From assembly GCA_963677485.1 (NCBI GenBank), contig OY781964.1:1184001-1248000 (forward strand): a stretch of DNA of 64,000 nucleotides, read 5' to 3'. This document shows, one piece after another, positions 1 to 64,000 of the stretch. This DNA is from Armatimonadota bacterium. Lineage in GTDB: Bacteria > Armatimonadota > HRBIN16. The notes beneath the pieces are model-generated. The model searched no databases. It saw only the letters and a list, made by a program, of their open reading frames with translations, and was not told the origin of the DNA. Position 1 is the first letter of the stretch. Each line of letters starts with the position of its first letter. Made by a program: the position numbers and the translations under genes.

Positions 1-1
1 A

Positions 2-148
2 GCTACCCGTAGTTTCCTTGTACAAAATGGCAGTAAACGTGGATCAAGATACATCTTGAATGGAGAGATTATTCAGCGTGACCCCTCACATTTGGTGGAT
101 AGTCCAGATCAGGCTTATACTTCCGCCGATGGGTCATCAGATTCTTGA
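2..148 (+). CDS. 3' end of a gene running in from the left edge (possible wHTH-like C-terminus)
   Basis: Frame 2 is open from the window edge to TGA at 146-148 (ATRSFLVQNGSKRGSRYILNGEIIQ...). 'GSKRGSRY' resembles the wing of C-terminal wHTH domains. Too short to assign. Confidence 0.35.
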   Translation, partial: ATRSFLVQNGSKRGSRYILNGEIIQRDPSHLVDSPDQAYTSADGSSDS

Positions 149-424
149 TACCCTCCCCTCAATAGCCTCTTCGCCGTCGTGGGTACAGTCATCCATCGTT
201 TGTCGGTTGGCACGAGGGAGTTGGTAATCCACAGCTGGCCAGATGGGACGGTTCGCCTGTCATTGCACCATTGCGCCTTTGCGTTATGCTCCTCCTGTGC
301 CAAATACTACCCTTATTCCGGCAGACCCGCCAGATATGATAAAATCCATACGTCACACCGCACCTGGGAGCCTGGCGTTTTCCGCTCTCAACCATACCGC
401 CCCAATGCGGGGCAAAGAAGTTAC

Positions 425-1687
425 ATGGCTAGATTAGAACACATCTCACAACTGCTTGATGCCAAGGTGGTCGATGCCGAAGGGCAAGGCCTCGGCCGCG
501 TCTCTGAAGTCTGCGTCTCCACCGACGAAAAGCTGCCTTGCCTGCTGGCGCTTCAGATCAGCTCGGGTAAGGAGCAGCGCTGGATCGGCATCGAACACGT
601 CAGCCTCACGCCAAACCTGGTGAAATTACGGGGCAATCTGGCGAAGCTCAAGCAGACGCTGCCCACAGAGAACGACTATTACCTGCGCCGTGACCTGCTT
701 GATAAGCAGATTGTAGATGTTCACGACCATCGCGTGGTGCGCGTGAACGACGTATGGCTGGCGCCCTTCAACCAGACCTGGGGCATCGTGGGCGTTGAGG
801 CCGATATGCGCTCTCTGGCCCGGCGGATTGGCAGCGAGAGCTTCGTGAAGTGGCTCGCGCGGGTGTTTCACCTGCGTATCTCCGCGCGTATCATCCCCTG
901 GAACGATGTGGAGCAGCTCAGCACCACGGGCGGCGGCATCAAACTGAAGGTGCCTTACACCAAGATCGCCCGCCTTCACCCGGCGGACATCGCCGACATC
1001 GTGGAGCAGTTGGACCCCGCGGACCGCACCAAAGTCATCACCAGCCTGGACATTGAGACCGCCGCCGATACCATCAGCGAGGCGGAGCCAGAGGTGCAGG
1101 CCTCCATCATCGAAAACCTGGATGACGAGCACGGGGCAGACATCCTTGAGGAGATGGAGCCCGACGAGGCGGCTGACATCTTGCAGGACCTATCGGACGA
1201 ACGCTCGGAAGCGCTGCTGGAAGAGATGGAGCCTGAAGAGGCGGATGATGTCAAGCAGTTGCTGGAATTCGACGAGGAGACAGCCGGTGGTTTGATGACC
1301 ACCGAGTTTGTGAGCGTGGCCAGCCACTTTACGGCAGAACAGACCATTGAAGAGATCCGCCAGATTCACCCCACCGCTGAAACCATCTACTACATCTATG
1401 TGATTGACGATGACGGCAAGCTGCTGGGAGTGCTCTCCCTGCGTGACCTCATTGTCAGCGCACCATCCACACCCGTCACCGAGTTCCTTGTAAAAGAGGT
1501 GATTAGCGTGGAAGCGGACGAGCACGAGGATGAGGTGGCCAAAATCATGGGCAAGTACAACCTGCTGGCTCTGCCCGTGGTCGACAGCAATAACAAGCTG
1601 ATCGGCATCATCACGGTCGACGATACGGTCGCAAGGCTGCTGCCGCCCGAGCGCAAACGCCGTCAGGAAAAGGACCGAGAAGATTGA
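425..1687 (+). CDS. Soluble MgtE-like protein (PRC barrels + MgtE N-terminal domain + CBS pair, no transmembrane domain)
   Basis: MARLEH start; 'DLLDKQIVDVHDHRVVRVNDV' PRC repeat, 'LHPADIADIVEQL' MgtE_N, 'TAGGLMTTEFV' and 'GIITVDD' CBS motifs; the protein ends before any TM region. Confidence 0.85.
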   Translation: MARLEHISQLLDAKVVDAEGQGLGRVSEVCVSTDEKLPCLLALQISSGKEQRWIGIEHVSLTPNLVKLRGNLAKLKQTLPTENDYYLRRDLLDKQIVDVHDHRVVRVNDVWLAPFNQTWGIVGVEADMRSLARRIGSESFVKWLARVFHLRISARIIPWNDVEQLSTTGGGIKLKVPYTKIARLHPADIADIVEQLDPADRTKVITSLDIETAADTISEAEPEVQASIIENLDDEHGADILEEMEPDEAADILQDLSDERSEALLEEMEPEEADDVKQLLEFDEETAGGLMTTEFVSVASHFTAEQTIEEIRQIHPTAETIYYIYVIDDDGKLLGVLSLRDLIVSAPSTPVTEFLVKEVISVEADEHEDEVAKIMGKYNLLALPVVDSNNKLIGIITVDDTVARLLPPERKRRQEKDRED

Positions 1688-2553
1688 ACCGTCATCCGCT
1701 GGTGAGGGGTTCCCTGGCCCTTCGCTGGCTGTGTGCTTTGCTGTTGCTGGTGATGCTAGCCGGATGCCGCAGCCAATCTCGCAAGCCGCTGCCCCTCAAC
1801 CAGTTGCAGATCACCTTTATCGATGTCGGTCAAGGTGATTCGGCACTCATCCAGACACCATCGGGCAAGTGCATGCTGGTGGACGCTGGTCCGCCCGATG
1901 GGGCCGGGGCCATCACCGATCTGCTGGACCGCGAGGGCATCAGCCGCATCGATACGCTGGTGCTGACCCATCCCGATGCCGACCATATCGGCGGAGCGGA
2001 GCAGATCATCCAAAGCTACACTGTGGCGGAGGTGCTGACCAACGGCTTACCGTTCGACACCGAGCTGGCCTTCCGGCTGAACGCGTTGATGCGCCAAAAG
2101 GGGATGCCCGTGCGCACCATCACCGAGGGGCAGAGCCTGGACTTGGACAACAATACGCATCTGGAGTTTTGGAATCCGGGCCGTCCGCGGGCGCAGTCAG
2201 ATAACGAGAACTCCATCGTGTTCCGGCTGGTATATGGCCAAAAGAGCTTCGTGTTCACCGGCGATGTGGAGGGGGCCGGCATCACCAACTGCCTTTCTCA
2301 TGCCGTGCCCACCGATGTGCTGAAGATCAGCCACCACGGCTCCGCGAAGGGCACCACCCAGCAGATGCTGGCCTTATTGCAGCCGCAACTCACCGTGATC
2401 AGTGTGGGGGCAGATAACCGGTATGGCCACCCGCATCGCGAAGTGCGCGCCCTGCTGAAGGATGCCGGAAGCAAAAACTACCGTACCGATGAGGACGGCA
2501 ACATCACCCTGCGCACCGATGGCAAACGGCTGTCGGTCAAGACACAGTATTAG
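1684..2553 (+). CDS. ComEC/Rec2-like metallo-beta-lactamase-fold lipoprotein
   Basis: Lipobox LAGC; FIDVGQGD, THPDADHIGG, FTGD, KISHHGS and NRYGHP motifs. Confidence 0.88.
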   Translation: MNRHPLVRGSLALRWLCALLLLVMLAGCRSQSRKPLPLNQLQITFIDVGQGDSALIQTPSGKCMLVDAGPPDGAGAITDLLDREGISRIDTLVLTHPDADHIGGAEQIIQSYTVAEVLTNGLPFDTELAFRLNALMRQKGMPVRTITEGQSLDLDNNTHLEFWNPGRPRAQSDNENSIVFRLVYGQKSFVFTGDVEGAGITNCLSHAVPTDVLKISHHGSAKGTTQQMLALLQPQLTVISVGADNRYGHPHREVRALLKDAGSKNYRTDEDGNITLRTDGKRLSVKTQY

Positions 2554-2571
2554 AGACATAGAGGTATAGAT

Positions 2572-3402
2572 ATGAACGGCATCACCCCCATTACCATCGG
2601 CGATTTCCAGATAGGTGCTGAAGGCGCACCGCTGACGCTCATCGCCGGCCCGTGCGTGATCGAAAGCGAACTTGGCTGTATGGACACCGCATCTTATATG
2701 GCCGAGATCTGCGTAGACCTGGGCATCAACTACATCTTCAAGGCCAGTTGGGATAAGGCGAACCGCACCAGCATCCACAGCTACCGCGGCCCAGGGCTGG
2801 AACGCGGTCTGGAGATTCTCAACAACGTGAAACAGAGGCTGAAACTGCCGGTGCTGACCGACGTTCATGAAACCGGGCACGTCAAACAGGTGGCTCAGGT
2901 GGTGGATATGCTTCAGATTCCGGCTTTCCTCTGCCGTCAGACCGACCTGCTGATCGCCTGCGCGGAAACCGGCATCCCCGTGAATGTGAAGAAAGGCCAG
3001 TTCCTGGCGGCCTGGGACATGAAGAACGTGGTAGAGAAGCTGCGTGAAGCGGGATGCAGACAAGCGATGCTGACCGAACGCGGCAGCAGCTTTGGATACA
3101 ACACGCTGATTGTGGACTACACCAGCCTGCCCACCATGCGCAGTTACGGGGTGCCGGTCTGCTTTGATGCCACCCACAGCCTGCAGCTTCCCGGCGGTGC
3201 GGGCAGCAGCAGCGGTGGCCGTCGTGAGTTCGTGCCGCAAGTCGTGCGTGCCGCCGCTGCGGTGGGCATGGACGCGCTGTTCATGGAAGTCCACCCCAAC
3301 CCCACCAAGGGCTTGAGCGACGCCAGCACGATGTATCCGCTAGATCAGATGCGCGACCTGCTGACGCAGGTGCTGGCCATCCAGGCGGCGCTGAGCGAGT
3401 AG
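2572..3402 (+). CDS. kdsA: 3-deoxy-8-phosphooctulonate (KDO8P) synthase
   Basis: [62 protein letters not shown] motifs. Confidence 0.96.
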
Positions 3403-3429
3403 TGCTTCGGGTTAATCGATCGCACCCAC

Positions 3430-3760
3430 TGCCGCGGGCTGAAAGCCCTACGGCTATTTGAACGAAAAGCCGGCTTCCAGCCGACTTTTCGGATAAGAAG
3501 CCGTGTCCTTCAAGGCAGTCTATTACCCACAAATCCAGATTGGGATCGTATTGACCATGTTCCGCGACATAAATGTCTCGGCTATTGATCAACAAGCCCG
3601 CTAAACCGGGCTGCGGAGCTCTTGCAGACAAAGATAACGTTAATGAAGACTGCTTCAGCAGTCTTGGTGTTCAATAGCCGAGACATTTATGTCGCGGAAT
3701 CGGTGACTTATTGGCCAGGCAATATTTGTGGGTAATAGACTGTCCTTCAGGGCGCGGCGA
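3430..3760. repeat. REP-like family A cluster: nested inverted repeats built from two-hairpin units
   Basis: Perfect 29-bp IR at 3560-3588/3671-3699 inside a perfect 19-bp IR at 3516-3534/3724-3742. Related sequence at about 22950-23035 and 43160-43285. Confidence 0.85.
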
Positions 3761-3789
3761 GAGGGCATCGCGGAATAGCCAGGCGGTCA

Positions 3790-3901
3790 GTAGGTACGCT
3801 TGTCATGACCACTATCTTTCATGGCTGACCGCCAGACCGGCGCGGTCTTGAACCTTCTGCAGTCGCTATCCTGCGCACAGACCACCCCGGACTTAGCCAA
3901 C
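3790..3901 (+). repeat. Partial copy of repeat family B (MITE/REP-like)
   Basis: 'ccgccagaccggcgcggtcttga...ctgcgcacagaccaccccggac' matches copies at 32149-32630, 49153-49270 and 54505-54674. Confidence 0.8.
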
Positions 3902-4017
3902 GCTTGATTACCGAGCAGCACCACACTGCCCACCCCTTCCCACTGGCTCCGCGATGCGATATCATGCTGTTAAGCAGGCAAATATTGCGCGGCAACACAC
4001 ATACAGGAGTACTACCC

Positions 4018-4575
4018 TTGGCAGTTGAAATCATCATGGTGCGTCCGAATCTGGTAAACATCCCCGACTACCCATTGCCCGAAGGTTATACTATGCGTTT
4101 CTTCCAACCTGGCGATGAGCAGCACTGGGCGGATCTGTGGGTAGCGGTGAAGGACTTTGACGCCCTCGAACCGGCATTGAAGGCACACCGCGATGATTTT
4201 GGCGGAGACCCAGAGCAACTGCCTCAGCGTCAGATGTTCCTGTGCAATGGATCAGGCGAAGTGATCGGCACCATATCGGCATGGTATGGCAGCAGCTACG
4301 AACCCAGCCAGTATGGACTGATTCACTGGGTGGCTATCCATCCCGACTACCAGGCCAAGCGCCTGGGTCGGCCCTTGATGTGCGAGGCGATGAAGCTGAT
4401 GAGTCAATGGCACACAAAGGCCTACCTCTGCACGCACACCCATCGCATCCGGGCACTGAGGGTCTACCTCGATATGGGCTTTGTGCCCTTCATCCGACAC
4501 GATCAAGACATCGAATCCTGGAAAGGCGTGGCTAAAGAGCTGAATCATCCGGCCCTTATGCCCTATAAGGTGTAA
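4018..4575 (+). CDS. GNAT-family N-acetyltransferase
   Basis: 'IHWVAIHPDYQAKRLGRPL' acetyl-CoA motif A and 'YLDMGF'. TTG start follows a CAGGAG RBS. Confidence 0.85.
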   Translation: MAVEIIMVRPNLVNIPDYPLPEGYTMRFFQPGDEQHWADLWVAVKDFDALEPALKAHRDDFGGDPEQLPQRQMFLCNGSGEVIGTISAWYGSSYEPSQYGLIHWVAIHPDYQAKRLGRPLMCEAMKLMSQWHTKAYLCTHTHRIRALRVYLDMGFVPFIRHDQDIESWKGVAKELNHPALMPYKV

Positions 4576-4578
4576 CAC

Positions 4579-5088
4579 ATGGCGTTACGAAATTGCAGGG
4601 ATTGCGGCACACAAGTCAGCACGCAGGCGGTCAGTTGCCCATCCTGCGGAGCACCCTACCCATGGCAAAGACATCTGCGCGGCCCCGGCTACGAGTGGCG
4701 AAGCTCCGTTGAGGTGCTGGGGATACCATTGGTCCACATTGCCTGGGGACGGACCCCCGAGGGCCGGATGCGCGTGGCCAAGGGTATCATTGCGATAGGA
4801 CAGTTCGGCATCGGTGTGGTGACCATCGCTCAGTTCGGCATCGGGCTGCTATTCGGTCTGGGGCAGTTCATGGCGGGTACCATCGCTGTGGGGCAGATGG
4901 CCGTGGGCGTCCAGTTTGGCCTGGGCCAGTTAGCCACCGGATACACCGCGATCGGCCAAATGGCGGTTGGTCACTGGGCTTTGGGGCAGATCGCCTTTGG
5001 TGACCATGTCTGGAGCACCGAGATTCACGATCTGGCCGCGCGGGCTTACTTCGCAAAACTACCCGTCATCGGCCCGCTGTTGCGTTAA
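4579..5088 (+). CDS. Zinc-ribbon protein with Gly-rich hydrophobic repeats
   Basis: N-terminal CRDC...CPSC followed by about seven 10-11-aa '(A/G)xGQxxxG' repeats. Confidence 0.75.
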   Translation: MALRNCRDCGTQVSTQAVSCPSCGAPYPWQRHLRGPGYEWRSSVEVLGIPLVHIAWGRTPEGRMRVAKGIIAIGQFGIGVVTIAQFGIGLLFGLGQFMAGTIAVGQMAVGVQFGLGQLATGYTAIGQMAVGHWALGQIAFGDHVWSTEIHDLAARAYFAKLPVIGPLLR

Positions 5089-5111
5089 TTCGTAACGAGT
5101 CCGCCACGATC

Positions 5112-5292
5112 GCCACGGGTATTAGTCACCCCACGGGACTGGCGTCCCTCAGGGGTTCCCTCACCGCGCGGCTAGCTTTCTGCTGCCCGCAAGCGGGCGC
5201 GGGGACTCCGAGAAGCGTCCGCTTCAGCGGACAGCTAGCTGATCAGCGATGGGTGACGAAGCCTGCTTTAGCAGGTTGATGGAACCCGTCGC
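5112..5292. repeat. Structured repeat family F, copy 1 (copy 2 at 42918-43091)
   Basis: Shared blocks gccacgggt, gcccgcaagNgggcgc..ggactcc, ctgatcagcgatgggtgac and ggaacccgt. Confidence 0.7.
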
Positions 5293-5370
5293 GGCGGGTC
5301 GCTAATAGTGTGTTATATATCTATGACCAAACGGCGCACAGCGCCAACCAATCAAGGAGCAGTTTTCCGC

Positions 5371-6612
5371 ATGAAATCACTTCTCACCATGCTTATCGCC
5401 ATCACCGCTGTTTCATTACTCGCAGTGCCCTCAACAGCAGCGAACAATAAGGACATTTATGAATCCCACGGGTTCTGGGCAGAGGGGCCGAACATACCCA
5501 AACTCTCACCCGACGAGTTCGTGCTGATGCCTTGGGGCTGGACACCCGGCAACAAGAAGGCACTGCAGGACATCAAAGACTGCGGCTTCAACGTGGTCGG
5601 ATTCGTCACACCGGAGTATGTGAAGCTGTGCAAAGCGGTAGGCATCCCCTGCATGGTGGATGACCCCAGAATCACCAAAAACATCACCCGCACCGACATC
5701 TCAGATGCTGAGATGCTGAAGCTCGTGAATGAAGCGGTGCGACCATTCAAGGGTAATTCCGCGGTCTACGGCTACCACTTGATCGACGAGCCGTGGACCG
5801 GGCTGTTTCCCGCCCTGCGCCGATGGAAAGACACCATCGCCAAGGTCGATCCGAAGACGGTCTCCTACATCAACCTGCTGCCGGTGGGCAGCAACCTGGA
5901 CGGCATCGGCATGTACGAGGAGTTTGCCAACGTCGTTAAGCCCACCTTCTTGAGCTATGACCACTACACGTTGTTTGATGATGGCAACATGGGCGACAGT
6001 TTTTACACCAACCTGGAGACCATGCGTAAGGTGGCCTTGAAGCACGATCTGCCGTTCTGGAACATCGTGCTGTCAAACAGCCATTTCCACTACGCTGATG
6101 TGACCGTGGGCGGGATGAGCGTGCAGGTCTACTCCTCGCTGGCATACGGCGTGCGGGGTTTGAGCTACTTTACCTATTTCGCGCCGCTGCTGGACAACTA
6201 TCGCAATGCGCCTGTGGACCATTTCCTGAACAAAACGCCCTCCTGGGACATCATCCGCAGTCTGAACCTTCAGATTCACCAACTGGCACCGACCTACCTG
6301 AAGCTGAAGAGCGTAAATGTGTTTCATAACGAGAAAGTGCCCACCGGCTGCAAGGGCCTGGACAGCAGTAAATACCTCGCTGACGTCAGCGGAGGCGACT
6401 TCCTGGTGGGCGAATTCGCCGGTCCCAAGGGGGAGCCATTCGTGATGGTGGTCAACAAGAGCATCACCAAGTCGACCAACGGCCACATCGTGTTCAAGGA
6501 CAAGGGCACCGTGATGCAGACCAACGCCTTCACCGGCGTCACCAAGCCGTTTGGCGGCGAGTGGTGCTGGTTTGGCCCCGGCCAGGGCGTTCTTTTCAGC
6601 CTGGCGAAGTAG
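5371..6612 (+). CDS. Secreted glycoside-hydrolase-like TIM-barrel protein
   Basis: Signal peptide; 'YGYHLIDEP', 'SYDHY' and 'AYGVRGLSYFTY' resemble clan GH-A-like hydrolases. Family not assignable. Confidence 0.6.
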   Translation: MKSLLTMLIAITAVSLLAVPSTAANNKDIYESHGFWAEGPNIPKLSPDEFVLMPWGWTPGNKKALQDIKDCGFNVVGFVTPEYVKLCKAVGIPCMVDDPRITKNITRTDISDAEMLKLVNEAVRPFKGNSAVYGYHLIDEPWTGLFPALRRWKDTIAKVDPKTVSYINLLPVGSNLDGIGMYEEFANVVKPTFLSYDHYTLFDDGNMGDSFYTNLETMRKVALKHDLPFWNIVLSNSHFHYADVTVGGMSVQVYSSLAYGVRGLSYFTYFAPLLDNYRNAPVDHFLNKTPSWDIIRSLNLQIHQLAPTYLKLKSVNVFHNEKVPTGCKGLDSSKYLADVSGGDFLVGEFAGPKGEPFVMVVNKSITKSTNGHIVFKDKGTVMQTNAFTGVTKPFGGEWCWFGPGQGVLFSLAK

Positions 6613-6616
6613 GGTT

Positions 6617-6794
6617 ATTGTCTGAACCACGGATTGCGCGGATGGCACAGATAGGTTCGGATGGAGAGGGAGGCCAATCTGGAGATTGGCGTTCCCAGGT
6701 GAATGCCGACCCTGCGCCATTGCATCCTTGCGCCTTTGCGTTGGAAGCCATCCGTGTCATCGAATCCATCCGTGTTATACGTGGTTCAGACAAT
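6617..6794. repeat. Composite intergenic element bounded by a 15-bp perfect IR
   Basis: attgtctgaaccacg (6617-6631) and cgtggttcagacaat (6780-6794) enclose a family D hairpin (6673-6699) and a TTGCGC micro-repeat (6713-6743). Confidence 0.75.
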
Positions 6795-6879
6795 CCCCGG
6801 TGTAGTAAGTATAATATGAGAACAACCCTAACCGGGATCATGACTATGTGATGCCCGAGCTTCAATACAGAGGTGAGCC

Positions 6880-8133
6880 ATGAACCGGTGTTTCTCGCAT
6901 GTAGTATCGGTAGCTCTGCTGTGTGTGGGCACGTGTATCGCAAACAGTGCTGAGCTGCCAGCCCCTCCACCGAAGGCTGGCCCCGCTTATGGCCGGAATG
7001 TGGATCACTCCGCGGACTGGCAGCAGGTGGGCGGCGACTTGATCAAGAACTTCAACAATATGTATCACCTGTGCATCTTGAAGGAGCCGGGTCAGGCATA
7101 CCCATATAAGGGCTGGTTCTTTGGATGGGCGTCCACACCCGCCAACACCAACTACGGTTATAAGTTCGGTTGCGACATGGCCTTCGCGGCGCGTGCGAAA
7201 CAACTCGCTGGACCCTGGGAGATATACGCCGGCGATGGCAAATGGGACACCACCATGAACCCCAAGACGTGGATACCGGTGCTGGTGGCTCAGGGCAAAT
7301 TCTACAATAGCTGGCACAACGGCGACTCCTCGGTGGTCAAAGTTGGCGCGAAATACTACATGGCATACAGCTCCACCGGCTTCAACAAGGATATGATCCC
7401 CTTTGGTCAGCCGGGCGACACCGATAGCGACATCAACTGCATCATGGGCGCGGTGTCAGATGATGGCATCAAATGGTCACCGACCTCCTACCCCATTTTG
7501 ATTGATCCGCGGAACATCGGCCAGAAACCGATCAGACCCGGCGAATACATGCACCCATACGGCATCTACCACCGCCCCTCGCTGATGCGCGAAGGTAAGG
7601 TCTGGAGGCTGTGGTTTGACTGCTGGACTGGCAAAGATATGCCCATGGGGTATGCCGAAAATCACGGAAACTTCATGAACCCGTCTGACTGGAAAATCCT
7701 CCGCGGCATCGACAACCCCGTGCTGGAAAACTACCCCAATCCAGACGTTGTTAAGATCAAGGACGTCTACTTCGCCTATTCCGATCCCGGCGGATACACC
7801 CCGCTGATGCCCAGCTACCCGTCACTGCAGGCGAAATTCTTGAAAGACTGGGCTTCGCGGAAGATATGCGAGTCGGTGTCGCTGAACGGCATAGACTGGG
7901 CACCACTGGGCTTCATCGAGCGTGATTCGGATGGCCAGGCCAACCAGGTGCCGGTGGCCTATGTGGAAAAAGAGGGTGAATCCAGTTGGATATACGTCAA
8001 CTACGGTTTGCAGATGTTCGGTGACTATCGACAAGACCGCATCCGTATGAAACGCCGGCTGGTCACCGACAAGCAGTTGGCGGATTACCGCCGGCTATGG
8101 CGCAGCAAATACCCCGAGGCCAAACCGAGGTAA
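6880..8133 (+). CDS. Secreted five-bladed beta-propeller protein (GH43/32/130-like)
   Basis: Signal peptide; 'GDSSVVKVGAKYYMAYS', 'AVSDDGIKW', 'RPSLMREGKVWRLWFD' and 'SVSLNGIDW' blade motifs. Confidence 0.6.
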   Translation: MNRCFSHVVSVALLCVGTCIANSAELPAPPPKAGPAYGRNVDHSADWQQVGGDLIKNFNNMYHLCILKEPGQAYPYKGWFFGWASTPANTNYGYKFGCDMAFAARAKQLAGPWEIYAGDGKWDTTMNPKTWIPVLVAQGKFYNSWHNGDSSVVKVGAKYYMAYSSTGFNKDMIPFGQPGDTDSDINCIMGAVSDDGIKWSPTSYPILIDPRNIGQKPIRPGEYMHPYGIYHRPSLMREGKVWRLWFDCWTGKDMPMGYAENHGNFMNPSDWKILRGIDNPVLENYPNPDVVKIKDVYFAYSDPGGYTPLMPSYPSLQAKFLKDWASRKICESVSLNGIDWAPLGFIERDSDGQANQVPVAYVEKEGESSWIYVNYGLQMFGDYRQDRIRMKRRLVTDKQLADYRRLWRSKYPEAKPR

Positions 8134-8142
8134 CGGGGAAGG

Positions 8143-8262
8143 GAGCGGGCGCGGTCTCCGCGCCCAGGGGCGGGGTGACCCCGCCCCTACATCGTTTCCT
8201 AATCTGCGTCATCTGCGTCATCTGTGGATGACCCTTCGCGTCTTCGCGTCTTCGCGTGAGAA
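8143..8262. repeat. GTAG-type REP hairpins plus ATCTGCGTC and CTTCGCGT micro-repeats between convergent genes
   Basis: gggcgcggtctccgcgccc, ggggcggggtgaccccgcccctac, aatctgcgtcatctgcgtcatctgtggat, cttcgcgtcttcgcgtcttcgcgtgag. Confidence 0.8.
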
Positions 8263-8266
8263 AAGG

Positions 8267-10177
8267 CTACTCGGCCTGAAGGCGCTCGAGCTCTTCGGAG
8301 ACGGCGGACCACTGCTCGGTCAACTGCTCAAGCTTGGTCTGCAAGAGGTCATACTCGTCGCCCAGCCGCTTGGCACTGCCGTCCAGATAAGGGTCGGTGC
8401 TGGCCAGTGACGCGGAGATCGCCTCCAGACGGGCCTCCACGGCGGCGATGGCCTCCTCCAGCTCCTTCTGACGGTTGTTCAACCGCTTCAGATTCTGCTT
8501 GATCTGCTTAGCTGTGTTACTCGGTCGTTTGTCGGATATGACGGTATGCAGAGGCACATCCGCCTGCTTCATAGCCAATCGAGCCATCACCTTCTGCCGG
8601 TAGTCGGTGTAAGTGCCCAGATAGCTATGGGTGTGGCCATCACGGAACTCAAGCACCCTGTCCACCACCGCGTCCAGCAAATAGCGGTCATGGCTGGCGA
8701 TCATCACGGCACCATCAAACTTGCGGATGGCGTTCTCCAGTGCCTCACGGCTCAGGATGTCCAGGTGGTTGGTCGGCTCATCCAGCAGCAGCAGGTTCGG
8801 TCGCTGGGCTAACAGCTTGGCCAATGCCAGCCGACAGAGCTCACCACCCGACAGCGAGCTGACCCGCTTGAAAACATCATCGCCCATGAACAGGAACCGT
8901 GCCAGCAGGTCTCGCGACTCATTCGCGGTCAGGTTGGCGTCCATCAGCAGTTCCTCGATCACCTCAAGGTTGGGGTCGAGGTGTTCAAACTGCTGCGCGA
9001 AGTAGACCGCATTCACGCGCATCCCCATCTCCACTTCACCCGAATCGGCCTCTATCAAACCGGCGACCACCTTCAGGAAGGTGCTCTTGCCAGAACCGTT
9101 AGGACCGACCAGCGCCACTTTCTGGCCCCGCTCAAGGATGAAGTCCATATCTTGAAACAGCTCTTTTTCGCCAAACCCCTTGCTCAGCTCAGCCACGCGG
9201 ATCACTTCACGTCCGCTTCGCATCGTCTCACCCAAATCAGCATGCATCTGCTTGGAGGAGCTGGTTTTGGCCACTTTCTTGATCCGCTCAAGCTCCTTCA
9301 GCTTCGAGTCGCGACGACTGAACTTTCGATGGCTAAACAGCTTCTGCACGCTGGCCTCGATGCGTGCGATCTCCCGCTGTTGCAGCGAGTAAAGCTTCGC
9401 CTGCTCTTCGCGTCGTTTGGCTTTGAGCACTGCGAACAACGTGTAGTTGCCGCTGTAGCTGACCGCCTCCCCGGCATCGAGCTCAATCACGCGGCTGACC
9501 ACCGCATCCATAAAGTAACGGTCGTGGCTGACGATCAGTGCCGCCCCGCTGTACCGCTCCAGCAGAAAAGATTGAAGCCATTCGCAGCCCTCGATATCCA
9601 GGTGGTTAGTCGGTTCGTCCAGCAGCAGCAGGTCAGGCGACTGCAGCAGCAGCCGGGCCAAACTGGCGCGGGTCTTCTGCCCGCCGCTCAGCGATTCGGT
9701 CTCCTGCTGCAGCTCCGCTTCTGAGAAACCCAGGGCGTCCAGATACTGTGCAGCTTGCGCCTTCAGGCTATATCCCTCAATTGCCTCGAACTGGTGGCTA
9801 AGGTCGGCGTAGCGTGACCCCAGCTCAATCGCTTCAGCGGTGGTGGCGTGGCCAAGGAGGTCTTCCACATCCTGCAGCTCGACGGCCAGCTCCGTCAGTC
9901 CTGGTCGAATGCCCAGCACAGCCTGATGCAGAGTGGCACCCTCGGGCAGATCGCAAATCTGCGGCAGGTAGCCGATTGTCAGCCCGTTTTGAATGCCCAC
10001 ATTGCCAGAATCGGCTTTTTCAAACCCCATGATGATTTTGAGCAGCGTGCTTTTGCCGGTGCCATTACCGCCGATGATGGCCACCCGTTCCCGCCCATTC
10101 ACCAGAAGGTTTAGGTCGTTGAACAGCACTTGTGGGCCGAAGGCTTTTGCGAGGTGGTTTACAGTTAAAATTGCCAT
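8267..10177 (-). CDS. ABC-F family ATP-binding protein (ribosome-associated)
   Basis: Two NBDs (GGNGTGKST/LSGGQ/LLDEPTNHLD and GPNGSGKST/LSGGE/LLDEPTNHLD), helical linker, C-terminal coiled coil, no TM segments. Confidence 0.95.
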   Translation of the reverse strand: MAILTVNHLAKAFGPQVLFNDLNLLVNGRERVAIIGGNGTGKSTLLKIIMGFEKADSGNVGIQNGLTIGYLPQICDLPEGATLHQAVLGIRPGLTELAVELQDVEDLLGHATTAEAIELGSRYADLSHQFEAIEGYSLKAQAAQYLDALGFSEAELQQETESLSGGQKTRASLARLLLQSPDLLLLDEPTNHLDIEGCEWLQSFLLERYSGAALIVSHDRYFMDAVVSRVIELDAGEAVSYSGNYTLFAVLKAKRREEQAKLYSLQQREIARIEASVQKLFSHRKFSRRDSKLKELERIKKVAKTSSSKQMHADLGETMRSGREVIRVAELSKGFGEKELFQDMDFILERGQKVALVGPNGSGKSTFLKVVAGLIEADSGEVEMGMRVNAVYFAQQFEHLDPNLEVIEELLMDANLTANESRDLLARFLFMGDDVFKRVSSLSGGELCRLALAKLLAQRPNLLLLDEPTNHLDILSREALENAIRKFDGAVMIASHDRYLLDAVVDRVLEFRDGHTHSYLGTYTDYRQKVMARLAMKQADVPLHTVISDKRPSNTAKQIKQNLKRLNNRQKELEEAIAAVEARLEAISASLASTDPYLDGSAKRLGDEYDLLQTKLEQLTEQWSAVSEELERLQAE

Positions 10178-10666
10178 AGCATTATCATTATAACGGGCTG
10201 CGCGTTTTCGTGCCTTTTCTTGCTGCTGCGGCTTGATATGTTCGTCGATGAATCAACGCAACAGAGATGACATAAGCAAACATCCGGACACCTTGATATG
10301 GTGGGTGGCCTTACTTTTAAATGAAGATATTCTGTAAAATATATATGTATATAAAACATTTGTATATACATATAGTGCAGATATATAAGTATATCATTGA
10401 CATATTTATGAATATAGTAACGATTATACTATACGCAATCTGTTATACATACATATCGAAATATCCCATCATGATTGACTGCAGAATGAGGGCATGATAT
10501 CTAGTCTCAAGCGCAGAGGACGTACGTAGAACAGGAGTGCAGACTTAGTAATCAACGAAATACTATGCACGGATGAGAATACCGACACACTGGTCATCAC
10601 CTGGAAATGGTGCCCATATCCACACGAATGATGCAGGTTTTTCATAACCAGCTTAGAAAGGAGTCG

Positions 10667-11605
10667 ATGCAGACAATGTATATCCAAATACGAGATATCG
10701 AAGGGACGGCCATCATCGCCGGAGACTACCCTGATATCAAATCTGTTGTTCAAAACCGAAGAGAGATACTTGGACCAGGCAATGCTAAAGGAAACGACCT
10801 GTCAAAAGCCGACCTGAGCGGGGCCAAGCTGGCATATACCAATCTGGAAGCGGTCCAGTTGTGGGGCTCCAACCTTCAGAATGCTGACCTATCGGCTGCC
10901 AATCTGGAAGGGGCAAAACTGGTGAAGGCTAACCTCTCCGGCGCAAACCTATCCAACGCCAACCTGCGCGGTGCGACCCTTAGCAATGCCATATTGGTCG
11001 GTGCCTGCCTTCAAGGGGCAGATATGAGTAATGCGAATCTGGTGGGCTCTGATCTGAGTAACGCCAGGCTAGCTGGTGCGAACCTCAGCGGGGCCTGGTT
11101 GAACTACACCATTCTGGCCAACACAGATATGCAGGACGTCAATCTAAACGGTGCTAAGATGAACGACGCCGTGTTAACGGGAGCCAATTTAAGCCGAGCG
11201 GAGCTCACAAATGCCATCCTGTCTTCAGCCGATCTGAATGGCGCGAACCTGAAAGATGCAAGGATGAACCACGCAAAAATGCTGAAGGCAGAACTGTGTG
11301 ACACCAACCTTGAGGGGGCCGACCTGTGCGATGTTATACTGCGTAACGCCCGCATGAGGGGCGCCAATCTACAGGGTGCCCGTATGTGTCGCGGTCTATT
11401 AATGTGCGTAGATCTGCATAGTGCTAACTTCTCGGGATCTGACTTGACCGAGGCCGATTTTACCAACGCGAAGTTAACAGCAGCCAATTTCCAAGGTGCC
11501 AATCTATACGGAGCGAAGCTGAATAAGGCGCACCTGCACAATGCCAATTTGATGTATGCCAATCTGTTACACACCGACTTCACCGATGTGAACTGGGTCA
11601 TATAA
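10667..11605 (+). CDS. Pentapeptide repeat protein
   Basis: About 50 consecutive A(D/N)LxG/S-type pentapeptides. ATG follows an AAAGGAG RBS. Confidence 0.93.
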   Translation: MQTMYIQIRDIEGTAIIAGDYPDIKSVVQNRREILGPGNAKGNDLSKADLSGAKLAYTNLEAVQLWGSNLQNADLSAANLEGAKLVKANLSGANLSNANLRGATLSNAILVGACLQGADMSNANLVGSDLSNARLAGANLSGAWLNYTILANTDMQDVNLNGAKMNDAVLTGANLSRAELTNAILSSADLNGANLKDARMNHAKMLKAELCDTNLEGADLCDVILRNARMRGANLQGARMCRGLLMCVDLHSANFSGSDLTEADFTNAKLTAANFQGANLYGAKLNKAHLHNANLMYANLLHTDFTDVNWVI

Positions 11606-11617
11606 CATGCCCGGTAA

Positions 11618-11647
11618 CCAGCGCGGTTTCCTTTCCGCGCTGGCTTT
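11618..11647 (+). terminator. Probable intrinsic terminator
   Basis: ccagcgcgg-tttccttt-ccgcgctgg followed by cttt, just after the stop codon. Confidence 0.55.
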
Positions 11648-11734
11648 CGGGTGTATACCGACAAACCCACACTTGAAGGTGTGATCTGCTATACTCTTCG
11701 CGCCGTCAACTGCGGTGTCGGGTGAGATCTCCCC

Positions 11735-11871
11735 CATTCGCGTTCATTCGCGTTCATCCGTGGTTAAAAGAAGACCGGTAGGATGAGTAGGTCGAGTAGG
11801 ACAGGTGCCATACCCGCGCGCTATCGCGTGAGACCTTCCCCATTCGCGTTCATTCGCGTTCATCCATGGTT
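11735..11871. repeat. Micro-repeat mosaic (two ATTCGCGTTC blocks around a GTAGGAxGA block)
   Basis: cattcgcgttcattcgcgttcatccRtggttaaaagaa at about 11735 and 11841; gtaggatgagtaggtcgagtagga at 11778. Confidence 0.8.
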
Positions 11872-12041
11872 AAAAGAATACCGGGTGAGAATGCGGCTCA
11901 GTTACAATACCCTTCACGCGAGATACACCCAATCTACTAAAATTACCGCTACCTAAAAGAAGGAACACCATAACCAACTGACGAAACTACAAATAGTCAT
12001 CACGACAGACAATACTCTTGAAATAACAAAGGATCGAAACA

Positions 12042-13364
12042 ATGCCCAAAAAAATCGCCTTTATCGGAGCGGGCAGCTTCGGATTCACACGCGGACTTGT
12101 CCGTGACCTGCTCACCTTCCCGGCTTTCGCGGACGCCACCATCATGCTGATGGACATCGACCCTGAGCGGTTGGCATTCATCACACAAGCTGTGAACAAT
12201 ATCGTCGAAGCGGGGAAATACCCAGCCACCGTCATCGCCACCAACAGCCGCAAAGAGGCTCTTGAGGGAGCAGACGGCGTGCTCTGCACCATCCTGCAGG
12301 GCGGCGTAGATATCTTCCGCAGCGACATCGAAATCCCCATGAAGTATGGCGTCGACATCAATGTCGGCGATACCCGCGGTCCGGCCGGTATCTTCCGCGC
12401 CCTCCGCACCATCCCTGTGATGCTGAGCATCGCCGCCGACATCGAGAAATACTGCCCGAACGCGGTGTTCCTCAACTACACCAACCCCATGGCTATGCTC
12501 TGCCGCGCCATGCAGGGCCAGTTCCCCAAACTCACCATCAGCGGCCTGTGCCACAGTGTTCAGGGAACCGCCCACCAACTGGCAAACTGGATCGGCGCCC
12601 CGATGGATGAAATCACCTACACCAGCGCTGGTATCAACCACCAGTCATGGTATATCGACTTCCTGTGGAACGGGAAGGACGCCAACCCGCTGATCAAAGA
12701 GGCCATCCTCAGCAAGCCTGAGATATACAACGAAGAACTGGTGCGCAACGAGCTGTTCCTGCACATGGGCTACTATATCACCGAGTCCAGCGGCCATAAC
12801 AGCGAATACTGCGCCTGGTTCCGCAAGCGCAAAGACCTGATCGAAAAATACTGCACCCATGGCACAGGCTGGAACCCCGGTATCCACGCCTACATTTTGG
12901 ATGAGTATCTGAAAATCAAGGACAACTGGCGAGACGGCATCAAAGACCAGCTTGCTCAGCCCATCGACCTTAACCGAGGGGCCGAATACGCCACCAACAT
13001 CTTCAACGCCATCTTTGGCGACGGGACGATGTATAAGTTCAACGGCAACGTGCCCAACAAGAACCTCATCGACAACCTGCCTTACGATTGCTGCGTCGAA
13101 GTTCCTGTGCTGGCCAGCCGCCGTGGCTTGGAGCCGATCGCGGTCGGTGCTCTGCCTCCGCAGTGTGCCCTTCTCACCGGCACCAGTGCGCAGATCGAAG
13201 ACCTGGCAGTTGCCGGCTGTCTAGAGGGTGACCGACAGAAGATTCGCCAGGCGAACTACTTCGATCCACTATCAGCCGCCGTGCTCAGCCTGGAAGAGAT
13301 CGACAACATGGTTGACGAGATGTTCGAGGCCAACCGCGGATACCTGCCGACCTTCGGTATGTAG
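12042..13364 (+). CDS. melA: Alpha-galactosidase, glycoside hydrolase family 4 (NAD+-dependent)
   Basis: [54 protein letters not shown] motifs. Confidence 0.93.
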
Positions 13365-13379
13365 TTTCCAGAAATCAAC

Positions 13380-13417
13380 AAGAGCTCGCTCCCAAAAGGG
13401 GCGAGCTTTTTGCTTTT
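13380..13417 (+). terminator. Intrinsic terminator after melA
   Basis: agagctcgctcc-caaaa-ggggcgagcttt followed by a T-rich tail. Confidence 0.75.
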
Positions 13418-13443
13418 CGCCCGACGAATTCTCCGTAAAGGTG

Positions 13444-15408
13444 ATGTATGATATGGAGTTCTATCTGCTGATCTGCCAACGCTTCGCGGAGTTGAAACTG
13501 CGATCAGGCATCCCGGCCCAATCAACGGTGACAGGCTGGATGAAGCTGCTGGACTCGAACGGTCGTTTCAGCGACATCAATTACGCAGACCGCGGTGTGG
13601 CTACCTGGCAGCCTGGTGTTCATGTTTCTCGTATGGCCGATATGGCACGGGCCTACTCATACCCCTCCGGTGCGATGTACCACTCGGCACCCCTTCTAGA
13701 GGCCATACAGAATGCGTTGGAGTTCTGGGTCAAACATAGATACCAATGCCCCAACTGGTGGTATAACCGCATCGGCATACCATTGAATATGCAGATCGTG
13801 GCTGTCTTCCTACAGCCCATGCTAACGAAACAGCAGCTTGAAGGTGCTTTACAGATACTGGACCAGGCCGGGCCGGTTGAGCTCACAGCCGCAAACCTGC
13901 TTTGGGTCGCGGACATTGTGATCCACCGCGCAGCATTGCGCGGCCATACCGATGAGCTGATTTCAACACTGCATCGTGTGTGGCAAGAGGTGACCGTGGG
14001 TGGCGGCGAAGGCATTCAGACCGACGGCAGCTATTATCAGCACGGACACAGACTGCAGAGCCATCAATACGGTGAAGCGTTTATCACCACCATGACCGAG
14101 TTAGCCTGGCAGGTTCGGGATACCCCGTATGCGATTCCGACGGCGAAGCGGGACATCATCACGAGCTGCATTGTCAACGGCCTAGGCTGGATGTCGCGAG
14201 GGGATTACATCACACCGGCAACCATCGACCGTTCGGTCGTCCGCACCCGGGCCATGCGGGTGAGCCAGTCAAGCATGCTGGAGCTTTGGATGCAGGTGGT
14301 ACCGTCTAACCTGCGCAGCGCGCTGGATCGCACGCAAGGTATCATCCAGGATACGCAGACCACACCGTCCGGCTGCCGTTACTTTCCATATGGTGACCTC
14401 GCAGTGATACGTAACAGCAAATGGAGCTTCTTCCTGAAGACCATCAGCAAGCAGACGGAGTTGACTGAATCGATCAACGGCGAAAACCTGAAGGGTGTGC
14501 CCTATCTGAACTGCGGAAATCACTGGTTGCTAAAGAATGGTCAGGAGTATCTTGACACCGTCCCCCTTTGGGACTGGAGCCAGTTGCCAGGATTATCCGG
14601 CACCGCCAGGGATACAACTCCCGTGAAACCAGGCCGTGTCGCCGGACTATCGGACGGCAATCAGGGGATGGTCAGTATGCCGTTCATACGAAAGCAGGGC
14701 GATGCGAAATGGACATTGCTCAAGAGCTGGTTCCTCACGCAGCAAGGAGTGATCTGCCTCATCACCCCCGACGATACGGACCAACCCTCTGCTCGGTTAA
14801 GCACCAGCCTGGAGCAATGCCGCATCCAAAGCGATGTGTTTGTCAGCGCGGATGGGCAGGTGCGTAAGCTGCGAATCGGCCAACATATTGAGGACTGCGA
14901 CTGGGTTTGGCATCACGGCGTCTTGTATGCCAGCTATCAGGCGGGTCAACTATGTGTCAGCTTGGATCACAGGAAGGGAAACTGGCACGATATCAGCACA
15001 GAGGGTTCTGGTGACTGTGAAGCCGATATGCTGGGGGTATGGCTCAGGCATACCGGCGATGAGTCGTGTGCCACAGCAATCTGGCCGGACCAGCCAACAC
15101 CCAAGGACGCTGGCAAAGCAGGCATTCCTACCGTGGAGGTGCTGTCGAACAACAGTCACATGCAAGCCGTGCAGCTTTCATCGTCCACCACGATGGCGGT
15201 TTTCTACGACGCGGCTCAGCTCAAACTTCCGAAAGGTTCCACCGCGGTGGATAAGGCCTGCATGGTGCTTCGTATGGAGAGCAAGCTGTGTGTGGCCGGC
15301 TGGAGTGACCAAACGGGGGGCAAGCTCGGTATAAAGGTGGACGGTCAGAAACACACATCGACCCTGCCTGGTTATTTAAAATCCAAACCTGCCGTAGTAA
15401 AGCTGTAG
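13444..15408 (+). CDS. Polysaccharide lyase family 8 (chondroitin/hyaluronate/xanthan lyase-like)
   Basis: NWWYNRIGIP, TAANLLW, EGIQTDGSYYQHG...QYG, ESINGENLKG, WDWSQLPG motifs. Start codon uncertain. Confidence 0.88.
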   Translation: MYDMEFYLLICQRFAELKLRSGIPAQSTVTGWMKLLDSNGRFSDINYADRGVATWQPGVHVSRMADMARAYSYPSGAMYHSAPLLEAIQNALEFWVKHRYQCPNWWYNRIGIPLNMQIVAVFLQPMLTKQQLEGALQILDQAGPVELTAANLLWVADIVIHRAALRGHTDELISTLHRVWQEVTVGGGEGIQTDGSYYQHGHRLQSHQYGEAFITTMTELAWQVRDTPYAIPTAKRDIITSCIVNGLGWMSRGDYITPATIDRSVVRTRAMRVSQSSMLELWMQVVPSNLRSALDRTQGIIQDTQTTPSGCRYFPYGDLAVIRNSKWSFFLKTISKQTELTESINGENLKGVPYLNCGNHWLLKNGQEYLDTVPLWDWSQLPGLSGTARDTTPVKPGRVAGLSDGNQGMVSMPFIRKQGDAKWTLLKSWFLTQQGVICLITPDDTDQPSARLSTSLEQCRIQSDVFVSADGQVRKLRIGQHIEDCDWVWHHGVLYASYQAGQLCVSLDHRKGNWHDISTEGSGDCEADMLGVWLRHTGDESCATAIWPDQPTPKDAGKAGIPTVEVLSNNSHMQAVQLSSSTTMAVFYDAAQLKLPKGSTAVDKACMVLRMESKLCVAGWSDQTGGKLGIKVDGQKHTSTLPGYLKSKPAVVKL

Positions 15409-15571
15409 AGTCACCACCCAACCAAGTGCGATCCGGTCCTAATCTGCGTGATTTGCGTCATCTGTGGACTGATTCATCCGTGTCTGTTCGTGTCCATTCG
15501 TGGTTACACAAAATGACGTACATGTGTGGTCAAGCGCCTACCTAATAGCTCTCCACAGGTGTCCCATGCAT

Positions 15572-15601
15572 CATAACAGCCCGCCGAAGCGGGCTGTTAT
15601 G
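15572..15601. terminator. Perfect hairpin between convergent genes
   Basis: cataacagcccgc-cgaa-gcgggctgttatg. Confidence 0.6.
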
Positions 15602-15630
15602 ATTCTCACGGGCGAAAGACGGGCGAAAGA

Positions 15631-16866
15631 CTAGCTGATGAGCCCCTCGATGCGGGCATCCAGTGCACCCTGATCCGTGGCGAAGCTCTCCAAAGCGGCG
15701 TTCGTCAGCAGATCATCCAGTGCCACCTCATCGGACCAATGAGCTAGCACTGGGATTTTGCCATCTTTGCTGATGGTCTTCCGCTGTTCCGGGGTGAACG
15801 GGGTGAACATGTCGATGTCATACTGCTCAGCCAATGCGACAAGCTGTTCGCCTGAGATGATTGCATCACCGAGTTCGACGGCTTTGTCAGCAAACTCCAT
15901 GAACTTGGGGCAGAGCTGCCACAGGTAGCTCACACGCAGGTCCTCTACCTTAACCAGCAGCTCAGTCGATTCGTGCCGAGTGACTTCGCTGCATGGGGTA
16001 GGCGCCTCAAGGAACTGCTTCGCGGCCGATGGCGGGATGGTATGCACATCCACACCTGCCAGCAGAGCCACTTGGTCACCATTCCGCATAGAGGCGGCGA
16101 TCAACTTCGTGGGTGTCTTACCTGCTGCGCGCAGCCGTCTCAACGCTTCGACTGTGGCCAGGGTGACTTTTTCGCCCACATTGGCCGCTTCACCAATTTT
16201 GTTGTCAGCCACCAGCACGCCAATGCGTCCAAGGAAGACATTGACATAGGCCGGCTTGCTAAACAGGGCCGCCAACACGTTCTGGCGCACACTAAAGCCC
16301 AAGGTGTAGTTGATGGGCACACCAGCGGCAGCCAGTTTACGGGCGACGATGTATCCAGCCGGTGTGATGGGAACCTTGATGATGAAGAATTCGGGGTTTA
16401 TGGCAAAGTAGCGCAGACCGAAGTTCACGGAGGCTTCAATGTCGTTGGCATAGGCCGGATGCAGCTCCACACTGACCTTCACGCCGAACTTTTGCACCAG
16501 GCTTAAGGCCAGCTTCGCATTGGCAAGGAAGCCAATTTCCACCAGTAAGTCGCGGCCGGAGATTTCCGGGCGGGCGGCTTTCAGCTTGGATGCTGCTGAT
16601 TTGATGAACTCATCTAGTGCGCCGGTCTGGATCACCTGGTTCACCAGTGTGTTGTTGGTGGTCAGAGCACCTAGTTCGGGAGCCCATGCTTTCACTGCGG
16701 CTGAGGCATCGCCTGTATCAATCCAGGGGGTAGTGCCAAGCTCACGTAGACGGGCGTATTTAGGCTGCGAAGGGGCATCGTAGGATCCCGCTCCTGTGTA
16801 ACCGTCCAAGGCCAGCCCTTGAACTAGCTTCGCCAGTGTTTCATCAAAATGGATATCTTTACTCAT
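15631..16866 (-). CDS. tal: Transaldolase family protein
   Basis: WIDTG, TTNNTL, VSVELH, Schiff-base Lys in FIIKVP, INYTLGFS, NVFLGR, AASMR motifs. GGAGG RBS upstream. Confidence 0.88.
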   Translation of the reverse strand: MSKDIHFDETLAKLVQGLALDGYTGAGSYDAPSQPKYARLRELGTTPWIDTGDASAAVKAWAPELGALTTNNTLVNQVIQTGALDEFIKSAASKLKAARPEISGRDLLVEIGFLANAKLALSLVQKFGVKVSVELHPAYANDIEASVNFGLRYFAINPEFFIIKVPITPAGYIVARKLAAAGVPINYTLGFSVRQNVLAALFSKPAYVNVFLGRIGVLVADNKIGEAANVGEKVTLATVEALRRLRAAGKTPTKLIAASMRNGDQVALLAGVDVHTIPPSAAKQFLEAPTPCSEVTRHESTELLVKVEDLRVSYLWQLCPKFMEFADKAVELGDAIISGEQLVALAEQYDIDMFTPFTPEQRKTISKDGKIPVLAHWSDEVALDDLLTNAALESFATDQGALDARIEGLIS

Positions 16867-17011
16867 TGTGTGTCCTCCGGTAGATATCACACCGGTAGCT
16901 TTACAGTCAGGAACCGGTGCGAGTGTTGCATGTAGCACCAATTGGGGTACATGTGACAACGCACGCGGAGTAAATTTTCACTTACCCCGCGTGCCGAAAT
17001 ATGATCAACCC

Positions 17012-18187
17012 CTAATAGTTAGAGGGTTTTGGCCTTTCACATCGGTAACAGATGCTGCGGCGTGCGAAGTTGGATTCCCCACAGCCAGAGCAAGTCCAGT
17101 CACCAGGATTCTCATTCCCCGAATCGCTGGAACGCCGGGAGTAACCTCCCTGACCACCGCCAGCCGAGGCCGGCTTACGCGCACCACATCGGAAACAGCT
17201 CGTGCGACGGGCGAAGTTGGATGCGTTGCAGTCTGGACAGTTCCAGTCGCCGTCTCGCTGCTCCATCCGGCCGCCGCCAGATGGTGCATCACCACCACCC
17301 GGTTTTGGTGTGTTGCACTCCATACATACGGATCGCCGGGCGAAGTTCAATTTGTTACAACTCGGGCAAAGCCAGTCGCCCGGTTTCATCTGCGGTTCAG
17401 GCATTATACTCTCCACGGTAGATTTCATAGTTTCGTTCGTTCTCGGGCGTTTGCAGTTGAAGCAAGCCGTCCGATGGGCATAGTTGGTTGTGTTGCACTG
17501 CGGACACAGCCAGTCGCCTGGTTCCATCTTCACCCAAACGGCGTTGCACGCGCGGCATTCGGTGGCACTGAGTACCACTTCGGCGCCGCAACGTGGGCAT
17601 CGGCCGTTGGAGTTAGCAGATATCGGTGCCTGCATCTTCAACATATGCAGCACAATCTGAGCCAGCGAGCGTGCGTCATCTATCCCGCAGTCAGGGGTTC
17701 CGCTGTGCTCCAGACCACAATGCTCCAGCATATGGCTAAGGTCCAGGCGGTCGCTGTTGATCTGGCGGTAGAAGTCCTTAAACGCCACCTTCATGTTGCA
17801 CCAGCGAGCGGCCCAGTCCGGCATCGGCTGCTGCATGGTCAGGCATTGCTGCCTGAGCAGGATGTCGATGTCGAAGTCACCGCAAATGACGGCTAGACCC
17901 TCTTCATACCCCTTCTCAATCAGCCATTTTTGCACATTCACCAAAATATCCGAAAAAGAGGGAGCTGAAGCTACATCCTTCTGGGTGATGCCGGTAAGCT
18001 CAGCGCAATAAGCAGTAAGCTGAGGGTGGATCGATGGTTTGACAAAACTCCGGAATTCATCAATCACAGTATCGGATTCGGTATCAACCACAACAATAGG
18101 GAACTCGATCAACTCTGGCGGGTGAAGCGGCTGCGGGTCATCACAAGTCGTTTCAAAGTCCATTACCAATAGATATTTTGGGTACAC
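17012..18187 (-). CDS. ERI1/3'hExo-like DEDD 3'-5' exonuclease fused to a zinc ribbon and four RanBP2-type zinc fingers
   Basis: DFETTC..ELIEFP, FVKP...LTGITQ, CGDFD and GIDDA exonuclease motifs. Four GDWxCxxCxxxN(F/Y)AxRxxCxxC fingers. GTG start with AGGAGG RBS at 18195-18200. Confidence 0.9.
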   Translation of the reverse strand: MYPKYLLVMDFETTCDDPQPLHPPELIEFPIVVVDTESDTVIDEFRSFVKPSIHPQLTAYCAELTGITQKDVASAPSFSDILVNVQKWLIEKGYEEGLAVICGDFDIDILLRQQCLTMQQPMPDWAARWCNMKVAFKDFYRQINSDRLDLSHMLEHCGLEHSGTPDCGIDDARSLAQIVLHMLKMQAPISANSNGRCPRCGAEVVLSATECRACNAVWVKMEPGDWLCPQCNTTNYAHRTACFNCKRPRTNETMKSTVESIMPEPQMKPGDWLCPSCNKLNFARRSVCMECNTPKPGGGDAPSGGGRMEQRDGDWNCPDCNASNFARRTSCFRCGARKPASAGGGQGGYSRRSSDSGNENPGDWTCSGCGESNFARRSICYRCERPKPSNY

Positions 18188-18330
18188 CTGGTATCCTCCT
18201 GGGGCGCATGTCCAGCACCACTATATGCAACCTTCACGGTATACATCATTCGTCATAAATGCAGAGAAATTCGTCCCCTGCCCTATTATTATGGACTAAT
18301 ATTGAACTAAAGGTATAAATTGCACCATTT

Positions 18331-18373
18331 CATGCTGGGGCAGACGCATACTAAGCCGTCTATCCCCAGCATG
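18331..18373. terminator. Hairpin downstream of the aldo-keto reductase
   Basis: catgctggggcagacg...cgtctatccccagcatg. Confidence 0.5.
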
Positions 18374-18380
18374 ATAGAAG

Positions 18381-19385
18381 CTATATCAGCCCCAGAACCT
18401 CGTCGATCTGCTTTAGCTCTTGCTCGCTGAAGTCAAGTGATTTTAGTGTCGCGACGTTCTCGTCGAGTTGGTCCACACGGCTGACGCCAATCAAGCAACT
18501 GGTGACCGACGGCCGGCCCAGCAGCCAGGCCAGCGACATCTGAGCCAGGCTTTGTTCGCGGGCGGCAGCGATTTCGGAAAGGAGTTTCACCTTCACCATC
18601 ACTTCGTCGTTGATCTGTTCCTTCTTCAGGAAGCCGTGGGGTTTCGACGCCCTGCTGCCAGGTTCGATACCGTGTAGATACCGTCCGGTAAGCAGTCCCT
18701 GCGCCAATGGACAGAATGGGATACATCCGATGCCCTCTTGCAGCAGCACGTCGCTTAAGCCCTGCTCCACCCAGCGGTTCATCATGTTATACAGCGGTTG
18801 GTGGATGAGGCAAGGGGTGCCAAGGCGTTTCAGGATAGCCGAAGCCTGAGCGGTGCTCTCCGCGTCGTAGCTGCTGATGCCCACATACAGAGCTTTGCCA
18901 CTGCGCACGATGTAGTCCAGCGCGGCCATCGACTCCTCAAGAGGCGTCTCGGGATCTGGGCGGTGATGGTAGAAGATGTCTACATATTCCAGCCCCATGC
19001 GCTTTAAAGACTGATCCAGGCTGGAGACCAGGTATTTACGTGAACCCCAGTCACCATATGGCCCTGGCCACATGTAGTATCCCGCCTTGGTGGAGATCAG
19101 CATCTCGTCGCGGTAGGGACGAAGGTCATCGCGCAGCAGCTTGCCGAAGTTCTCCTCCGCGCTGCCCCCCACCGGACCGTAGTTGTTGGCCAGGTCGAAG
19201 TGGGTGATACCCAGATCGAAGGCATGTATCCCTAAATTGCGGATGTTATCATACTGATCGACACTACCGAAGTTATGCCACCATCCCAGAGAGAGTGCGG
19301 GCAACTTGAGGCCGCTCTTACCGCAACGGCGGTAGAGCATCGATTGGTAGCGATCGGCTGAAGCAACGGTTGGACCGTATGGCAT
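18381..19385 (-). CDS. gpr: Aldo-keto reductase, L-glyceraldehyde 3-phosphate reductase (YghZ/Gpr) type
   Basis: YRRCGKSGLKLPALSLGWWHNFG, FDLANNYGP, STKAGYYMWPGPYGDWGSRKYL, DIFYHHRPD motifs. Confidence 0.9.
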   Translation of the reverse strand: MPYGPTVASADRYQSMLYRRCGKSGLKLPALSLGWWHNFGSVDQYDNIRNLGIHAFDLGITHFDLANNYGPVGGSAEENFGKLLRDDLRPYRDEMLISTKAGYYMWPGPYGDWGSRKYLVSSLDQSLKRMGLEYVDIFYHHRPDPETPLEESMAALDYIVRSGKALYVGISSYDAESTAQASAILKRLGTPCLIHQPLYNMMNRWVEQGLSDVLLQEGIGCIPFCPLAQGLLTGRYLHGIEPGSRASKPHGFLKKEQINDEVMVKVKLLSEIAAAREQSLAQMSLAWLLGRPSVTSCLIGVSRVDQLDENVATLKSLDFSEQELKQIDEVLGLI

Positions 19386-19621
19386 TACAGAGACCTCCTG
19401 ACGGTTGTTAACTAGCTCCATCATACCCGATATGAGCTGATAGAAGATACGGGGCGGGGGGAGGAGAACAGGAGGGAGGAGTGCAGGAGGGAGGAGCATC
19501 GCGTGCGGTTCCCACGGTATGTCAGACGTGTAGGATGAGTAGGACGAGTAGGACTGTCCCCTTCTGACTCCTCCCCTCCCGTCTCCTGACTCCTGCTCTC
19601 CTGACTTCTCCCCTCCTCCCC

Positions 19622-21007
19622 CTACGAAATCTGCTTCCGCAGGCGGGCGATGAGGGCCGCCAGTTGCTGGTCGGTGGTAAGTTGAAGGTGAAGACGCTTC
19701 AAGCCGTTCATCACGGTGCTGTGGTCCTTGCCAAAAAGTTTGCCGATCTGACTAAGCGACATCTGTGCCAGCTCTTGAAGAAGGTAATAGGCGATGTATC
19801 GTGCCTGGATGGAGTTCTTGTCGCGTTGAACGCTCATCAACTTTTCACGCTCAATGCCGCACTGCTCGCAGACCGCTTTGAGTATCTTCTCATCACGCCG
19901 TGCTTCTGGTGCCAGGTCAATATAGTATTCTGTCAGCACGCTGTCCACCAACTCTGAAGTGATGGTGTGCCCCAGCAACTGCGCTCGTGCCATCACGGAG
20001 ACCATCACACCTTCCAGCGTCCGGATATTGCTCTCAATGGCGTTAGCCACTTGGTAGAGTATCTCCTTAGGCACCTGATACGCCTTTTGCTGACATAGGT
20101 TCGCCAAAATCGCCACCCGAGTCTCATAGTCAGGCGGGGCGATGTCCACTATCAACCCGGCCTCAAACCGGCTACGCAGCCTGCCGTCCAGGGCGGGAAG
20201 CTGTTTAGGCGGTCGGTCGCTGCATAGAACAACCTGCCGGCGATGCATCATCAACTCGTTGAAGATATGGAAGAACTCCTCATTCGTCTTATCTTTACCG
20301 GCGATGAACTGGATGTCATCCACCAGCCAAACCTCGATGATGCTCATCCGATGGACGAACGCATCCGTGGTGCGGTCACGCAACGACTGCACAAACTGCT
20401 GGGTGAACTTTTCGCCGGTGATGTAGCCGATGCGTATGTTGGGCCGCTCTTGCAGCAGGCGGTGCGCGATGGCATGCATCAGATGGGTTTTGCCTAGACC
20501 GTGGGAGCCATAGATAAAAAGAGGGTTGTACTTCTGCGCAGGTTCTTCGGCAACGGCACAAGCCGCGGCGGCGGCCAGCCGGTTGTTGCTGCCGGTAATA
20601 AATCGGTCAAACACGTAATCGTCGTTCAGCTCCAGTGGCTCTATGTTGTAGGCTGAGCGTTTGGGCCTTGCAGTCGGCTTGGTGAGCTGTTCGATGTCTG
20701 ACGGTTCGTCTTGCTTCTGGTCAGAAGGGCGCACCACAAACTCGATGGAGATATCCTCACCCAGTTGAGGTGCGAGGGCCGACTTGATGATTCCAGCGAA
20801 CTTGTTGGTCAGCCAGGTACGTGCAAAAGCGCTCGGGACGTTCAACACCACAATCCGCCCATTCATTCGCTCTGGGTTGATGGTCTTAATCCAACTGTTG
20901 TAGCTGGGCACACCGACCTTCAATTCCAGCTCATGCAACGCCGAGGTCCACGCCTTGCGCAGAGCCAGAAGCATTTCATTGTCGCCGAATTGAAGTTGGT
21001 CAGGCAT
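19622..21007 (-). CDS. dnaA: Chromosomal replication initiator DnaA
   Basis: Domain I, YVFDRFITGSNN, YNPLFIYGSHGLGKTHL (Walker A), VDDIQFI, EEFFHIFN, RLRSRF, NIRTLEG, domain IV KDHSTV. Confidence 0.95.
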   Translation of the reverse strand: MPDQLQFGDNEMLLALRKAWTSALHELELKVGVPSYNSWIKTINPERMNGRIVVLNVPSAFARTWLTNKFAGIIKSALAPQLGEDISIEFVVRPSDQKQDEPSDIEQLTKPTARPKRSAYNIEPLELNDDYVFDRFITGSNNRLAAAAACAVAEEPAQKYNPLFIYGSHGLGKTHLMHAIAHRLLQERPNIRIGYITGEKFTQQFVQSLRDRTTDAFVHRMSIIEVWLVDDIQFIAGKDKTNEEFFHIFNELMMHRRQVVLCSDRPPKQLPALDGRLRSRFEAGLIVDIAPPDYETRVAILANLCQQKAYQVPKEILYQVANAIESNIRTLEGVMVSVMARAQLLGHTITSELVDSVLTEYYIDLAPEARRDEKILKAVCEQCGIEREKLMSVQRDKNSIQARYIAYYLLQELAQMSLSQIGKLFGKDHSTVMNGLKRLHLQLTTDQQLAALIARLRKQIS

Positions 21008-21096
21008 ATGTGGGTATCCATCCTATAAGCGTTGTGATTTGCAGATGACCGAAGAGGCCAGGAAATTGGGTTACCTCTATATGATAAGCTATATTC

Positions 21097-22839
21097 ATGA
21101 TCACCGCAGACTTATGTCAGACAGCTCGCGAAGTTGTCAGCCAATATCTGGTTAGCAGCGAATATTGCTATACAAACCATCAGCCGCTGGACCGTGAGCT
21201 TGTTTCAGACGCTTTGGCCCAGTACATTGGGACCCATCGTTCTGATGAAGAGACAGAGCTGATGGTGGCCCAATACCCCATTCTACTTGACTGCGAGATA
21301 TTTGCAAGCGATGATGGGGTGCCCCACATACAGCCGATCACTGGCACCCATCACCAGCGCAAACATGGAGCCTTCTACACCCCGACGGCCATGATCAGCC
21401 AGATTCTACAGCATATCATGCCAGCTGACCATGAACCCGAAAGCATCTGCGATCCGGCGTGCGGAACAGGTCTGTTCCTGACCCAGGCGGCCAGGCTCAT
21501 CGCTGAGCGGCGCAGCCGGAGGCTTGGCGAGCCATATGCGGTCGCGTTGCGTTGGGTGTTATGTCACTCGATCTTCGGAGTGGAGCTGGATGCGGGTGCT
21601 GCGAAACTGGCCCGGAGCCTGCTGTCGGCCATGGTCGATCATCATCCTGAAGCCATCAAGGCCCTTGAGGGGCATATCACCAATGCCGATGCGCTCTTGA
21701 CCAACTGGACACAGCAGTATGAACTGGTGGTTGGCAATCCACCTTATATCGACTCGGAGTCGATGATACGCCATCAGCCCGACGTGCGGCGCAAAATATC
21801 AGAGCGATACACCAGTGCCACCGGCAACTGGGATATCTATATTCCGTTCGTGGAACTGGCGATGAAGCTGACACAACCCGGCGGATACTTTGGGCTGATC
21901 ACCCCCGCCGGGCTGATGTACGCCCGTTATGCGGAAAGCATCCAAAACATGATTCTAGCCCAGACTACACCCACTGTCTATCTGGATTTTTCTCAGGCCA
22001 GGCCATTTGACAACGCGAGCGTAGAGGTCGGTGTGTTGGTCTGCCGTAAGGGACCATCCGGCTCGTGTGGTATGCTTCAGCGCGTGCGGTATGATATAAA
22101 GCTGCAGGTACTCGACCAGCAGTCGGCCCCTCTTTCCAGATTCCGTCAACTGCCCTTAGCTCCGCTGGGAGCCATTTGGGACATTGATAAGGTCAGCCTG
22201 CGCATATCTACGCTTCCCAACCGGCTGGGCGACTACCTGGTATGTTCAGATGGGGCATCAACCGGTGAGGCCTACCAGATTGCCGAATGGCTGATCGACC
22301 GCGACGCACTAGATGACGACCTCAGGCTGGTCAACACCGGCACCATTGACCCATACCGGCTGTTGTGGGGTAGCAAGCCGATCACCTACATCAAAAAGCA
22401 GATGCTTCACCCCGTGGTGCCCGCTGAGGTTCTACGCGAGAAGCTGCCACGGCGTTACGCGCAGGCCATACAGGCCAAAGTGGTCATGGCAGGCCTGTGT
22501 ACGCAACTTGAGGCGGCGGTGGCACCCGCGGGCGTGCTATGCGGCAAGTCGGCTGTGCAGGCCATTCCTGCAGCCGATGTGTGCGTCTACGCCGTCACGG
22601 CTTATCTGAACAGCACGCCTGTCCGCCGCTACATGAGCCAGATGCACGGCACCAGCCTGACCGGCAGGCGAGGCCTACAGGTCACCCGCCGGTCTATTGA
22701 GGCGGTCCCAGCCCCGCTGCTGTGCCATCTAGCCGACGGCAGCGCCCTGAGCCAGTTGGGCAGACAAGCGCACGCGCAAGGCTGCGATCAGCAGATGCAG
22801 GTTGCGGTTGACACGCTGGTGTTGGGGCTGCTACCATAG
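21097..22839 (+). CDS. Orphan N6-adenine DNA methyltransferase (TaqI/Eco57I-like, gamma class)
   Basis: GAFYTP (motif X), DPACGTGLFL (motif I), VGNPPY (motif IV), C-terminal TaqI_C-like target-recognition domain. No adjacent endonuclease. Confidence 0.88.
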   Translation: MITADLCQTAREVVSQYLVSSEYCYTNHQPLDRELVSDALAQYIGTHRSDEETELMVAQYPILLDCEIFASDDGVPHIQPITGTHHQRKHGAFYTPTAMISQILQHIMPADHEPESICDPACGTGLFLTQAARLIAERRSRRLGEPYAVALRWVLCHSIFGVELDAGAAKLARSLLSAMVDHHPEAIKALEGHITNADALLTNWTQQYELVVGNPPYIDSESMIRHQPDVRRKISERYTSATGNWDIYIPFVELAMKLTQPGGYFGLITPAGLMYARYAESIQNMILAQTTPTVYLDFSQARPFDNASVEVGVLVCRKGPSGSCGMLQRVRYDIKLQVLDQQSAPLSRFRQLPLAPLGAIWDIDKVSLRISTLPNRLGDYLVCSDGASTGEAYQIAEWLIDRDALDDDLRLVNTGTIDPYRLLWGSKPITYIKKQMLHPVVPAEVLREKLPRRYAQAIQAKVVMAGLCTQLEAAVAPAGVLCGKSAVQAIPAADVCVYAVTAYLNSTPVRRYMSQMHGTSLTGRRGLQVTRRSIEAVPAPLLCHLADGSALSQLGRQAHAQGCDQQMQVAVDTLVLGLLP

Positions 22840-22845
22840 GGTATC

Positions 22846-23126
22846 CCCCTGGGAACGCCAATCTCCTGATTGGCATATACCGTTTACTAGCACTCCCACA
22901 TGCATAAATGTCAGCGCAATATCCCTGTACCAACAGAGGCTGTCGATCACCCATTCCGCGACATGAATGTCTCGGAATCGGTGACCTACTGGCCATGCAA
23001 TATTTGTGGTTAATAAGCCGTGTCCTTCAGGGCGCTTGGCCTCATGCGTATATGCGCCTCAATCTGCGTAATCTGTGGATAAGATATACATCGGGAGGCC
23101 AATCAGGAGATTGGCGTTCCCAGGGG
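22846..23126. repeat. Composite element bounded by perfect 29-bp IRs (family D) containing a family A segment
   Basis: cccctgggaacgccaatctcctgattggc (22846-22874) and its reverse complement (23098-23126). Confidence 0.85.
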
Positions 23127-23141
23127 CAATCCGCCTTCCAC

Positions 23142-24695
23142 CTACATAAAATACCCTGCCAGCCGCATCAGCAGCATGGGGTCGCCGTCGATCTTCATGG
23201 TCAGCATCAGCGTCATCAGGTCGGCTTTGCCAGTAGTGAAAAATCCGACCAAATCGTCGTAGTCAGCCCCAAGGGTCAAATCCGGCTTGGCCTCGGTGGG
23301 ACCATCCAGTAGCTGCAATTGGCTGTTCTTGATGGACATATCCCAGACTCCTGCGATTTTGCCCGAAAGGTTCATGCGCACCATCATACTCTCATCTTTG
23401 GCCTTGTCGGCCTTGAATCGCTTCTTTAGCATCGCCTGCACGCTCTCGGTCAGCGGTTTGATCGAGGCGGAGCTCACTTGCGTTTTAGGGCCTGCCATGG
23501 CGGCGTAGGCATCTGCCAGCAGTCGTGCGGTCTTGCGGCCAGTGGAGACGGTGGTCTCATACTTATACAGCGGGATGTCGTAGTCGGCCTCGCTCAGGAT
23601 ATACCCCAGCTCGTCGTTGGTCAGTCCCAGCACGACGTTGTATTTGCCCTTCATCATGCTTTGCATCTGCCAGCCTACGTTGGGTAATGCCTCACCGGGC
23701 ATCGCACAGAACTCTACAGGGCCCAGCGTGAGCCGGCTGATAACCGTCTTGATATTGGGCTCATCGGCGTGCTTCTCGGCAAACAGCCCCATCTTATTAC
23801 CCATGATGAACATGGCGTTCTCCAATGGGATATCGAGCTCAGTGGTCTGCAGCTTGATGACCGGCTCACTCACCTGTTCTGGAGTTTTCAATGCTTCCAT
23901 CGCCTTATCAGCCACGATTTCGCCATATATCTTCGTGTCGGCCAGATTGGTAGCCCCACGGAGTGTGGTGACCATCCCACCGAGCGCGCCGTTGGCGAAC
24001 ATCGCCATGCCGTAGCCGTTGGCCTCCAGCTTTTGCCGCATGAAGTGGGGGAAATCGCTGGTCAGCTCGTGCCCATACATCACCGACTCGGGATGGCATG
24101 CGAAGTTCACCCACACGGCGATCGCGCCGTTCGTTTCAGGGTTGATGAACTGCATGGCGACCAGGCTTGTGTCGAGGTTTTGAGGCACGCGGGGGTTTCG
24201 GCTGACCCCTTCCACTCCGGTGATGTGTGCGACCTTCATCACCGCCGGCCGCATGTTGGTGGCTGCCGCATCGATGCACAAGGCGATCTTCTTCTTGACA
24301 TCGGCGTACCAGGCTCGGTCTACGCCGCTTACGGTCTCACTGGGGCCCCACAGCCCCATGGAATCGGGGCCAGAGTGCGTATGGCTGCAGGAAATCAGTA
24401 TGTTGCTTTTCGGCACATTGGTCACGGCGTTACGGATCTCATCCACGCCGGGTTTGAACAGGCCGATCAAATCCACGCTGACAAGCGCTATCCGTGTTCC
24501 CTGTGATTCGATCACCAACGCTCTTGCTTCCACCGGATCATTCACCGACGTGGCGACACGGTTTTGGTTGGTACCTGCCAAGAACGGCATTTTCGATGGG
24601 GTAAGGTCAACCTTCGCGGTGCCCACCATCATAGGAGCCGCCATTACCGATGCGCTCAAGGCAGCCAGGGCCACTATCAAGAAGAAACGGGACAT
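23142..24695 (-). CDS. Secreted neutral/alkaline ceramidase-like amidohydrolase fused to a C-terminal SCP2 lipid-binding domain
   Basis: Signal peptide; SCSHTHSGPD, NFACHPE, SDFP, NGALG, PGEA, NDELGYI motifs. The last ~100 aa look SCP2-like (GVWDMSIKN...PDLTLGADYDD...MKIDGDPMLLMRL). Confidence 0.75.
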   Translation of the reverse strand: MSRFFLIVALAALSASVMAAPMMVGTAKVDLTPSKMPFLAGTNQNRVATSVNDPVEARALVIESQGTRIALVSVDLIGLFKPGVDEIRNAVTNVPKSNILISCSHTHSGPDSMGLWGPSETVSGVDRAWYADVKKKIALCIDAAATNMRPAVMKVAHITGVEGVSRNPRVPQNLDTSLVAMQFINPETNGAIAVWVNFACHPESVMYGHELTSDFPHFMRQKLEANGYGMAMFANGALGGMVTTLRGATNLADTKIYGEIVADKAMEALKTPEQVSEPVIKLQTTELDIPLENAMFIMGNKMGLFAEKHADEPNIKTVISRLTLGPVEFCAMPGEALPNVGWQMQSMMKGKYNVVLGLTNDELGYILSEADYDIPLYKYETTVSTGRKTARLLADAYAAMAGPKTQVSSASIKPLTESVQAMLKKRFKADKAKDESMMVRMNLSGKIAGVWDMSIKNSQLQLLDGPTEAKPDLTLGADYDDLVGFFTTGKADLMTLMLTMKIDGDPMLLMRLAGYFM

Positions 24696-24796
24696 TGGAT
24701 TCACCTCAATATCTATGACACTCACTTAATGTATACCAAATAATGAGCGGCTGTTACCGGTACCCATCTGTGGTGATCTTTTGTCCTTTAGTCGGA

Positions 24797-26719
24797 TCAG
24801 TCCCCCTGTGCCCCGAAAGTGGTGTCGATGATGACATAGTCGAATAGGTTGACCTTGCCATCGCCATCCAGATCGGCCATCGCATCGGAGGTGTTGAATT
24901 TGGAATCAATCACCACGAAGTCAAACAGGTTGATCTGGTTGTCGCCATCGGCGTCGCCGTTGGTGAGTGAGGTGTTGACGCTGTTCACGCCATTGACTAC
25001 GACGCCATCCACAACCCGTTTCAACCAGTGACCGCCACTTATGCTCAGACTGTAGACGCCGGGTTCCAGGCCGTTAATGGTTGCGATGCCGCCGCTATCA
25101 GGATGCAGCTTGCCAGTATACATGGCCGGACCGTTCATCGCGTAATCCTGCTGTATGCCGGTCAACGATCCGTTGTAGCCGCTGCCAGGGTTGATGGTGA
25201 TCGCTAAGCTGGTCAGTGCGTAGACAACAAAATTAGTCTCACTCGTCGCTGTGCCAGGAGGTGTTGTAATGGTGATTTTTCCCGTTGTGGCTCCAACTGG
25301 TACCACGCCCGTGATGAGTTGGGTTCCTGTACGGATATATCCGGGGACGGCAACGCCGTTGATCTTCATTTCATAAGCACCGAAGAATCCAGAACCGTGG
25401 ATGGCGATGGTGTCACCAACCTTGCCTTTCGGAGGTTCAATCGAAGAAATGGACGGTAACACGGTGAAATCAGTCGAACTTCGTGTTGATGCACCATTGT
25501 AGGCCATCGAGATTCGGCCTGTGGTGGCGTCCACAGGCACGACAGCCGTGACTGTGGTCTCATTATTGATCGTGAACGTGCCGGGGTAACCACCGAAGTA
25601 TACGGCCGTTACTTGGCTGCACAGCGTACCAGTGATAACCACCTGTTGTCCTGCTGCACCAATAGTCGGCAGGAAGGACGTGATAGTGGTGCCAGGAAGC
25701 ACGGTGAAGTCTGTGCTGCTGTCACCATATCCTGAGGGCGTATACACCGTGATTTTACCCGTAGCACCACCTTCAGGCACGTACGCACGAATTGAAGTAT
25801 CACTCACCACAGTGAAAAACCCGCCATATCCTCGGAAGGCTACACGCGTGGTACCAGTGAAGTTGCTGCCTGTGATGGTCACAATTGTGCCAGGTTGTCC
25901 ACTCGCGGGATCAAACGATGTGATTCTTGGCGCCACGCTGAAGTCGGTCTCACTTGTGGCAGTTCCGCTTGCCGTGGTCATGGTGATCTTCCCAGTGGCA
26001 GCACCGGCGGGTACGGTGGCATGGATTGTTGTGGAGCTATCTACCGTGTATACCGAGCTGACCCCGCCGAATTTCACCGCTGTGGTGCCTGTAAAAGACG
26101 TGCCTGTGATGGTGACCACTGCCCCCACCGGTCCAGACGACGGTGCAAATGATACGATGACTGGCAGCACTTTGAAGCTGATCGAACTAGTGGCCGTTCC
26201 TGACGGGGTTGTGACCGTGATCTTGCCTGTTTCCGCGCCTGCAGGCACCTTGGCTTTGATGGTTTTATAGTCAGCCACAGTATAATCGGTTGACACACCA
26301 TCAAATTTAACCAGCGTAGCTCCGGTAAAGGCTGAGCCACTGATGGTGACCATATCCCCCGCGACGCCTTTGGTTGGTGTGTAACTGGTGATGGTCGGTA
26401 AAACCTTAAAGTCGGTCGAACTCGTCGCGGTTCCGCTAGAGGTCGTCACTTTTATCTTGCCAGTCAATGCCTTGTCAGGCACTTCGGCTGATATTGACGT
26501 GACACTCTTAACCGTGAATATGGCCGAGACGCCGTTAAAGGTGACCGATGTGGTGCCGCCCAAACCTAACCCGGTGATGGTGACATCCACGCCGACAGGT
26601 GCTGCGATGGGATCAAAAGAGTTGATCACAGGGCTGGCTGCGTATGACGGCCATGCCATCACCATAAGTGCAGGTATCAATCGCCAGGCTGACGCCTTGA
26701 GGCTAACCATGCGAGACAT
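24797..26719 (-). CDS. Secreted IPT/TIG-repeat surface protein with dockerin-like C-terminus
   Basis: Six ~80-aa repeats (PxITSFxP...VTITG...VPxGAxTGKITVTT); C-terminal GDADGDNQINLFDF...DLDGDGKVNLFDY. Confidence 0.88.
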   Translation of the reverse strand: MSRMVSLKASAWRLIPALMVMAWPSYAASPVINSFDPIAAPVGVDVTITGLGLGGTTSVTFNGVSAIFTVKSVTSISAEVPDKALTGKIKVTTSSGTATSSTDFKVLPTITSYTPTKGVAGDMVTISGSAFTGATLVKFDGVSTDYTVADYKTIKAKVPAGAETGKITVTTPSGTATSSISFKVLPVIVSFAPSSGPVGAVVTITGTSFTGTTAVKFGGVSSVYTVDSSTTIHATVPAGAATGKITMTTASGTATSETDFSVAPRITSFDPASGQPGTIVTITGSNFTGTTRVAFRGYGGFFTVVSDTSIRAYVPEGGATGKITVYTPSGYGDSSTDFTVLPGTTITSFLPTIGAAGQQVVITGTLCSQVTAVYFGGYPGTFTINNETTVTAVVPVDATTGRISMAYNGASTRSSTDFTVLPSISSIEPPKGKVGDTIAIHGSGFFGAYEMKINGVAVPGYIRTGTQLITGVVPVGATTGKITITTPPGTATSETNFVVYALTSLAITINPGSGYNGSLTGIQQDYAMNGPAMYTGKLHPDSGGIATINGLEPGVYSLSISGGHWLKRVVDGVVVNGVNSVNTSLTNGDADGDNQINLFDFVVIDSKFNTSDAMADLDGDGKVNLFDYVIIDTTFGAQGD

Positions 26720-27011
26720 ATGTATGCTCCAATCTGAGCGCCGCTGCAGCTGCTATAGTGCCGGCGGTCGTCACACTGCGGTCATCGTTTTATCAGCCGA
26801 TATGGTAAAGATGAGTGTATGGTATCATACACTTTCCGTATCCTGATGCCCCTATTATGGATCATTTTATGAATGCCTGTCAACCCTGCAGCGATGCCAT
26901 CTGCTCTATCAATCTGTTATGGAATTACCATAAACTAAAACTAGACTGATCGGATGATCCGGTAGCAACAACCGGACCCACAGAGCGTCTGCGAACCAGG
27001 GAGGACTCGAA

Positions 27012-29048
27012 ATGCCAGCCATACTACCAACCAATATCAGCCAGTATCAACCCGCGGCTCTAGTGCGTTGGGCGGACCAACACGCGGGTCCCTGGAATGT
27101 CACATTACCAAATGGTCGGCAGATTCGTCTCTCCGCTGTTCGCAATGGCAGACCACTTCTGCTGGGAACAGACAACCTCAATGCAGCCAAGACCGGTAGC
27201 GTTGTGCCACTATGGCCCAGTGTGAGCAACCCTAATGGATTGGACGGCACAGGGATACGGTTGGGCCTGTTTGAGGGCACTATTCCGCTAAGCACCCACC
27301 CGGAGCTGGCGGGTCGATGTCAGGTGTTCAACTCCACCAACGGCACCCACACCACGCATGTGGCTGGCACGCTTATTGCGCAGGGCTTGAACCCCGCAGC
27401 CAAAGGAATGGCCCCCAACGCCAGTATTAGCTGCTATAGCTGGAACAACGATGTATCGACCATCATCAGCCTGCCATCGGATATTGGAATCACAAACCAC
27501 AGTTACAGCCTGAGGATTGGATGGGACTTCAATTCTAGAGGTGACAACCGTTGGTTTTGGGCAGGCGACCCCTCTATGTCCATTGACGAGGATACGGACT
27601 TCGGGCGATATGATTCCACAGCTAGAGAATGGGACCAATCCCTTTATGCCAACCAGAACGTGCTTGCCTGCCGTTCTGCTGGGAATGACCGTTTGCAGGG
27701 GCCGTCGTCGCAACCTGTAGAACACTGGGTGTGGGATACAAACCTGGGGCAATATGTGCTCAGCACTGATGTTCGCCAACTGGATGGGGGGCCCAATGGT
27801 TACCGATCTATACATGACGCAGGTTGTGCTAAGAATGTGCTCACCGTAGGCAGTGTGGCCGATATTGTGCCGCCGGTTACAGAACAGACGGTGCTGTCAC
27901 CAAGCTCTTTCAGCAGTTGCGGGCCCACCGACGACGGGCGTATAAAGCCTGATATCTCGGGTAACGGAGAGGCATTGACGAGTAGTTTCTACGACTCAAA
28001 AATGGCACCAACATATTCGGCTATGAGCGGAACCTCGATGGCCAGTCCTGCTGTAGCCGGAGGGTTGGCGTTGGTGCTGCAACGCTACCGGCAGCTGCAC
28101 CCGGGTGTGGTGTTGTCAGCCGCGGCCTTAAAGGCGCTGGCTATTCATACCGCCAACGGTGGTCTGCAAGGCCCCAACTACCGCACAGGTTGGGGCGTTC
28201 TCAGCGCGCAATCCGCAGTCAATCTTATAAACGACGAATCGTCGGGCAGGTCAATGCTGACCCAGACTAGCCTCACATCAAGCCTGACGAAGCAGTGGCA
28301 GCTCTATCACCCCGGTGGAAATTTCCGCGCCACGCTGTGCTGGTCCGACCCTGCCGCTCCAGAGCAGACGAACCACAACGACAGTACCGCTCGTCTGGTG
28401 GTCGATCTCGACCTGCTGGTGACTGGAGCCAATGGCAGTATCTACCCGTGGACACTCACGCCGTCTCAGCCTGAGCTGAAGGCTGTGAAGGGCATCAACA
28501 ACCGCGACAACGTAGAGAGGGTAGATGCGTTGGACCTGCCTGCGGGATATTACACCGTCAGTGTGAGTTGCCAGAACCTGCCTGCGCAATACAAACCATT
28601 CGCCTTTTCACTGGCAGTCAGCGGCATCTGCGTACCTGCAACAAACCTGCTTCTGAATGTCTCACCCAATATCTATATAGGTGACAGAAGCACCGTGCCG
28701 GTTTCTGTTGAAGTCACTGCTCCTGGAATGCACATCGTACGCAGCACAGATATGCAAAACACGATGGAGATCTCGGGTATCCCTTTGGGCAGTGGACAGC
28801 TTAGCATCACTTCACCTCATTTCCTTAGGCGTGTGATTGGGTTTGAATCCGCAGGGAATGACCTCACTCTGAATACAGTGATGACGAACGGTGATGCAGA
28901 TGGTAGTGGCAGCATCGATTTGTTTGACTTCGTGGAACTGGATAGGAACTTCGGTGGCACCGTCGGGGATATTGACGGCGATGGCCGTGTAAACCTATTT
29001 GACTACGTGGTACTGGATGTAGGGTTTGGTGCCGTGGCGGACCAGTAG
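27012..29048 (+). CDS. S8 (subtilase) serine peptidase with dockerin-like C-terminus
   Basis: HTTHVAGT, SAGN, GPTDDGRIKPDISGNG, SGTSMASP motifs; C-terminal GDADGSGSIDLFDF...DIDGDGRVNLFDY. Confidence 0.88.
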   Translation: MPAILPTNISQYQPAALVRWADQHAGPWNVTLPNGRQIRLSAVRNGRPLLLGTDNLNAAKTGSVVPLWPSVSNPNGLDGTGIRLGLFEGTIPLSTHPELAGRCQVFNSTNGTHTTHVAGTLIAQGLNPAAKGMAPNASISCYSWNNDVSTIISLPSDIGITNHSYSLRIGWDFNSRGDNRWFWAGDPSMSIDEDTDFGRYDSTAREWDQSLYANQNVLACRSAGNDRLQGPSSQPVEHWVWDTNLGQYVLSTDVRQLDGGPNGYRSIHDAGCAKNVLTVGSVADIVPPVTEQTVLSPSSFSSCGPTDDGRIKPDISGNGEALTSSFYDSKMAPTYSAMSGTSMASPAVAGGLALVLQRYRQLHPGVVLSAAALKALAIHTANGGLQGPNYRTGWGVLSAQSAVNLINDESSGRSMLTQTSLTSSLTKQWQLYHPGGNFRATLCWSDPAAPEQTNHNDSTARLVVDLDLLVTGANGSIYPWTLTPSQPELKAVKGINNRDNVERVDALDLPAGYYTVSVSCQNLPAQYKPFAFSLAVSGICVPATNLLLNVSPNIYIGDRSTVPVSVEVTAPGMHIVRSTDMQNTMEISGIPLGSGQLSITSPHFLRRVIGFESAGNDLTLNTVMTNGDADGSGSIDLFDFVELDRNFGGTVGDIDGDGRVNLFDYVVLDVGFGAVADQ

Positions 29049-29350
29049 ATAGCCTTGCATTTTATGAGATTGTGCTCCCCGTAGGTGGCTGCAGGAGCTG
29101 GGATTCTTGGTGCGGCATCGGCCCCAGTTCTCGAAATCTTGGCTCACAACAGCACGGTGACATCCCTGGTTTCACCAAAGGATGCCATGGTTTTTGGAGC
29201 ACGGCTATGACCCAGCGTTACATCAACCATATAAAATGTAACTATGGAAGTCGTTTATTAGTGCCAAATTCTTTGAACCAATGGAATATGATGCGTTACC
29301 ATGAGTCTAGGCAACATGTTGCCACTAAAACTCTGGAGGACAAACACCTA

Positions 29351-30115
29351 ATGAAACGTCAAGGTTTTACCTTGATCGAGCTACTTGTGGTTATCGCTAT
29401 TATCGCAATATTGGCTGCAATTCTGTTCCCTGTATTTGCTCAAGCCCGAGTCAAGGCGAAAACGGCAGCATGCCTCAGCAATAGCAAACAGCTTGCCCTT
29501 GGTCTCAGCATGTATGCTGATGATTATGATGATGCTTACCCCAAAGGCGCGTTCTGGATTGCTAATATAACGCAAGACATGGTGCCTGTATCTGGTATCA
29601 CCACCGCCGTCACCTGGGCCGATGTATTATTACCTTATGCAAAATCGAAAGCCATGTTTGCCTGTCCCAGCCGCCCGCAAGCGGGTAAAGTAGCTGGAAC
29701 ATGGGGCGGACCATGGAAAAACAGTTGTGGATTCGGCTTCAATGAATGGGGCTGGAACACAGTGGGCAACAATCCATCATTGAGTTCCGTTGCTAACCCA
29801 TCGGACGCCATCATTCTAACTGAAATCGACATGGCCATCCCAGACGCCGGAACCCACTGGTTCGCGCCACAGGCTGGCTCCGGCGGCTATTTCGTGAATG
29901 CGGCGAAAGCGCATAACTACCGCATGAACTTCGCCTTCTGCGATGGTCACGCTAAGGCATTGAAACCCCGCCAGACCATCAGCCCCAAGATGATGTGGAA
30001 CTGCACCGGCACCTACCCATTTACCATTAACGCATGGAATGGCCAGCAAGCCGCCACTGAAGATGAAGCCGTGGCAATTGCCACAAGTTGGACCGTCAAC
30101 ACACTCGACTTCTAG
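29351..30115 (+). CDS. Prepilin-type N-terminal cleavage/methylation protein (DUF1559 / H-X9-DG type)
   Basis: KRQGFTLIELLVVIAIIAILAAILFPVFAQAR, CLSNSKQL, HNYRMNFAFCDGHAK. Confidence 0.93.
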   Translation: MKRQGFTLIELLVVIAIIAILAAILFPVFAQARVKAKTAACLSNSKQLALGLSMYADDYDDAYPKGAFWIANITQDMVPVSGITTAVTWADVLLPYAKSKAMFACPSRPQAGKVAGTWGGPWKNSCGFGFNEWGWNTVGNNPSLSSVANPSDAIILTEIDMAIPDAGTHWFAPQAGSGGYFVNAAKAHNYRMNFAFCDGHAKALKPRQTISPKMMWNCTGTYPFTINAWNGQQAATEDEAVAIATSWTVNTLDF

Positions 30116-30137
30116 AGCTTCGACTAAGGCAAACCTT

Positions 30138-30172
30138 AGAGGTCGACGGAAGCAATTCCGTCGACCTTCTTC
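30138..30172 (+). terminator. Probable terminator hairpin
   Basis: aggtcgacggaa-gcaa-ttccgtcgacct followed by tcttc. Confidence 0.55.
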
Positions 30173-30297
30173 ATTCGATGCAAACATGCTTCCCTTATCT
30201 CGATGCTGATCGATTGACGGCACGGGGATAAATCATGCATACTTTTGATACAGGGAGTCGAGATTCCCGCACTACAATCGGCACACAGGAGAAGAAG

Positions 30298-30822
30298 ATG
30301 AGTGAACAAACGCGCAAATACAGGTTTACTTGGGATCTTGTGGGTGATATCAAGGAAGGCCGTCCGAATCTAGGCCCCAATCTGCGTATCGAACTGTACC
30401 GTATGATGCAGTTTTCCATCCGTGATGTGATGGAGCAAAGAATTGGCTCCGAAGATACCGATCGGTTGTTTTATGATGCTGGCTATCTGGCTGCAAAGGT
30501 GTTCTATGATACTTACCTATCTGAGACCACCGACCTAAAGATGTTTATTGCCAGTTTACAGCAGCTCATGAGAGAATCAGGTATGGGTGTGCTTCGTGTG
30601 GAGAAGGCAGACATGGAGGCCGGTGAACTGATGTTGACTGTGTCTGAGGACCTCGATTGTTCTGGTCTGCCGGTACTTGACTACGAAATCTGCCATTACG
30701 ACGAGGGGTTCATCGCGGCCCTTCTTGAGCGGTTTTCCGGTAAGAAGTTTATCGTTCGGGAAATCGACTGCTGGTGTACGGGTGATCGCACCTGCAGGTT
30801 CCATGCTGTTGCAGAGAAATAA
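30298..30822 (+). CDS. V4R (4-vinyl reductase) domain protein
   Basis: EDLDCSGLP, CHYDEGFIA and EIDCWCTGDRTCRF motifs. Confidence 0.88.
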   Translation: MSEQTRKYRFTWDLVGDIKEGRPNLGPNLRIELYRMMQFSIRDVMEQRIGSEDTDRLFYDAGYLAAKVFYDTYLSETTDLKMFIASLQQLMRESGMGVLRVEKADMEAGELMLTVSEDLDCSGLPVLDYEICHYDEGFIAALLERFSGKKFIVREIDCWCTGDRTCRFHAVAEK

Positions 30823-32102
30823 TGAGTGAAATAAGTTCGGAACAGGCTCTATCAGTCATAGAACAACTACGGCAATACGTCCTCTCTCAACAAGAACCAC
30901 TTGATGCCGCAGTGCATGAGAAACTTCGGGATTTGTGCCAACTGTCATTTACGACACTGCCAGATACGGATGCGCAGGCACTGTCTGACATAGAGATCAA
31001 TACCTTGTTTGAACCTGTTGAGAAGCTCTTCATATCAAGCAAACTACCGGATGTAGAACCTCAGTTTCCGGAGAACGCTCAGTCCCTGCTAAGGGTATAT
31101 AAACAGATCGAAAAACTCCGCGCCCACATCATGGCTCTGGCCAAAGGTGATTTGAATCACCGACTAGATATTAACGGCTATGTTGCCGGTGCGGTGAAGA
31201 CGCTTCAAGCCAACCTTCGCCATCTAACCTGGCAGACACAGCAAGTAGCTGCTGGCGATTTTAGCCAGCGTGTGGATTTCATGGGTGAGTTCGCCACCGG
31301 TTTCAACAGCATGATCGTGCAGCTTGACGAGATGACCAACCAGTTGAAGGACCGCAACAGCCAATTGCAGCAAGAGGTGAACGCCCGCCACAAGGCTGAA
31401 AATGAGTTGAATCGCGCCTTAAGCCATCTGCAGGCGGTCAACGACGACCTTCAAAGTTTCGCATATGTAATCTCCCATGACCTTAAGGCACCGTTGCGGG
31501 GTATTGTTTCTATCGCAACTTGGATACAGCAGGATTACGATCCAATACTAGACGAATCGGGTAAGGAGCAGCTTAGCCTGCTAGTCGAACGCTCAAAGAA
31601 GCTGACTGAGATGATAGATGGTGTTCTGCATTACAGCCGAATGGGCACCTTGGCCGATAACCACGAGTTGATCAATGTTAAGAATTTGGTGGAGCAGACA
31701 TTCAACCTATTGGATCCACCGACAACAATCAAGCTGGTGATTGATGCTGACCTGCCGGAAATCACGGCCGATCCGGTGAGGATATCGCAGCTCTACCAGA
31801 ACCTGATGAGCAACGCCGTGCGCTATATCGACAAACCGGAAGGTGTGATTACTGTAGGCCTACGGCATGGTGAAGAGACGGTGTTTACCGTAGCCGACAA
31901 CGGACCAGGCATATGCGAGAAGGAGCAGACACGTATCTTCGAGCTGTTCCAAACCGGAACCGCCAAAGCAGAAGGCAGCACCGGCGTGGGTCTGGCCGTG
32001 GTGAAGCGTATCTGCGAGTTCTATGGCGGCAAGGTTTGGGTTGAATCACAGCTTGGCGAAGGTGCTTGTTTCTGCTTCACCCTGCCGAATGTGATCACCT
32101 AA
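30822..32102 (+). CDS. Cytoplasmic HAMP-domain sensor histidine kinase
   Basis: HAMP (GDFSQRVDFMGEFATGFNSM), H-box SHDLKAPL, NLMSNA, DNGPGI, GVGLAVVK. Start overlaps the V4R stop (TAATG). Confidence 0.9.
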   Translation: MSEISSEQALSVIEQLRQYVLSQQEPLDAAVHEKLRDLCQLSFTTLPDTDAQALSDIEINTLFEPVEKLFISSKLPDVEPQFPENAQSLLRVYKQIEKLRAHIMALAKGDLNHRLDINGYVAGAVKTLQANLRHLTWQTQQVAAGDFSQRVDFMGEFATGFNSMIVQLDEMTNQLKDRNSQLQQEVNARHKAENELNRALSHLQAVNDDLQSFAYVISHDLKAPLRGIVSIATWIQQDYDPILDESGKEQLSLLVERSKKLTEMIDGVLHYSRMGTLADNHELINVKNLVEQTFNLLDPPTTIKLVIDADLPEITADPVRISQLYQNLMSNAVRYIDKPEGVITVGLRHGEETVFTVADNGPGICEKEQTRIFELFQTGTAKAEGSTGVGLAVVKRICEFYGGKVWVESQLGEGACFCFTLPNVIT

Positions 32103-32148
32103 CCGGTTGCCTACTCCTGTTCTCCCTGCCTCCTGGTAAGTCATTTGG

Positions 32149-32630
32149 TTGCCGTTGTCCGGGGCGGTTTTCCCCACACCGCGCCGGTCTTGATATCTTC
32201 GGGACAAGTGGATTCAGGCTATCCGCCAGACCGGCGCAGTCTTGAGCCGTCTGCAACCGCTAACCTGCGCACAGACCGCCCCGGACAGTGGCAACGCATT
32301 CCCACTGCTCTGAAGCATTATTTGCCGTTGTCCGGGGCGGTTATCTCCACACCGCGCCGGTCTTGATATCTCGGGACAAGTGGATTCAGGCTATCCGCCA
32401 GACCGGCGCAGTCTTGAGCCGTCTGCAACCGCTAACCTGCGCACAGACCGCCCCGGACAGTGGCAACGCATTCCCACTGCTCTGAAGCATTATTTGCCGT
32501 TGTCCGGGGCGGTTTTCCCCACACCGCGCCGGTCTTGATATCTTGGGACAAGTGGTTTCAGGCTATCCGCCAGACCGGCGCGGTCTTGAGCCGTCTGCAA
32601 CCGCTAGCCTGCGCACAGACCGCCCCGGTC
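32149..32630 (+). repeat. Tandem triplication of family B element (period 172-173 bp)
   Basis: Units start at 32149, 32322 and 32494. Each has terminal IRs ttgccgttgtccggggcggt / accgccccggacagtggcaa; the linkers (cgcattcccactgctctgaagcattat) are identical. Confidence 0.92.
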
Positions 32631-32640
32631 TTAGGCAATC

Positions 32641-32757
32641 CATTCGCGTTCATTCGTGTTCATCCGTGGTTTAAATGGTCCCCTGATAAGACGGGTAGGA
32701 CGAGTAGGACGAGTGGGACATTACGTTGCGCCTTTGCACCCTTGCGCCTTTGCGTTG
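32641..32757. repeat. Micro-repeat mosaic (ATTCGCGTTC, GTAGGACGA and TTTGCGCC blocks)
   Basis: The same blocks occur at 11735, 11778, 19529, 6713 and 261. Confidence 0.8.
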
Positions 32758-33051
32758 GGTCGCCAGACCTCCTATTCTCCTCGCCCCCTTCTCTCCTTCC
32801 TCCCCCTGGCCCCCCAATTTCCATCCTCGTCACAATGCTAGATTATCGCAAAAACTGGTATATTTACTCTATTTATCTGTCATTTTGTGCTCATTACGAC
32901 GTTTATTATCTGATATTAAAGGTATACTAGGACACAAGCAAAAATGACTTGAAGCAGCAACCGTACCACCCTCCGACATCCGTCGGGCGATAAGCACAGC
33001 CAGTATCATGCTGGTTACGAACACAGAAAATCAGTAAGAAAGAGTGAAGCA

Positions 33052-34089
33052 ATGAATGTTTTCACAATAAAACTACAGACCGTCGCGTTGATGACATTGA
33101 CGACCGCTGTATACGCCTCACCGATCGTCATTCCTAAGGGAACGGTCATCCCCGTGGTTCTAGATACCCAGCTCAGCTCCGCCACAAACCAGCAAGGCGA
33201 CATCTTTTATGCCTACCACGAAGGTGCCAATGGAGCCGGCTTTCCCGAGTATTCCAATTTCACCGGGAAAATCAAGTCAGTAACGAAAGCCACAGGCGGT
33301 AAAGCCGGGCAGATCGACGCACGCTTTACCCTCGTGCATCTACCTGATGGAACCTCGATACCGATCCGCGGCCAGCTCACGTCAATGGACAAGACCAATG
33401 TTAAGACCGATACCAAATCTGGCAGGTTGATTGGCACAGCCAACGCAAATAACAACCCAGGCAAGTTCATTGCTATCGGTGCAGGAGCAGGGCTTCTAGC
33501 TGGTCAGCTTGGATGGAAGAAACCGCTGATCGGCACCTTGATAGGAGCCGCGGCAGGATACATATACAGTACTACCCAGAACAAGGCTGCTGTTGGTAAA
33601 GACGTAGTGGTAAAGTCAGGAACACCGTTTGGGATTTTACTGACACAAAAAGTCACACTTCCAGAACTCAGGGCAGCAGATGCCGTCTCTGAGGAAGATG
33701 CCGTTACTGATGAAGACACCAGTACGAGCTCCGATGATAACGGCACAAGCAGTAGCGACGGCTGGCGAGTCAGTTTTAACTCCTTGCAGCCCATCATGAG
33801 CGGTAATAACCTGATGGTACCTTTCCGTTCAGTGATGGACTCAATCGACATGCCATTTAGTTACAACGCTGCCAGCAGGACTCTATCGATGAGCCGACCC
33901 AACACAGACCAGGCCGTACATACAGCCGTAGGCACCAGTCTTGTTTACGTAGACGGTATCGCCACCAGATTTAACACTTCATCGAGGATGATCAACGGCA
34001 ATGTATACGTGCCTGCAAGCTACATTGAGCTGATCACACAGAAAACAGCCTACTGGAACCATGATACAGGCATCCTGCGCCTCCAATAA
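33052..34089 (+). CDS. Exported protein with a glycine-zipper-like segment and C-terminal copper-amine-oxidase-N (stalk) domain
   Basis: Signal peptide; IPKGTVIPVVLDTQLSS; GAGAGLLAG/GTLIGAAAG; NLMVPFR...INGNVYVPASYI. Confidence 0.65.
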   Translation: MNVFTIKLQTVALMTLTTAVYASPIVIPKGTVIPVVLDTQLSSATNQQGDIFYAYHEGANGAGFPEYSNFTGKIKSVTKATGGKAGQIDARFTLVHLPDGTSIPIRGQLTSMDKTNVKTDTKSGRLIGTANANNNPGKFIAIGAGAGLLAGQLGWKKPLIGTLIGAAAGYIYSTTQNKAAVGKDVVVKSGTPFGILLTQKVTLPELRAADAVSEEDAVTDEDTSTSSDDNGTSSSDGWRVSFNSLQPIMSGNNLMVPFRSVMDSIDMPFSYNAASRTLSMSRPNTDQAVHTAVGTSLVYVDGIATRFNTSSRMINGNVYVPASYIELITQKTAYWNHDTGILRLQ

Positions 34090-34177
34090 GCACAACTGAT
34101 CAACCGATCCTATGACGATCGCAAGAGGTAGATAACCAGCTCTACCTCCTGCGGAATCCACAATGGAGGCTCTAAAT

Positions 34178-35845
34178 ATGAAACTTCTGAAAATAATGAT
34201 ACCTGGCCTGATTTTGATGGCCGCCGCATCTGCGATGCCCCAAGCCCTGAATGTGACCATCGATGGCACCCCCGTACGATTTATTGGCACTCAACCCATG
34301 GCAGTGCAGGGACGGGTGATGGTGCCGTTGCGCGGTGTTCTGGAGCAGATGGGTGCATTTGTTGGCTGGGACGCCATCACACGTACGGTCTTTGCGCAGA
34401 AGAGCGACGTTGATGTGCAGTTACCCATCGGTTCTCGAAGCGCAACGGTGAATGGTCGTTCTGTGGCACTTGATGTGCCCGCTCAGATCATCGGGGGCAG
34501 CACGATGGTTCCGCTGCGATTTCTAGGCGAAACGCTCGGTGCTGAAGTCGCATGGAATTACGCGACACGGACCGTCACCATCGCCACGGGCTCTGACAGC
34601 GGCGGAAATAACGGCAACGGCTCCACAACCCCAGATAGTTCGGACGCTATCAGCTCATTCACCCATGATGGATCGAATTGGCTAAAGGCTGGTTCTACCC
34701 TTAAGGTCGTCATGAAAGGCACCGCCGGAGGAACTGCTACTTTTGGTATCCCCGGCATCGTAGATAAGGTGGCCATGAAGGAAGTCTCCAGTGGACGATA
34801 CGAATGCAGCTGGATTGTGCCATCAGGCAAAAGCCTTGTAGTGACTGGTGGCAAAGTGATTGGGCAGCTTCGCACCGGCTCAGTTCAGAAGTTGATCGAG
34901 GCTAGCGAGCCGGTTTCTATCGATACGCTGGCCCCGAAGATACTGAACAGCACCCCAGATCCGGACAGCACGGTCGCCACCGCACGGCCGACCATATCGG
35001 TCGTCACTGAAGACAGCGGCAGCGGCGTCGCCACTGAGAAGGTGTTGATGACCGTCAATGGGGAAGATGTCACAGATGCTGCCAGCATCACGCGAAACTT
35101 CACCAGTTACCGGCCACAGACAGCACTCAAGGCCAAGAACAATAAGGCCAAAGTGACAGTGTATGATCTGGCTGGCAACTACACAAGCCAGACATGGTCC
35201 TTCGATGTGCAAGGTGCCGGAAGTGTCATTACCTCGTTTACCCACTCCGACGTCACCAACATGCAGCCGGGTGATGTCATCACCGCTGAGATGAGGGGCA
35301 AAGCCAAAGGAATAGCGAGCTTCGTCATCACATCACAGGCTGGCAATATCATCGTCACTAAAGCGATGCAGGAGACATCAGCGGGTGTGTATGAAGGTGA
35401 ATATACGATCCGGAAAAACCAGGATATCAATGGCGCGACGATCTCCGGCACACTCAAGGTCGCCTCTGGGCAGGTCTACACTGTGCAAGCCGAGGGTATC
35501 ATCAATGCCCCTGCATTGACAAACGGCAATCTGCCAGTGATCACATCACCTAAAGAAGGCAATACGGTCACCACACCGTTCGTGATTACAGGTAAGGCAT
35601 CACCTAACACAAGCGTACGAATCACGGTGGAATACTCAACCAAGGTTCTGGGTCTGTTTGAGACCAATGGGGCATTAACAGATCAGATTGCGAACACGGA
35701 TGCTAAAGGCGTCTTCACATCGAGTGATATCAACATGGCGACCCTCATCAAAGGGTCGAATACCATATACACCATTAACGTGACCTCAGTGAGTGCCAAT
35801 GGCGAGGAGTCAGAACCCACTACGGTTTCGGTCAAAGGCAAGTAG
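34178..35845 (+). CDS. Exported protein with N-terminal copper-amine-oxidase-N (stalk) domain and Ig-like domains
   Basis: GRVMVPLRGVLEQMGAFVGWD and GSTMVPLRFLGETLGAEVAW motifs, followed by beta-rich domains. Confidence 0.8.
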   Translation: MKLLKIMIPGLILMAAASAMPQALNVTIDGTPVRFIGTQPMAVQGRVMVPLRGVLEQMGAFVGWDAITRTVFAQKSDVDVQLPIGSRSATVNGRSVALDVPAQIIGGSTMVPLRFLGETLGAEVAWNYATRTVTIATGSDSGGNNGNGSTTPDSSDAISSFTHDGSNWLKAGSTLKVVMKGTAGGTATFGIPGIVDKVAMKEVSSGRYECSWIVPSGKSLVVTGGKVIGQLRTGSVQKLIEASEPVSIDTLAPKILNSTPDPDSTVATARPTISVVTEDSGSGVATEKVLMTVNGEDVTDAASITRNFTSYRPQTALKAKNNKAKVTVYDLAGNYTSQTWSFDVQGAGSVITSFTHSDVTNMQPGDVITAEMRGKAKGIASFVITSQAGNIIVTKAMQETSAGVYEGEYTIRKNQDINGATISGTLKVASGQVYTVQAEGIINAPALTNGNLPVITSPKEGNTVTTPFVITGKASPNTSVRITVEYSTKVLGLFETNGALTDQIANTDAKGVFTSSDINMATLIKGSNTIYTINVTSVSANGEESEPTTVSVKGK

Positions 35846-35945
35846 CTCTAGCCATCGAAGGATGGGTTATGAATCACCCGCACTCTGTAATCAAACCCAG
35901 GTGCTCTATGCAGCTTAGCTGTCACGATAGGAAAAGGAATACCAA

Positions 35946-36350
35946 ATGAGTAACTACACGCAAGACCCGACAGGCGAGAGATCCGCCTGGCAGACCATGG
36001 TGATCATATTGGTGGTGATCATCGCAGCATTGATGATCGGCTATTTCGCATGGTGGGCACCCAGTAGGGAATCGACAACCTATGTCACACCATCCACTCA
36101 AGGTAGTCAGGGTGCTCAAGGCGTTCAAGGAGCAGCTGGAACCCCGGCCGCACCTGCTGCGCCCGGAGCGACAGGCGCCACGGGTGCTACTGGTGCTAAG
36201 GGCAACACCGGAGCCACCGGTGATACTGGATCCACAGGCGACCAGGGAACACCTGGCGCGACTGGTGCAGAAGGTGCGACCGGGGCCGCTGGGGCAGTAG
36301 GTGCCGAAGGCGCCCCTGCCGCAGAGGCACCAGCCCCGAGCAGCCGATAG
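35946..36350 (+). CDS. Membrane-anchored collagen-like protein
   Basis: One TM helix followed by Gly-X-Y triplets ([21 protein letters not shown]...). Confidence 0.8.
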
Positions 36351-36363
36351 TTATCGATCAACA

Positions 36364-36398
36364 ACCTCGTCCTTGCCATCTACTGGCAAGGACGAGGT
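36364..36398. terminator. Hairpin after the collagen-like gene
   Basis: acctcgtccttgcca-tctac-tggcaaggacgaggt. Confidence 0.5.
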
Positions 36399-36476
36399 GA
36401 ACGCCGTGTCGGATGCCGAATAAGCTCAGGCGTGGCTCTGTCAATATATGGCCGTGGAAGGCCGGAGGTTCATTAT

Positions 36477-36626
36477 ATGCTTAGAACTGTATTCGTCGTG
36501 TTACTAGTCTTGTGGCTGGTAGGGTTGCTGGGCCATATCGGGGGGGCCATGATCCACACCATCCTGGTGATCGCTGTCGTCGCGTTGATTCTTGATGTCG
36601 TGGGCAGCCGGAGAAGTGTGCTTTAG
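36477..36626 (+). CDS. Lmo0937-family small membrane protein
   Basis: MLRTVFVVLLVLWLVGLLGHIGGAMIHTILVIAV pattern; GGAGG RBS. Confidence 0.85.
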   Translation: MLRTVFVVLLVLWLVGLLGHIGGAMIHTILVIAVVALILDVVGSRRSVL

Positions 36627-36636
36627 GACTGACAGG

Positions 36637-36774
36637 AACAAGCACCCGCCTGTGCTGGCACGGCAGCCCAGGCTGTAACGGATACGCTCGTAGGGGCGCC
36701 TCTTGTGGGCGCCCTAATCGTTGTTTATCCCATAGCTCTTGTTTAGGGCGCCCACAAGGGACGCCCCTACGAGC
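36637..36774. repeat. Family G repeat plus inverted GTAG-REP doublet (REPIN-like)
   Basis: 36637-36679 is the reverse complement (few mismatches) of 54692-54734. gctcgtaggggcg...cgcccctacgagc spans 36686-36774. Confidence 0.8.
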
Positions 36775-36824
36775 GGCTATTTACAATTAACTACAGCAAA
36801 GGCAGCCATGAGCTCAAGGCGGTG

Positions 36825-38444
36825 CTATTCGCCGCCAGCCAGGTCGATAGCGAAGAAGGCGGGGCTCAGCCGTTCACCGGTGATCTGCTCCAGCAACTCA
36901 TCCCAATGCACGCTTTTGCCCGCTGCGAACAATCCATCACACAGATACTTGCCCGTCTCCGGGCTACTAATCATCTGCTCATCGCTTAGCCCCTGCCGAC
37001 GTAAATCCGCCAGCAACTGCGAGGCCATCATTTCACCCAGGATGTAGTTCTGGTAATAGGCGGGGGCGATCGACAGGTGGATTTTCGTGGCCCAGTCGGC
37101 ATCTGCCTCGCTGCGAGGCGTGTAGACCATCTGGTATTTCTGCACGACCTCCCACCACATCCGGTTTAAATCAGCTTCAGGATGGGCATACAGCCGACGC
37201 TCGAACTCGCACATCACCAGCACCCAGCGTGTGAACACCAGCAGCTCCTGACGTAACTGCGCCTGAAGCAGCGGCCCGATCTGCTGAACCAGCTCAGCCT
37301 CCAAGCCGCTATACATGCTCAGCCAGGCAGTGTTCTTCGTAAAGCGGCCCATCAGTTCGGCCACGGCCTCTGTGCTGAGGGTGTGGGCGGGCTCACGCAG
37401 GAAGAAGGGCAGCTCTTGGTCGATATATTTGTCATACACGGCGTGACCAAGCTCGTGCAGCATCGTGCTGAGCCAGCGCTCGGTGCCGCGCAGGTTGCAC
37501 AGAATGCGGATGTCCTGGGCGCGGTCGATGTTCGTGCAGAAGGCATGCTGGCATTTCCCATCGCGTTCATATAGATCACTGCGCGCCATGATGTCCGACA
37601 CATCCATCCCGATGTTTTCATAGAACCCGCTGCAGATCTCCTCGATCGGCAGCTCTTCAAACGCCTTGCCGATCTGCTGGTCACTGGCGGGCACACTTTG
37701 AAAGAAGGGGTCACCATAATGGCCAGGATGAAGCTGCTCTACCGGTATTCCGAACTTTTGTGAGAGCTTGACATCCAACTGCTGCTTGAACTGCGCATAG
37801 GGCTCACGTGTGAGTTCATCCAACTGCTCCAGCAGCTCCGCCAGATGCTGCGGCTCCAGCTCCTGAAGCTCAATCGCCATGCTGTAGTAGTCATTGAAAC
37901 CCAAGCGGACGGCTTCCCTGTTGCGGATGTTCACCAGCTCCAGCAGTTTGGGTGCGACTAACGGGCCGATCTGCTTGCTGGCCTCCCAGGCGCGCTGGCA
38001 CCGGGACGGGTCATCGCTGTGCTCCAGCACGGCCGCCAGCTCGTTGTCAGAGCAGGCGTTGCCATCAAGCACAGCCCGGAAATTGTTGAAAATCTGCCCG
38101 AGTTCCGTTTCCAGTTGGGTAATCTGCGTGATGGCCTCTGGGCTGATCTGCCCGGCCTGAAACTCGCGGTAGAGTAGCTCATACTGCCGACGCTGTAGCT
38201 CATCCTCGATCTCACCTGCCCGCAACTCGCTGACGACGGCGAAATGCTGCGGATCGGCGAACACCGAGGCAAGCTGCTCTCCCAGCTCAGCGGTGCGTGC
38301 GGCCTGAGCCTCATCACCGGTCAGGTTAAGCAGCCAACTGGATTCGGCATATTGTTGGGCGAGGGGTTGTATGATGGCTTGCAAATGCATTAAATACCCC
38401 TGCGCAGGTTGACTGGCAGGGGTTTTGTTCTGGTCTATGCTCAT
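36825..38444 (-). CDS. M3/M2-like zinc metallopeptidase
   Basis: LHELGHA zinc motif, STEAVAE third ligand, KIHL..APAYYQNY. Confidence 0.87.
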   Translation of the reverse strand: MSIDQNKTPASQPAQGYLMHLQAIIQPLAQQYAESSWLLNLTGDEAQAARTAELGEQLASVFADPQHFAVVSELRAGEIEDELQRRQYELLYREFQAGQISPEAITQITQLETELGQIFNNFRAVLDGNACSDNELAAVLEHSDDPSRCQRAWEASKQIGPLVAPKLLELVNIRNREAVRLGFNDYYSMAIELQELEPQHLAELLEQLDELTREPYAQFKQQLDVKLSQKFGIPVEQLHPGHYGDPFFQSVPASDQQIGKAFEELPIEEICSGFYENIGMDVSDIMARSDLYERDGKCQHAFCTNIDRAQDIRILCNLRGTERWLSTMLHELGHAVYDKYIDQELPFFLREPAHTLSTEAVAELMGRFTKNTAWLSMYSGLEAELVQQIGPLLQAQLRQELLVFTRWVLVMCEFERRLYAHPEADLNRMWWEVVQKYQMVYTPRSEADADWATKIHLSIAPAYYQNYILGEMMASQLLADLRRQGLSDEQMISSPETGKYLCDGLFAAGKSVHWDELLEQITGERLSPAFFAIDLAGGE

Positions 38445-38454
38445 GAACCGGCGG

Positions 38455-38781
38455 CTATTTCAGCATCTGCAATATCATCAGCATGGGGCTGGTGGCGTAC
38501 ACACTGTGCGGTAGTTTAGCTTCCATGTAGCAGAAGAAGCCAGCGGGGGCAGGAACCGGTGTGGCATCACCCAACCCTACCGTGGCGTCGCCCTTGATGA
38601 TCTGAATGATGGCCGGTATGGAGGCGGTGTGCTGGGAAAGCTCCTGGCCGGTATCAAACGCGAAAAGAAGTATCTTGATGGAATCAGCTTCCCATAATGT
38701 CTTGCTGAGTATCCCATTTTCGGGGATAGGGGTGTTGGTGATATCTGGGTCTACCACGTATGATTTGGGTGTCTGACTCAT
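38455..38781 (-). CDS. Cupin domain protein
   Basis: LFAFDTGQELSQHTA...MEAKLPHSVYA. Confidence 0.87.
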   Translation of the reverse strand: MSQTPKSYVVDPDITNTPIPENGILSKTLWEADSIKILLFAFDTGQELSQHTASIPAIIQIIKGDATVGLGDATPVPAPAGFFCYMEAKLPHSVYATSPMLMILQMLK

Positions 38782-38829
38782 TGGGGTTCCTCCGGTGTTG
38801 GTTTTTATTAATGGTACCCGATCCGGCCA

Positions 38830-39516
38830 TCAATAGCGTACATAACTCCCTTTACGGTAATACGCACGCAGCAGCCTGTCTTTACCCATGACCGTTATGG
38901 TTAATAAGCCCGCAATGAACCCGCCGACATGCGCCCACGTCGCCACACCAGGTTGCGGCATCAGTAGTTGAAATACGAACCATATACCAAGCATCACGAC
39001 AGCCGGCACAGAGATCACCGTGATAATAAAGGTGAACAACAGAACCCGCACCCGGGCATGAGGGAACAGAACCGCGTAGCTGCCCAGAACCCCCGCAATG
39101 GCTCCGCTGGCACCCAGGGTGGGGATATTGCTGCCGATATTGATCGCGGCGTGAAACAGAGCCGCCACCGCTCCCCAGAACAGGTAGAGCACGATGAAGC
39201 GGCCATGACCGACGACATCCTCTATGTTATTGCCAAATATCCACAGAAAAAGCATGTTTCCTAGCAGGTGCATCCAGCCTCCATGCAGAAACATTGAGGT
39301 GAAGATTGTGACGACCGAGGGATCATAGGTCTGAACGATTGTATGCTTGCATACGTCCAAAAGTTTGCAAGGCACCATAGTAAATGCTATAAGTGCGTTA
39401 GGAGCTCCGGGGCCGAGAATGCGGTCCCACAAAAATAACAGGATGTTAATGATGATCAGAGCAATAGTGACCACCGGGACGCTTTTAGTTGGGTTATCAT
39501 CACCTATGGGAATCAT
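38830..39516 (-). CDS. Rhomboid intramembrane serine protease
   Basis: MFLHGGWMHLLGNMLFLW, GASG (catalytic Ser), AHVGGF (catalytic His). Confidence 0.93.
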   Translation of the reverse strand: MIPIGDDNPTKSVPVVTIALIIINILLFLWDRILGPGAPNALIAFTMVPCKLLDVCKHTIVQTYDPSVVTIFTSMFLHGGWMHLLGNMLFLWIFGNNIEDVVGHGRFIVLYLFWGAVAALFHAAINIGSNIPTLGASGAIAGVLGSYAVLFPHARVRVLLFTFIITVISVPAVVMLGIWFVFQLLMPQPGVATWAHVGGFIAGLLTITVMGKDRLLRAYYRKGSYVRY

Positions 39517-39614
39517 GGTATAAACCACTCTCCTTTATACATCTTGATACAATCCAAGTATACTGCATGGTAAGGCGCATCTATACGTCGAACCTTCTTA
39601 GAGGAGCAAAACCG

Positions 39615-40928
39615 ATGAGGATACCTTTAGCCTGTCTGGCAATATTCGTAACAGTTACCGCGGCGCAAGCGCAGCCTTTGTCAATAGTTCAAGCGGTAGA
39701 GACCGCGATGGCTAATCGTCCTTCGCTGGTGCGAGCCAGCCTCGCGGTGAAGTCGGCAAAGAACGCCGTCACTCAGGCCAGCTCAGCCTATTACCCCGAG
39801 GTGAGCACTGGCGGGCAATACACATACAAGCGCACCCGTAGTGACGTCACCGGCGGCGGTTCGGCTGTGGGAGTGATGGATCAGACCGACGCGAGTATCG
39901 ATGCCTCGATCAAGCTGTTTGATCTTGGTCAGCGAAACTGGACAGTCTCCAGCAGTAAGCGCGGGTATGAATCAGCACTCGAGGCTTATCGCGAAGAGAG
40001 GCAGCAGACGATCTTAGCCGTATCACAGGCATACATGAACGCCTATCTATATAAGCGTGTATACGACGTCCGCACCCAGCAGCTTGAGCGCACCTTAAAG
40101 GAGTCTGAGCTGATCCGGGCCCAGGTGGCCGAAGGAGCCAGTGCCAAGACGAACCTGCTTCAGGCGGAAGCCAGTGCGGCGAATGCCCAGGTGGCACTGC
40201 TGCAGGCTGATACCGATGCTCAAACCGCCATGACCAACCTGGCGGTGACGATGGGCTTAGGCGCCAAAGAGCAGTGGGAATTGACTCTGCCAGCGGTATT
40301 TGGCAACATGCGCTCGAACACCCCAGAAGCGGTTCTGAACTTGAGAGGCAGCACCCCTGCTGAGCAGTTAAACGTGGCGTTAGCCAACCGCCCCGATATG
40401 CGTATGAGCCGGTTGTCTGCAGAAATGAGCCGACTGAGTTATCGCACCACGGCAGCCAATTCTGGCGTGACCGTTAGCGGCAATGCCAGTACAAGCTACA
40501 ATTTTTCCCCTGGTGATAGCGATTCAGGAACAGTCATGGTGATGGCCAATATCCCGGTTTTTGATGCCGGTTCATCGAAAGCCACGAAGGACATCGCCAA
40601 AGCGAACTATGACAGCTCGATCCAGAATATGCGCACCACTGAACTGCAAGTGATGTCCGAGTTGGAGAACTACCGCTTGGAGCGCAAAAACGCAGCTTTA
40701 CGGCTCACCGCCGCTGAAACCGCGTTGAAGGTGAGTCAAAGCAACTACGACAGTGCACAGGAAAGTCTGAAAGAGGGCGTGGGCACCATCGTGGAAGTGC
40801 TGACCGCACGTGCTGCTTATACCGACGCCGAGGTCAACCTGGCTCAGGCACAGAGTGACAACACCATGAGTTTGATCAAATGGCAGACCGCGCTTGGCGA
40901 GGATGACATCATCACCAGCGAGAAGTAG
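39615..40928 (+). CDS. TolC-family outer-membrane efflux protein
   Basis: Signal peptide, two OEP repeats (ANRP...; IPVFDAG). No partner RND/MFP genes adjacent. Confidence 0.87.
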   Translation: MRIPLACLAIFVTVTAAQAQPLSIVQAVETAMANRPSLVRASLAVKSAKNAVTQASSAYYPEVSTGGQYTYKRTRSDVTGGGSAVGVMDQTDASIDASIKLFDLGQRNWTVSSSKRGYESALEAYREERQQTILAVSQAYMNAYLYKRVYDVRTQQLERTLKESELIRAQVAEGASAKTNLLQAEASAANAQVALLQADTDAQTAMTNLAVTMGLGAKEQWELTLPAVFGNMRSNTPEAVLNLRGSTPAEQLNVALANRPDMRMSRLSAEMSRLSYRTTAANSGVTVSGNASTSYNFSPGDSDSGTVMVMANIPVFDAGSSKATKDIAKANYDSSIQNMRTTELQVMSELENYRLERKNAALRLTAAETALKVSQSNYDSAQESLKEGVGTIVEVLTARAAYTDAEVNLAQAQSDNTMSLIKWQTALGEDDIITSEK

Positions 40929-40949
40929 TCACCGCTCCCGTTTGTTTCG

Positions 40950-40989
40950 GAACCGCGTCAGTTTAACGACTGGCGCGGTTTTTTATTTT
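40950..40989 (+). terminator. Intrinsic terminator after the TolC gene
   Basis: aaccgcgtcagt-ttaacg-actggcgcggtt followed by ttttatttt. Confidence 0.75.
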
Positions 40990-41201
40990 GGGAGAGGGTA
41001 ATCCACAGATGACACAGATTGCGCGGGGATTCTCAACGCAATGGCGCAAAGGTGCAAGGACGCAAAGGGAATATGAATGGCTGAGTCCAGGGCGGTCTGG
41101 CGTACAACGCCTAACGTCGTCCGCTACGAAAAGGGCAACCACGGGGCTTGGGCACGGCACGCCATGCCCCTACTGCCCTTCGCGTCTTCGCGTGAGAAAA
41201 C

Positions 41202-42275
41202 TTACCCCTTCAGCTCCTGCACCTTCGCGGTTCCGTAGCGCAGGGTTTCGTCCAGCAGCGCTTCTAAGCTGGCCAGTGGGCAGTCGGGGGTAATCCCGTT
41301 ACCGGCGGTCATCATCAGCCGACCCTCTGGGCGCTGGTAGGTGTCGATCATAAACTGCACTTCCCGCCTGACATCCTCAGGGCTGCCCCAGGGGATGGTC
41401 TGCTGAACATCCATGCCCGCCAGGATGGTAATCTGGCTGCCAAACTTTTCGGCGATCTCCCGCTCATCCATCGTGTATTTCTGAATGGGGTGGATCACAT
41501 CAAGCCCAATTTTGATAAACTCAGGCATGAAAGGCGTCACACATCCGCAGGTGTGCAGCCAGAAGTGCATACCGAGCTCGTGAGCCTTGCCGATCATTTG
41601 AGCATAGTAAGGCTCAAAGAACTCCTTGAATACTTTGGGCGAAAAGAAGGTGGAGTTTTGGGTGCCCAGGTCATCGCTGACAAATAAACCGTCGCAATGG
41701 CCTTCAATCTTCAACCGCTCCAGAACACCGCAGTAATAGTCGGCCAAGGCTGCATACAACCGATGGGTCTCTTCGGGGTAGAAAGCGTAGTCGGTCAGGC
41801 AGTTCTCCATCCCACGAAGACTCCAATGGCGCTCAAACAAAGTGAACCACCAGTGCCCCAACCGGTAGCGTCCGTCATCGGCAGGAACACCGGCACTCAT
41901 CACCGCCGGTGAGCTGGCTTTGGGGAAGTTTTCGATCACTTCATCCAGCCGGTCCCAGTCGGGCATGGCGATGTGGCTATCGAGCGCGGCCGATTGCTGT
42001 GTCGTATCGGCGTCGTATGGCAGCCAGCGGTACGAAGGGTCCAAAGGGTGCCCTTCGATCCCGCCTGGCATCACGGCAGGCACCACAGTGATATCGCAAG
42101 GATATTTGGCCAGTAACGCAGCCGCTTCGGCCTCATGGGCGCCAAAAACAGAGGCACTCGTCCAGAAGTGATGAAGCATCGGCACGCGGGATGCAGTAAA
42201 CCGTCCCTCAATCACTGAGACCATCTCTTCGCGAGTTAACGGGCGGTAGTCTATGTGCTCATCTGCCAATGCCAT
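41202..42275 (-). CDS. Uroporphyrinogen decarboxylase (URO-D/MtaA-CmuA) family protein
   Basis: LRGMENCL, SDDLGTQ, HTCGC, GMDVQ..GSPEDV motifs. Confidence 0.87.
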   Translation of the reverse strand: MALADEHIDYRPLTREEMVSVIEGRFTASRVPMLHHFWTSASVFGAHEAEAAALLAKYPCDITVVPAVMPGGIEGHPLDPSYRWLPYDADTTQQSAALDSHIAMPDWDRLDEVIENFPKASSPAVMSAGVPADDGRYRLGHWWFTLFERHWSLRGMENCLTDYAFYPEETHRLYAALADYYCGVLERLKIEGHCDGLFVSDDLGTQNSTFFSPKVFKEFFEPYYAQMIGKAHELGMHFWLHTCGCVTPFMPEFIKIGLDVIHPIQKYTMDEREIAEKFGSQITILAGMDVQQTIPWGSPEDVRREVQFMIDTYQRPEGRLMMTAGNGITPDCPLASLEALLDETLRYGTAKVQELKG

Positions 42276-42276
42276 T

Positions 42277-42828
42277 TTAGGTCCCCTGAAGTATGGATCG
42301 GTATGATTCGGACTTGGCGTCTCCGCAGCAGGCCAGTTTGACGCAGCTCAGACCCTGTCCATTGGCTGTCACAGCCTGCTTCAGTATCTCGGCGGCTTGC
42401 TCAATGCTCCAGTGAACCAGGCTGTCCGCCACATCCACTATCATCACGCTTTTCGCGCCTAGTTCCTTCGCTTTGTTGAGCGCGGCTGCCAGACCGTCCA
42501 GCACAGCCTGCGAACTGCTGAAGTTCATGCCATCAATTACATTCACATATAGGATGTTCTTCAACGGCAGCAGGCCACGACCTGCCACAGCGACCCCGCC
42601 CATGGGCAGCGGTGCTTGCAGACGCAGCGCATCTTCCACATCCTGACCGGCTTCATCACGCACCCACTTGGCAGCGCCTTTACCCAGCCAGCACATCGAA
42701 TTGCCCAGCACCACAAGCGCATCGGCTTTTGTGCGGTTCAAGTGGTGGTTGGTGTAGAGCTGCACGCGGATACTGTTCAGCGTGGTGCTCCATTTTGGGC
42801 GTGGATACCAGTCTTCAAAGGGGTTCAT
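42277..42828 (-). CDS. Macro-domain-like protein (divergent)
   Basis: ADALVVLGNS..LGKGAA, APLPMGGVAVAGRGLLPLKNILY, ALNKAKELGAKSV match the macro-fold pattern. Confidence 0.7.
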   Translation of the reverse strand: MNPFEDWYPRPKWSTTLNSIRVQLYTNHHLNRTKADALVVLGNSMCWLGKGAAKWVRDEAGQDVEDALRLQAPLPMGGVAVAGRGLLPLKNILYVNVIDGMNFSSSQAVLDGLAAALNKAKELGAKSVMIVDVADSLVHWSIEQAAEILKQAVTANGQGLSCVKLACCGDAKSESYRSILQGT

Positions 42829-42917
42829 GATCTGTCACCTGTGCTTGGTTACGGCCAGATGGCCGTGTATCTATCTATGCCCATTTTACCCTAATGCTCG
42901 CCGAGGTGTGGTTTCAT

Positions 42918-43091
42918 GCCACGGGTACCCTACGGGCTGTGGGCGTGTAGGGATGGGTCTTGTGCCCATCCCGCCCGCAAGAGGGCGCAAGGACTCCCAA
43001 CGCCCGCCGGAACGCGGGCTGGTACTGATCAGCGATGGGTGACAGTGCCCGTACCGGGACGAAGTCACGGACGGGCCACGGAACCCGTTGC
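42918..43091. repeat. Structured repeat family F, copy 2
   Basis: Blocks shared with 5112-5292; also carries a GTAG-REP hairpin at about 42947-42972. Confidence 0.7.
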
Positions 43092-43159
43092 CAAGGACTA
43101 GTGGTTTGGGTCGCAGATGATCAGCCCATGCAACCGCGGGTTCAGAATCATTGATTCGC

Positions 43160-43285
43160 CCCCGCGCCCTGAAGGACGCGGCTTATTAGCCGAAAAGCCG
43201 GCTAGAAGCCGGCTGCGGTAACACAGGCGCCCAGACTGCTTCAACAGGCTTGATAATCAATAGCCGAGACATTGATGTCGCGGTA
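43160..43285. repeat. Family A REP-like doublet
   Basis: gcgccctgaaggacgcggcttatt...aagccggct and tcaatagccgagacattgatgtcgcgg match the 3430-3760 cluster. Confidence 0.78.
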
Positions 43286-43311
43286 ACACCTCATTTATCC
43301 TAAAATACAAC

Positions 43312-45333
43312 CTACACCGGAGGTCTGCCCAGGTCAGTCTGGGCTGAAGCTTCCAGAGCTCTCAAGCGAACCTTGATGGCCCAGTTGCCAGGCGCAGCCT
43401 CGTGGATTTTGCGCAAGGCCGATATGGCTGCCGCCGGGTTGCCGATCAAATTCACCGCCAACCGGTCCGCCACACGAGACCGCATGACGCCAAGGAAGTA
43501 TGGGATGCCAAACAGAGTGATACCTGCCACTATAATGAAAGGGATAGGCTCCAGGCTGGAAGGCAATAATAGAGTTACTACGGCAAAAAACGCAAAACCG
43601 ATTAGGTTTTGTGCGACCCTAATCCACTTGCGTTCTTCGTTGAGCAGACTCGCACTAGTCAGGAATTTTAACTCGTCATCGCTCAGTGTATCGAATGCTA
43701 ATCGCGATATGCTCATTTCATTTCCTATCAACAACACGGTGATCACGCGATAGGAATCTAAGCTGTTAACGAGCTTTATACTTGGACTGCGGATACCGCG
43801 CAGAGCGGCCAATGCAGTCAGATCGCATTGTAGTTTCGATAACCGTTCCTTGTAGTCATCAGCATAGGTTGGTATCAACCTTGGTAAAATCGCATTTTCC
43901 CGCTTCCTCAGCAACACGGTCACACCGATATTCGCCAAGAAAACTACCAACAACTCAATGATGAAGCCCGGTAATGACGAGTACAAAACTGACATGGGTA
44001 AATAAAACACCAGGGCCATCATCACTATAAAGTTACCGACCTCAATGAGCCAGTGCTGGGCACGCATCCGCTGCACTTCAGGATACGCGGCCAGACGGTC
44101 GGTGGCATCGAGCAATCTCGACCGGACCATGTTTTGCAGTATCCAGTAACCTGCGATGGGCACCAACAGACTGACAACCAACGGAACGGCCACTGCCCAC
44201 ACCACCAAACCGGGCCTAAACCACATCGCGTAGAGGCTCAGTTGGGCGTTGAGGGAGGCCATAAATGCCGCGATGATCAGCACGATGGCAGCCAGCATAG
44301 TACGGACATAGATACGGCCGGCCTCAGTCTTCCGCTCCTTGTCTGGCAACTCAGAAGTGCGTAATACTCGGCGGCTCACGATCACTACGAATAGTGGTGC
44401 GACCAACAGGCAGAGCAACGGCCAGTAGTCCGCGGTTGTCAGCTTGACCGACACCACCATATGGCCCAATTCGGGATGCCTGCTCAAATCGTAGATGTTG
44501 CTTCTTGGCGTCTGCTGGTCAGGATTCAGCGCGGGCAGCATCTTTGCCGATTTCGAGACCTTTACGATGCCGGGTTTCTCGATGCCTTGCTTCTGAAGCA
44601 TCTGCAGAATCTGCTCGAGGGGTAATGCCTCTCTGTAGCTCCTGAGCCCGAACCGCGTGCTGTTCTTGGTAATCATCGCCACGGTATAGTTATGATCCTG
44701 AATGACATAGGTGTGCCGTTCCATATCCTTGTTATACGGCAGCCGCATAAGATGGTCAAACAGCAGAGTCGGTTGTACTGACTTAGGGGCCACGACCCAT
44801 ATCTTAGATACCGCCGGCATAACCTGCACGAAGATGAAGTAGCGTCGATAGTTCGCAGCAGGGGTCGGAACCGCACTTGGCAGCAGACCTTGATGGTTGA
44901 GAGTTTTCAATTGAGCTGACTTAAGATATGGTCCGCTGATGAATATGGATCCCCTAACTCCGAATCCCGCTTTTGTATACGGGTCACCAAATCCCGGAAC
45001 AGTAGGCAAAGTGGGATCCGGAAGCCGAGGCATGGTACCCCCCGGAGACCGAGGTTGCATTGACATAGGTGGGTTCGATGTCAGTGACGGTGCCGGACCA
45101 ATTGGAGGATCTGGCCACATATCTGGAATTTCATATTTCTGCGGTGTCTTTGTTCCTAGCGGTGGCAGTTTGCGCTCCACAGGCCTATAGCTGCGGGCCG
45201 CATCAATGGAAGGAGCAGGGGGTGCCGGAAATGCTGGCTTGGTTTGGGTATCGGCTTGAAGACCTGGGCCCATCGAGCCGCACACAAACAAAGCTAATAC
45301 CACAAGCAACACAGGATTGGGTCTGGACATCAT
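43312..45333 (-). CDS. Multi-pass membrane protein with Pro-rich N-terminus and degenerate M48 peptidase-like C-terminus
   Basis: About seven TM helices. LSDDELKF and ADRLAVNLIGNPAAAISALRKI resemble M48, but there is no HExxH. Confidence 0.6.
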   Translation of the reverse strand: MMSRPNPVLLVVLALFVCGSMGPGLQADTQTKPAFPAPPAPSIDAARSYRPVERKLPPLGTKTPQKYEIPDMWPDPPIGPAPSLTSNPPMSMQPRSPGGTMPRLPDPTLPTVPGFGDPYTKAGFGVRGSIFISGPYLKSAQLKTLNHQGLLPSAVPTPAANYRRYFIFVQVMPAVSKIWVVAPKSVQPTLLFDHLMRLPYNKDMERHTYVIQDHNYTVAMITKNSTRFGLRSYREALPLEQILQMLQKQGIEKPGIVKVSKSAKMLPALNPDQQTPRSNIYDLSRHPELGHMVVSVKLTTADYWPLLCLLVAPLFVVIVSRRVLRTSELPDKERKTEAGRIYVRTMLAAIVLIIAAFMASLNAQLSLYAMWFRPGLVVWAVAVPLVVSLLVPIAGYWILQNMVRSRLLDATDRLAAYPEVQRMRAQHWLIEVGNFIVMMALVFYLPMSVLYSSLPGFIIELLVVFLANIGVTVLLRKRENAILPRLIPTYADDYKERLSKLQCDLTALAALRGIRSPSIKLVNSLDSYRVITVLLIGNEMSISRLAFDTLSDDELKFLTSASLLNEERKWIRVAQNLIGFAFFAVVTLLLPSSLEPIPFIIVAGITLFGIPYFLGVMRSRVADRLAVNLIGNPAAAISALRKIHEAAPGNWAIKVRLRALEASAQTDLGRPPV

Positions 45334-45499
45334 ATCTGCCTCCGATTACGATCTATACAACCATCGTTTCATTATACGGCAGCTTGTGTTTCGATTCCTT
45401 CCTGGTGTGACAGCATTTCAGCTCTTGTCCAAGATCTAGCCATGAAACATTATGTGATTCAGCTCGGGTTGGTTTTGGCCAGCCCGAGCATCATGTTGA

Positions 45500-46234
45500 T
45501 CAATCAGCAACGCTCAATCCGGCAAATTTGTTATAGATGGTTCGCGAATCGGTCCATCCCGTGATCCCTGTAGAAGACTTCACGAGATACTGACCATCAG
45601 TTCGTGTTTGCCCTTGTTGTCGAAACTGGGCAATCATGACTTTGCTTTTCGGCTTCAGTTGGATTATAGCCTTGCCACTTAGGTCAGGTGTTTTGTATAT
45701 CGAGACAGGCTCTCGAACAGTCGCGGCTTGGCCTACGGGGTACACCTTTTGTGGCACTAATCTCAGCTCACGATGTTTATTGTCCAGGACGTATTTATCT
45801 GTTTTTTCCCAAAAGCCCATCCAGTCACGGACATAGATATCGCCCTGCCCCTTGAATACAGGCCATCGCTGTAATATCCCCATCAGCTTTACGCCTTTGG
45901 TGTTGAATCCGTAAACCCAGTAAATGTCGTCTTCACTAGGACCTGGTGTGTGAACGGCGATTTCTTTGTACTTGTCCTTGGTATCGATATCAACTACCAT
46001 GAAACCATCAACTGGTTCTACTGTATTGCTCATGGCTTTGTGTCCGCTCACCGTCAGCGTGAATGTAGATTTCTTGTCATTGTATGCGAGGAGGATTTTT
46101 TCCTTAACTCCATCGCTATTCAGGTCGACAGTCGCTGTCTTCATGAACCGTGGGGCCGATGCCGAGGCCACCGTCGATAACATCATCATGACCGAAAGCA
46201 CAGATAGCGAAGCCATTTCGATATGCCTGTTCAT
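45500..46234 (-). CDS. Secreted hypothetical protein (DLNxDG motif, possible C-terminal SH3-like domain)
   Basis: Signal peptide, VDLNSDGVKE, C-terminal YLVKSSTGITGW. GGAGG RBS. Confidence 0.65.
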   Translation of the reverse strand: MNRHIEMASLSVLSVMMMLSTVASASAPRFMKTATVDLNSDGVKEKILLAYNDKKSTFTLTVSGHKAMSNTVEPVDGFMVVDIDTKDKYKEIAVHTPGPSEDDIYWVYGFNTKGVKLMGILQRWPVFKGQGDIYVRDWMGFWEKTDKYVLDNKHRELRLVPQKVYPVGQAATVREPVSIYKTPDLSGKAIIQLKPKSKVMIAQFRQQGQTRTDGQYLVKSSTGITGWTDSRTIYNKFAGLSVAD

Positions 46235-46708
46235 TTTCAAATTCCTCCCTGGAACGATGGCGAATCTCATGCCGTTTCAGCAGTCATGTAAACGAGTGCT
46301 GATAAGGCAGATTTAGTGTAGCAGGAGTTTAATGAGAATTCAACCACATAACCGTCATTATTTGAGACATTACAGCTATACACGGTTATGGTTTTTATGT
46401 CAACCCCTTTCATCGTGAAAGAATCGCATAGGTATTGTGAAGAGGCTTATCCATCAACCGGTCTTTATGGTTGGGCAAAATCAGTTCGCTTGCCTCAAAG
46501 TCGTTCATCATCGGGAATATTCGCAATGTGGGTACCCCGTGAGATAATCAGGCAAATAGATCAAGCAGGATGAAATATCCAAGTTATCGTTTTGGTGCCA
46601 CTTTTGCCGGCTGGTTACAAGTATCTACCGGGCCATACTTGGTATCCTTCGAGGGCCGTGATATCATTAAATGGTGTTTCTGCCAAAATCTCACACGAGC
46701 GGAGTACT

Positions 46709-48670
46709 ATGTCGCACAGCCATACATCACCTGAACCACCGGTTGAGGGTAAAACACGCGGGATCACCTTCCGCGCGGTGTTACTTGGGTTCATACTCAT
46801 CCCTCCCATGTGTTGGTTCAACTTCAGTACTGAAGTAATACGCTACGCCGGACAACCCACTACTATCTCTTTGATGCCGCACGTGCTGGCTCTATTGTTA
46901 GCCATGATCGGGATCAACACACTGATCGGGCGCGTGGCGCCTAAGTGGAAGTTCAGCGTCGCAGAACTGATCACCACCTACTTCATCGTCGCGATGGGCC
47001 AGACAATGGCCTCGCACGACTTGATTGAAGTGATGACCCCCATCCTTAGCTACGCCGTGAAGTACCAAAATCCGGCGAACAAATGGGCCACGGATGTTCT
47101 GCCTTACTTGCCGCATTGGTTGTTTGTTTTTGACGCCAAGGCAATTGAGCACTACTACATCGGCAACTACAACTTCTGGCAACTCAAAGAGATGAAGATT
47201 TGGGCCCTCCCACTGTTCATGTGGAGTGTCTTTTTCACCGTTTTGGCGTTTGGCCTGTTTTGCTTGAATGCACTACTGCGCAAGCAGTGGACAGAGCGAG
47301 AGCGACTGAGCTACCCTCTGGTGCAGTTCACCCTGGAGATTGCACAGCCGCGAACCCCTATTTTCCGAAACAAGATGTTCTGGATTGCTTTCGGCATCGC
47401 CGCAATTCACGATATCTGGTTCGGACTGGCTTCGCTCTACCCCAGCATCCCTGTGCCTTATCAGCGTCTGACACAGCTTGAGACCTTCATCACCAGCCCT
47501 CCGTGGAACGCCATCGGTTATACCCCGCTGACTTTCTACCCATGGATTGTGGGTATCGGTGTACTGCTGCCAACAGACCTGCTGTTCTCCATGTGGTTCT
47601 TCTTCTGGATATGGAAGCTGGAACCCGTCATCGCGGCACAATACGGCTGGAACCAGATCCCTGGATTCCCGTTTGTGAACCAGCAGTCTGCAGGTGCCTA
47701 TGCTGCCATCGCAGTGTTTACCATCTACACAGCACGCAAGGCCCTGGGACGCGGCTTCAAGGCGATCTTTGTGGGTGCAGGTGACGAAGACAAGGGTGAG
47801 CCTCTGCCCTACCGCTGGGCGGCACTTGGCTTCATATTCGCGCTGGTCGCACTGTTTGTCTTTTTCAGGCTGGCCGGAATGAGCCCATGGGTCATCTGCG
47901 CCACACTGGGCATCTACCTGGTGATCTCTATCGCTGTCACCCGTATGCGCGCCGAACTTGGTGTGCCTGCTCACGACCTTCATGATAGCGGCCCGCAGCG
48001 GTTGATCCCACTGCTGGGTCTAGCGAACATGAAGAACTCGGATGTGGCCTTAATGGCCGCTTTGCAGGGCTTTAACCGAGCCTACCGCGCACACCCGATG
48101 CCAGTGGAAGCTGAAGCTATCCGAGGTGCCGAGCGCACCGGAGGAAGCATGCGTTCGATGTTCTGGATCATGGTTGTCACTGTGTTCTGGGCCTGCATCA
48201 CGGGCTTCTTCATCAATGTCGGTTTGAACTACCACTGGGGTGCCGCCTCTAAGGTGGACAGCCCATACGTCTCTACCATTTTCGGTTCAGAGCCGTATAA
48301 CATGATCAGCGGTTATAAGGCGAGTGCGGTAGGCTCTATTCGGAGCAGCAATGTGGTTAGCGCCATGTTGGTGGGCTTCCTGGTGACTATCGCGTTGTCG
48401 ATTACCCGTCTTCAGATCATCAACTTCCCACTGCACCCGGTGGGCTTTGCCATCAGCTCAAGCTGGTCAGGAAGTATGCTGTGGTTCTCACTGCTGGTAG
48501 CCTGGGTATGCAAGACCTCGCTGATGAAGGTGGGCGGGCTAAAGCTCTTCCAAAAGGCGATGCCCTTCTTCCTTGGGCTCACGCTGGGTGAGTGCGTGCT
48601 TGGCACGTTCTGGTACTTCATGAGTGCTTTTGTGACACACAGCAAAACATTCATCATGTGGCCCATGTAA
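46709..48670 (+). CDS. DUF6785/DUF6784-like polytopic membrane protein (putative transporter)
   Basis: About 15 TM segments; LRKQWTERERLSYPL, TRMRAELG, PLHPVGF, PFFLGLTLGE motifs. Confidence 0.8.
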   Translation: MSHSHTSPEPPVEGKTRGITFRAVLLGFILIPPMCWFNFSTEVIRYAGQPTTISLMPHVLALLLAMIGINTLIGRVAPKWKFSVAELITTYFIVAMGQTMASHDLIEVMTPILSYAVKYQNPANKWATDVLPYLPHWLFVFDAKAIEHYYIGNYNFWQLKEMKIWALPLFMWSVFFTVLAFGLFCLNALLRKQWTERERLSYPLVQFTLEIAQPRTPIFRNKMFWIAFGIAAIHDIWFGLASLYPSIPVPYQRLTQLETFITSPPWNAIGYTPLTFYPWIVGIGVLLPTDLLFSMWFFFWIWKLEPVIAAQYGWNQIPGFPFVNQQSAGAYAAIAVFTIYTARKALGRGFKAIFVGAGDEDKGEPLPYRWAALGFIFALVALFVFFRLAGMSPWVICATLGIYLVISIAVTRMRAELGVPAHDLHDSGPQRLIPLLGLANMKNSDVALMAALQGFNRAYRAHPMPVEAEAIRGAERTGGSMRSMFWIMVVTVFWACITGFFINVGLNYHWGAASKVDSPYVSTIFGSEPYNMISGYKASAVGSIRSSNVVSAMLVGFLVTIALSITRLQIINFPLHPVGFAISSSWSGSMLWFSLLVAWVCKTSLMKVGGLKLFQKAMPFFLGLTLGECVLGTFWYFMSAFVTHSKTFIMWPM

Positions 48671-48696
48671 TCCGCAACACACGGCAGAAACAACCG

Positions 48697-48729
48697 AAGG
48701 CCTCTGGAGGTAACTCCAGAGGCCTTTTT
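48697..48729 (+). terminator. Intrinsic terminator
   Basis: aaggcctctggag-gtaa-ctccagaggcctt followed by ttt. Confidence 0.8.
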
Positions 48730-48871
48730 GTATGACCGAGGCGCGGATTACTGATAGATGTGCCGGGACTAGCACCCTATCATGTCAGGTAAAATGAGAA
48801 CAGAGCTGTGTGATATCTGCCCAGTGCAGTGCGAATTATCAGCTTGTATTTACAAGGACGTGGAGGAGACA

Positions 48872-49102
48872 ATGACTGTCTATTCAGGACCTTACCGACA
48901 ACATCGCGACGAAAGGCATCCGCTTGCCGCAGAAACCAGCAAGATATGCCCCTCTTGCCAGGCACATTCCACCGACCGTGATTACACCGTCACCTGCCCG
49001 GTATGTGGTGTTATTCATCACATTGACTGCTGGGTAGAACATGATGGCTGCATGGCGGAAGGATGCATACTGAAAGATATCACGCTAGACCACACACCAT
49101 AA
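48872..49102 (+). CDS. Small prokaryotic RING-finger (Prok-RING_1-like) protein
   Basis: CPSC...CPVC.VIHHIDCW...GC...GC. GGAGGAG RBS. Confidence 0.75.
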   Translation: MTVYSGPYRQHRDERHPLAAETSKICPSCQAHSTDRDYTVTCPVCGVIHHIDCWVEHDGCMAEGCILKDITLDHTP

Positions 49103-49129
49103 CCAGTGATCCGTGGTCGGGTCACACTA

Positions 49130-49270
49130 AAGACCGCCCCAGACGTTGGCGATTGCCACTGTCCGGGGCAGTCTGTGCGCAGGCTAGCGGTAGCCCAAGG
49201 CTCAAGACCGCGCCGGTCTGGCGGTTAGCCTGAAGCCACTTGTCCCGAAGACATCAAAACCGGCGAGGCT
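49130..49270 (-). repeat. Inverted copy of family B element
   Basis: ttgccactgtccggggcagtctgtgcgcaggctagcgg...caagaccgcgccggtctggcgg is the reverse complement of the 32149 unit. Confidence 0.85.
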
Positions 49271-49286
49271 AAACAAGCCGAATCAC

Positions 49287-50402
49287 TTACAGCTTGTGCA
49301 TACGCTCCACGTAATACATCACGTTCTCGAACTTCGCATCTGGCGCAATGCGGTGGTCAGGGCAAGGGATGAAGCCACCCAAATCCATTAACGGCTTCAA
49401 CCGCTCGATCTCCGCATCGATAGCGGCCTTATCATGAGCGAACACCACTTTGTTCATGCCGCCGACACCGCGCACCTGCCGGCCGTATTTTTCGCGCCAC
49501 GGGGCGATGCTGGCGCTCCAGGTGCCCACTTCCATGGGGAACATGGTATTTACGCCGTTCTCAAGCCAGATCGGCACCAGTGCGTCAATGCAGCCGTCGC
49601 AGTCCAGGCTGACGATCTCCACTCCGTATGACTTCAGCAGGTCGGTAATGCGTTTGTAGTGCTTGCCCACGTATTCGCTGAACACGCTGGGGCGCACAAG
49701 CGGGCCGTTTTTAAAACAAATGTCTTCCCAGAAGTGCCCGAAGTCCGGTTTTGCCCCGGCTTCCATGCAGGCTTTGACACCTTGGTAGCAGAGGTTGCCC
49801 ACGGTGTCGATGATCTCTTCGTACAGCTCATCGTCATCGGCATACAGGAAGCTGATTCCCTGAACGCCCAGCCAGTTTCGAATCTGCCCGTAAAGGCTGC
49901 CACAGTAGATTCCGATAGGGTATTCGCGGGATTCCGGGTCAACGGAATAGGCTTCTACGGATGGCATATGGACGCGTTTAGTGACGTCCCATTCTAGCCG
50001 CCACTTGTATTCCTTCTCCCAGGCTTCGCGATCTTTCAGCGTGTGGTCGATCTCGGCAGGGATGCTGCCTGCGCCGGGCCTGTGCAGTTCGATCATGCCA
50101 TCCGGGTTCAGCATCGTGAAAGCCCCATCGGCTAGTTGGTCGACGACCCTGGGTTCAAAACCGGGGAGTAGACCGGTAGCAGGCCCGAAGGTGCTGTACC
50201 AATCAAAGTCCCATCCGATGATTTTGTCCAGCTTTTTATCAGCAGGACTGCCGTCATATACACCGTCGATATCGGACTGCTTGAGGTGACCTTCAGCCAC
50301 CCATTTCTGCAGGGTTTCGGTCCAGTATCCAAAATGAACGACGGGCATTCTGTCCGCGTTTTGGTAGTTCAGAATCGCCATGGCTCGTTGTCTGTGTGTC
50401 AT
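49287..50402 (-). CDS. Uroporphyrinogen decarboxylase family protein (second, divergent paralogue)
   Basis: FWEDICFKNGPL, DCDG, GGMNK, GGFIPCPDH motifs. Confidence 0.87.
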   Translation of the reverse strand: MTHRQRAMAILNYQNADRMPVVHFGYWTETLQKWVAEGHLKQSDIDGVYDGSPADKKLDKIIGWDFDWYSTFGPATGLLPGFEPRVVDQLADGAFTMLNPDGMIELHRPGAGSIPAEIDHTLKDREAWEKEYKWRLEWDVTKRVHMPSVEAYSVDPESREYPIGIYCGSLYGQIRNWLGVQGISFLYADDDELYEEIIDTVGNLCYQGVKACMEAGAKPDFGHFWEDICFKNGPLVRPSVFSEYVGKHYKRITDLLKSYGVEIVSLDCDGCIDALVPIWLENGVNTMFPMEVGTWSASIAPWREKYGRQVRGVGGMNKVVFAHDKAAIDAEIERLKPLMDLGGFIPCPDHRIAPDAKFENVMYYVERMHKL

Positions 50403-50680
50403 GATGTGCAAGAAACCTCGCATTAAATATCTATACGTCTATCTGTACCACAGGCCGGTATACAATGCACCCCCTGGAAGCAGTTGATGCATGGTATTAT
50501 GGTATGCCTTTATGTCACAATTGTGCCAAGCAAGCGCATTTTATGCCGTATCCTGCAAATAACCTCACATAGAGGATAAAACCCGCCGAAAAAGGCATCC
50601 TGCCGAGTTGTTGCGGGATTGACAAAACACCAGTGTTCGCGCACAATGGTTGCGAGGCCATACGGAGGAGTCACCGCATC

Positions 50681-51052
50681 ATGCCTTTCATATACCATAT
50701 ATACAAACTGTTGCTGATATGCATTTATGGAGCCATTGTTTACGCCTGCTACCATGACGGCAGCCTAGGTAAGGTCTATGGAAACATCATTGTGGTGCTG
50801 CTGCTGATCCCTGCTGTGTTAATATGGGTCGCCTCATGGTTTGTAGAACCGGAGAGGCGGTTGCACTTGAACATGGGCCATGGGGTGGTTCTGCTGGCTG
50901 CGATTGGTCTGCTGTTTCTGAGCATGCTGATCACTGGTGACCACTTCGATGCGATGACTCTCGGGGCCATCGCACCTTCCGCCCCCGTGCTTCTGGAAGC
51001 CTGGATTTCGTATGACTTTTTCAAAAACAGCGCGCATCGGCGATACCTGTAA
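50681..51052 (+). CDS. Small four-TM hypothetical membrane protein
   Basis: Hydrophobic helices; GGAGGAG RBS. Confidence 0.65.
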   Translation: MPFIYHIYKLLLICIYGAIVYACYHDGSLGKVYGNIIVVLLLIPAVLIWVASWFVEPERRLHLNMGHGVVLLAAIGLLFLSMLITGDHFDAMTLGAIAPSAPVLLEAWISYDFFKNSAHRRYL

Positions 51053-51063
51053 TCCGGTGGTGA

Positions 51064-51390
51064 CTACAGCTTATACAGCTTCTGGCCTTTCGGGAAGAGT
51101 TCTATAGCCTCTTGACGTATCTGCCACTGCGACTCCGGTGACAGGCTGTTGTATTCGGTGATATGCACCGAGAGTGGCCCGGCAGCCTCATTCGCGGTCA
51201 TTTGCAGGTAGCCCAGTAAGTCTACGTCGATTTTGTTTGGTGACTCGATGGCGAGGAGCACAGGCTCGAAGCGGTCATATGATCCCCAGGCGCGGGCACC
51301 ATACAGATAAATACGGCAGCCACTCTCTGGCCCAAGCTCGTTGAAGATGGACTTTTGGATTTCGATTATCTGGGCAGTCTGATCAAACAT
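51064..51390 (-). CDS. Minimal nucleotidyltransferase (MNT)-like protein, degenerate
   Basis: IYLYGARAWG...LAI and IRQEAIEL follow the MNT pattern; DxD is missing. Confidence 0.7.
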   Translation of the reverse strand: MFDQTAQIIEIQKSIFNELGPESGCRIYLYGARAWGSYDRFEPVLLAIESPNKIDVDLLGYLQMTANEAAGPLSVHITEYNSLSPESQWQIRQEAIELFPKGQKLYKL

Positions 51391-51491
51391 GGGTGTATCC
51401 TCTTACCGAAGCTATTTTTTTAATAGTACCGCATGGATGTTAAGGAGATAATACATAAGTGAGAATCCGGTAGAAATGCCAGATTACGAAC

Positions 51492-52202
51492 TCAGTTGAA
51501 CGTGCTGATGAACCTGAGAAGCAGTACCTTGCAGGCGTCTGGCGCGGTCAGGTGCGTGGCGTTCACCTGAACAGTTTGGGCTGCCGGCTGACATTGGAGC
51601 GCGAGCTGCTGTATCTCCTCTTCGCTCATGATCACATCGCCCTTGGCGGACACCAGCAGCAGCGGTCGGCCACCGAGGCCGGTGAAGCCATGCATCGCCG
51701 TGCGCACCTCGGACAGCATCTGCTCGGGCGTGCAGCCGATCAAATAGCTCCGTCGGCTGGCGCGCATCGCCTGCCCGATGGGGGTGTTGAAGCCGTTGCC
51801 CGCATCCAAGCCGATGGTGATTCCCACTGCACCTGCTATGTGTGGCAGCTCTGCCGCGATACACAGACTGGCGGCTCCACCCAGACTGTGACCCGCCAGC
51901 ACCACAGGCATCGACCAAAGCTGCCGGGCGTACTCCGCACACTCACGAACCGCCAGACAGGCATCGCGAAACCCACGCATCGGCCGCGTGCTGGCCCCCA
52001 GAATGTGCCCTGGCAGGTCAGGACACATCACTGGAACGCCCCTCTCACAAAGGTAGTTCGCCAGCAGGTCCATACTGGCGGCACTGCTGGTCAATCCGTG
52101 AGTCAGCACCAGACCAACGGGGCTGCTTACCTCACTCGGCTGGTATAACAGCGCACTGAGGCCCTCTGCCGGTTCTATCCTCTGCAAAACCACCTGGCTC
52201 AA
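51492..52202 (-). CDS. Alpha/beta-fold hydrolase
   Basis: LTHGLTS, DLPGH, GHSLGG nucleophile elbow. Confidence 0.85.
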   Translation of the reverse strand: MSQVVLQRIEPAEGLSALLYQPSEVSSPVGLVLTHGLTSSAASMDLLANYLCERGVPVMCPDLPGHILGASTRPMRGFRDACLAVRECAEYARQLWSMPVVLAGHSLGGAASLCIAAELPHIAGAVGITIGLDAGNGFNTPIGQAMRASRRSYLIGCTPEQMLSEVRTAMHGFTGLGGRPLLLVSAKGDVIMSEEEIQQLALQCQPAAQTVQVNATHLTAPDACKVLLLRFISTFN

Positions 52203-52606
52203 AGTAGCTGGATGCTCTTCGGGGTAAACTGGTGGAACTCAATCGGGTTGCCGTCTGGATCAGCCACCCAGAACTGCCAGCTCTCATCCACCTGCAGCGT
52301 CGGTTCACCGTATAGAGCAGGCACACCCGCGCCAGTGATGCGCTCGTAAGCCGCCTGGATGTCGTCCACCTGCAAGCAGATATGCACATAGCCGCAGCGG
52401 CCGTCATCGGATGCCTTCACGGCGGCATCTACGGGGAAGAGCTCGATAAACTGGCCATCAGCCACTTTCAGATAGACAAGGATCACCTGGCCCTCCGGGC
52501 TGGTGTAACGCCAGGTCTCGCGCAGCCCCAGCACACCGGTGTAGAACGCCAGGCTCCGCTGCAGGTCGGTGATGCGCACCGCAATATGGGTCAGTCCGTT
52601 AATCAT
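52199..52606 (-). CDS. VOC/glyoxalase family protein
   Basis: HIAVRITDLQRSLAFY, HICLQVDD, DPDGNPIEF. Confidence 0.92.
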   Translation of the reverse strand: MINGLTHIAVRITDLQRSLAFYTGVLGLRETWRYTSPEGQVILVYLKVADGQFIELFPVDAAVKASDDGRCGYVHICLQVDDIQAAYERITGAGVPALYGEPTLQVDESWQFWVADPDGNPIEFHQFTPKSIQLL

Positions 52607-52869
52607 GCTAGGCTACCTCTGGAAGATTTTGAGTTATACAGCCACACTATGCCACAAAACAGCAGCGGGAGGCTAACCGTTGATGGCGATGACTGGCAGT
52701 TATTGGTGATGATTAGGAACCGTCGTAAACCAGAACCTGTTGACAGCAAGTAAATGGAAACGAGGAGTGTTCTAGGGTATACTCATTCCGTAGCATATAT
52801 CAAGGACGTTTCGCTACAGATAGGCACAGCCTGGTCAACTGTTACGAATGACATGAGGGGTACTCGTTA

Positions 52870-54470
52870 ATGAAATTAAAGTGGGTTATCGTCGCTATCT
52901 GCATTTGCATTGTCGCTATACTATGGGGTGTGAGGAAAAAGCCTCAGGTAAGCACAATACGGCCGACACCTATGCTGGGTGTATCAGTCAAGATGATCGA
53001 AGTTTCAAGGCCTAAAAATGACACTAGTGAGGCTTGGATGGTACCAATGAGACTAGCAGATGATGGTGTTTTGCTGTACGGACACAGTGACAGAGATGCC
53101 AACGGGATGGCAATTGAAAAGCATGATGGATTAGTCATGAAGGTAGATCAACGTGGAAGGACGGTGTGGAGCAAACGCTATCGAACGACTGGATATGACG
53201 ATATCGATGGTGCAAGACAATATCCCAACGGTGACATATTCCTTTTTGGGAACCTTGGTTTGAGCTATACCGATAAGGAAAATCCAAAAGCTGTGGAATT
53301 CCGAACAAGACTGACCAAGAGTGGTCGACAGGTCTGGATGAAGCAACAACCATGCAAGGTGACCATGACTACGGGTATCTTGGATTGCTCCAATGACGGA
53401 GTTTTGATGGGTAATATCACAATCGGTCTTGTAGACAACAAGGGTAATGAAAAGTGGCACTGTAGTCCAAATCGGAGCATTCATTGGACGATTGCTACAT
53501 CGGGCGACACATGGGGCACTACCGGTTTGCGGTCACCAGACCCGTTGACGCGACTGCATATACTGGTACAGATATGTGGTGCATTAAGGATGGGAAACTG
53601 GCGTCAGACAGGAAAGTCATCAATAATTTTCAGACCAATCCGGGAGCAAATGTGCCGGAATCACCTCTAGTAGTAGGTATAGGCCGTAATGGCAAGCATG
53701 GCGAGGTAGTGTTGCTCAATCCTGACACGGGCTGGAGGAAAACCCTCAGCACGTACCCTTCCGGAATGTTTGACTATACCATTCGGGTGCTTGAGCATTC
53801 AAAAAGCAGCTTTACATACCTGGTTCTGAGAGACGGAAATGATCAAGGCATGACTACAGATGATCCTGCTGACAACACCATGGATCGAACCGCTACTGTC
53901 TTTCGGTATTCGGGTTTGAAATCTCAGAAGCTTTTCGATATTTATACGGCACCAGTATACGGACTGGACTATCACCAACCTGATGTCTTGTGTAGAGAAG
54001 ATGGTTCCTTTGTGAGCGTGACCTGTTTCGGCGGTGGAGGATACGGTTCCCAATTCAAGATCGGCACGGTCATCGGCGTGTTCAGTCCAAATGGTGTGAG
54101 GCTGGGTGAATTCTCAACCGTGCCGCAAGCGGAAAGGGCTACGTTGAACAGCTCTCTCAGTGTCCTGGCCGGGCAGACTGGATATGGAAGATCAGCCTTC
54201 GTTGCCACTCTTCCCAAAATCAACATTCCGCTGTTCAACCCGGCTCCGGGCGCATACACAAGTCCTCAGGTCGTAAAAATCACTTGCGCAACCAAAGGTG
54301 CGACCATCCATTACACCACAGACGGTAGCGAGCCGACAACCAGCAGCACTAAGTATGCGGGTGCAATCGCAGTAAATAGCAGTATGACCATCAAAGCATG
54401 CGCATTTAAGGCGGGCACCATACCCAGCCTGCGCGCCGAGGCGAAATACCTAGTTAAATCGATGCGGTAG
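52870..54470 (+). pseudogene. Frameshifted exported protein with C-terminal chitobiase/FN3-associated domain
   Basis: ORF 52870-53670 carries the N-terminal anchor. The overlapping frame, open from 53466 to 54470, carries PLFNPAPGAY...IHYTTDGSEPT. Consistent with a single -1 frameshift; two separate genes cannot be excluded. Confidence 0.55.
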
Positions 54471-54504
54471 GCAGGATTCTATATATTTAGCTTGAAAATA
54501 ACTT

Positions 54505-54734
54505 GGTTGGCTATGTCTGGGGTGGTCTGGCGGTACGCTTGAGATGACCGCTGTCTATAGACGGCGCCGGTCATGTTCCCGACACAGATCTTCCGTGGCT
54601 ATCCGCCAGACCGGCGCGGTCTCTAGCTTTTTGCATCCGCTAGCGTGCGCACAGACCGCCCCGGACTTTGCCAATTGAAGGGTGCGAATCAGTTACAGCC
54701 TGGGCTGCCGTGTCAGAACGGGCGGATGCTTGTT
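54505..54734 (+). repeat. Family B element followed by family G repeat
   Basis: ttggctatgtctggggtggtct...agaccgccccggactttgccaa, then gttacagcctgggctgccgtg. Confidence 0.8.
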
Positions 54735-54818
54735 GTTGTAGCTTTACTACAGACAGATGCAGGTTGAATAGAATATGTGGGTGGCTGTGTGACTACGCAA
54801 GTAAAACGGAAAGGTTAT

Positions 54819-54848
54819 AATTTTACTTACTATTTGCTAAGTAAAATT
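54819..54848. promoter_or_regulatory. Palindromic putative operator upstream of sugar-utilisation genes
   Basis: AATTTTACTTA-ctatttgc-TAAGTAAAATT (perfect 11-bp arms) overlapping a TATAAT at 54816-54821, in an AT-rich patch with extra half-sites. Confidence 0.55.
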
Positions 54849-54976
54849 TCTTTACTTTAAGTCCTTCGCCCTTCGCACCATACACTCACCCGCGTGGTCT
54901 TCCATTAAGCAAACACAGTTGCCATTCCCTTCATTCTGGCGTATGCTAATCTTAATCACGATCGCGAGGTTCTCAA

Positions 54977-56455
54977 ATGACTACTCCCATCAGGCTCCAT
55001 CCCGAAAACCCGAAAGTTTTGGAATTCCGAGGCAAACCCTTCGTGCTGGTCACCGCGACAGAGCACTACGGTGCGGTGATGAACCGGCCGTTTGACATCG
55101 ACAAATACCTGCACGATGCCGCCGAGAAGGGCATGACGGTCACACGCCTCTTCACGCTGTTCCGCGAGTTGCAGGGACCGAACAACCCATACAGCACCTG
55201 CAAACCGGAATCCACCGACTACGTGGCGCCTTTCGTACGCACCGGTCCGGGCATCGCAGGCGACTGCCAGTTGAAGTATGACCTCGACCAGTGGAACCCC
55301 GAGTTCACCGAGCGGCTGCACCACTTCCTGGGACTGGCCAGCGAGCTGGGCATCATGGTGGAGATGACCGTGCTCAGCAACACCTACTGCGACGCCGTGT
55401 GGGCACTGAACCCGATGAACCCGGCGAACAACATCAACGGTCTGCCCGCCATGCTCTGGCCGGAATACATGTCGCTGCGCCACCCCGAGCTGTTTGCCCG
55501 TCAGGCCGCTTATGTGAAGCGGATGGTGCAGGAAACCCAGGGATATGACAACCTGATGTATGAAATCTGCAACGAGCCGGGCGGCGCACTCACACACGAA
55601 GCGGGTGTCTCCACCGATGAAGTGAACGAGTGGCAGATCGCCATCGCGAAAGTGATTCGCGAGAACGACAAGGCTGGTCACATGGTGGTTGGTCAAGAGG
55701 CGTTCCAATGGGTGCCCTTCGAGCAGAAGTCCACCTACAGCTTCAAGGAGCTGCCCATCGATATGGTGAACATGCACCCGCTGCCCAACACCACATTCGA
55801 GGATGTGAGTTACGATATGGGCGAGTTCATGATGAAGCAGCTCAAAATCCGCAACATGCAGAACTACTGCCTGGCCACCTATGATCAGCCGAAACCGCTG
55901 AACTACGATGAAGACAACTCCGCCAGCCAGTACCGTGAGCCAGAGGGCTGGACCGTCCACCGAAAGCGCGCCTGGACCAGCGTGCTCTCAGGTGCCCATT
56001 ATGATGTGATCGACTTCTCGATCCTTCCCGGTTTTGAGGCCGGCACGAAGGCTTCTCAGAAAGGCCTCCGGCAATGGCTGGGGATTCTGGGCAAGACCAT
56101 CAACAGCATCCCGCTGGTGGAGGCGCGTCCCCTGCCAGGTATCGTACTGAGTATGCCGGAACATCTGCTGGCCTCCGCCATGGTGACCCAGGGACAGCAC
56201 GCCCTGATCTATCTGGCCGATGAGCGTGAGTTGGGCGTGGACGGTGCGGGATGCGAGATCAGCGGTGAGTGCGTGATCCAGTGTCCTGCAGGCGATGTGC
56301 TTGTGCGGCTTCTCTCGCCGGAGACAGGCATGTATTCGCCCTGGATATCCGCTCATAGTGATGGCGAACCGAACGGCGATGGCGAACTGCGCTTGACGCT
56401 GCCGGTGTTCCGCCAGGATATCGCCATTGAGGTGGTTCGGCCCACAGGCAAATAG
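54977..56455 (+). CDS. GH5/DUF4038-like TIM-barrel hydrolase with C-terminal beta-domain
   Basis: YEICNEP acid/base-like motif, KPLNYDE; cytoplasmic. Confidence 0.65.
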   Translation: MTTPIRLHPENPKVLEFRGKPFVLVTATEHYGAVMNRPFDIDKYLHDAAEKGMTVTRLFTLFRELQGPNNPYSTCKPESTDYVAPFVRTGPGIAGDCQLKYDLDQWNPEFTERLHHFLGLASELGIMVEMTVLSNTYCDAVWALNPMNPANNINGLPAMLWPEYMSLRHPELFARQAAYVKRMVQETQGYDNLMYEICNEPGGALTHEAGVSTDEVNEWQIAIAKVIRENDKAGHMVVGQEAFQWVPFEQKSTYSFKELPIDMVNMHPLPNTTFEDVSYDMGEFMMKQLKIRNMQNYCLATYDQPKPLNYDEDNSASQYREPEGWTVHRKRAWTSVLSGAHYDVIDFSILPGFEAGTKASQKGLRQWLGILGKTINSIPLVEARPLPGIVLSMPEHLLASAMVTQGQHALIYLADERELGVDGAGCEISGECVIQCPAGDVLVRLLSPETGMYSPWISAHSDGEPNGDGELRLTLPVFRQDIAIEVVRPTGK

Positions 56456-56641
56456 GGCCGCCTCGGTGACGCGAATGCTCATGATGCAGGAATACGCTGG
56501 GCTCATGGGGTATATATAAGGTTGATATGTAAGTTGTGGCATCCCCCGCCATCGAATATGGGCGACCATCTGACAGTGAGGGATGAAACAACGTGCTGAA
56601 CACCGATTTTGAAACCGAACAACTCTTAGGAGGTGCGCATC

Positions 56642-57679
56642 ATGGCGCGACCAGTCACTCTTGTTACCGGTCAATGGGCCGATATGCCCCTGGACGAACT
56701 TGCCGAATTAATGTGCGAACTTGGATACGATGGTCTGGAACTGGCCTGCTGGGGTGACCACTTTGATGTGGAAGCCGCCCTCAGTACAGACGGCTACATC
56801 CAAAGTCGCTGGGATATTCTAGAAAAATACCAACTGGGCTGTTATGCCATCAGCAACCACTTGGTGGGACAGTGCGTGTGCGACAAAATCGACGAACGCC
56901 ACCAGTCGATCCTTCCCCCCAGCGTGTGGGGCGACGGCAACCCTGAGAAGGTTCAGGAGCGTGCCGCTGAGACGATGAAGCACACAGCTCAAGCTGCCAG
57001 GCTCATGTTTGATGGCGCTCCGGATGAGGTCAAGGCATTGTGTATGCGTCCAGTGGTGAACGGCTTCACCGGAAGCAGTATCTGGCCGAAGCTCTACTCC
57101 TTCCCGCCCATGCTTCCTGGCACCATCGATGCTGGTTATAAGGACTTCGCGGACCGTTGGCTGCCCATCCTGGACGCCTTCGAAGCCGTGAATGTGGATT
57201 TCGCACTGGAAGTTCACCCCACCGAAATCGCATTTGACACCGTCTCCGCACAGCGTGCGCTGTCGGCAGTCAACGGACACAAGCGGTTCGGCTTCAACTA
57301 CGACCCTAGCCACCTTGGCTATCAGGGCGTGGACTACGTGGGCTTCATCCGCGCCTTCGCAGAGCGCATCTACCATGTGCATATGAAGGATGTCTACTGG
57401 TCATCCAACCCGTGCGGCAGCGGTGTGTTTGGCGGTCACCTGGACTTCGGAGACTACCGCCGGTTCTGGAACTTCCGAAGCCTGGGCCGCGGCTCGGTGG
57501 ACTTTGAGGAGATCATCCGCGCGCTGAACGACATCGACTACGGCGGCCCACTGAGCGTAGAGTGGGAAGACGCCGGCATGGATCGCGTGCAGGGTGCCGA
57601 AGAGGCCTGCGAGTTCGTGCAGAACGTCGACTTCCAGCCCAGTGAGATCGTCTTCGACGCCGCCTTCGAGAAGAAGTAG
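56642..57679 (+). CDS. Sugar phosphate isomerase/epimerase (AP-endonuclease-2 / xylose-isomerase-like TIM barrel)
   Basis: [43 protein letters not shown] motifs. Confidence 0.9.
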
Positions 57680-57690
57680 GCTAATCGACA

Positions 57691-57717
57691 GTAGGGGCAG
57701 GCCCCTGTGCCTGCCCC
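57691..57717. repeat. GTAG-type REP hairpin
   Basis: gtaggggcaggcccctgtgcctgcccc. Confidence 0.7.
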
Positions 57718-57764
57718 TTGAATACAAACTAACACGATATTACGCTAGATGGGGTGACTTTGAT

Positions 57765-59057
57765 ATGGCCCAGATTCTTGGGTTTCGAATACATAATTTC
57801 CGCGCGTTGAAAGATATCACCCTTGGCCAGTTGTGGAACCAACAAGGCGGTAGTGCTCTCACCCCCATGACGGCAGTGATCGGCAAAAACGGTGTTGGTA
57901 AAAGTACGCTTTTTGATGCATTTGGTTTTGTGGCTGACTGTTTGAAAAGCGGCGTCGAAGAGGCTTGCGACACCCGTGGTCGCGGAGGTTTCCATAGCAT
58001 CCGTTCGCAGGGTCATGACGGTCCAGTTGAGTTTGAGGTCAACTACCGCGAAGATTCGAACGCACGTCCAATCACATATGAATTGTCTATTGATGTCGAT
58101 CATACTGGGCGTCCGTATGTGTCAAGGGAGCGGCTAAGACAAAGGCGTAAAGGGGAATCTCGAGGGCGTCCATATTCATTTCTGTTCCTCAATAATGGTT
58201 CTGGAGTTGTCTGGAAGGGGGAGCTTGAAGGCGGCCTCATAGATGAAGCTAACAGCACCCTTAATCTTTTGGAGCTAATTGAAGAGGCTAGCACAAGTAA
58301 TGGTAATAATGAAACCAATGCGTCTGAAATTATTGAACTTGAAGACAGGCGAAAACTTGGCATCGCCACTTTAGGGTCGCTAAAACAGCACCCCCGGATA
58401 TCCGCCTTTCGGAAGTTCATTGAGGGATGGTATCTCAGCTATTTCACGCCTGATGCGGCACGCAGCCTCCCTCTGGCAGGTGCACAAAAACATCTCAATA
58501 GTCATGGTGATAACCTAGGAAATGTCGTTCAGTTCATGGAACGCGATCAACCGAGGCAGTTTCAATCTATCTTGAATCGGATTGCCAGTAAGATTCCGGG
58601 GATACACAGTATCGACACCGAAAAAACACAGGATGGAAGGCTCTTACTCCGGTTCAACGACAAAGGGTTTCAGGACCCGTTCTATGCCCAGCAGATGTCG
58701 GATGGTACGTTGAAAGTTTTTGCGTATCTTTTAATGCTCGAGGACCCAAATCCACCGCCATTCCTCTGTATCGAAGAGCCAGAAAATGGTCTTTACCACA
58801 AGCTGTTGGAGTCATTGGCGCAGGAGTTCCGCGAACACGCCACCGGCCGCAAGGGTGGTTCACAGATATTTGTGACCACTCACCAACCGTATCTGGTCGA
58901 TGCCCTCGAACCAGCGGAAGTATGGATTCTCGAAAAGGGCACCGATGGTTTCTCAACCATCAGAAGGGCCAGTGATGATCCAATTGTGAATAGCATGGTT
59001 GCAGAAGGGCTGCCTCTTGGTGGGCTGTGGTATAGCGACTATCTTGATGCGAGGTAA
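57765..59057 (+). CDS. AAA_21-type ABC ATPase (putative defence ATPase)
   Basis: NFRA, IGKNGVGKST (Walker A), MSDGT (signature), IEEPENGLY (Walker B), TTHQP (H-loop). Confidence 0.9.
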   Translation: MAQILGFRIHNFRALKDITLGQLWNQQGGSALTPMTAVIGKNGVGKSTLFDAFGFVADCLKSGVEEACDTRGRGGFHSIRSQGHDGPVEFEVNYREDSNARPITYELSIDVDHTGRPYVSRERLRQRRKGESRGRPYSFLFLNNGSGVVWKGELEGGLIDEANSTLNLLELIEEASTSNGNNETNASEIIELEDRRKLGIATLGSLKQHPRISAFRKFIEGWYLSYFTPDAARSLPLAGAQKHLNSHGDNLGNVVQFMERDQPRQFQSILNRIASKIPGIHSIDTEKTQDGRLLLRFNDKGFQDPFYAQQMSDGTLKVFAYLLMLEDPNPPPFLCIEEPENGLYHKLLESLAQEFREHATGRKGGSQIFVTTHQPYLVDALEPAEVWILEKGTDGFSTIRRASDDPIVNSMVAEGLPLGGLWYSDYLDAR

Positions 59058-59060
59058 ATT

Positions 59061-59717
59061 ATGCATTTTGAGATACTCGTCGAAGACCAATCCGGTAAAA
59101 AGGCACTTGATATATTGGTTCCGAAAATCATCGGCGATGAACACTCATATCGGATATTTGCATACAAAGGTATAGGGAAGGTACCTAAGAACTTAAAATC
59201 GTCACAGAGCGTAAAGCACCGCATGTTATTAAGCCAGCTACCGCGCTTGCTTCAAGGGTATGGAAATGCCTTCAGTCAGCAGAACCATGCATCCGCTGTC
59301 ATAGTGTTATGCGATCTAGATGATAAATGCTTAAAATCCTTACGTAACGAGCTTCTTGCTGTGCTTGAGAGTTGTCAGCCGAAACCAGAAACACGGTTTT
59401 GCATTGCGATTGAGGAGGGTGAAGCCTGGCTACTAGGAGATTTGGCAGCGATTACAACTGCCTACCCAAAAGCTAAACAATCTGTTATAAATCACTACCG
59501 TAATGACTCGATCTGTGGCACCTGGGAGTGCCTTGCAGATGCTATCTATTCGGGTGGTGCCAGGGCATTGACAGCAAAAGGTTGGTCAGCCGTAGGAACC
59601 GCGAAATCGACTTGGGCCGAACGCATAACGCCATTTATGTGCATAGACCGAAACACCTCGCCCAGCTTCCAGTATTTCGTTCAAAAGATGAAGGAACTCG
59701 CAGGCAAAGAGCTGTAA
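59061..59717 (+). CDS. DUF4276-family (TOPRIM-like) protein
   Basis: ILVEDQS, LCDLD, EEGEAWLLGD, NTSPSF. Immediately downstream of the ATPase. Confidence 0.82.
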   Translation: MHFEILVEDQSGKKALDILVPKIIGDEHSYRIFAYKGIGKVPKNLKSSQSVKHRMLLSQLPRLLQGYGNAFSQQNHASAVIVLCDLDDKCLKSLRNELLAVLESCQPKPETRFCIAIEEGEAWLLGDLAAITTAYPKAKQSVINHYRNDSICGTWECLADAIYSGGARALTAKGWSAVGTAKSTWAERITPFMCIDRNTSPSFQYFVQKMKELAGKEL

Positions 59718-59769
59718 GTTCCTGTGGTTTTTGTGTTCCCATTTCGTGTGAATATATGTAAATCGCCAC

Positions 59770-60900
59770 CTACCCCAGCGCGTACTTCACCCAAAGCAGC
59801 CCCTTTGGGGTGGAGCCATGGCGGTAGTGCTGTTCATACATCGCCTGATGGAGGATGGGCTGACGGCTTGCGTAATATACCGTGAGTATCTCACCGGGGT
59901 GAACCTCAAGCGACATCGGGTATCCCATGTCCGGCTGATCTTCCCATTGGTCCAGCGTGATGATGTTCGCAGTGTCCCAGCTTCGGCCATTATCATATGA
60001 TAACACCGCCCGGATACTCCAGGGATCTCTGCGATGGCCGTAGGTGCATAGAATCGCCCCACTAGACAGTTTCAACAAATGCGCCGGCAGCCCCCAGAAT
60101 GGAAGTTCACGAGGTTCTGACCAGCTTAACCCGGCGTCGGTGGACTCGCTTTGCAGCATGGTGGAACCGACATCTGGCATGACAGCTCGGAAGAGTGCCA
60201 GATAGTGCGTAGGGCCGATCTCCAGAAAGGCCCGCTCGTTCAGGCGGGATGTGGGCAGTTGAATCCCAAGCTCCACTTCGTTGGCGGAATCATCAGGGGG
60301 CATCATCTCACTGGGCACAACAGATTTGCGTGTCCAGCTCTGTCCCTGGTCGTGCGAAATGAAGCAGCACATCTCCACTGCGTTCGCGATGGTGTCATAA
60401 CCGAACGTGATCAAGCAGCCGTCGGACAGTGCGAAGGGGCCTGAATGAGCGGCTCCCCACTGAGGTAACCCGTGAAGTGTGGTTTCCCAAGTGTGACCGC
60501 CATCTGTGGAGCGCATCAACCAGCTTCCCTCCAGCTCTTCGATCATTTGGGGGGTGACCCTGTCACGGCGCGAGTGCCACTCCGGCCGACAGTATGCCTC
60601 GCGTATGAACTCGACTGAGGTGAACCAGGAGGCGGTGATTGTGCCGTCCGGCAGGATCGCCAGGGTGCCGTCGCGGTCATCAAGTTCGCTGTTGTAGATC
60701 TCTTCAGGAAGGCTCCAGGTGGTTCCGCCGTCCAGCGAACGCATGATGACCTCACGCCCGAATGGGCAGACATGGTGCTTCCGTTCGGAAGCGATGACCA
60801 GCAACTCGTCGCCTTTGATTCGTATCAGTCCAGGCCAGCTATACATCTGCCCTGGGCGTGATGCGATAACTCCGTGAGTGAAGTGGCTTGCTCTCAGCAT
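59770..60900 (-). CDS. Sialidase/BNR-repeat (Asp-box) family hydrolase
   Basis: Five Asp-boxes (SLDGGTTW, STDGGHTW, SHDQGQSW, STDAGLSW, SYDNGRSW) and DMGYP. Confidence 0.85.
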   Translation of the reverse strand: MLRASHFTHGVIASRPGQMYSWPGLIRIKGDELLVIASERKHHVCPFGREVIMRSLDGGTTWSLPEEIYNSELDDRDGTLAILPDGTITASWFTSVEFIREAYCRPEWHSRRDRVTPQMIEELEGSWLMRSTDGGHTWETTLHGLPQWGAAHSGPFALSDGCLITFGYDTIANAVEMCCFISHDQGQSWTRKSVVPSEMMPPDDSANEVELGIQLPTSRLNERAFLEIGPTHYLALFRAVMPDVGSTMLQSESTDAGLSWSEPRELPFWGLPAHLLKLSSGAILCTYGHRRDPWSIRAVLSYDNGRSWDTANIITLDQWEDQPDMGYPMSLEVHPGEILTVYYASRQPILHQAMYEQHYRHGSTPKGLLWVKYALG

Positions 60901-61259
60901 GGTTTACCCCTTGTGTTGGTCTTGATGACCTTAAGATGTTCTGCTCCGATGGTCAGATCGATATGAACTGATTCTGGTCCGCTTAGATTTACTATACACC
61001 CGTCCAGCGTATCATTTGCATCCGAGGGGGTCGCGGCTCTCTTGTCGATGCTTACTGTTGTTGATTGTATGCAGGATGTCGGATTGAAAATGGTCAGGTA
61101 TGTCGTGTGGCCCTCCCCGAAGCGTTCCAGCCAAGTGTTTGGGTTGCTGGTGGAAGCCAGTGTCAGCAGACGCCAGCCAGCGGTGTTGATTTCCACCAGC
61201 ACAGGCATGAGTGTGGCATATGGCGGTCTGATTTTGCCACAAACACGGGGTCGCTCCAT
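60894..61259 (-). pseudogene. Probable C-terminal remnant of a larger hydrolase gene
   Basis: AGWRLLTLASTSNPNTWLERFG...YLTIFNP looks like a C-terminal beta-domain; the upstream frame is broken; it overlaps the sialidase start. Confidence 0.45.
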
Positions 61260-61529
61260 GCTGAGATCGCTGTATTACAGAATAGACCACGACTTGGCTC
61301 CGCTCATGAACCGCACGATGATGGCCTCGCGTGTCGCCTGGTAGCGGGCGACTCTCATGATCAAACCGCTACTGATGCGCAACTGCTGCGGAACTGTGAA
61401 ATCCAGCCGTGAGCAGCCTCCTGTGGTTCATATTGGGCGATTTGACAGTAGAGTGATGCTATCATATAATGATTTCATTGCGCACGGTTTCCTGTAATGC
61501 CAACACTTCATAGTGACTGAGGTATACCC

Positions 61530-62837
61530 ATGAAATGGTATAAACTTGCCATATGCTTCCTGCCGCTGCTGGCGGAAGGTTCTAGCTCTGAGGCAGCATC
61601 GCCAAAACCACCTGTAGGACAAAGTGTATCTCAACGTATCGAGACGAAATGCAGCCAGAGCGTTCGGGCCGCTAGAATTAGGGTCCAACCGCATAAGTTA
61701 GCAGACAACCGCAGCATCACATATCTAGATTTCATCGTCTGTGTGATTTCGGCTGACGGTACCGCCCTAGGCAGATATATGGATTTCGTGGGAATTCCGA
61801 ATCGCACGTCTCGTAAAAAAATAGATGCGGCCATTAGCAAACGTGCAATCGATGCCGCCGCAAAGAGGCAGTATCAATTGCTGGCGGCTGACGGCAAAAG
61901 CTACGAATATAAACTGGCGGCGTTCGGGGCCGATTGTAATACTGTCATTCTCAAACCAGCCAACCCTATACCAGCTCAGCCATATCTCGATATCAGCCGT
62001 CTTGCTGTGCCGGTGTTGGCCCAACGGTATAGAACATACACAGGACCAAATGACCCGATATATAGAGAGAAACCCAGAATGGGTTCTATTATCGTGGGTG
62101 GTATAGGAACCGGTCCGATGTCATTCGGTAATGGTCTCATATTTCGCGACTCCGATGGCTCGTTTATCGGCTACAACTCATCTATCGGTGCAAAAAATGT
62201 AGTCATGAACAGCACTAAGCCACTAATGAGTTTCATCGAAGCCAACAGCACGGTTCGTTTTAAGAAAAAGCCCGAGCCGAAGGCGGTATATAGCGATCTA
62301 TACCGTCGGATACTGACTCAAATGCCACCTTACATGCAGTATCTCTTTCAGAGTTCCAAAACAAAGCACTACCTCAATGCCAGATTCTTACGCTTTGACG
62401 GATTGGCAGTAGACCATATTCCTGTGATGGACAAAAAAACAGCAAAGACCACTCAGATCGCCATGTGGGACAACCGCGAACACATGATGCGGTTCGTGAG
62501 GCTGGATTCTGGACTAGCCGGAGGTTTGTGGATGCCGGTGGAAAAGCTGAAGATCAGGGCACTCATGCCTGCCAAGCCTATGAAGCGTCAATTGAAGCCT
62601 AATGAGATCATATTCGGGGTCGAATACGATGACTTCACCGAAACACCAGTAGTCATCCAAACGAAAGTCACTGCTGTGAGTGGTCATACTGTGTTTTTGG
62701 ATAAGTCATCACTGTGGCGCTGGATATTCACAGCCGATGCTCAACCGATAGGCAAGTCGGTACCAGACGAAAAGACAGGTCGGCCGGTATTACTTCGATT
62801 GGACGAGTTGCAACAGCGGTTGTCGAAAGTGAGGTAG
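61530..62837 (+). CDS. Exported hypothetical protein with degenerate trypsin-like domain(s)
   Basis: Signal peptide; the N-terminal half is paralogous to the next gene. Confidence 0.7.
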   Translation: MKWYKLAICFLPLLAEGSSSEAASPKPPVGQSVSQRIETKCSQSVRAARIRVQPHKLADNRSITYLDFIVCVISADGTALGRYMDFVGIPNRTSRKKIDAAISKRAIDAAAKRQYQLLAADGKSYEYKLAAFGADCNTVILKPANPIPAQPYLDISRLAVPVLAQRYRTYTGPNDPIYREKPRMGSIIVGGIGTGPMSFGNGLIFRDSDGSFIGYNSSIGAKNVVMNSTKPLMSFIEANSTVRFKKKPEPKAVYSDLYRRILTQMPPYMQYLFQSSKTKHYLNARFLRFDGLAVDHIPVMDKKTAKTTQIAMWDNREHMMRFVRLDSGLAGGLWMPVEKLKIRALMPAKPMKRQLKPNEIIFGVEYDDFTETPVVIQTKVTAVSGHTVFLDKSSLWRWIFTADAQPIGKSVPDEKTGRPVLLRLDELQQRLSKVR

Positions 62838-62848
62838 TGGTGAACATC

Positions 62849-63622
62849 ATGCGTAAACTCTGGTTATCTTTGGTCATCCTGCCATTGCTGGCGGGCTGTT
62901 CGTTATTTACCCATCAGCCGATTACCCCGCCCGCTGGCCTAAATGCGCAGCAGAAGGTGGAGTGGAGCACCAGTAATTGCGTGCGGTCAGTGAAAGAGCG
63001 TAGACCTTGGATTCATAAGATTTTTCCATGCAAATGCGTCGATCTCGAGTATTATGTCACGATCATCTCGCCAGATGGAACCGCTCTTGCTAGCTACCGG
63101 GACGCCGTACTCAAACCTGCCAGCGCGTTTATGAGCGTGCCCGCAGATGTCAAGCAGAAATACCTTGATCGGGCCACCCAAAAGCAGTATAATTTGCAGG
63201 CCGTTAATGGCAGACGTTACCCATATCACGTGACAGCTATATCCGCCGACTGTGAAAGCGCGATCCTGAAACCCGTGAAGCCGATCCCGCCGCAGCCATA
63301 CCTGGATATCAGCCGCATTGAAGCAGCGAAGGCTGGTCAGAGTTACCGCGGGGTGGTGGGTCCGGAATCGGCCGAAGATCCCGCTTCCCTCACAAATGGT
63401 CACATCACGGTTAGTAGACTGGTTGACGGGGCAGCGTCGGCTAGTATCAATCTGTTGTTCCGTGAGTCCGATGGATCATTTGCGGGCTTCTGCCACTCTG
63501 CAGAAACCGGGTATCTTGCGGCAACAAACCTGAAGCCTCTGCAGAGGTTCATACAGGCGAACAGCTCGGTGCGGTTTGTAGATACGCCGAAACCGAAGCA
63601 TGGGCAACCGGGAATCCCGTAG
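62849..63622 (+). CDS. Lipoprotein, paralogue of 61530-62837
   Basis: Lipobox LAGC; shares ISxDGTAL, KQYxLxAxxGxxYxY, ADC..ILKP..PIPxQPYLDISR and FRxSDGSF with the upstream gene. Confidence 0.72.
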   Translation: MRKLWLSLVILPLLAGCSLFTHQPITPPAGLNAQQKVEWSTSNCVRSVKERRPWIHKIFPCKCVDLEYYVTIISPDGTALASYRDAVLKPASAFMSVPADVKQKYLDRATQKQYNLQAVNGRRYPYHVTAISADCESAILKPVKPIPPQPYLDISRIEAAKAGQSYRGVVGPESAEDPASLTNGHITVSRLVDGAASASINLLFRESDGSFAGFCHSAETGYLAATNLKPLQRFIQANSSVRFVDTPKPKHGQPGIP

Positions 63623-63664
63623 GGGCGGGGTTCCCCCGCCCCAGGGCGCGGAAACCGCGCCCCT
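63619..63664. repeat. GTAG-type REP double hairpin
   Basis: gtaggggcggggttcccccgcccc followed by agggcgcggaaaccgcgcccct; similar in reverse to 8143-8190. Confidence 0.75.
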
Positions 63665-63691
63665 TGTCAAACCGGACCGGTCATGCCCCAT

Positions 63692-64000
63692 CTACCCCCA
63701 AACCGAGTGCAGCTCATGCACCTCCAGCCGTTCCACCTTCAGCTTGCCGGCAGAGCCGCACGCAAGGCTCACGGCCCGATGCTCCGCATCAGGGATCACG
63801 GCGACCGGCATGTACAGCTCGCCCTTGTTGCCGAATATCTCCAGCGTAGACCTATCGACCACCACACGCAGTTCCAGTTTACCGTCAACCGAAGTCAGTG
63901 GACCAACACATCCCTGGCAATACAACTGCTGTTTGTGGCCATCATAAAACACAGGAACTCCACGCACATCCAGTATCAGCCAGCCGCTTTTCGGCAGCAC
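63692..64000 (-). CDS. C-terminal end of a GH32 (levanase/beta-fructofuranosidase) gene, truncated by the window edge
   Basis: LELRVVVDRSTLEIFGNKGELYM and ELHSVW are typical of the GH32 C-terminal beta-sandwich. Confidence 0.75.
   Translation of the reverse strand: MLPKSGWLILDVRGVPVFYDGHKQQLYCQGCVGPLTSVDGKLELRVVVDRSTLEIFGNKGELYMPVAVIPDAEHRAVSLACGSAGKLKVERLEVHELHSVWG

What the first reader, a model, noticed from the sequence alone, without database searches (positions are those of the whole stretch)
17012..18187. Eukaryote-type ERI1 exonuclease fused to four RNA-reading RanBP2 zinc fingers in a bacterial chromosome
Seen in sequence: the N-terminal ~190 aa follow the eukaryotic ERI1/ERI2/ERI3 (3'hExo) pattern closely (DFETTC, IEFP, FVKP..HPQLTAYC..LTGITQ, CGDFD, QC, W.NMK..F, GIDDA). 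As I recall, bacterial KapD-like relatives have IEIGA instead of IEFP. A CxxC-CxxC ribbon follows, then four GDWxCxxCxxxN(F/Y)AxRxxCxxC fingers (about 17440-17524, 17300-17387, 17173-17257, 17025-17110) joined partly by Gly/Ser-rich linkers. Established: the D-W...N-F-A-R-R signature marks the ssRNA-binding RanBP2 subclass (ZRANB2, FUS/TAF15, RBM5), which reads GGU motifs, and ERI1 trims small RNAs, histone mRNA and 5.8S rRNA ends. The gene has no intron, has a strong AGGAGG RBS and lies between ordinary bacterial genes. Inference: a eukaryote-derived, domesticated, sequence-specific RNA 3'-processing or RNA-surveillance protein, possibly for anti-phage or post-transcriptional control. I know of no such description in bacteria.
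Basis: partly seen in the sequence, partly recalled or inferred. Interest (0 to 1): 0.88.

Follow-up and report, generated by a model that had tools for sequence, protein, structure and literature searches.

The report
Bacterial ERI-type exonuclease with RNA zinc fingers
A real bacterial gene joins an ERI1/ERI3-like exonuclease domain to four RNA-reading RanBP2 zinc fingers; it belongs to a small, scattered bacterial family rather than being unique, and its own lineage has lost the histidine that normally drives cutting.

Summary
Window 17012-18187 (-) is an intact 391-aa ORF with an AGGAGG ribosome-binding site. It encodes an RNase_T/DEDD domain whose best solved relatives are human ERI3 and ERI1, then a C4 ribbon, then four RanBP2 fingers of the ssRNA-binding type.

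- The gene is not unique. The profile search listed about 50 metagenome protein clusters with exonuclease plus RanBP2 fingers, including a Gemmataceae MAG, a Frigoriglobus MAG and a low-GC bacterial contig with four fingers.
- A CxxCGxE..CxxC ribbon is shared only with those bacterial proteins. This points to transfer between bacteria.
- The tree cannot tell that origin from a sister position to eukaryotic ERI1 (AU p = 0.62).
- In the phylum, the full-length gene was found only in the three genomes of one genus, of 401 searched.

It is His in 128 of 134 relatives. Even so, both domains are under strong purifying selection (dN/dS 0.03 and 0.02).

My reading is a GG-directed RNA 3'-end binder or slow trimmer. 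New variant of a known kind; interest moderate.

The parts
17012..18187 (-). Whole CDS, 391 aa, GTG start and TAG stop
   Evidence: orthologues at 95 % and 64 % identity in G001 and G002
18195..18200 (-). AGGAGG ribosome-binding site, 7 nt before the GTG
   Evidence: read from the sequence
17654..18169 (-). DEDD 3'-5' exonuclease domain (Pfam RNase_T, residues 7-178), ERI1/ERI3-like fold
   Evidence: 85.5 bits; ERI3 E 1.4e-35; Foldseek: 7k05 TM 0.90 and 1w0h TM 0.92, normalised by target length
17690..17692 (-). Codon GAC = Asp166, at the position of the DEDDh general-base His. It is Asn in two orthologues.
   Evidence: alignments; column tally (H in 128 of 134 rows; D, D, N, N in this clade)
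17543..17602 (-). C4 zinc ribbon (R196-N215; CxxCGxE...CxxC)
   Evidence: weak Pfam Zn_Ribbon_1 match; motif shared with 28 of 50 other exonuclease-finger proteins and 0 of 80 other relatives
17438..17521 (-). RanBP2 finger 1 (residues 223-250), variant N-Y-A-H-R
   Evidence: (34.1 bits)
17300..17383 (-). RanBP2 finger 2 (residues 269-296), N-F-A-R-R
   Evidence: (36.0 bits)
17171..17254 (-). RanBP2 finger 3 (residues 312-339), N-F-A-R-R; closest to ZNF265 finger 1 and RBM5/RBM10
   Evidence: (42.8 bits)
17024..17107 (-). RanBP2 finger 4 (residues 361-388), N-F-A-R-R
   Evidence: (35.4 bits)
16961..16994 (-). 15-bp hairpin just after the stop codon, with no U tract; possibly a terminator or a 3' protective stem
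   Evidence: -26.9 kcal/mol, z -4.7, 0 of 200 shuffles fold as well

Best explanation
This is a genuine chromosomal gene. The genome is probably of the phylum Armatimonadota; that name comes from a member of the same 90 %-identity protein cluster. The gene belongs to a small, patchily distributed bacterial family in which an ERI1/ERI3-like DEDD exonuclease domain is followed by a C4 ribbon and RanBP2-type zinc fingers.

Origin. The ancestor of one genus most likely acquired the gene by horizontal transfer from another bacterium that carried the exonuclease + ribbon + two-finger form. Two more fingers were then added.

Proposed mechanism (inferred). The four fingers, joined by flexible Gly/Ser-rich linkers, each clamp a GG-containing triplet of single-stranded RNA. 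The aromatic residue stacks between the two guanines and the Arg-Arg pair reads them. The third base is probably not U-specific, because the Asn that reads U in ZRANB2 is Phe, Met or Tyr here, as in the GGG-reading RBM5 finger. This tethers the DEDD pocket to an RNA 3' end.

In this clade the general-base His is replaced by Asp or Asn, while all four metal ligands are kept and the domain stays under strong purifying selection. The domain therefore most likely binds the 3' end with metal ions and cuts only slowly or conditionally. That would make the protein a 3'-end binder, protector or limited trimmer of a specific set of G-rich RNAs, not a processive degrader.

Shown: architecture, residues, distribution and selection. 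Inferred: RNA specificity, weakened catalysis and the donor.
For: Architecture and family: Pfam RNase_T plus 4 RanBP fingers; PDB sequence matches to ERI3, ERI1, ERI2 and CRN-4; the AF2 model (pLDDT 77.8) superposes on ERI3 and on the 3'hExo nuclease domain with TM 0.90 and 0.92.

Finger class: finger 3 matches ZNF265 finger 1 (NFARRTSC identical) and RBM5/RBM10 (CFRCGA.K). Residue roles come from passages of PMC11789483 read: W79 stacks on G1 and G2, R81 reads G1, R82 reads G2, N86 reads U3, and the RBM5 finger prefers GGG.

Bacterial family: the profile search listed about 50 clusters with PF00929 + PF00641. These include a Gemmataceae MAG protein, Frigoriglobus L010 with planctomycete-type neighbours, and L030, a 6.7-kb contig of 38 % GC with bacterial neighbours and a four-finger protein.

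Shared derived ribbon: 4 of 4 in this clade, 28 of 50 other exonuclease-finger proteins, 0 of 80 other relatives.

Distribution: the full-length gene is in 3 of 401 genomes of the phylum, all three in one genus; it was not found in the 15 genomes of the family's other two genera. Synteny (methyltransferase, dnaA, aldo/keto reductase, this gene, transaldolase-like) is the same in G002. GC (0.55) matches its neighbours and GC3 (0.62) is slightly below theirs.

Loss of His: H in 128 of 134 aligned relatives; D, D, N, N in the four members of this clade. D10, E12, D106 and D171 are kept. The stem branch of the clade is long, 0.99-1.13 changes per site.

Selection, window against G001: dN/dS is 0.026 for the exonuclease, 0.015 for the fingers and 0.13 for the linkers.

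Weak sign of transcription: short contigs from four metatranscriptome runs lie on the gene. Two of the nine pieces are identical to the window; the others carry 2-14 differences.
Against: No biochemical data exist for any member of the family.

Asp166 could itself act as a general base, and S. cerevisiae Pop2p with a SEDQt site still shows RNase activity in vitro (PMC1888821). The very low dN/dS of the exonuclease domain, with all four metal ligands kept, fits an active enzyme at least as well as a binder.

The exonuclease tree supports grouping with the bacterial finger-bearing proteins only moderately (84/83, not starred). A tree forcing this clade together with eukaryotic ERI1 is not rejected and even scored 3.66 log-likelihood units higher (AU p = 0.62).

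The direction of transfer between this genus and the Gemmataceae-type lineage is not shown. In Gemmataceae too the full-length gene was found in only 1 of 151 genomes.

The RNA-library contigs may derive from contaminating DNA.

The GG specificity is extrapolated from eukaryotic fingers of roughly 45-70 % identity.
Confidence: 0.55

Rival explanations
1. It is a fully active, sequence-directed 3'-5' exoribonuclease. The fingers recruit it to GG(N) motifs, and the DEDD site trims or degrades the RNA, with Asp166 or a metal-bound water replacing the His as general base.
For: All four metal ligands are kept. The exonuclease domain is under strong purifying selection (dN/dS 0.026). KapD, a relative, is an active 3'-exoribonuclease (PMC11736430, abstract and passages). 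Yeast Pop2p is active in vitro despite its SEDQt site (PMC1888821). The His-bearing relatives in Gemmataceae are probably active enzymes with the same architecture.
Against: Two of the four orthologues have Asn at the His position, and Asn cannot act as a base. His is kept in 128 of 134 relatives. The stem branch of the clade is long, which suggests a change of function.
Confidence: 0.3
2. The gene came directly from a eukaryote into the ancestor of this genus.
For: The best solved relatives are human ERI3 and ERI1. The finger-only hits that carry an organism name are all eukaryotic. RanBP2 fingers scored above the cut-off in none of 14 control prokaryote genomes. The AU test does not reject a clade of this group plus eukaryotic ERI1 (p = 0.62).
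Against: No row bearing a eukaryote's name combines PF00929 with PF00641. Eukaryotic ERI1 carries a SAP domain instead. The ribbon and the order of the first two fingers are shared with bacterial proteins. The free tree groups the clade with bacterial sequences. Base composition is like the host's.
Confidence: 0.12
3. It is an anti-phage or RNA-surveillance defence nuclease.
For: The distribution is patchy and suggests horizontal transfer. There are generic matches to a Cas-associated DEDDh model and to PDC-S48. The same exonuclease clade is fused elsewhere to Tpt1, PF08719 and DUF1810 domains, and the DUF1810 fusion lies beside an ORF that I judged HipA-like by eye, without a family search.
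Against: The PADLOC hits are fold-level only (52 bits to a 139-position DEDDh domain model). The neighbours in three lineages are housekeeping genes and differ between lineages. The nearest methyltransferase lies beyond dnaA. Viral contigs gave only finger-less relatives at 31-34 % identity.
Confidence: 0.1
4. It is an assembly chimera or eukaryotic contamination.
For: None was found, apart from the eukaryote-like domains themselves.
Against: The same gene sits in the same synteny in two single-contig genomes and in a third MAG contig. Five non-RNA runs from two coded studies hold all sampled words of the stretch. The gene has a bacterial RBS, and its GC matches the flanks.
Confidence: 0.01

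Closest known systems
Human ERI3 and ERI1 (3'hExo) nuclease domains (PDB 7k05, 2xri, 1w0h)
   Same: Same fold. Sequence E-values are 1e-35 to 5e-34. Foldseek gives TM 0.90-0.92 at rmsd 1.3-1.6 A. The motifs DFE.TC, IEFP, HPQLT, LTGI, CGD(W/F)D and GIDD are shared, as are the DEDD metal ligands.
   Different: There is no SAP domain. The general-base His is Asp or Asn. The C-terminus carries a ribbon and four RanBP2 fingers. The host is bacterial.
Bacillus subtilis KapD, a 3'-exoribonuclease of the ERI-1 family (PMC11736430)
   Same: It is a bacterial member of the same DEDDh superfamily. It matches the KapD model over residues 4-186.
   Different: The score is 73 bits against the equivalog cut-off of 169. 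The KapD-like genes of the same phylum form a separate clade with 100/100 support. KapD has no zinc fingers; that it keeps the DEDDh His is my inference from the Figure 1 legend passage, since the figure itself was not seen.
Unnamed bacterial exonuclease + ribbon + 2 RanBP2-finger proteins (265-310 aa; Gemmataceae MAG P0014, Frigoriglobus P0126/L010)
   Same: They share the domain order, the CxxCGxE..CxxC ribbon and alignable fingers 1 and 2, at about 40 % identity. They fall in the same tree clade at 84/83 support.
   Different: They have two fingers rather than four. They keep the catalytic His ('RLHSGIDD'), they are shorter, and they come from a different phylum.
ssRNA-binding RanBP2 fingers of ZRANB2/ZNF265, RBM5, RBM10, FUS and TAF15
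   Same: The pattern is the same: D-W-x-C-x2-C-x3-N-[FY]-A-R-R-x2-C-x2-C. Finger 3 matches 1n0z at E 2.5e-8 and RBM10 and RBM5 at E 4e-6 and 2.5e-5.
   Different: The position of ZRANB2 N86/N32, which reads U3, is Phe, Met, Phe and Tyr in the four fingers, as in RBM5/RBM10. Finger 1 reads N-Y-A-H-R. The fingers lie in a bacterial protein fused to a nuclease fold.
ESRP1: an RNase H-like (DEDDh-like) domain followed by qRRMs (PDB 7wrn)
   Same: An exonuclease-type fold is placed N-terminal to RNA-binding modules. Foldseek ranks it 18th, E 2.1e-10. I recall, but did not test, that this domain in ESRP1 is catalytically inactive. That would make it a precedent for a nuclease fold reused in an RNA-binding protein.
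   Different: Identity is only 20 %. The RNA-binding modules are RRMs rather than zinc fingers. It is a eukaryotic splicing factor.

Membership tests
DEDDh 3'-5' exonucleases, ERI1/ERI3/KapD branch (Pfam PF00929 RNase_T) | DnaQ-like fold that matches the family model above its cut-off | tested here: met
   82.9 bits against a cut-off of 24; Foldseek TM 0.90-0.92 to ERI3 and 3'hExo
DEDDh 3'-5' exonucleases, ERI1/ERI3/KapD branch (Pfam PF00929 RNase_T) | Four acidic metal ligands (D, E, D, D) | tested here: met
   D10, E12, D106 and D171 are present. These columns are conserved in 131-134 of 134 aligned relatives.
DEDDh 3'-5' exonucleases, ERI1/ERI3/KapD branch (Pfam PF00929 RNase_T) | Fifth catalytic residue His (the 'h'), five residues before the last Asp | tested here: not met
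   Asp166 in the window and P0001; Asn in P0002 and P0003; His in 128 of 134 relatives
DEDDh 3'-5' exonucleases, ERI1/ERI3/KapD branch (Pfam PF00929 RNase_T) | 3'-5' exoribonuclease activity | not testable with these tools
   Needs an enzyme assay
ERI1 proper (3'hExo / Eri-1) | N-terminal SAP domain (PF02037) before the nuclease domain | tested here: not met
   No PF02037 hit. The nuclease domain starts at residue 7. The eukaryotic ERI1 hits carry PF02037.
KapD equivalog (NCBIfam NF005838) | Score above the curated cut-off of 169 bits | tested here: not met
   73 bits. The KapD-like genes of the phylum form a separate clade with 100/100 support.
RanBP2-type zinc finger (PF00641), ssRNA-binding subclass | C4 finger that matches PF00641 above its cut-off | tested here: met
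   Four stretches, each 34-43 bits against a cut-off of 27
RanBP2-type zinc finger (PF00641), ssRNA-binding subclass | Stacking aromatic residue (ZRANB2 W79 position) and the Arg-Arg pair (R81, R82) | tested here: met
   N-F-A-R-R in fingers 2-4. Finger 1 has N-Y-A-H-R, so its Arg pair is only half kept. Residue roles are from PMC11789483 passages.
RanBP2-type zinc finger (PF00641), ssRNA-binding subclass | Asn after the third Cys (ZRANB2 N86/N32), which reads the U of GGU | tested here: not met
   Phe, Met, Phe and Tyr in fingers 1-4. RBM5 and RBM10 also have Phe, and the RBM5 finger prefers GGG.
RanBP2-type zinc finger (PF00641), ssRNA-binding subclass | Binding of single-stranded RNA | not testable with these tools
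   Needs RBNS, EMSA or NMR
Bacterial exonuclease-ribbon-RanBP2 family (unnamed) | ERI-like exonuclease domain, then a CxxCGxE..CxxC ribbon, then RanBP2 fingers, in a bacterial genome | tested here: met
   Alignment A1; ribbon tally; tree clade at 84/83; bacterial context of L010 and L030
Known anti-phage defence systems (PADLOC-DB 2.0) | Match to a system-specific protein model, with the system's partner genes adjacent | tested here: not met
   Only the generic DEDDh domain model (52 bits) and weak PDC-S48 matches. The neighbours are an aldo/keto reductase and a transaldolase-like gene.

The most novel reading that the evidence does not exclude
This lineage has turned an ERI-type exonuclease into a pseudo-nuclease or very slow nuclease. 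Its metal-loaded DEDD pocket holds an RNA 3' end while four RanBP2 fingers read a string of GG triplets. That would be a bacterial, sequence-specific RNA 3'-end binding regulator, and the first case of RanBP2-finger RNA recognition working in a prokaryote. The wider family would show that bacteria use this otherwise eukaryotic RNA-reading module, and would offer a compact natural scaffold for programmable RNA binders and nucleases.
Probability: 0.3. Interest if true: 0.7.

Novelty: new variant of a known kind. Interest (0 to 1): 0.5.

Why it matters
RanBP2-type RNA-binding fingers are treated as a eukaryotic invention. Here they sit in a conserved, selected bacterial gene, and in a scattered bacterial family, fused to the ERI-type nuclease that in eukaryotes trims small RNAs, histone mRNA and 5.8S rRNA.

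If the fingers read GG triplets as their eukaryotic relatives do, these would be among the smallest natural sequence-directed RNA 3'-end enzymes or binders. The family also offers a natural comparison: His-bearing, presumably active forms beside His-less forms.

It is a clear case for studying transfer of RNA-metabolism modules between eukaryotes and bacteria, or among bacteria.

Tried and rejected
- A word-index search with the exonuclease domain alone found nothing: 33 candidates, none at E <= 1e-10. This reflects the word prefilter, not absence, because the profile search A2 later gave 1000 hits.
Closer relatives, or other His-less relatives, may have been missed.
- The promoter and terminator scan of 15400-21300 gave no more sites than shuffled sequence.
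- Synteny outside the genus was uninformative. The transaldolase-like orthologue exists in the sister genus (G004, G006), but dnaA and the reductase are not within the 9-10 kb fetched, so no insertion site could be defined.
- Comparing neighbourhoods of relatives (L030-L037) showed no neighbour conserved between lineages. In L036 my ORF picker took a wrong-frame ORF, so that locus was not really examined.
- Viral contigs held only 4 exonuclease-only relatives at 31-34 % identity. That scan is limited to a few peptide patterns.
- PADLOC gave generic matches only.
- A Gemmataceae family scan found the full-length gene only in G401, of 151 genomes searched.
- RNA-library contigs cover only parts of the gene. 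For example, no cover was seen at about 17940-18086 in the four runs laid. This proves nothing, and neither depth nor strand can be read from contigs.
- The tree could not resolve bacterial against eukaryotic sister placement.
- Supplementary files of the papers were not opened.
- I could not inspect the coordinates of the AF2 model, so I did not test whether another side chain could stand in for the missing His. No His is conserved in that loop across the four orthologues.
This report is the same text with that field added.
Full report
OBSERVATION. Window 17012-18187 (-) holds a single uninterrupted ORF of 391 codons. It starts at GTG 18187-18185, preceded by AGGAGG at 18200-18195, and ends at TAG. 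Pfam finds RNase_T at residues 7-178 (82.9 bits, cut-off 24) and four Zn_ribbon_RanBP stretches (101.5 bits in all, cut-off 27). A scan of the whole genome with PF00641 places the fingers at window 17444-17518, 17297-17386, 17171-17257 and 17021-17104, each above the cut-off. Between the exonuclease and the fingers lies a C4 ribbon, C197/C200/C211/C214.

The best solved relatives by sequence are human ERI3 (E 1.4e-35), ERI1/3'hExo (4.9e-34), ERI2 and CRN-4. An AlphaFold2 model (mean pLDDT 77.8; exonuclease blocks mostly above 85) superposes on ERI3 (TM 0.90, rmsd 1.6 A) and on the 3'hExo nuclease domain (TM 0.92, rmsd 1.3 A). The NCBIfam KapD equivalog reaches only 73 of the 169 bits it requires.

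In the HMMER alignment to ERI3, the query reads g-t-p-D-c-g-i-d-d where ERI3 reads g-r-p-H-s-g-i-d-d. That His is the 'h' of DEDDh, the general base. [quoted passage not shown] Passages of PMC3439924 describe His181 of RNase T as the general base.

In an alignment of 134 exonuclease domains, this column is His in 128 rows. It is Asp, Asp, Asn, Asn in the four members of the window's clade, Lys in one divergent KapD-like row, and a gap in one fragment. The four metal ligands D10, E12, D106 and D171 are kept. No other His is conserved in that loop across the four orthologues.

WHERE IT LIVES. The window lies in a 5.22-Mb single-contig genome. A protein in the same 90 %-identity cluster is named 'MAG: zinc finger protein [Armatimonadota bacterium]' by NCBI.
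- The full-length gene is present in both other genomes of the genus, at 95 % and 64 % identity. It was not found in the 15 genomes of the two other genera of the family, nor in any other of the 401 genomes of the phylum that were searched.
- Eighteen of those genomes have only finger-less KapD-like genes, at 36 % identity or less.
- In G002 the gene order is the same: methyltransferase, dnaA, aldo/keto reductase, this gene, transaldolase-like.
- Five non-RNA runs hold all sampled words of the stretch.
- GC (0.55) matches the neighbours; GC3 (0.62) is slightly below theirs (0.63-0.77).
- In its own genome it is the only PF00929 hit and the only PF00641 hit above the cut-off.

An assembly chimera is therefore excluded, and the gene has been resident since before the genus diversified.

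SELECTION. Between the window and G001, dS is about 0.5. dN/dS is 0.026 for the exonuclease domain, 0.015 for the four finger cores, 0.13 for the linkers and 0.20 for the ribbon. Against G002, synonymous sites are saturated, but amino-acid identity is 68 % (exonuclease), 74 % (fingers) and 30 % (linkers). Both modules are functional despite the missing His.

RELATIVES. The first search found proteins of 265-285 aa with PF00929 + PF00641 at about 40 % identity, one of them named as a Gemmataceae MAG protein. A profile of the exonuclease domain (A2) then gave 1000 hits at E <= 1e-8. The top of that list holds about 50 clusters of exonuclease + RanBP proteins of 226-310 aa. Most come from metagenomes and carry automatic names such as 'inhibitor of KinA sporulation pathway (predicted exonuclease)'.

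A pattern-limited scan of the GTDB species genomes found the architecture in a Frigoriglobus MAG. That scan used two peptide patterns and gave 7 confirmed loci. The neighbours there look planctomycete-like by eye; no family search was run on them. Within 151 genomes of that family, only this one had the full-length gene.

Two further clusters (P0182, P0202; 432-451 aa) carry the exonuclease, with His, plus four fingers and a G/N/Y/R-rich low-complexity linker. The 6.7-kb contig L030 (GC 0.36-0.42) encodes P0202 without interruption. It lies between an ORF whose counterpart in L031 matches the sodium:alanine symporter family and ORFs that by eye resemble a THUMP-type methyltransferase and a Ser/Thr kinase; those two calls are mine and untested. 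The genes are closely packed on one strand, so this lineage is bacterial too.

The same exonuclease clade is also fused to DUF1810 (Thiocystis minor), to Tpt1 and to PF08719. So the architecture is not unique to this genome. It is a scattered bacterial family.

I found no paper on it. I read only listings and the quoted passages.
- 'RanBP2-type zinc finger' + bacteria + 'horizontal gene transfer': 7 papers.
- 'zf-RanBP' + bacterial: 12 papers.
- RanBP2 + Planctomycetes: 2 papers.
- ERI1 + KapD + exonuclease: 2 papers.

None of these deals with this fusion.

PHYLOGENY. A quick tree was built of 134 exonuclease domains. Before it, two hits whose match covered fewer than 150 of the 191 profile positions were dropped, by a filter in the script whose output was lost. 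A careful tree of 66 chosen rows followed (LG+C20+F+G4, ultrafast bootstrap/SH-aLRT). The two trees agree.
- The KapD-like genes of the same phylum, with a Moraxellaceae gene, split off at 100/100.
- The window's clade is monophyletic (100/100) on a long stem of 0.99-1.13 changes per site.
- It lies in a starred clade (96/92) that also holds the eukaryotic SAP-bearing ERI1 group (100/98) and the bacterial finger-bearing and DUF1810-fused proteins.
- Its grouping with the latter has only 84/83 support.
- An AU test of the alternative 'window clade + eukaryotic ERI1' does not reject it. That tree even scored 3.66 log-likelihood units better (p = 0.62).

The sequence tree therefore cannot name the sister group. 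A rarer character can. The CxxCGxE...CxxC ribbon directly after the exonuclease domain is present in 4 of 4 members of the window's clade and in 28 of 50 other exonuclease-finger proteins. It is absent from all 80 remaining rows: 17 SAP-ERI1, 7 named eukaryotes, 6 named bacteria, 38 unnamed and 12 KapD-like of the phylum. Fingers 1 and 2 align with the two fingers of the shorter proteins, and fingers 3 and 4 form a C-terminal extension.

I infer a common origin of the fusion, and acquisition by the genus ancestor from another bacterium, followed by addition of two fingers and loss of the His. Whether the family as a whole once drew its parts from eukaryotes is plausible. RanBP2 fingers scored above the cut-off in none of 14 control prokaryote genomes, and the finger-only hits that carry an organism name are all eukaryotic. 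But this is not shown.

FINGERS. Finger 3 (DGDWNCPDCNASNFARRTSCFRCGARKP) aligns to ZNF265/ZRANB2 finger 1 with NFARRTSC identical (E 2.5e-8). It also aligns to RBM10 and RBM5, whose ...NF.(R/K)R..CF(R/K)CG..K it shares.

Passages of PMC11789483 give the roles of the ZRANB2 residues. W79 stacks on the two guanines. R81 reads G1. R82 reads G2. N86 reads U3. The RBM5 finger prefers GGG. Fingers 2-4 keep the aromatic residue and the Arg-Arg pair. Finger 1 has Tyr and His-Arg. The N86 position is Phe, Met, Phe and Tyr.

The Nup153 and RanBP2 fingers that also match lack the N-F and R-R residues in the printed alignments. That they bind Ran rather than RNA is recalled, not tested. My prediction, an inference, is recognition of GG plus a variable third base, up to four sites per protein, spaced by flexible linkers. 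The linkers vary in length between strains; one RNA-library contig has a 12-nt in-frame insertion behind 17150.

MECHANISM. Most likely, the fingers tether the protein to G-rich single-stranded RNA and the DEDD pocket binds the 3' end with metal ions. Without the general base, hydrolysis should be slow or conditional. That would make the protein a 3'-end binder, protector or limited trimmer (confidence about 0.55 for the whole statement).

The main rival is a fully active enzyme in which Asp166 or a metal-bound water acts as the base (0.3). The strong selection on the domain and the in-vitro activity of SEDQt Pop2p speak for it. The Asn in two orthologues speaks against it.

A defence role has no specific support. 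A role in DNA proofreading, suggested only by the gene being the sole PF00929 member and lying two genes from dnaA, is unlikely, given its restriction to one genus and its RNA-type fingers.

EXPRESSION. Nine short contigs (151-322 nt) from four metatranscriptome runs lie on the gene. Two carry no difference from the window; the others carry 2-14 differences. One of the identical contigs spans the start codon (18091-18237). This is a weak hint only, because DNA may be present in such libraries.

VERDICT. The gene is a His-less, four-finger variant of an undescribed but database-visible bacterial family that fuses an ERI-type exonuclease with RanBP2 fingers. Novelty: new variant of a known kind. 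Interest: 0.5.

Noticed in passing
whole genome G000: This gene is the only match to PF00929 (RNase_T/DnaQ-like exonuclease) in the 5.22-Mb genome. No dnaQ-type epsilon, RNase T or Orn was detected with that family model.
   Followed up: no
window 16961-16994 (-): A perfect 15-bp hairpin lies directly after the stop codon (-26.9 kcal/mol, z -4.7) with no U tract. It may be a terminator or a 3'-protective stem before the transaldolase-like gene.
   Followed up: partly
window 17150 (linker between fingers 3 and 4): One contig of RNA-library run X1 carries a 12-nt in-frame insertion here. The orthologues also differ in the length of this Gly-rich linker.
   Followed up: no
L030 2192-3511 (+); protein P0202: A low-GC (about 38 %) bacterial contig encodes an exonuclease + four-finger protein. 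The linker between its fingers 2 and 3 is a G/N/Y/R-rich low-complexity stretch reminiscent of FUS-type regions. The catalytic His is kept.
   Followed up: partly
L011 1570-2991 (+) (Thiocystis minor); proteins P0131, P0200, P0184: The same exonuclease clade occurs fused to DUF1810 (next to an ORF that looks HipA-like by eye, not searched), to an RNA 2'-phosphotransferase Tpt1 domain, and to PF08719. This hints at links to RNA repair or ADP-ribose chemistry.
   Followed up: no
window 19622-22839: dnaA (19622-21007, -) lies divergent from an Eco57I/N6_Mtase-type methyltransferase (21097-22839, +). The pair is conserved next to the gene in G002 (L009).
   Followed up: no
window 10001-12000: GC drops locally to 0.483, against about 0.55 elsewhere, around a 332-aa pentapeptide-repeat gene (10607-11605, +).
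   Followed up: no
Fold search, rank 18: The model also resembles the RNase H-like domain of ESRP1 that precedes its qRRMs (7wrn, E 2.1e-10). This is a known case of an exonuclease-type fold inside an RNA-binding protein.
   Followed up: no
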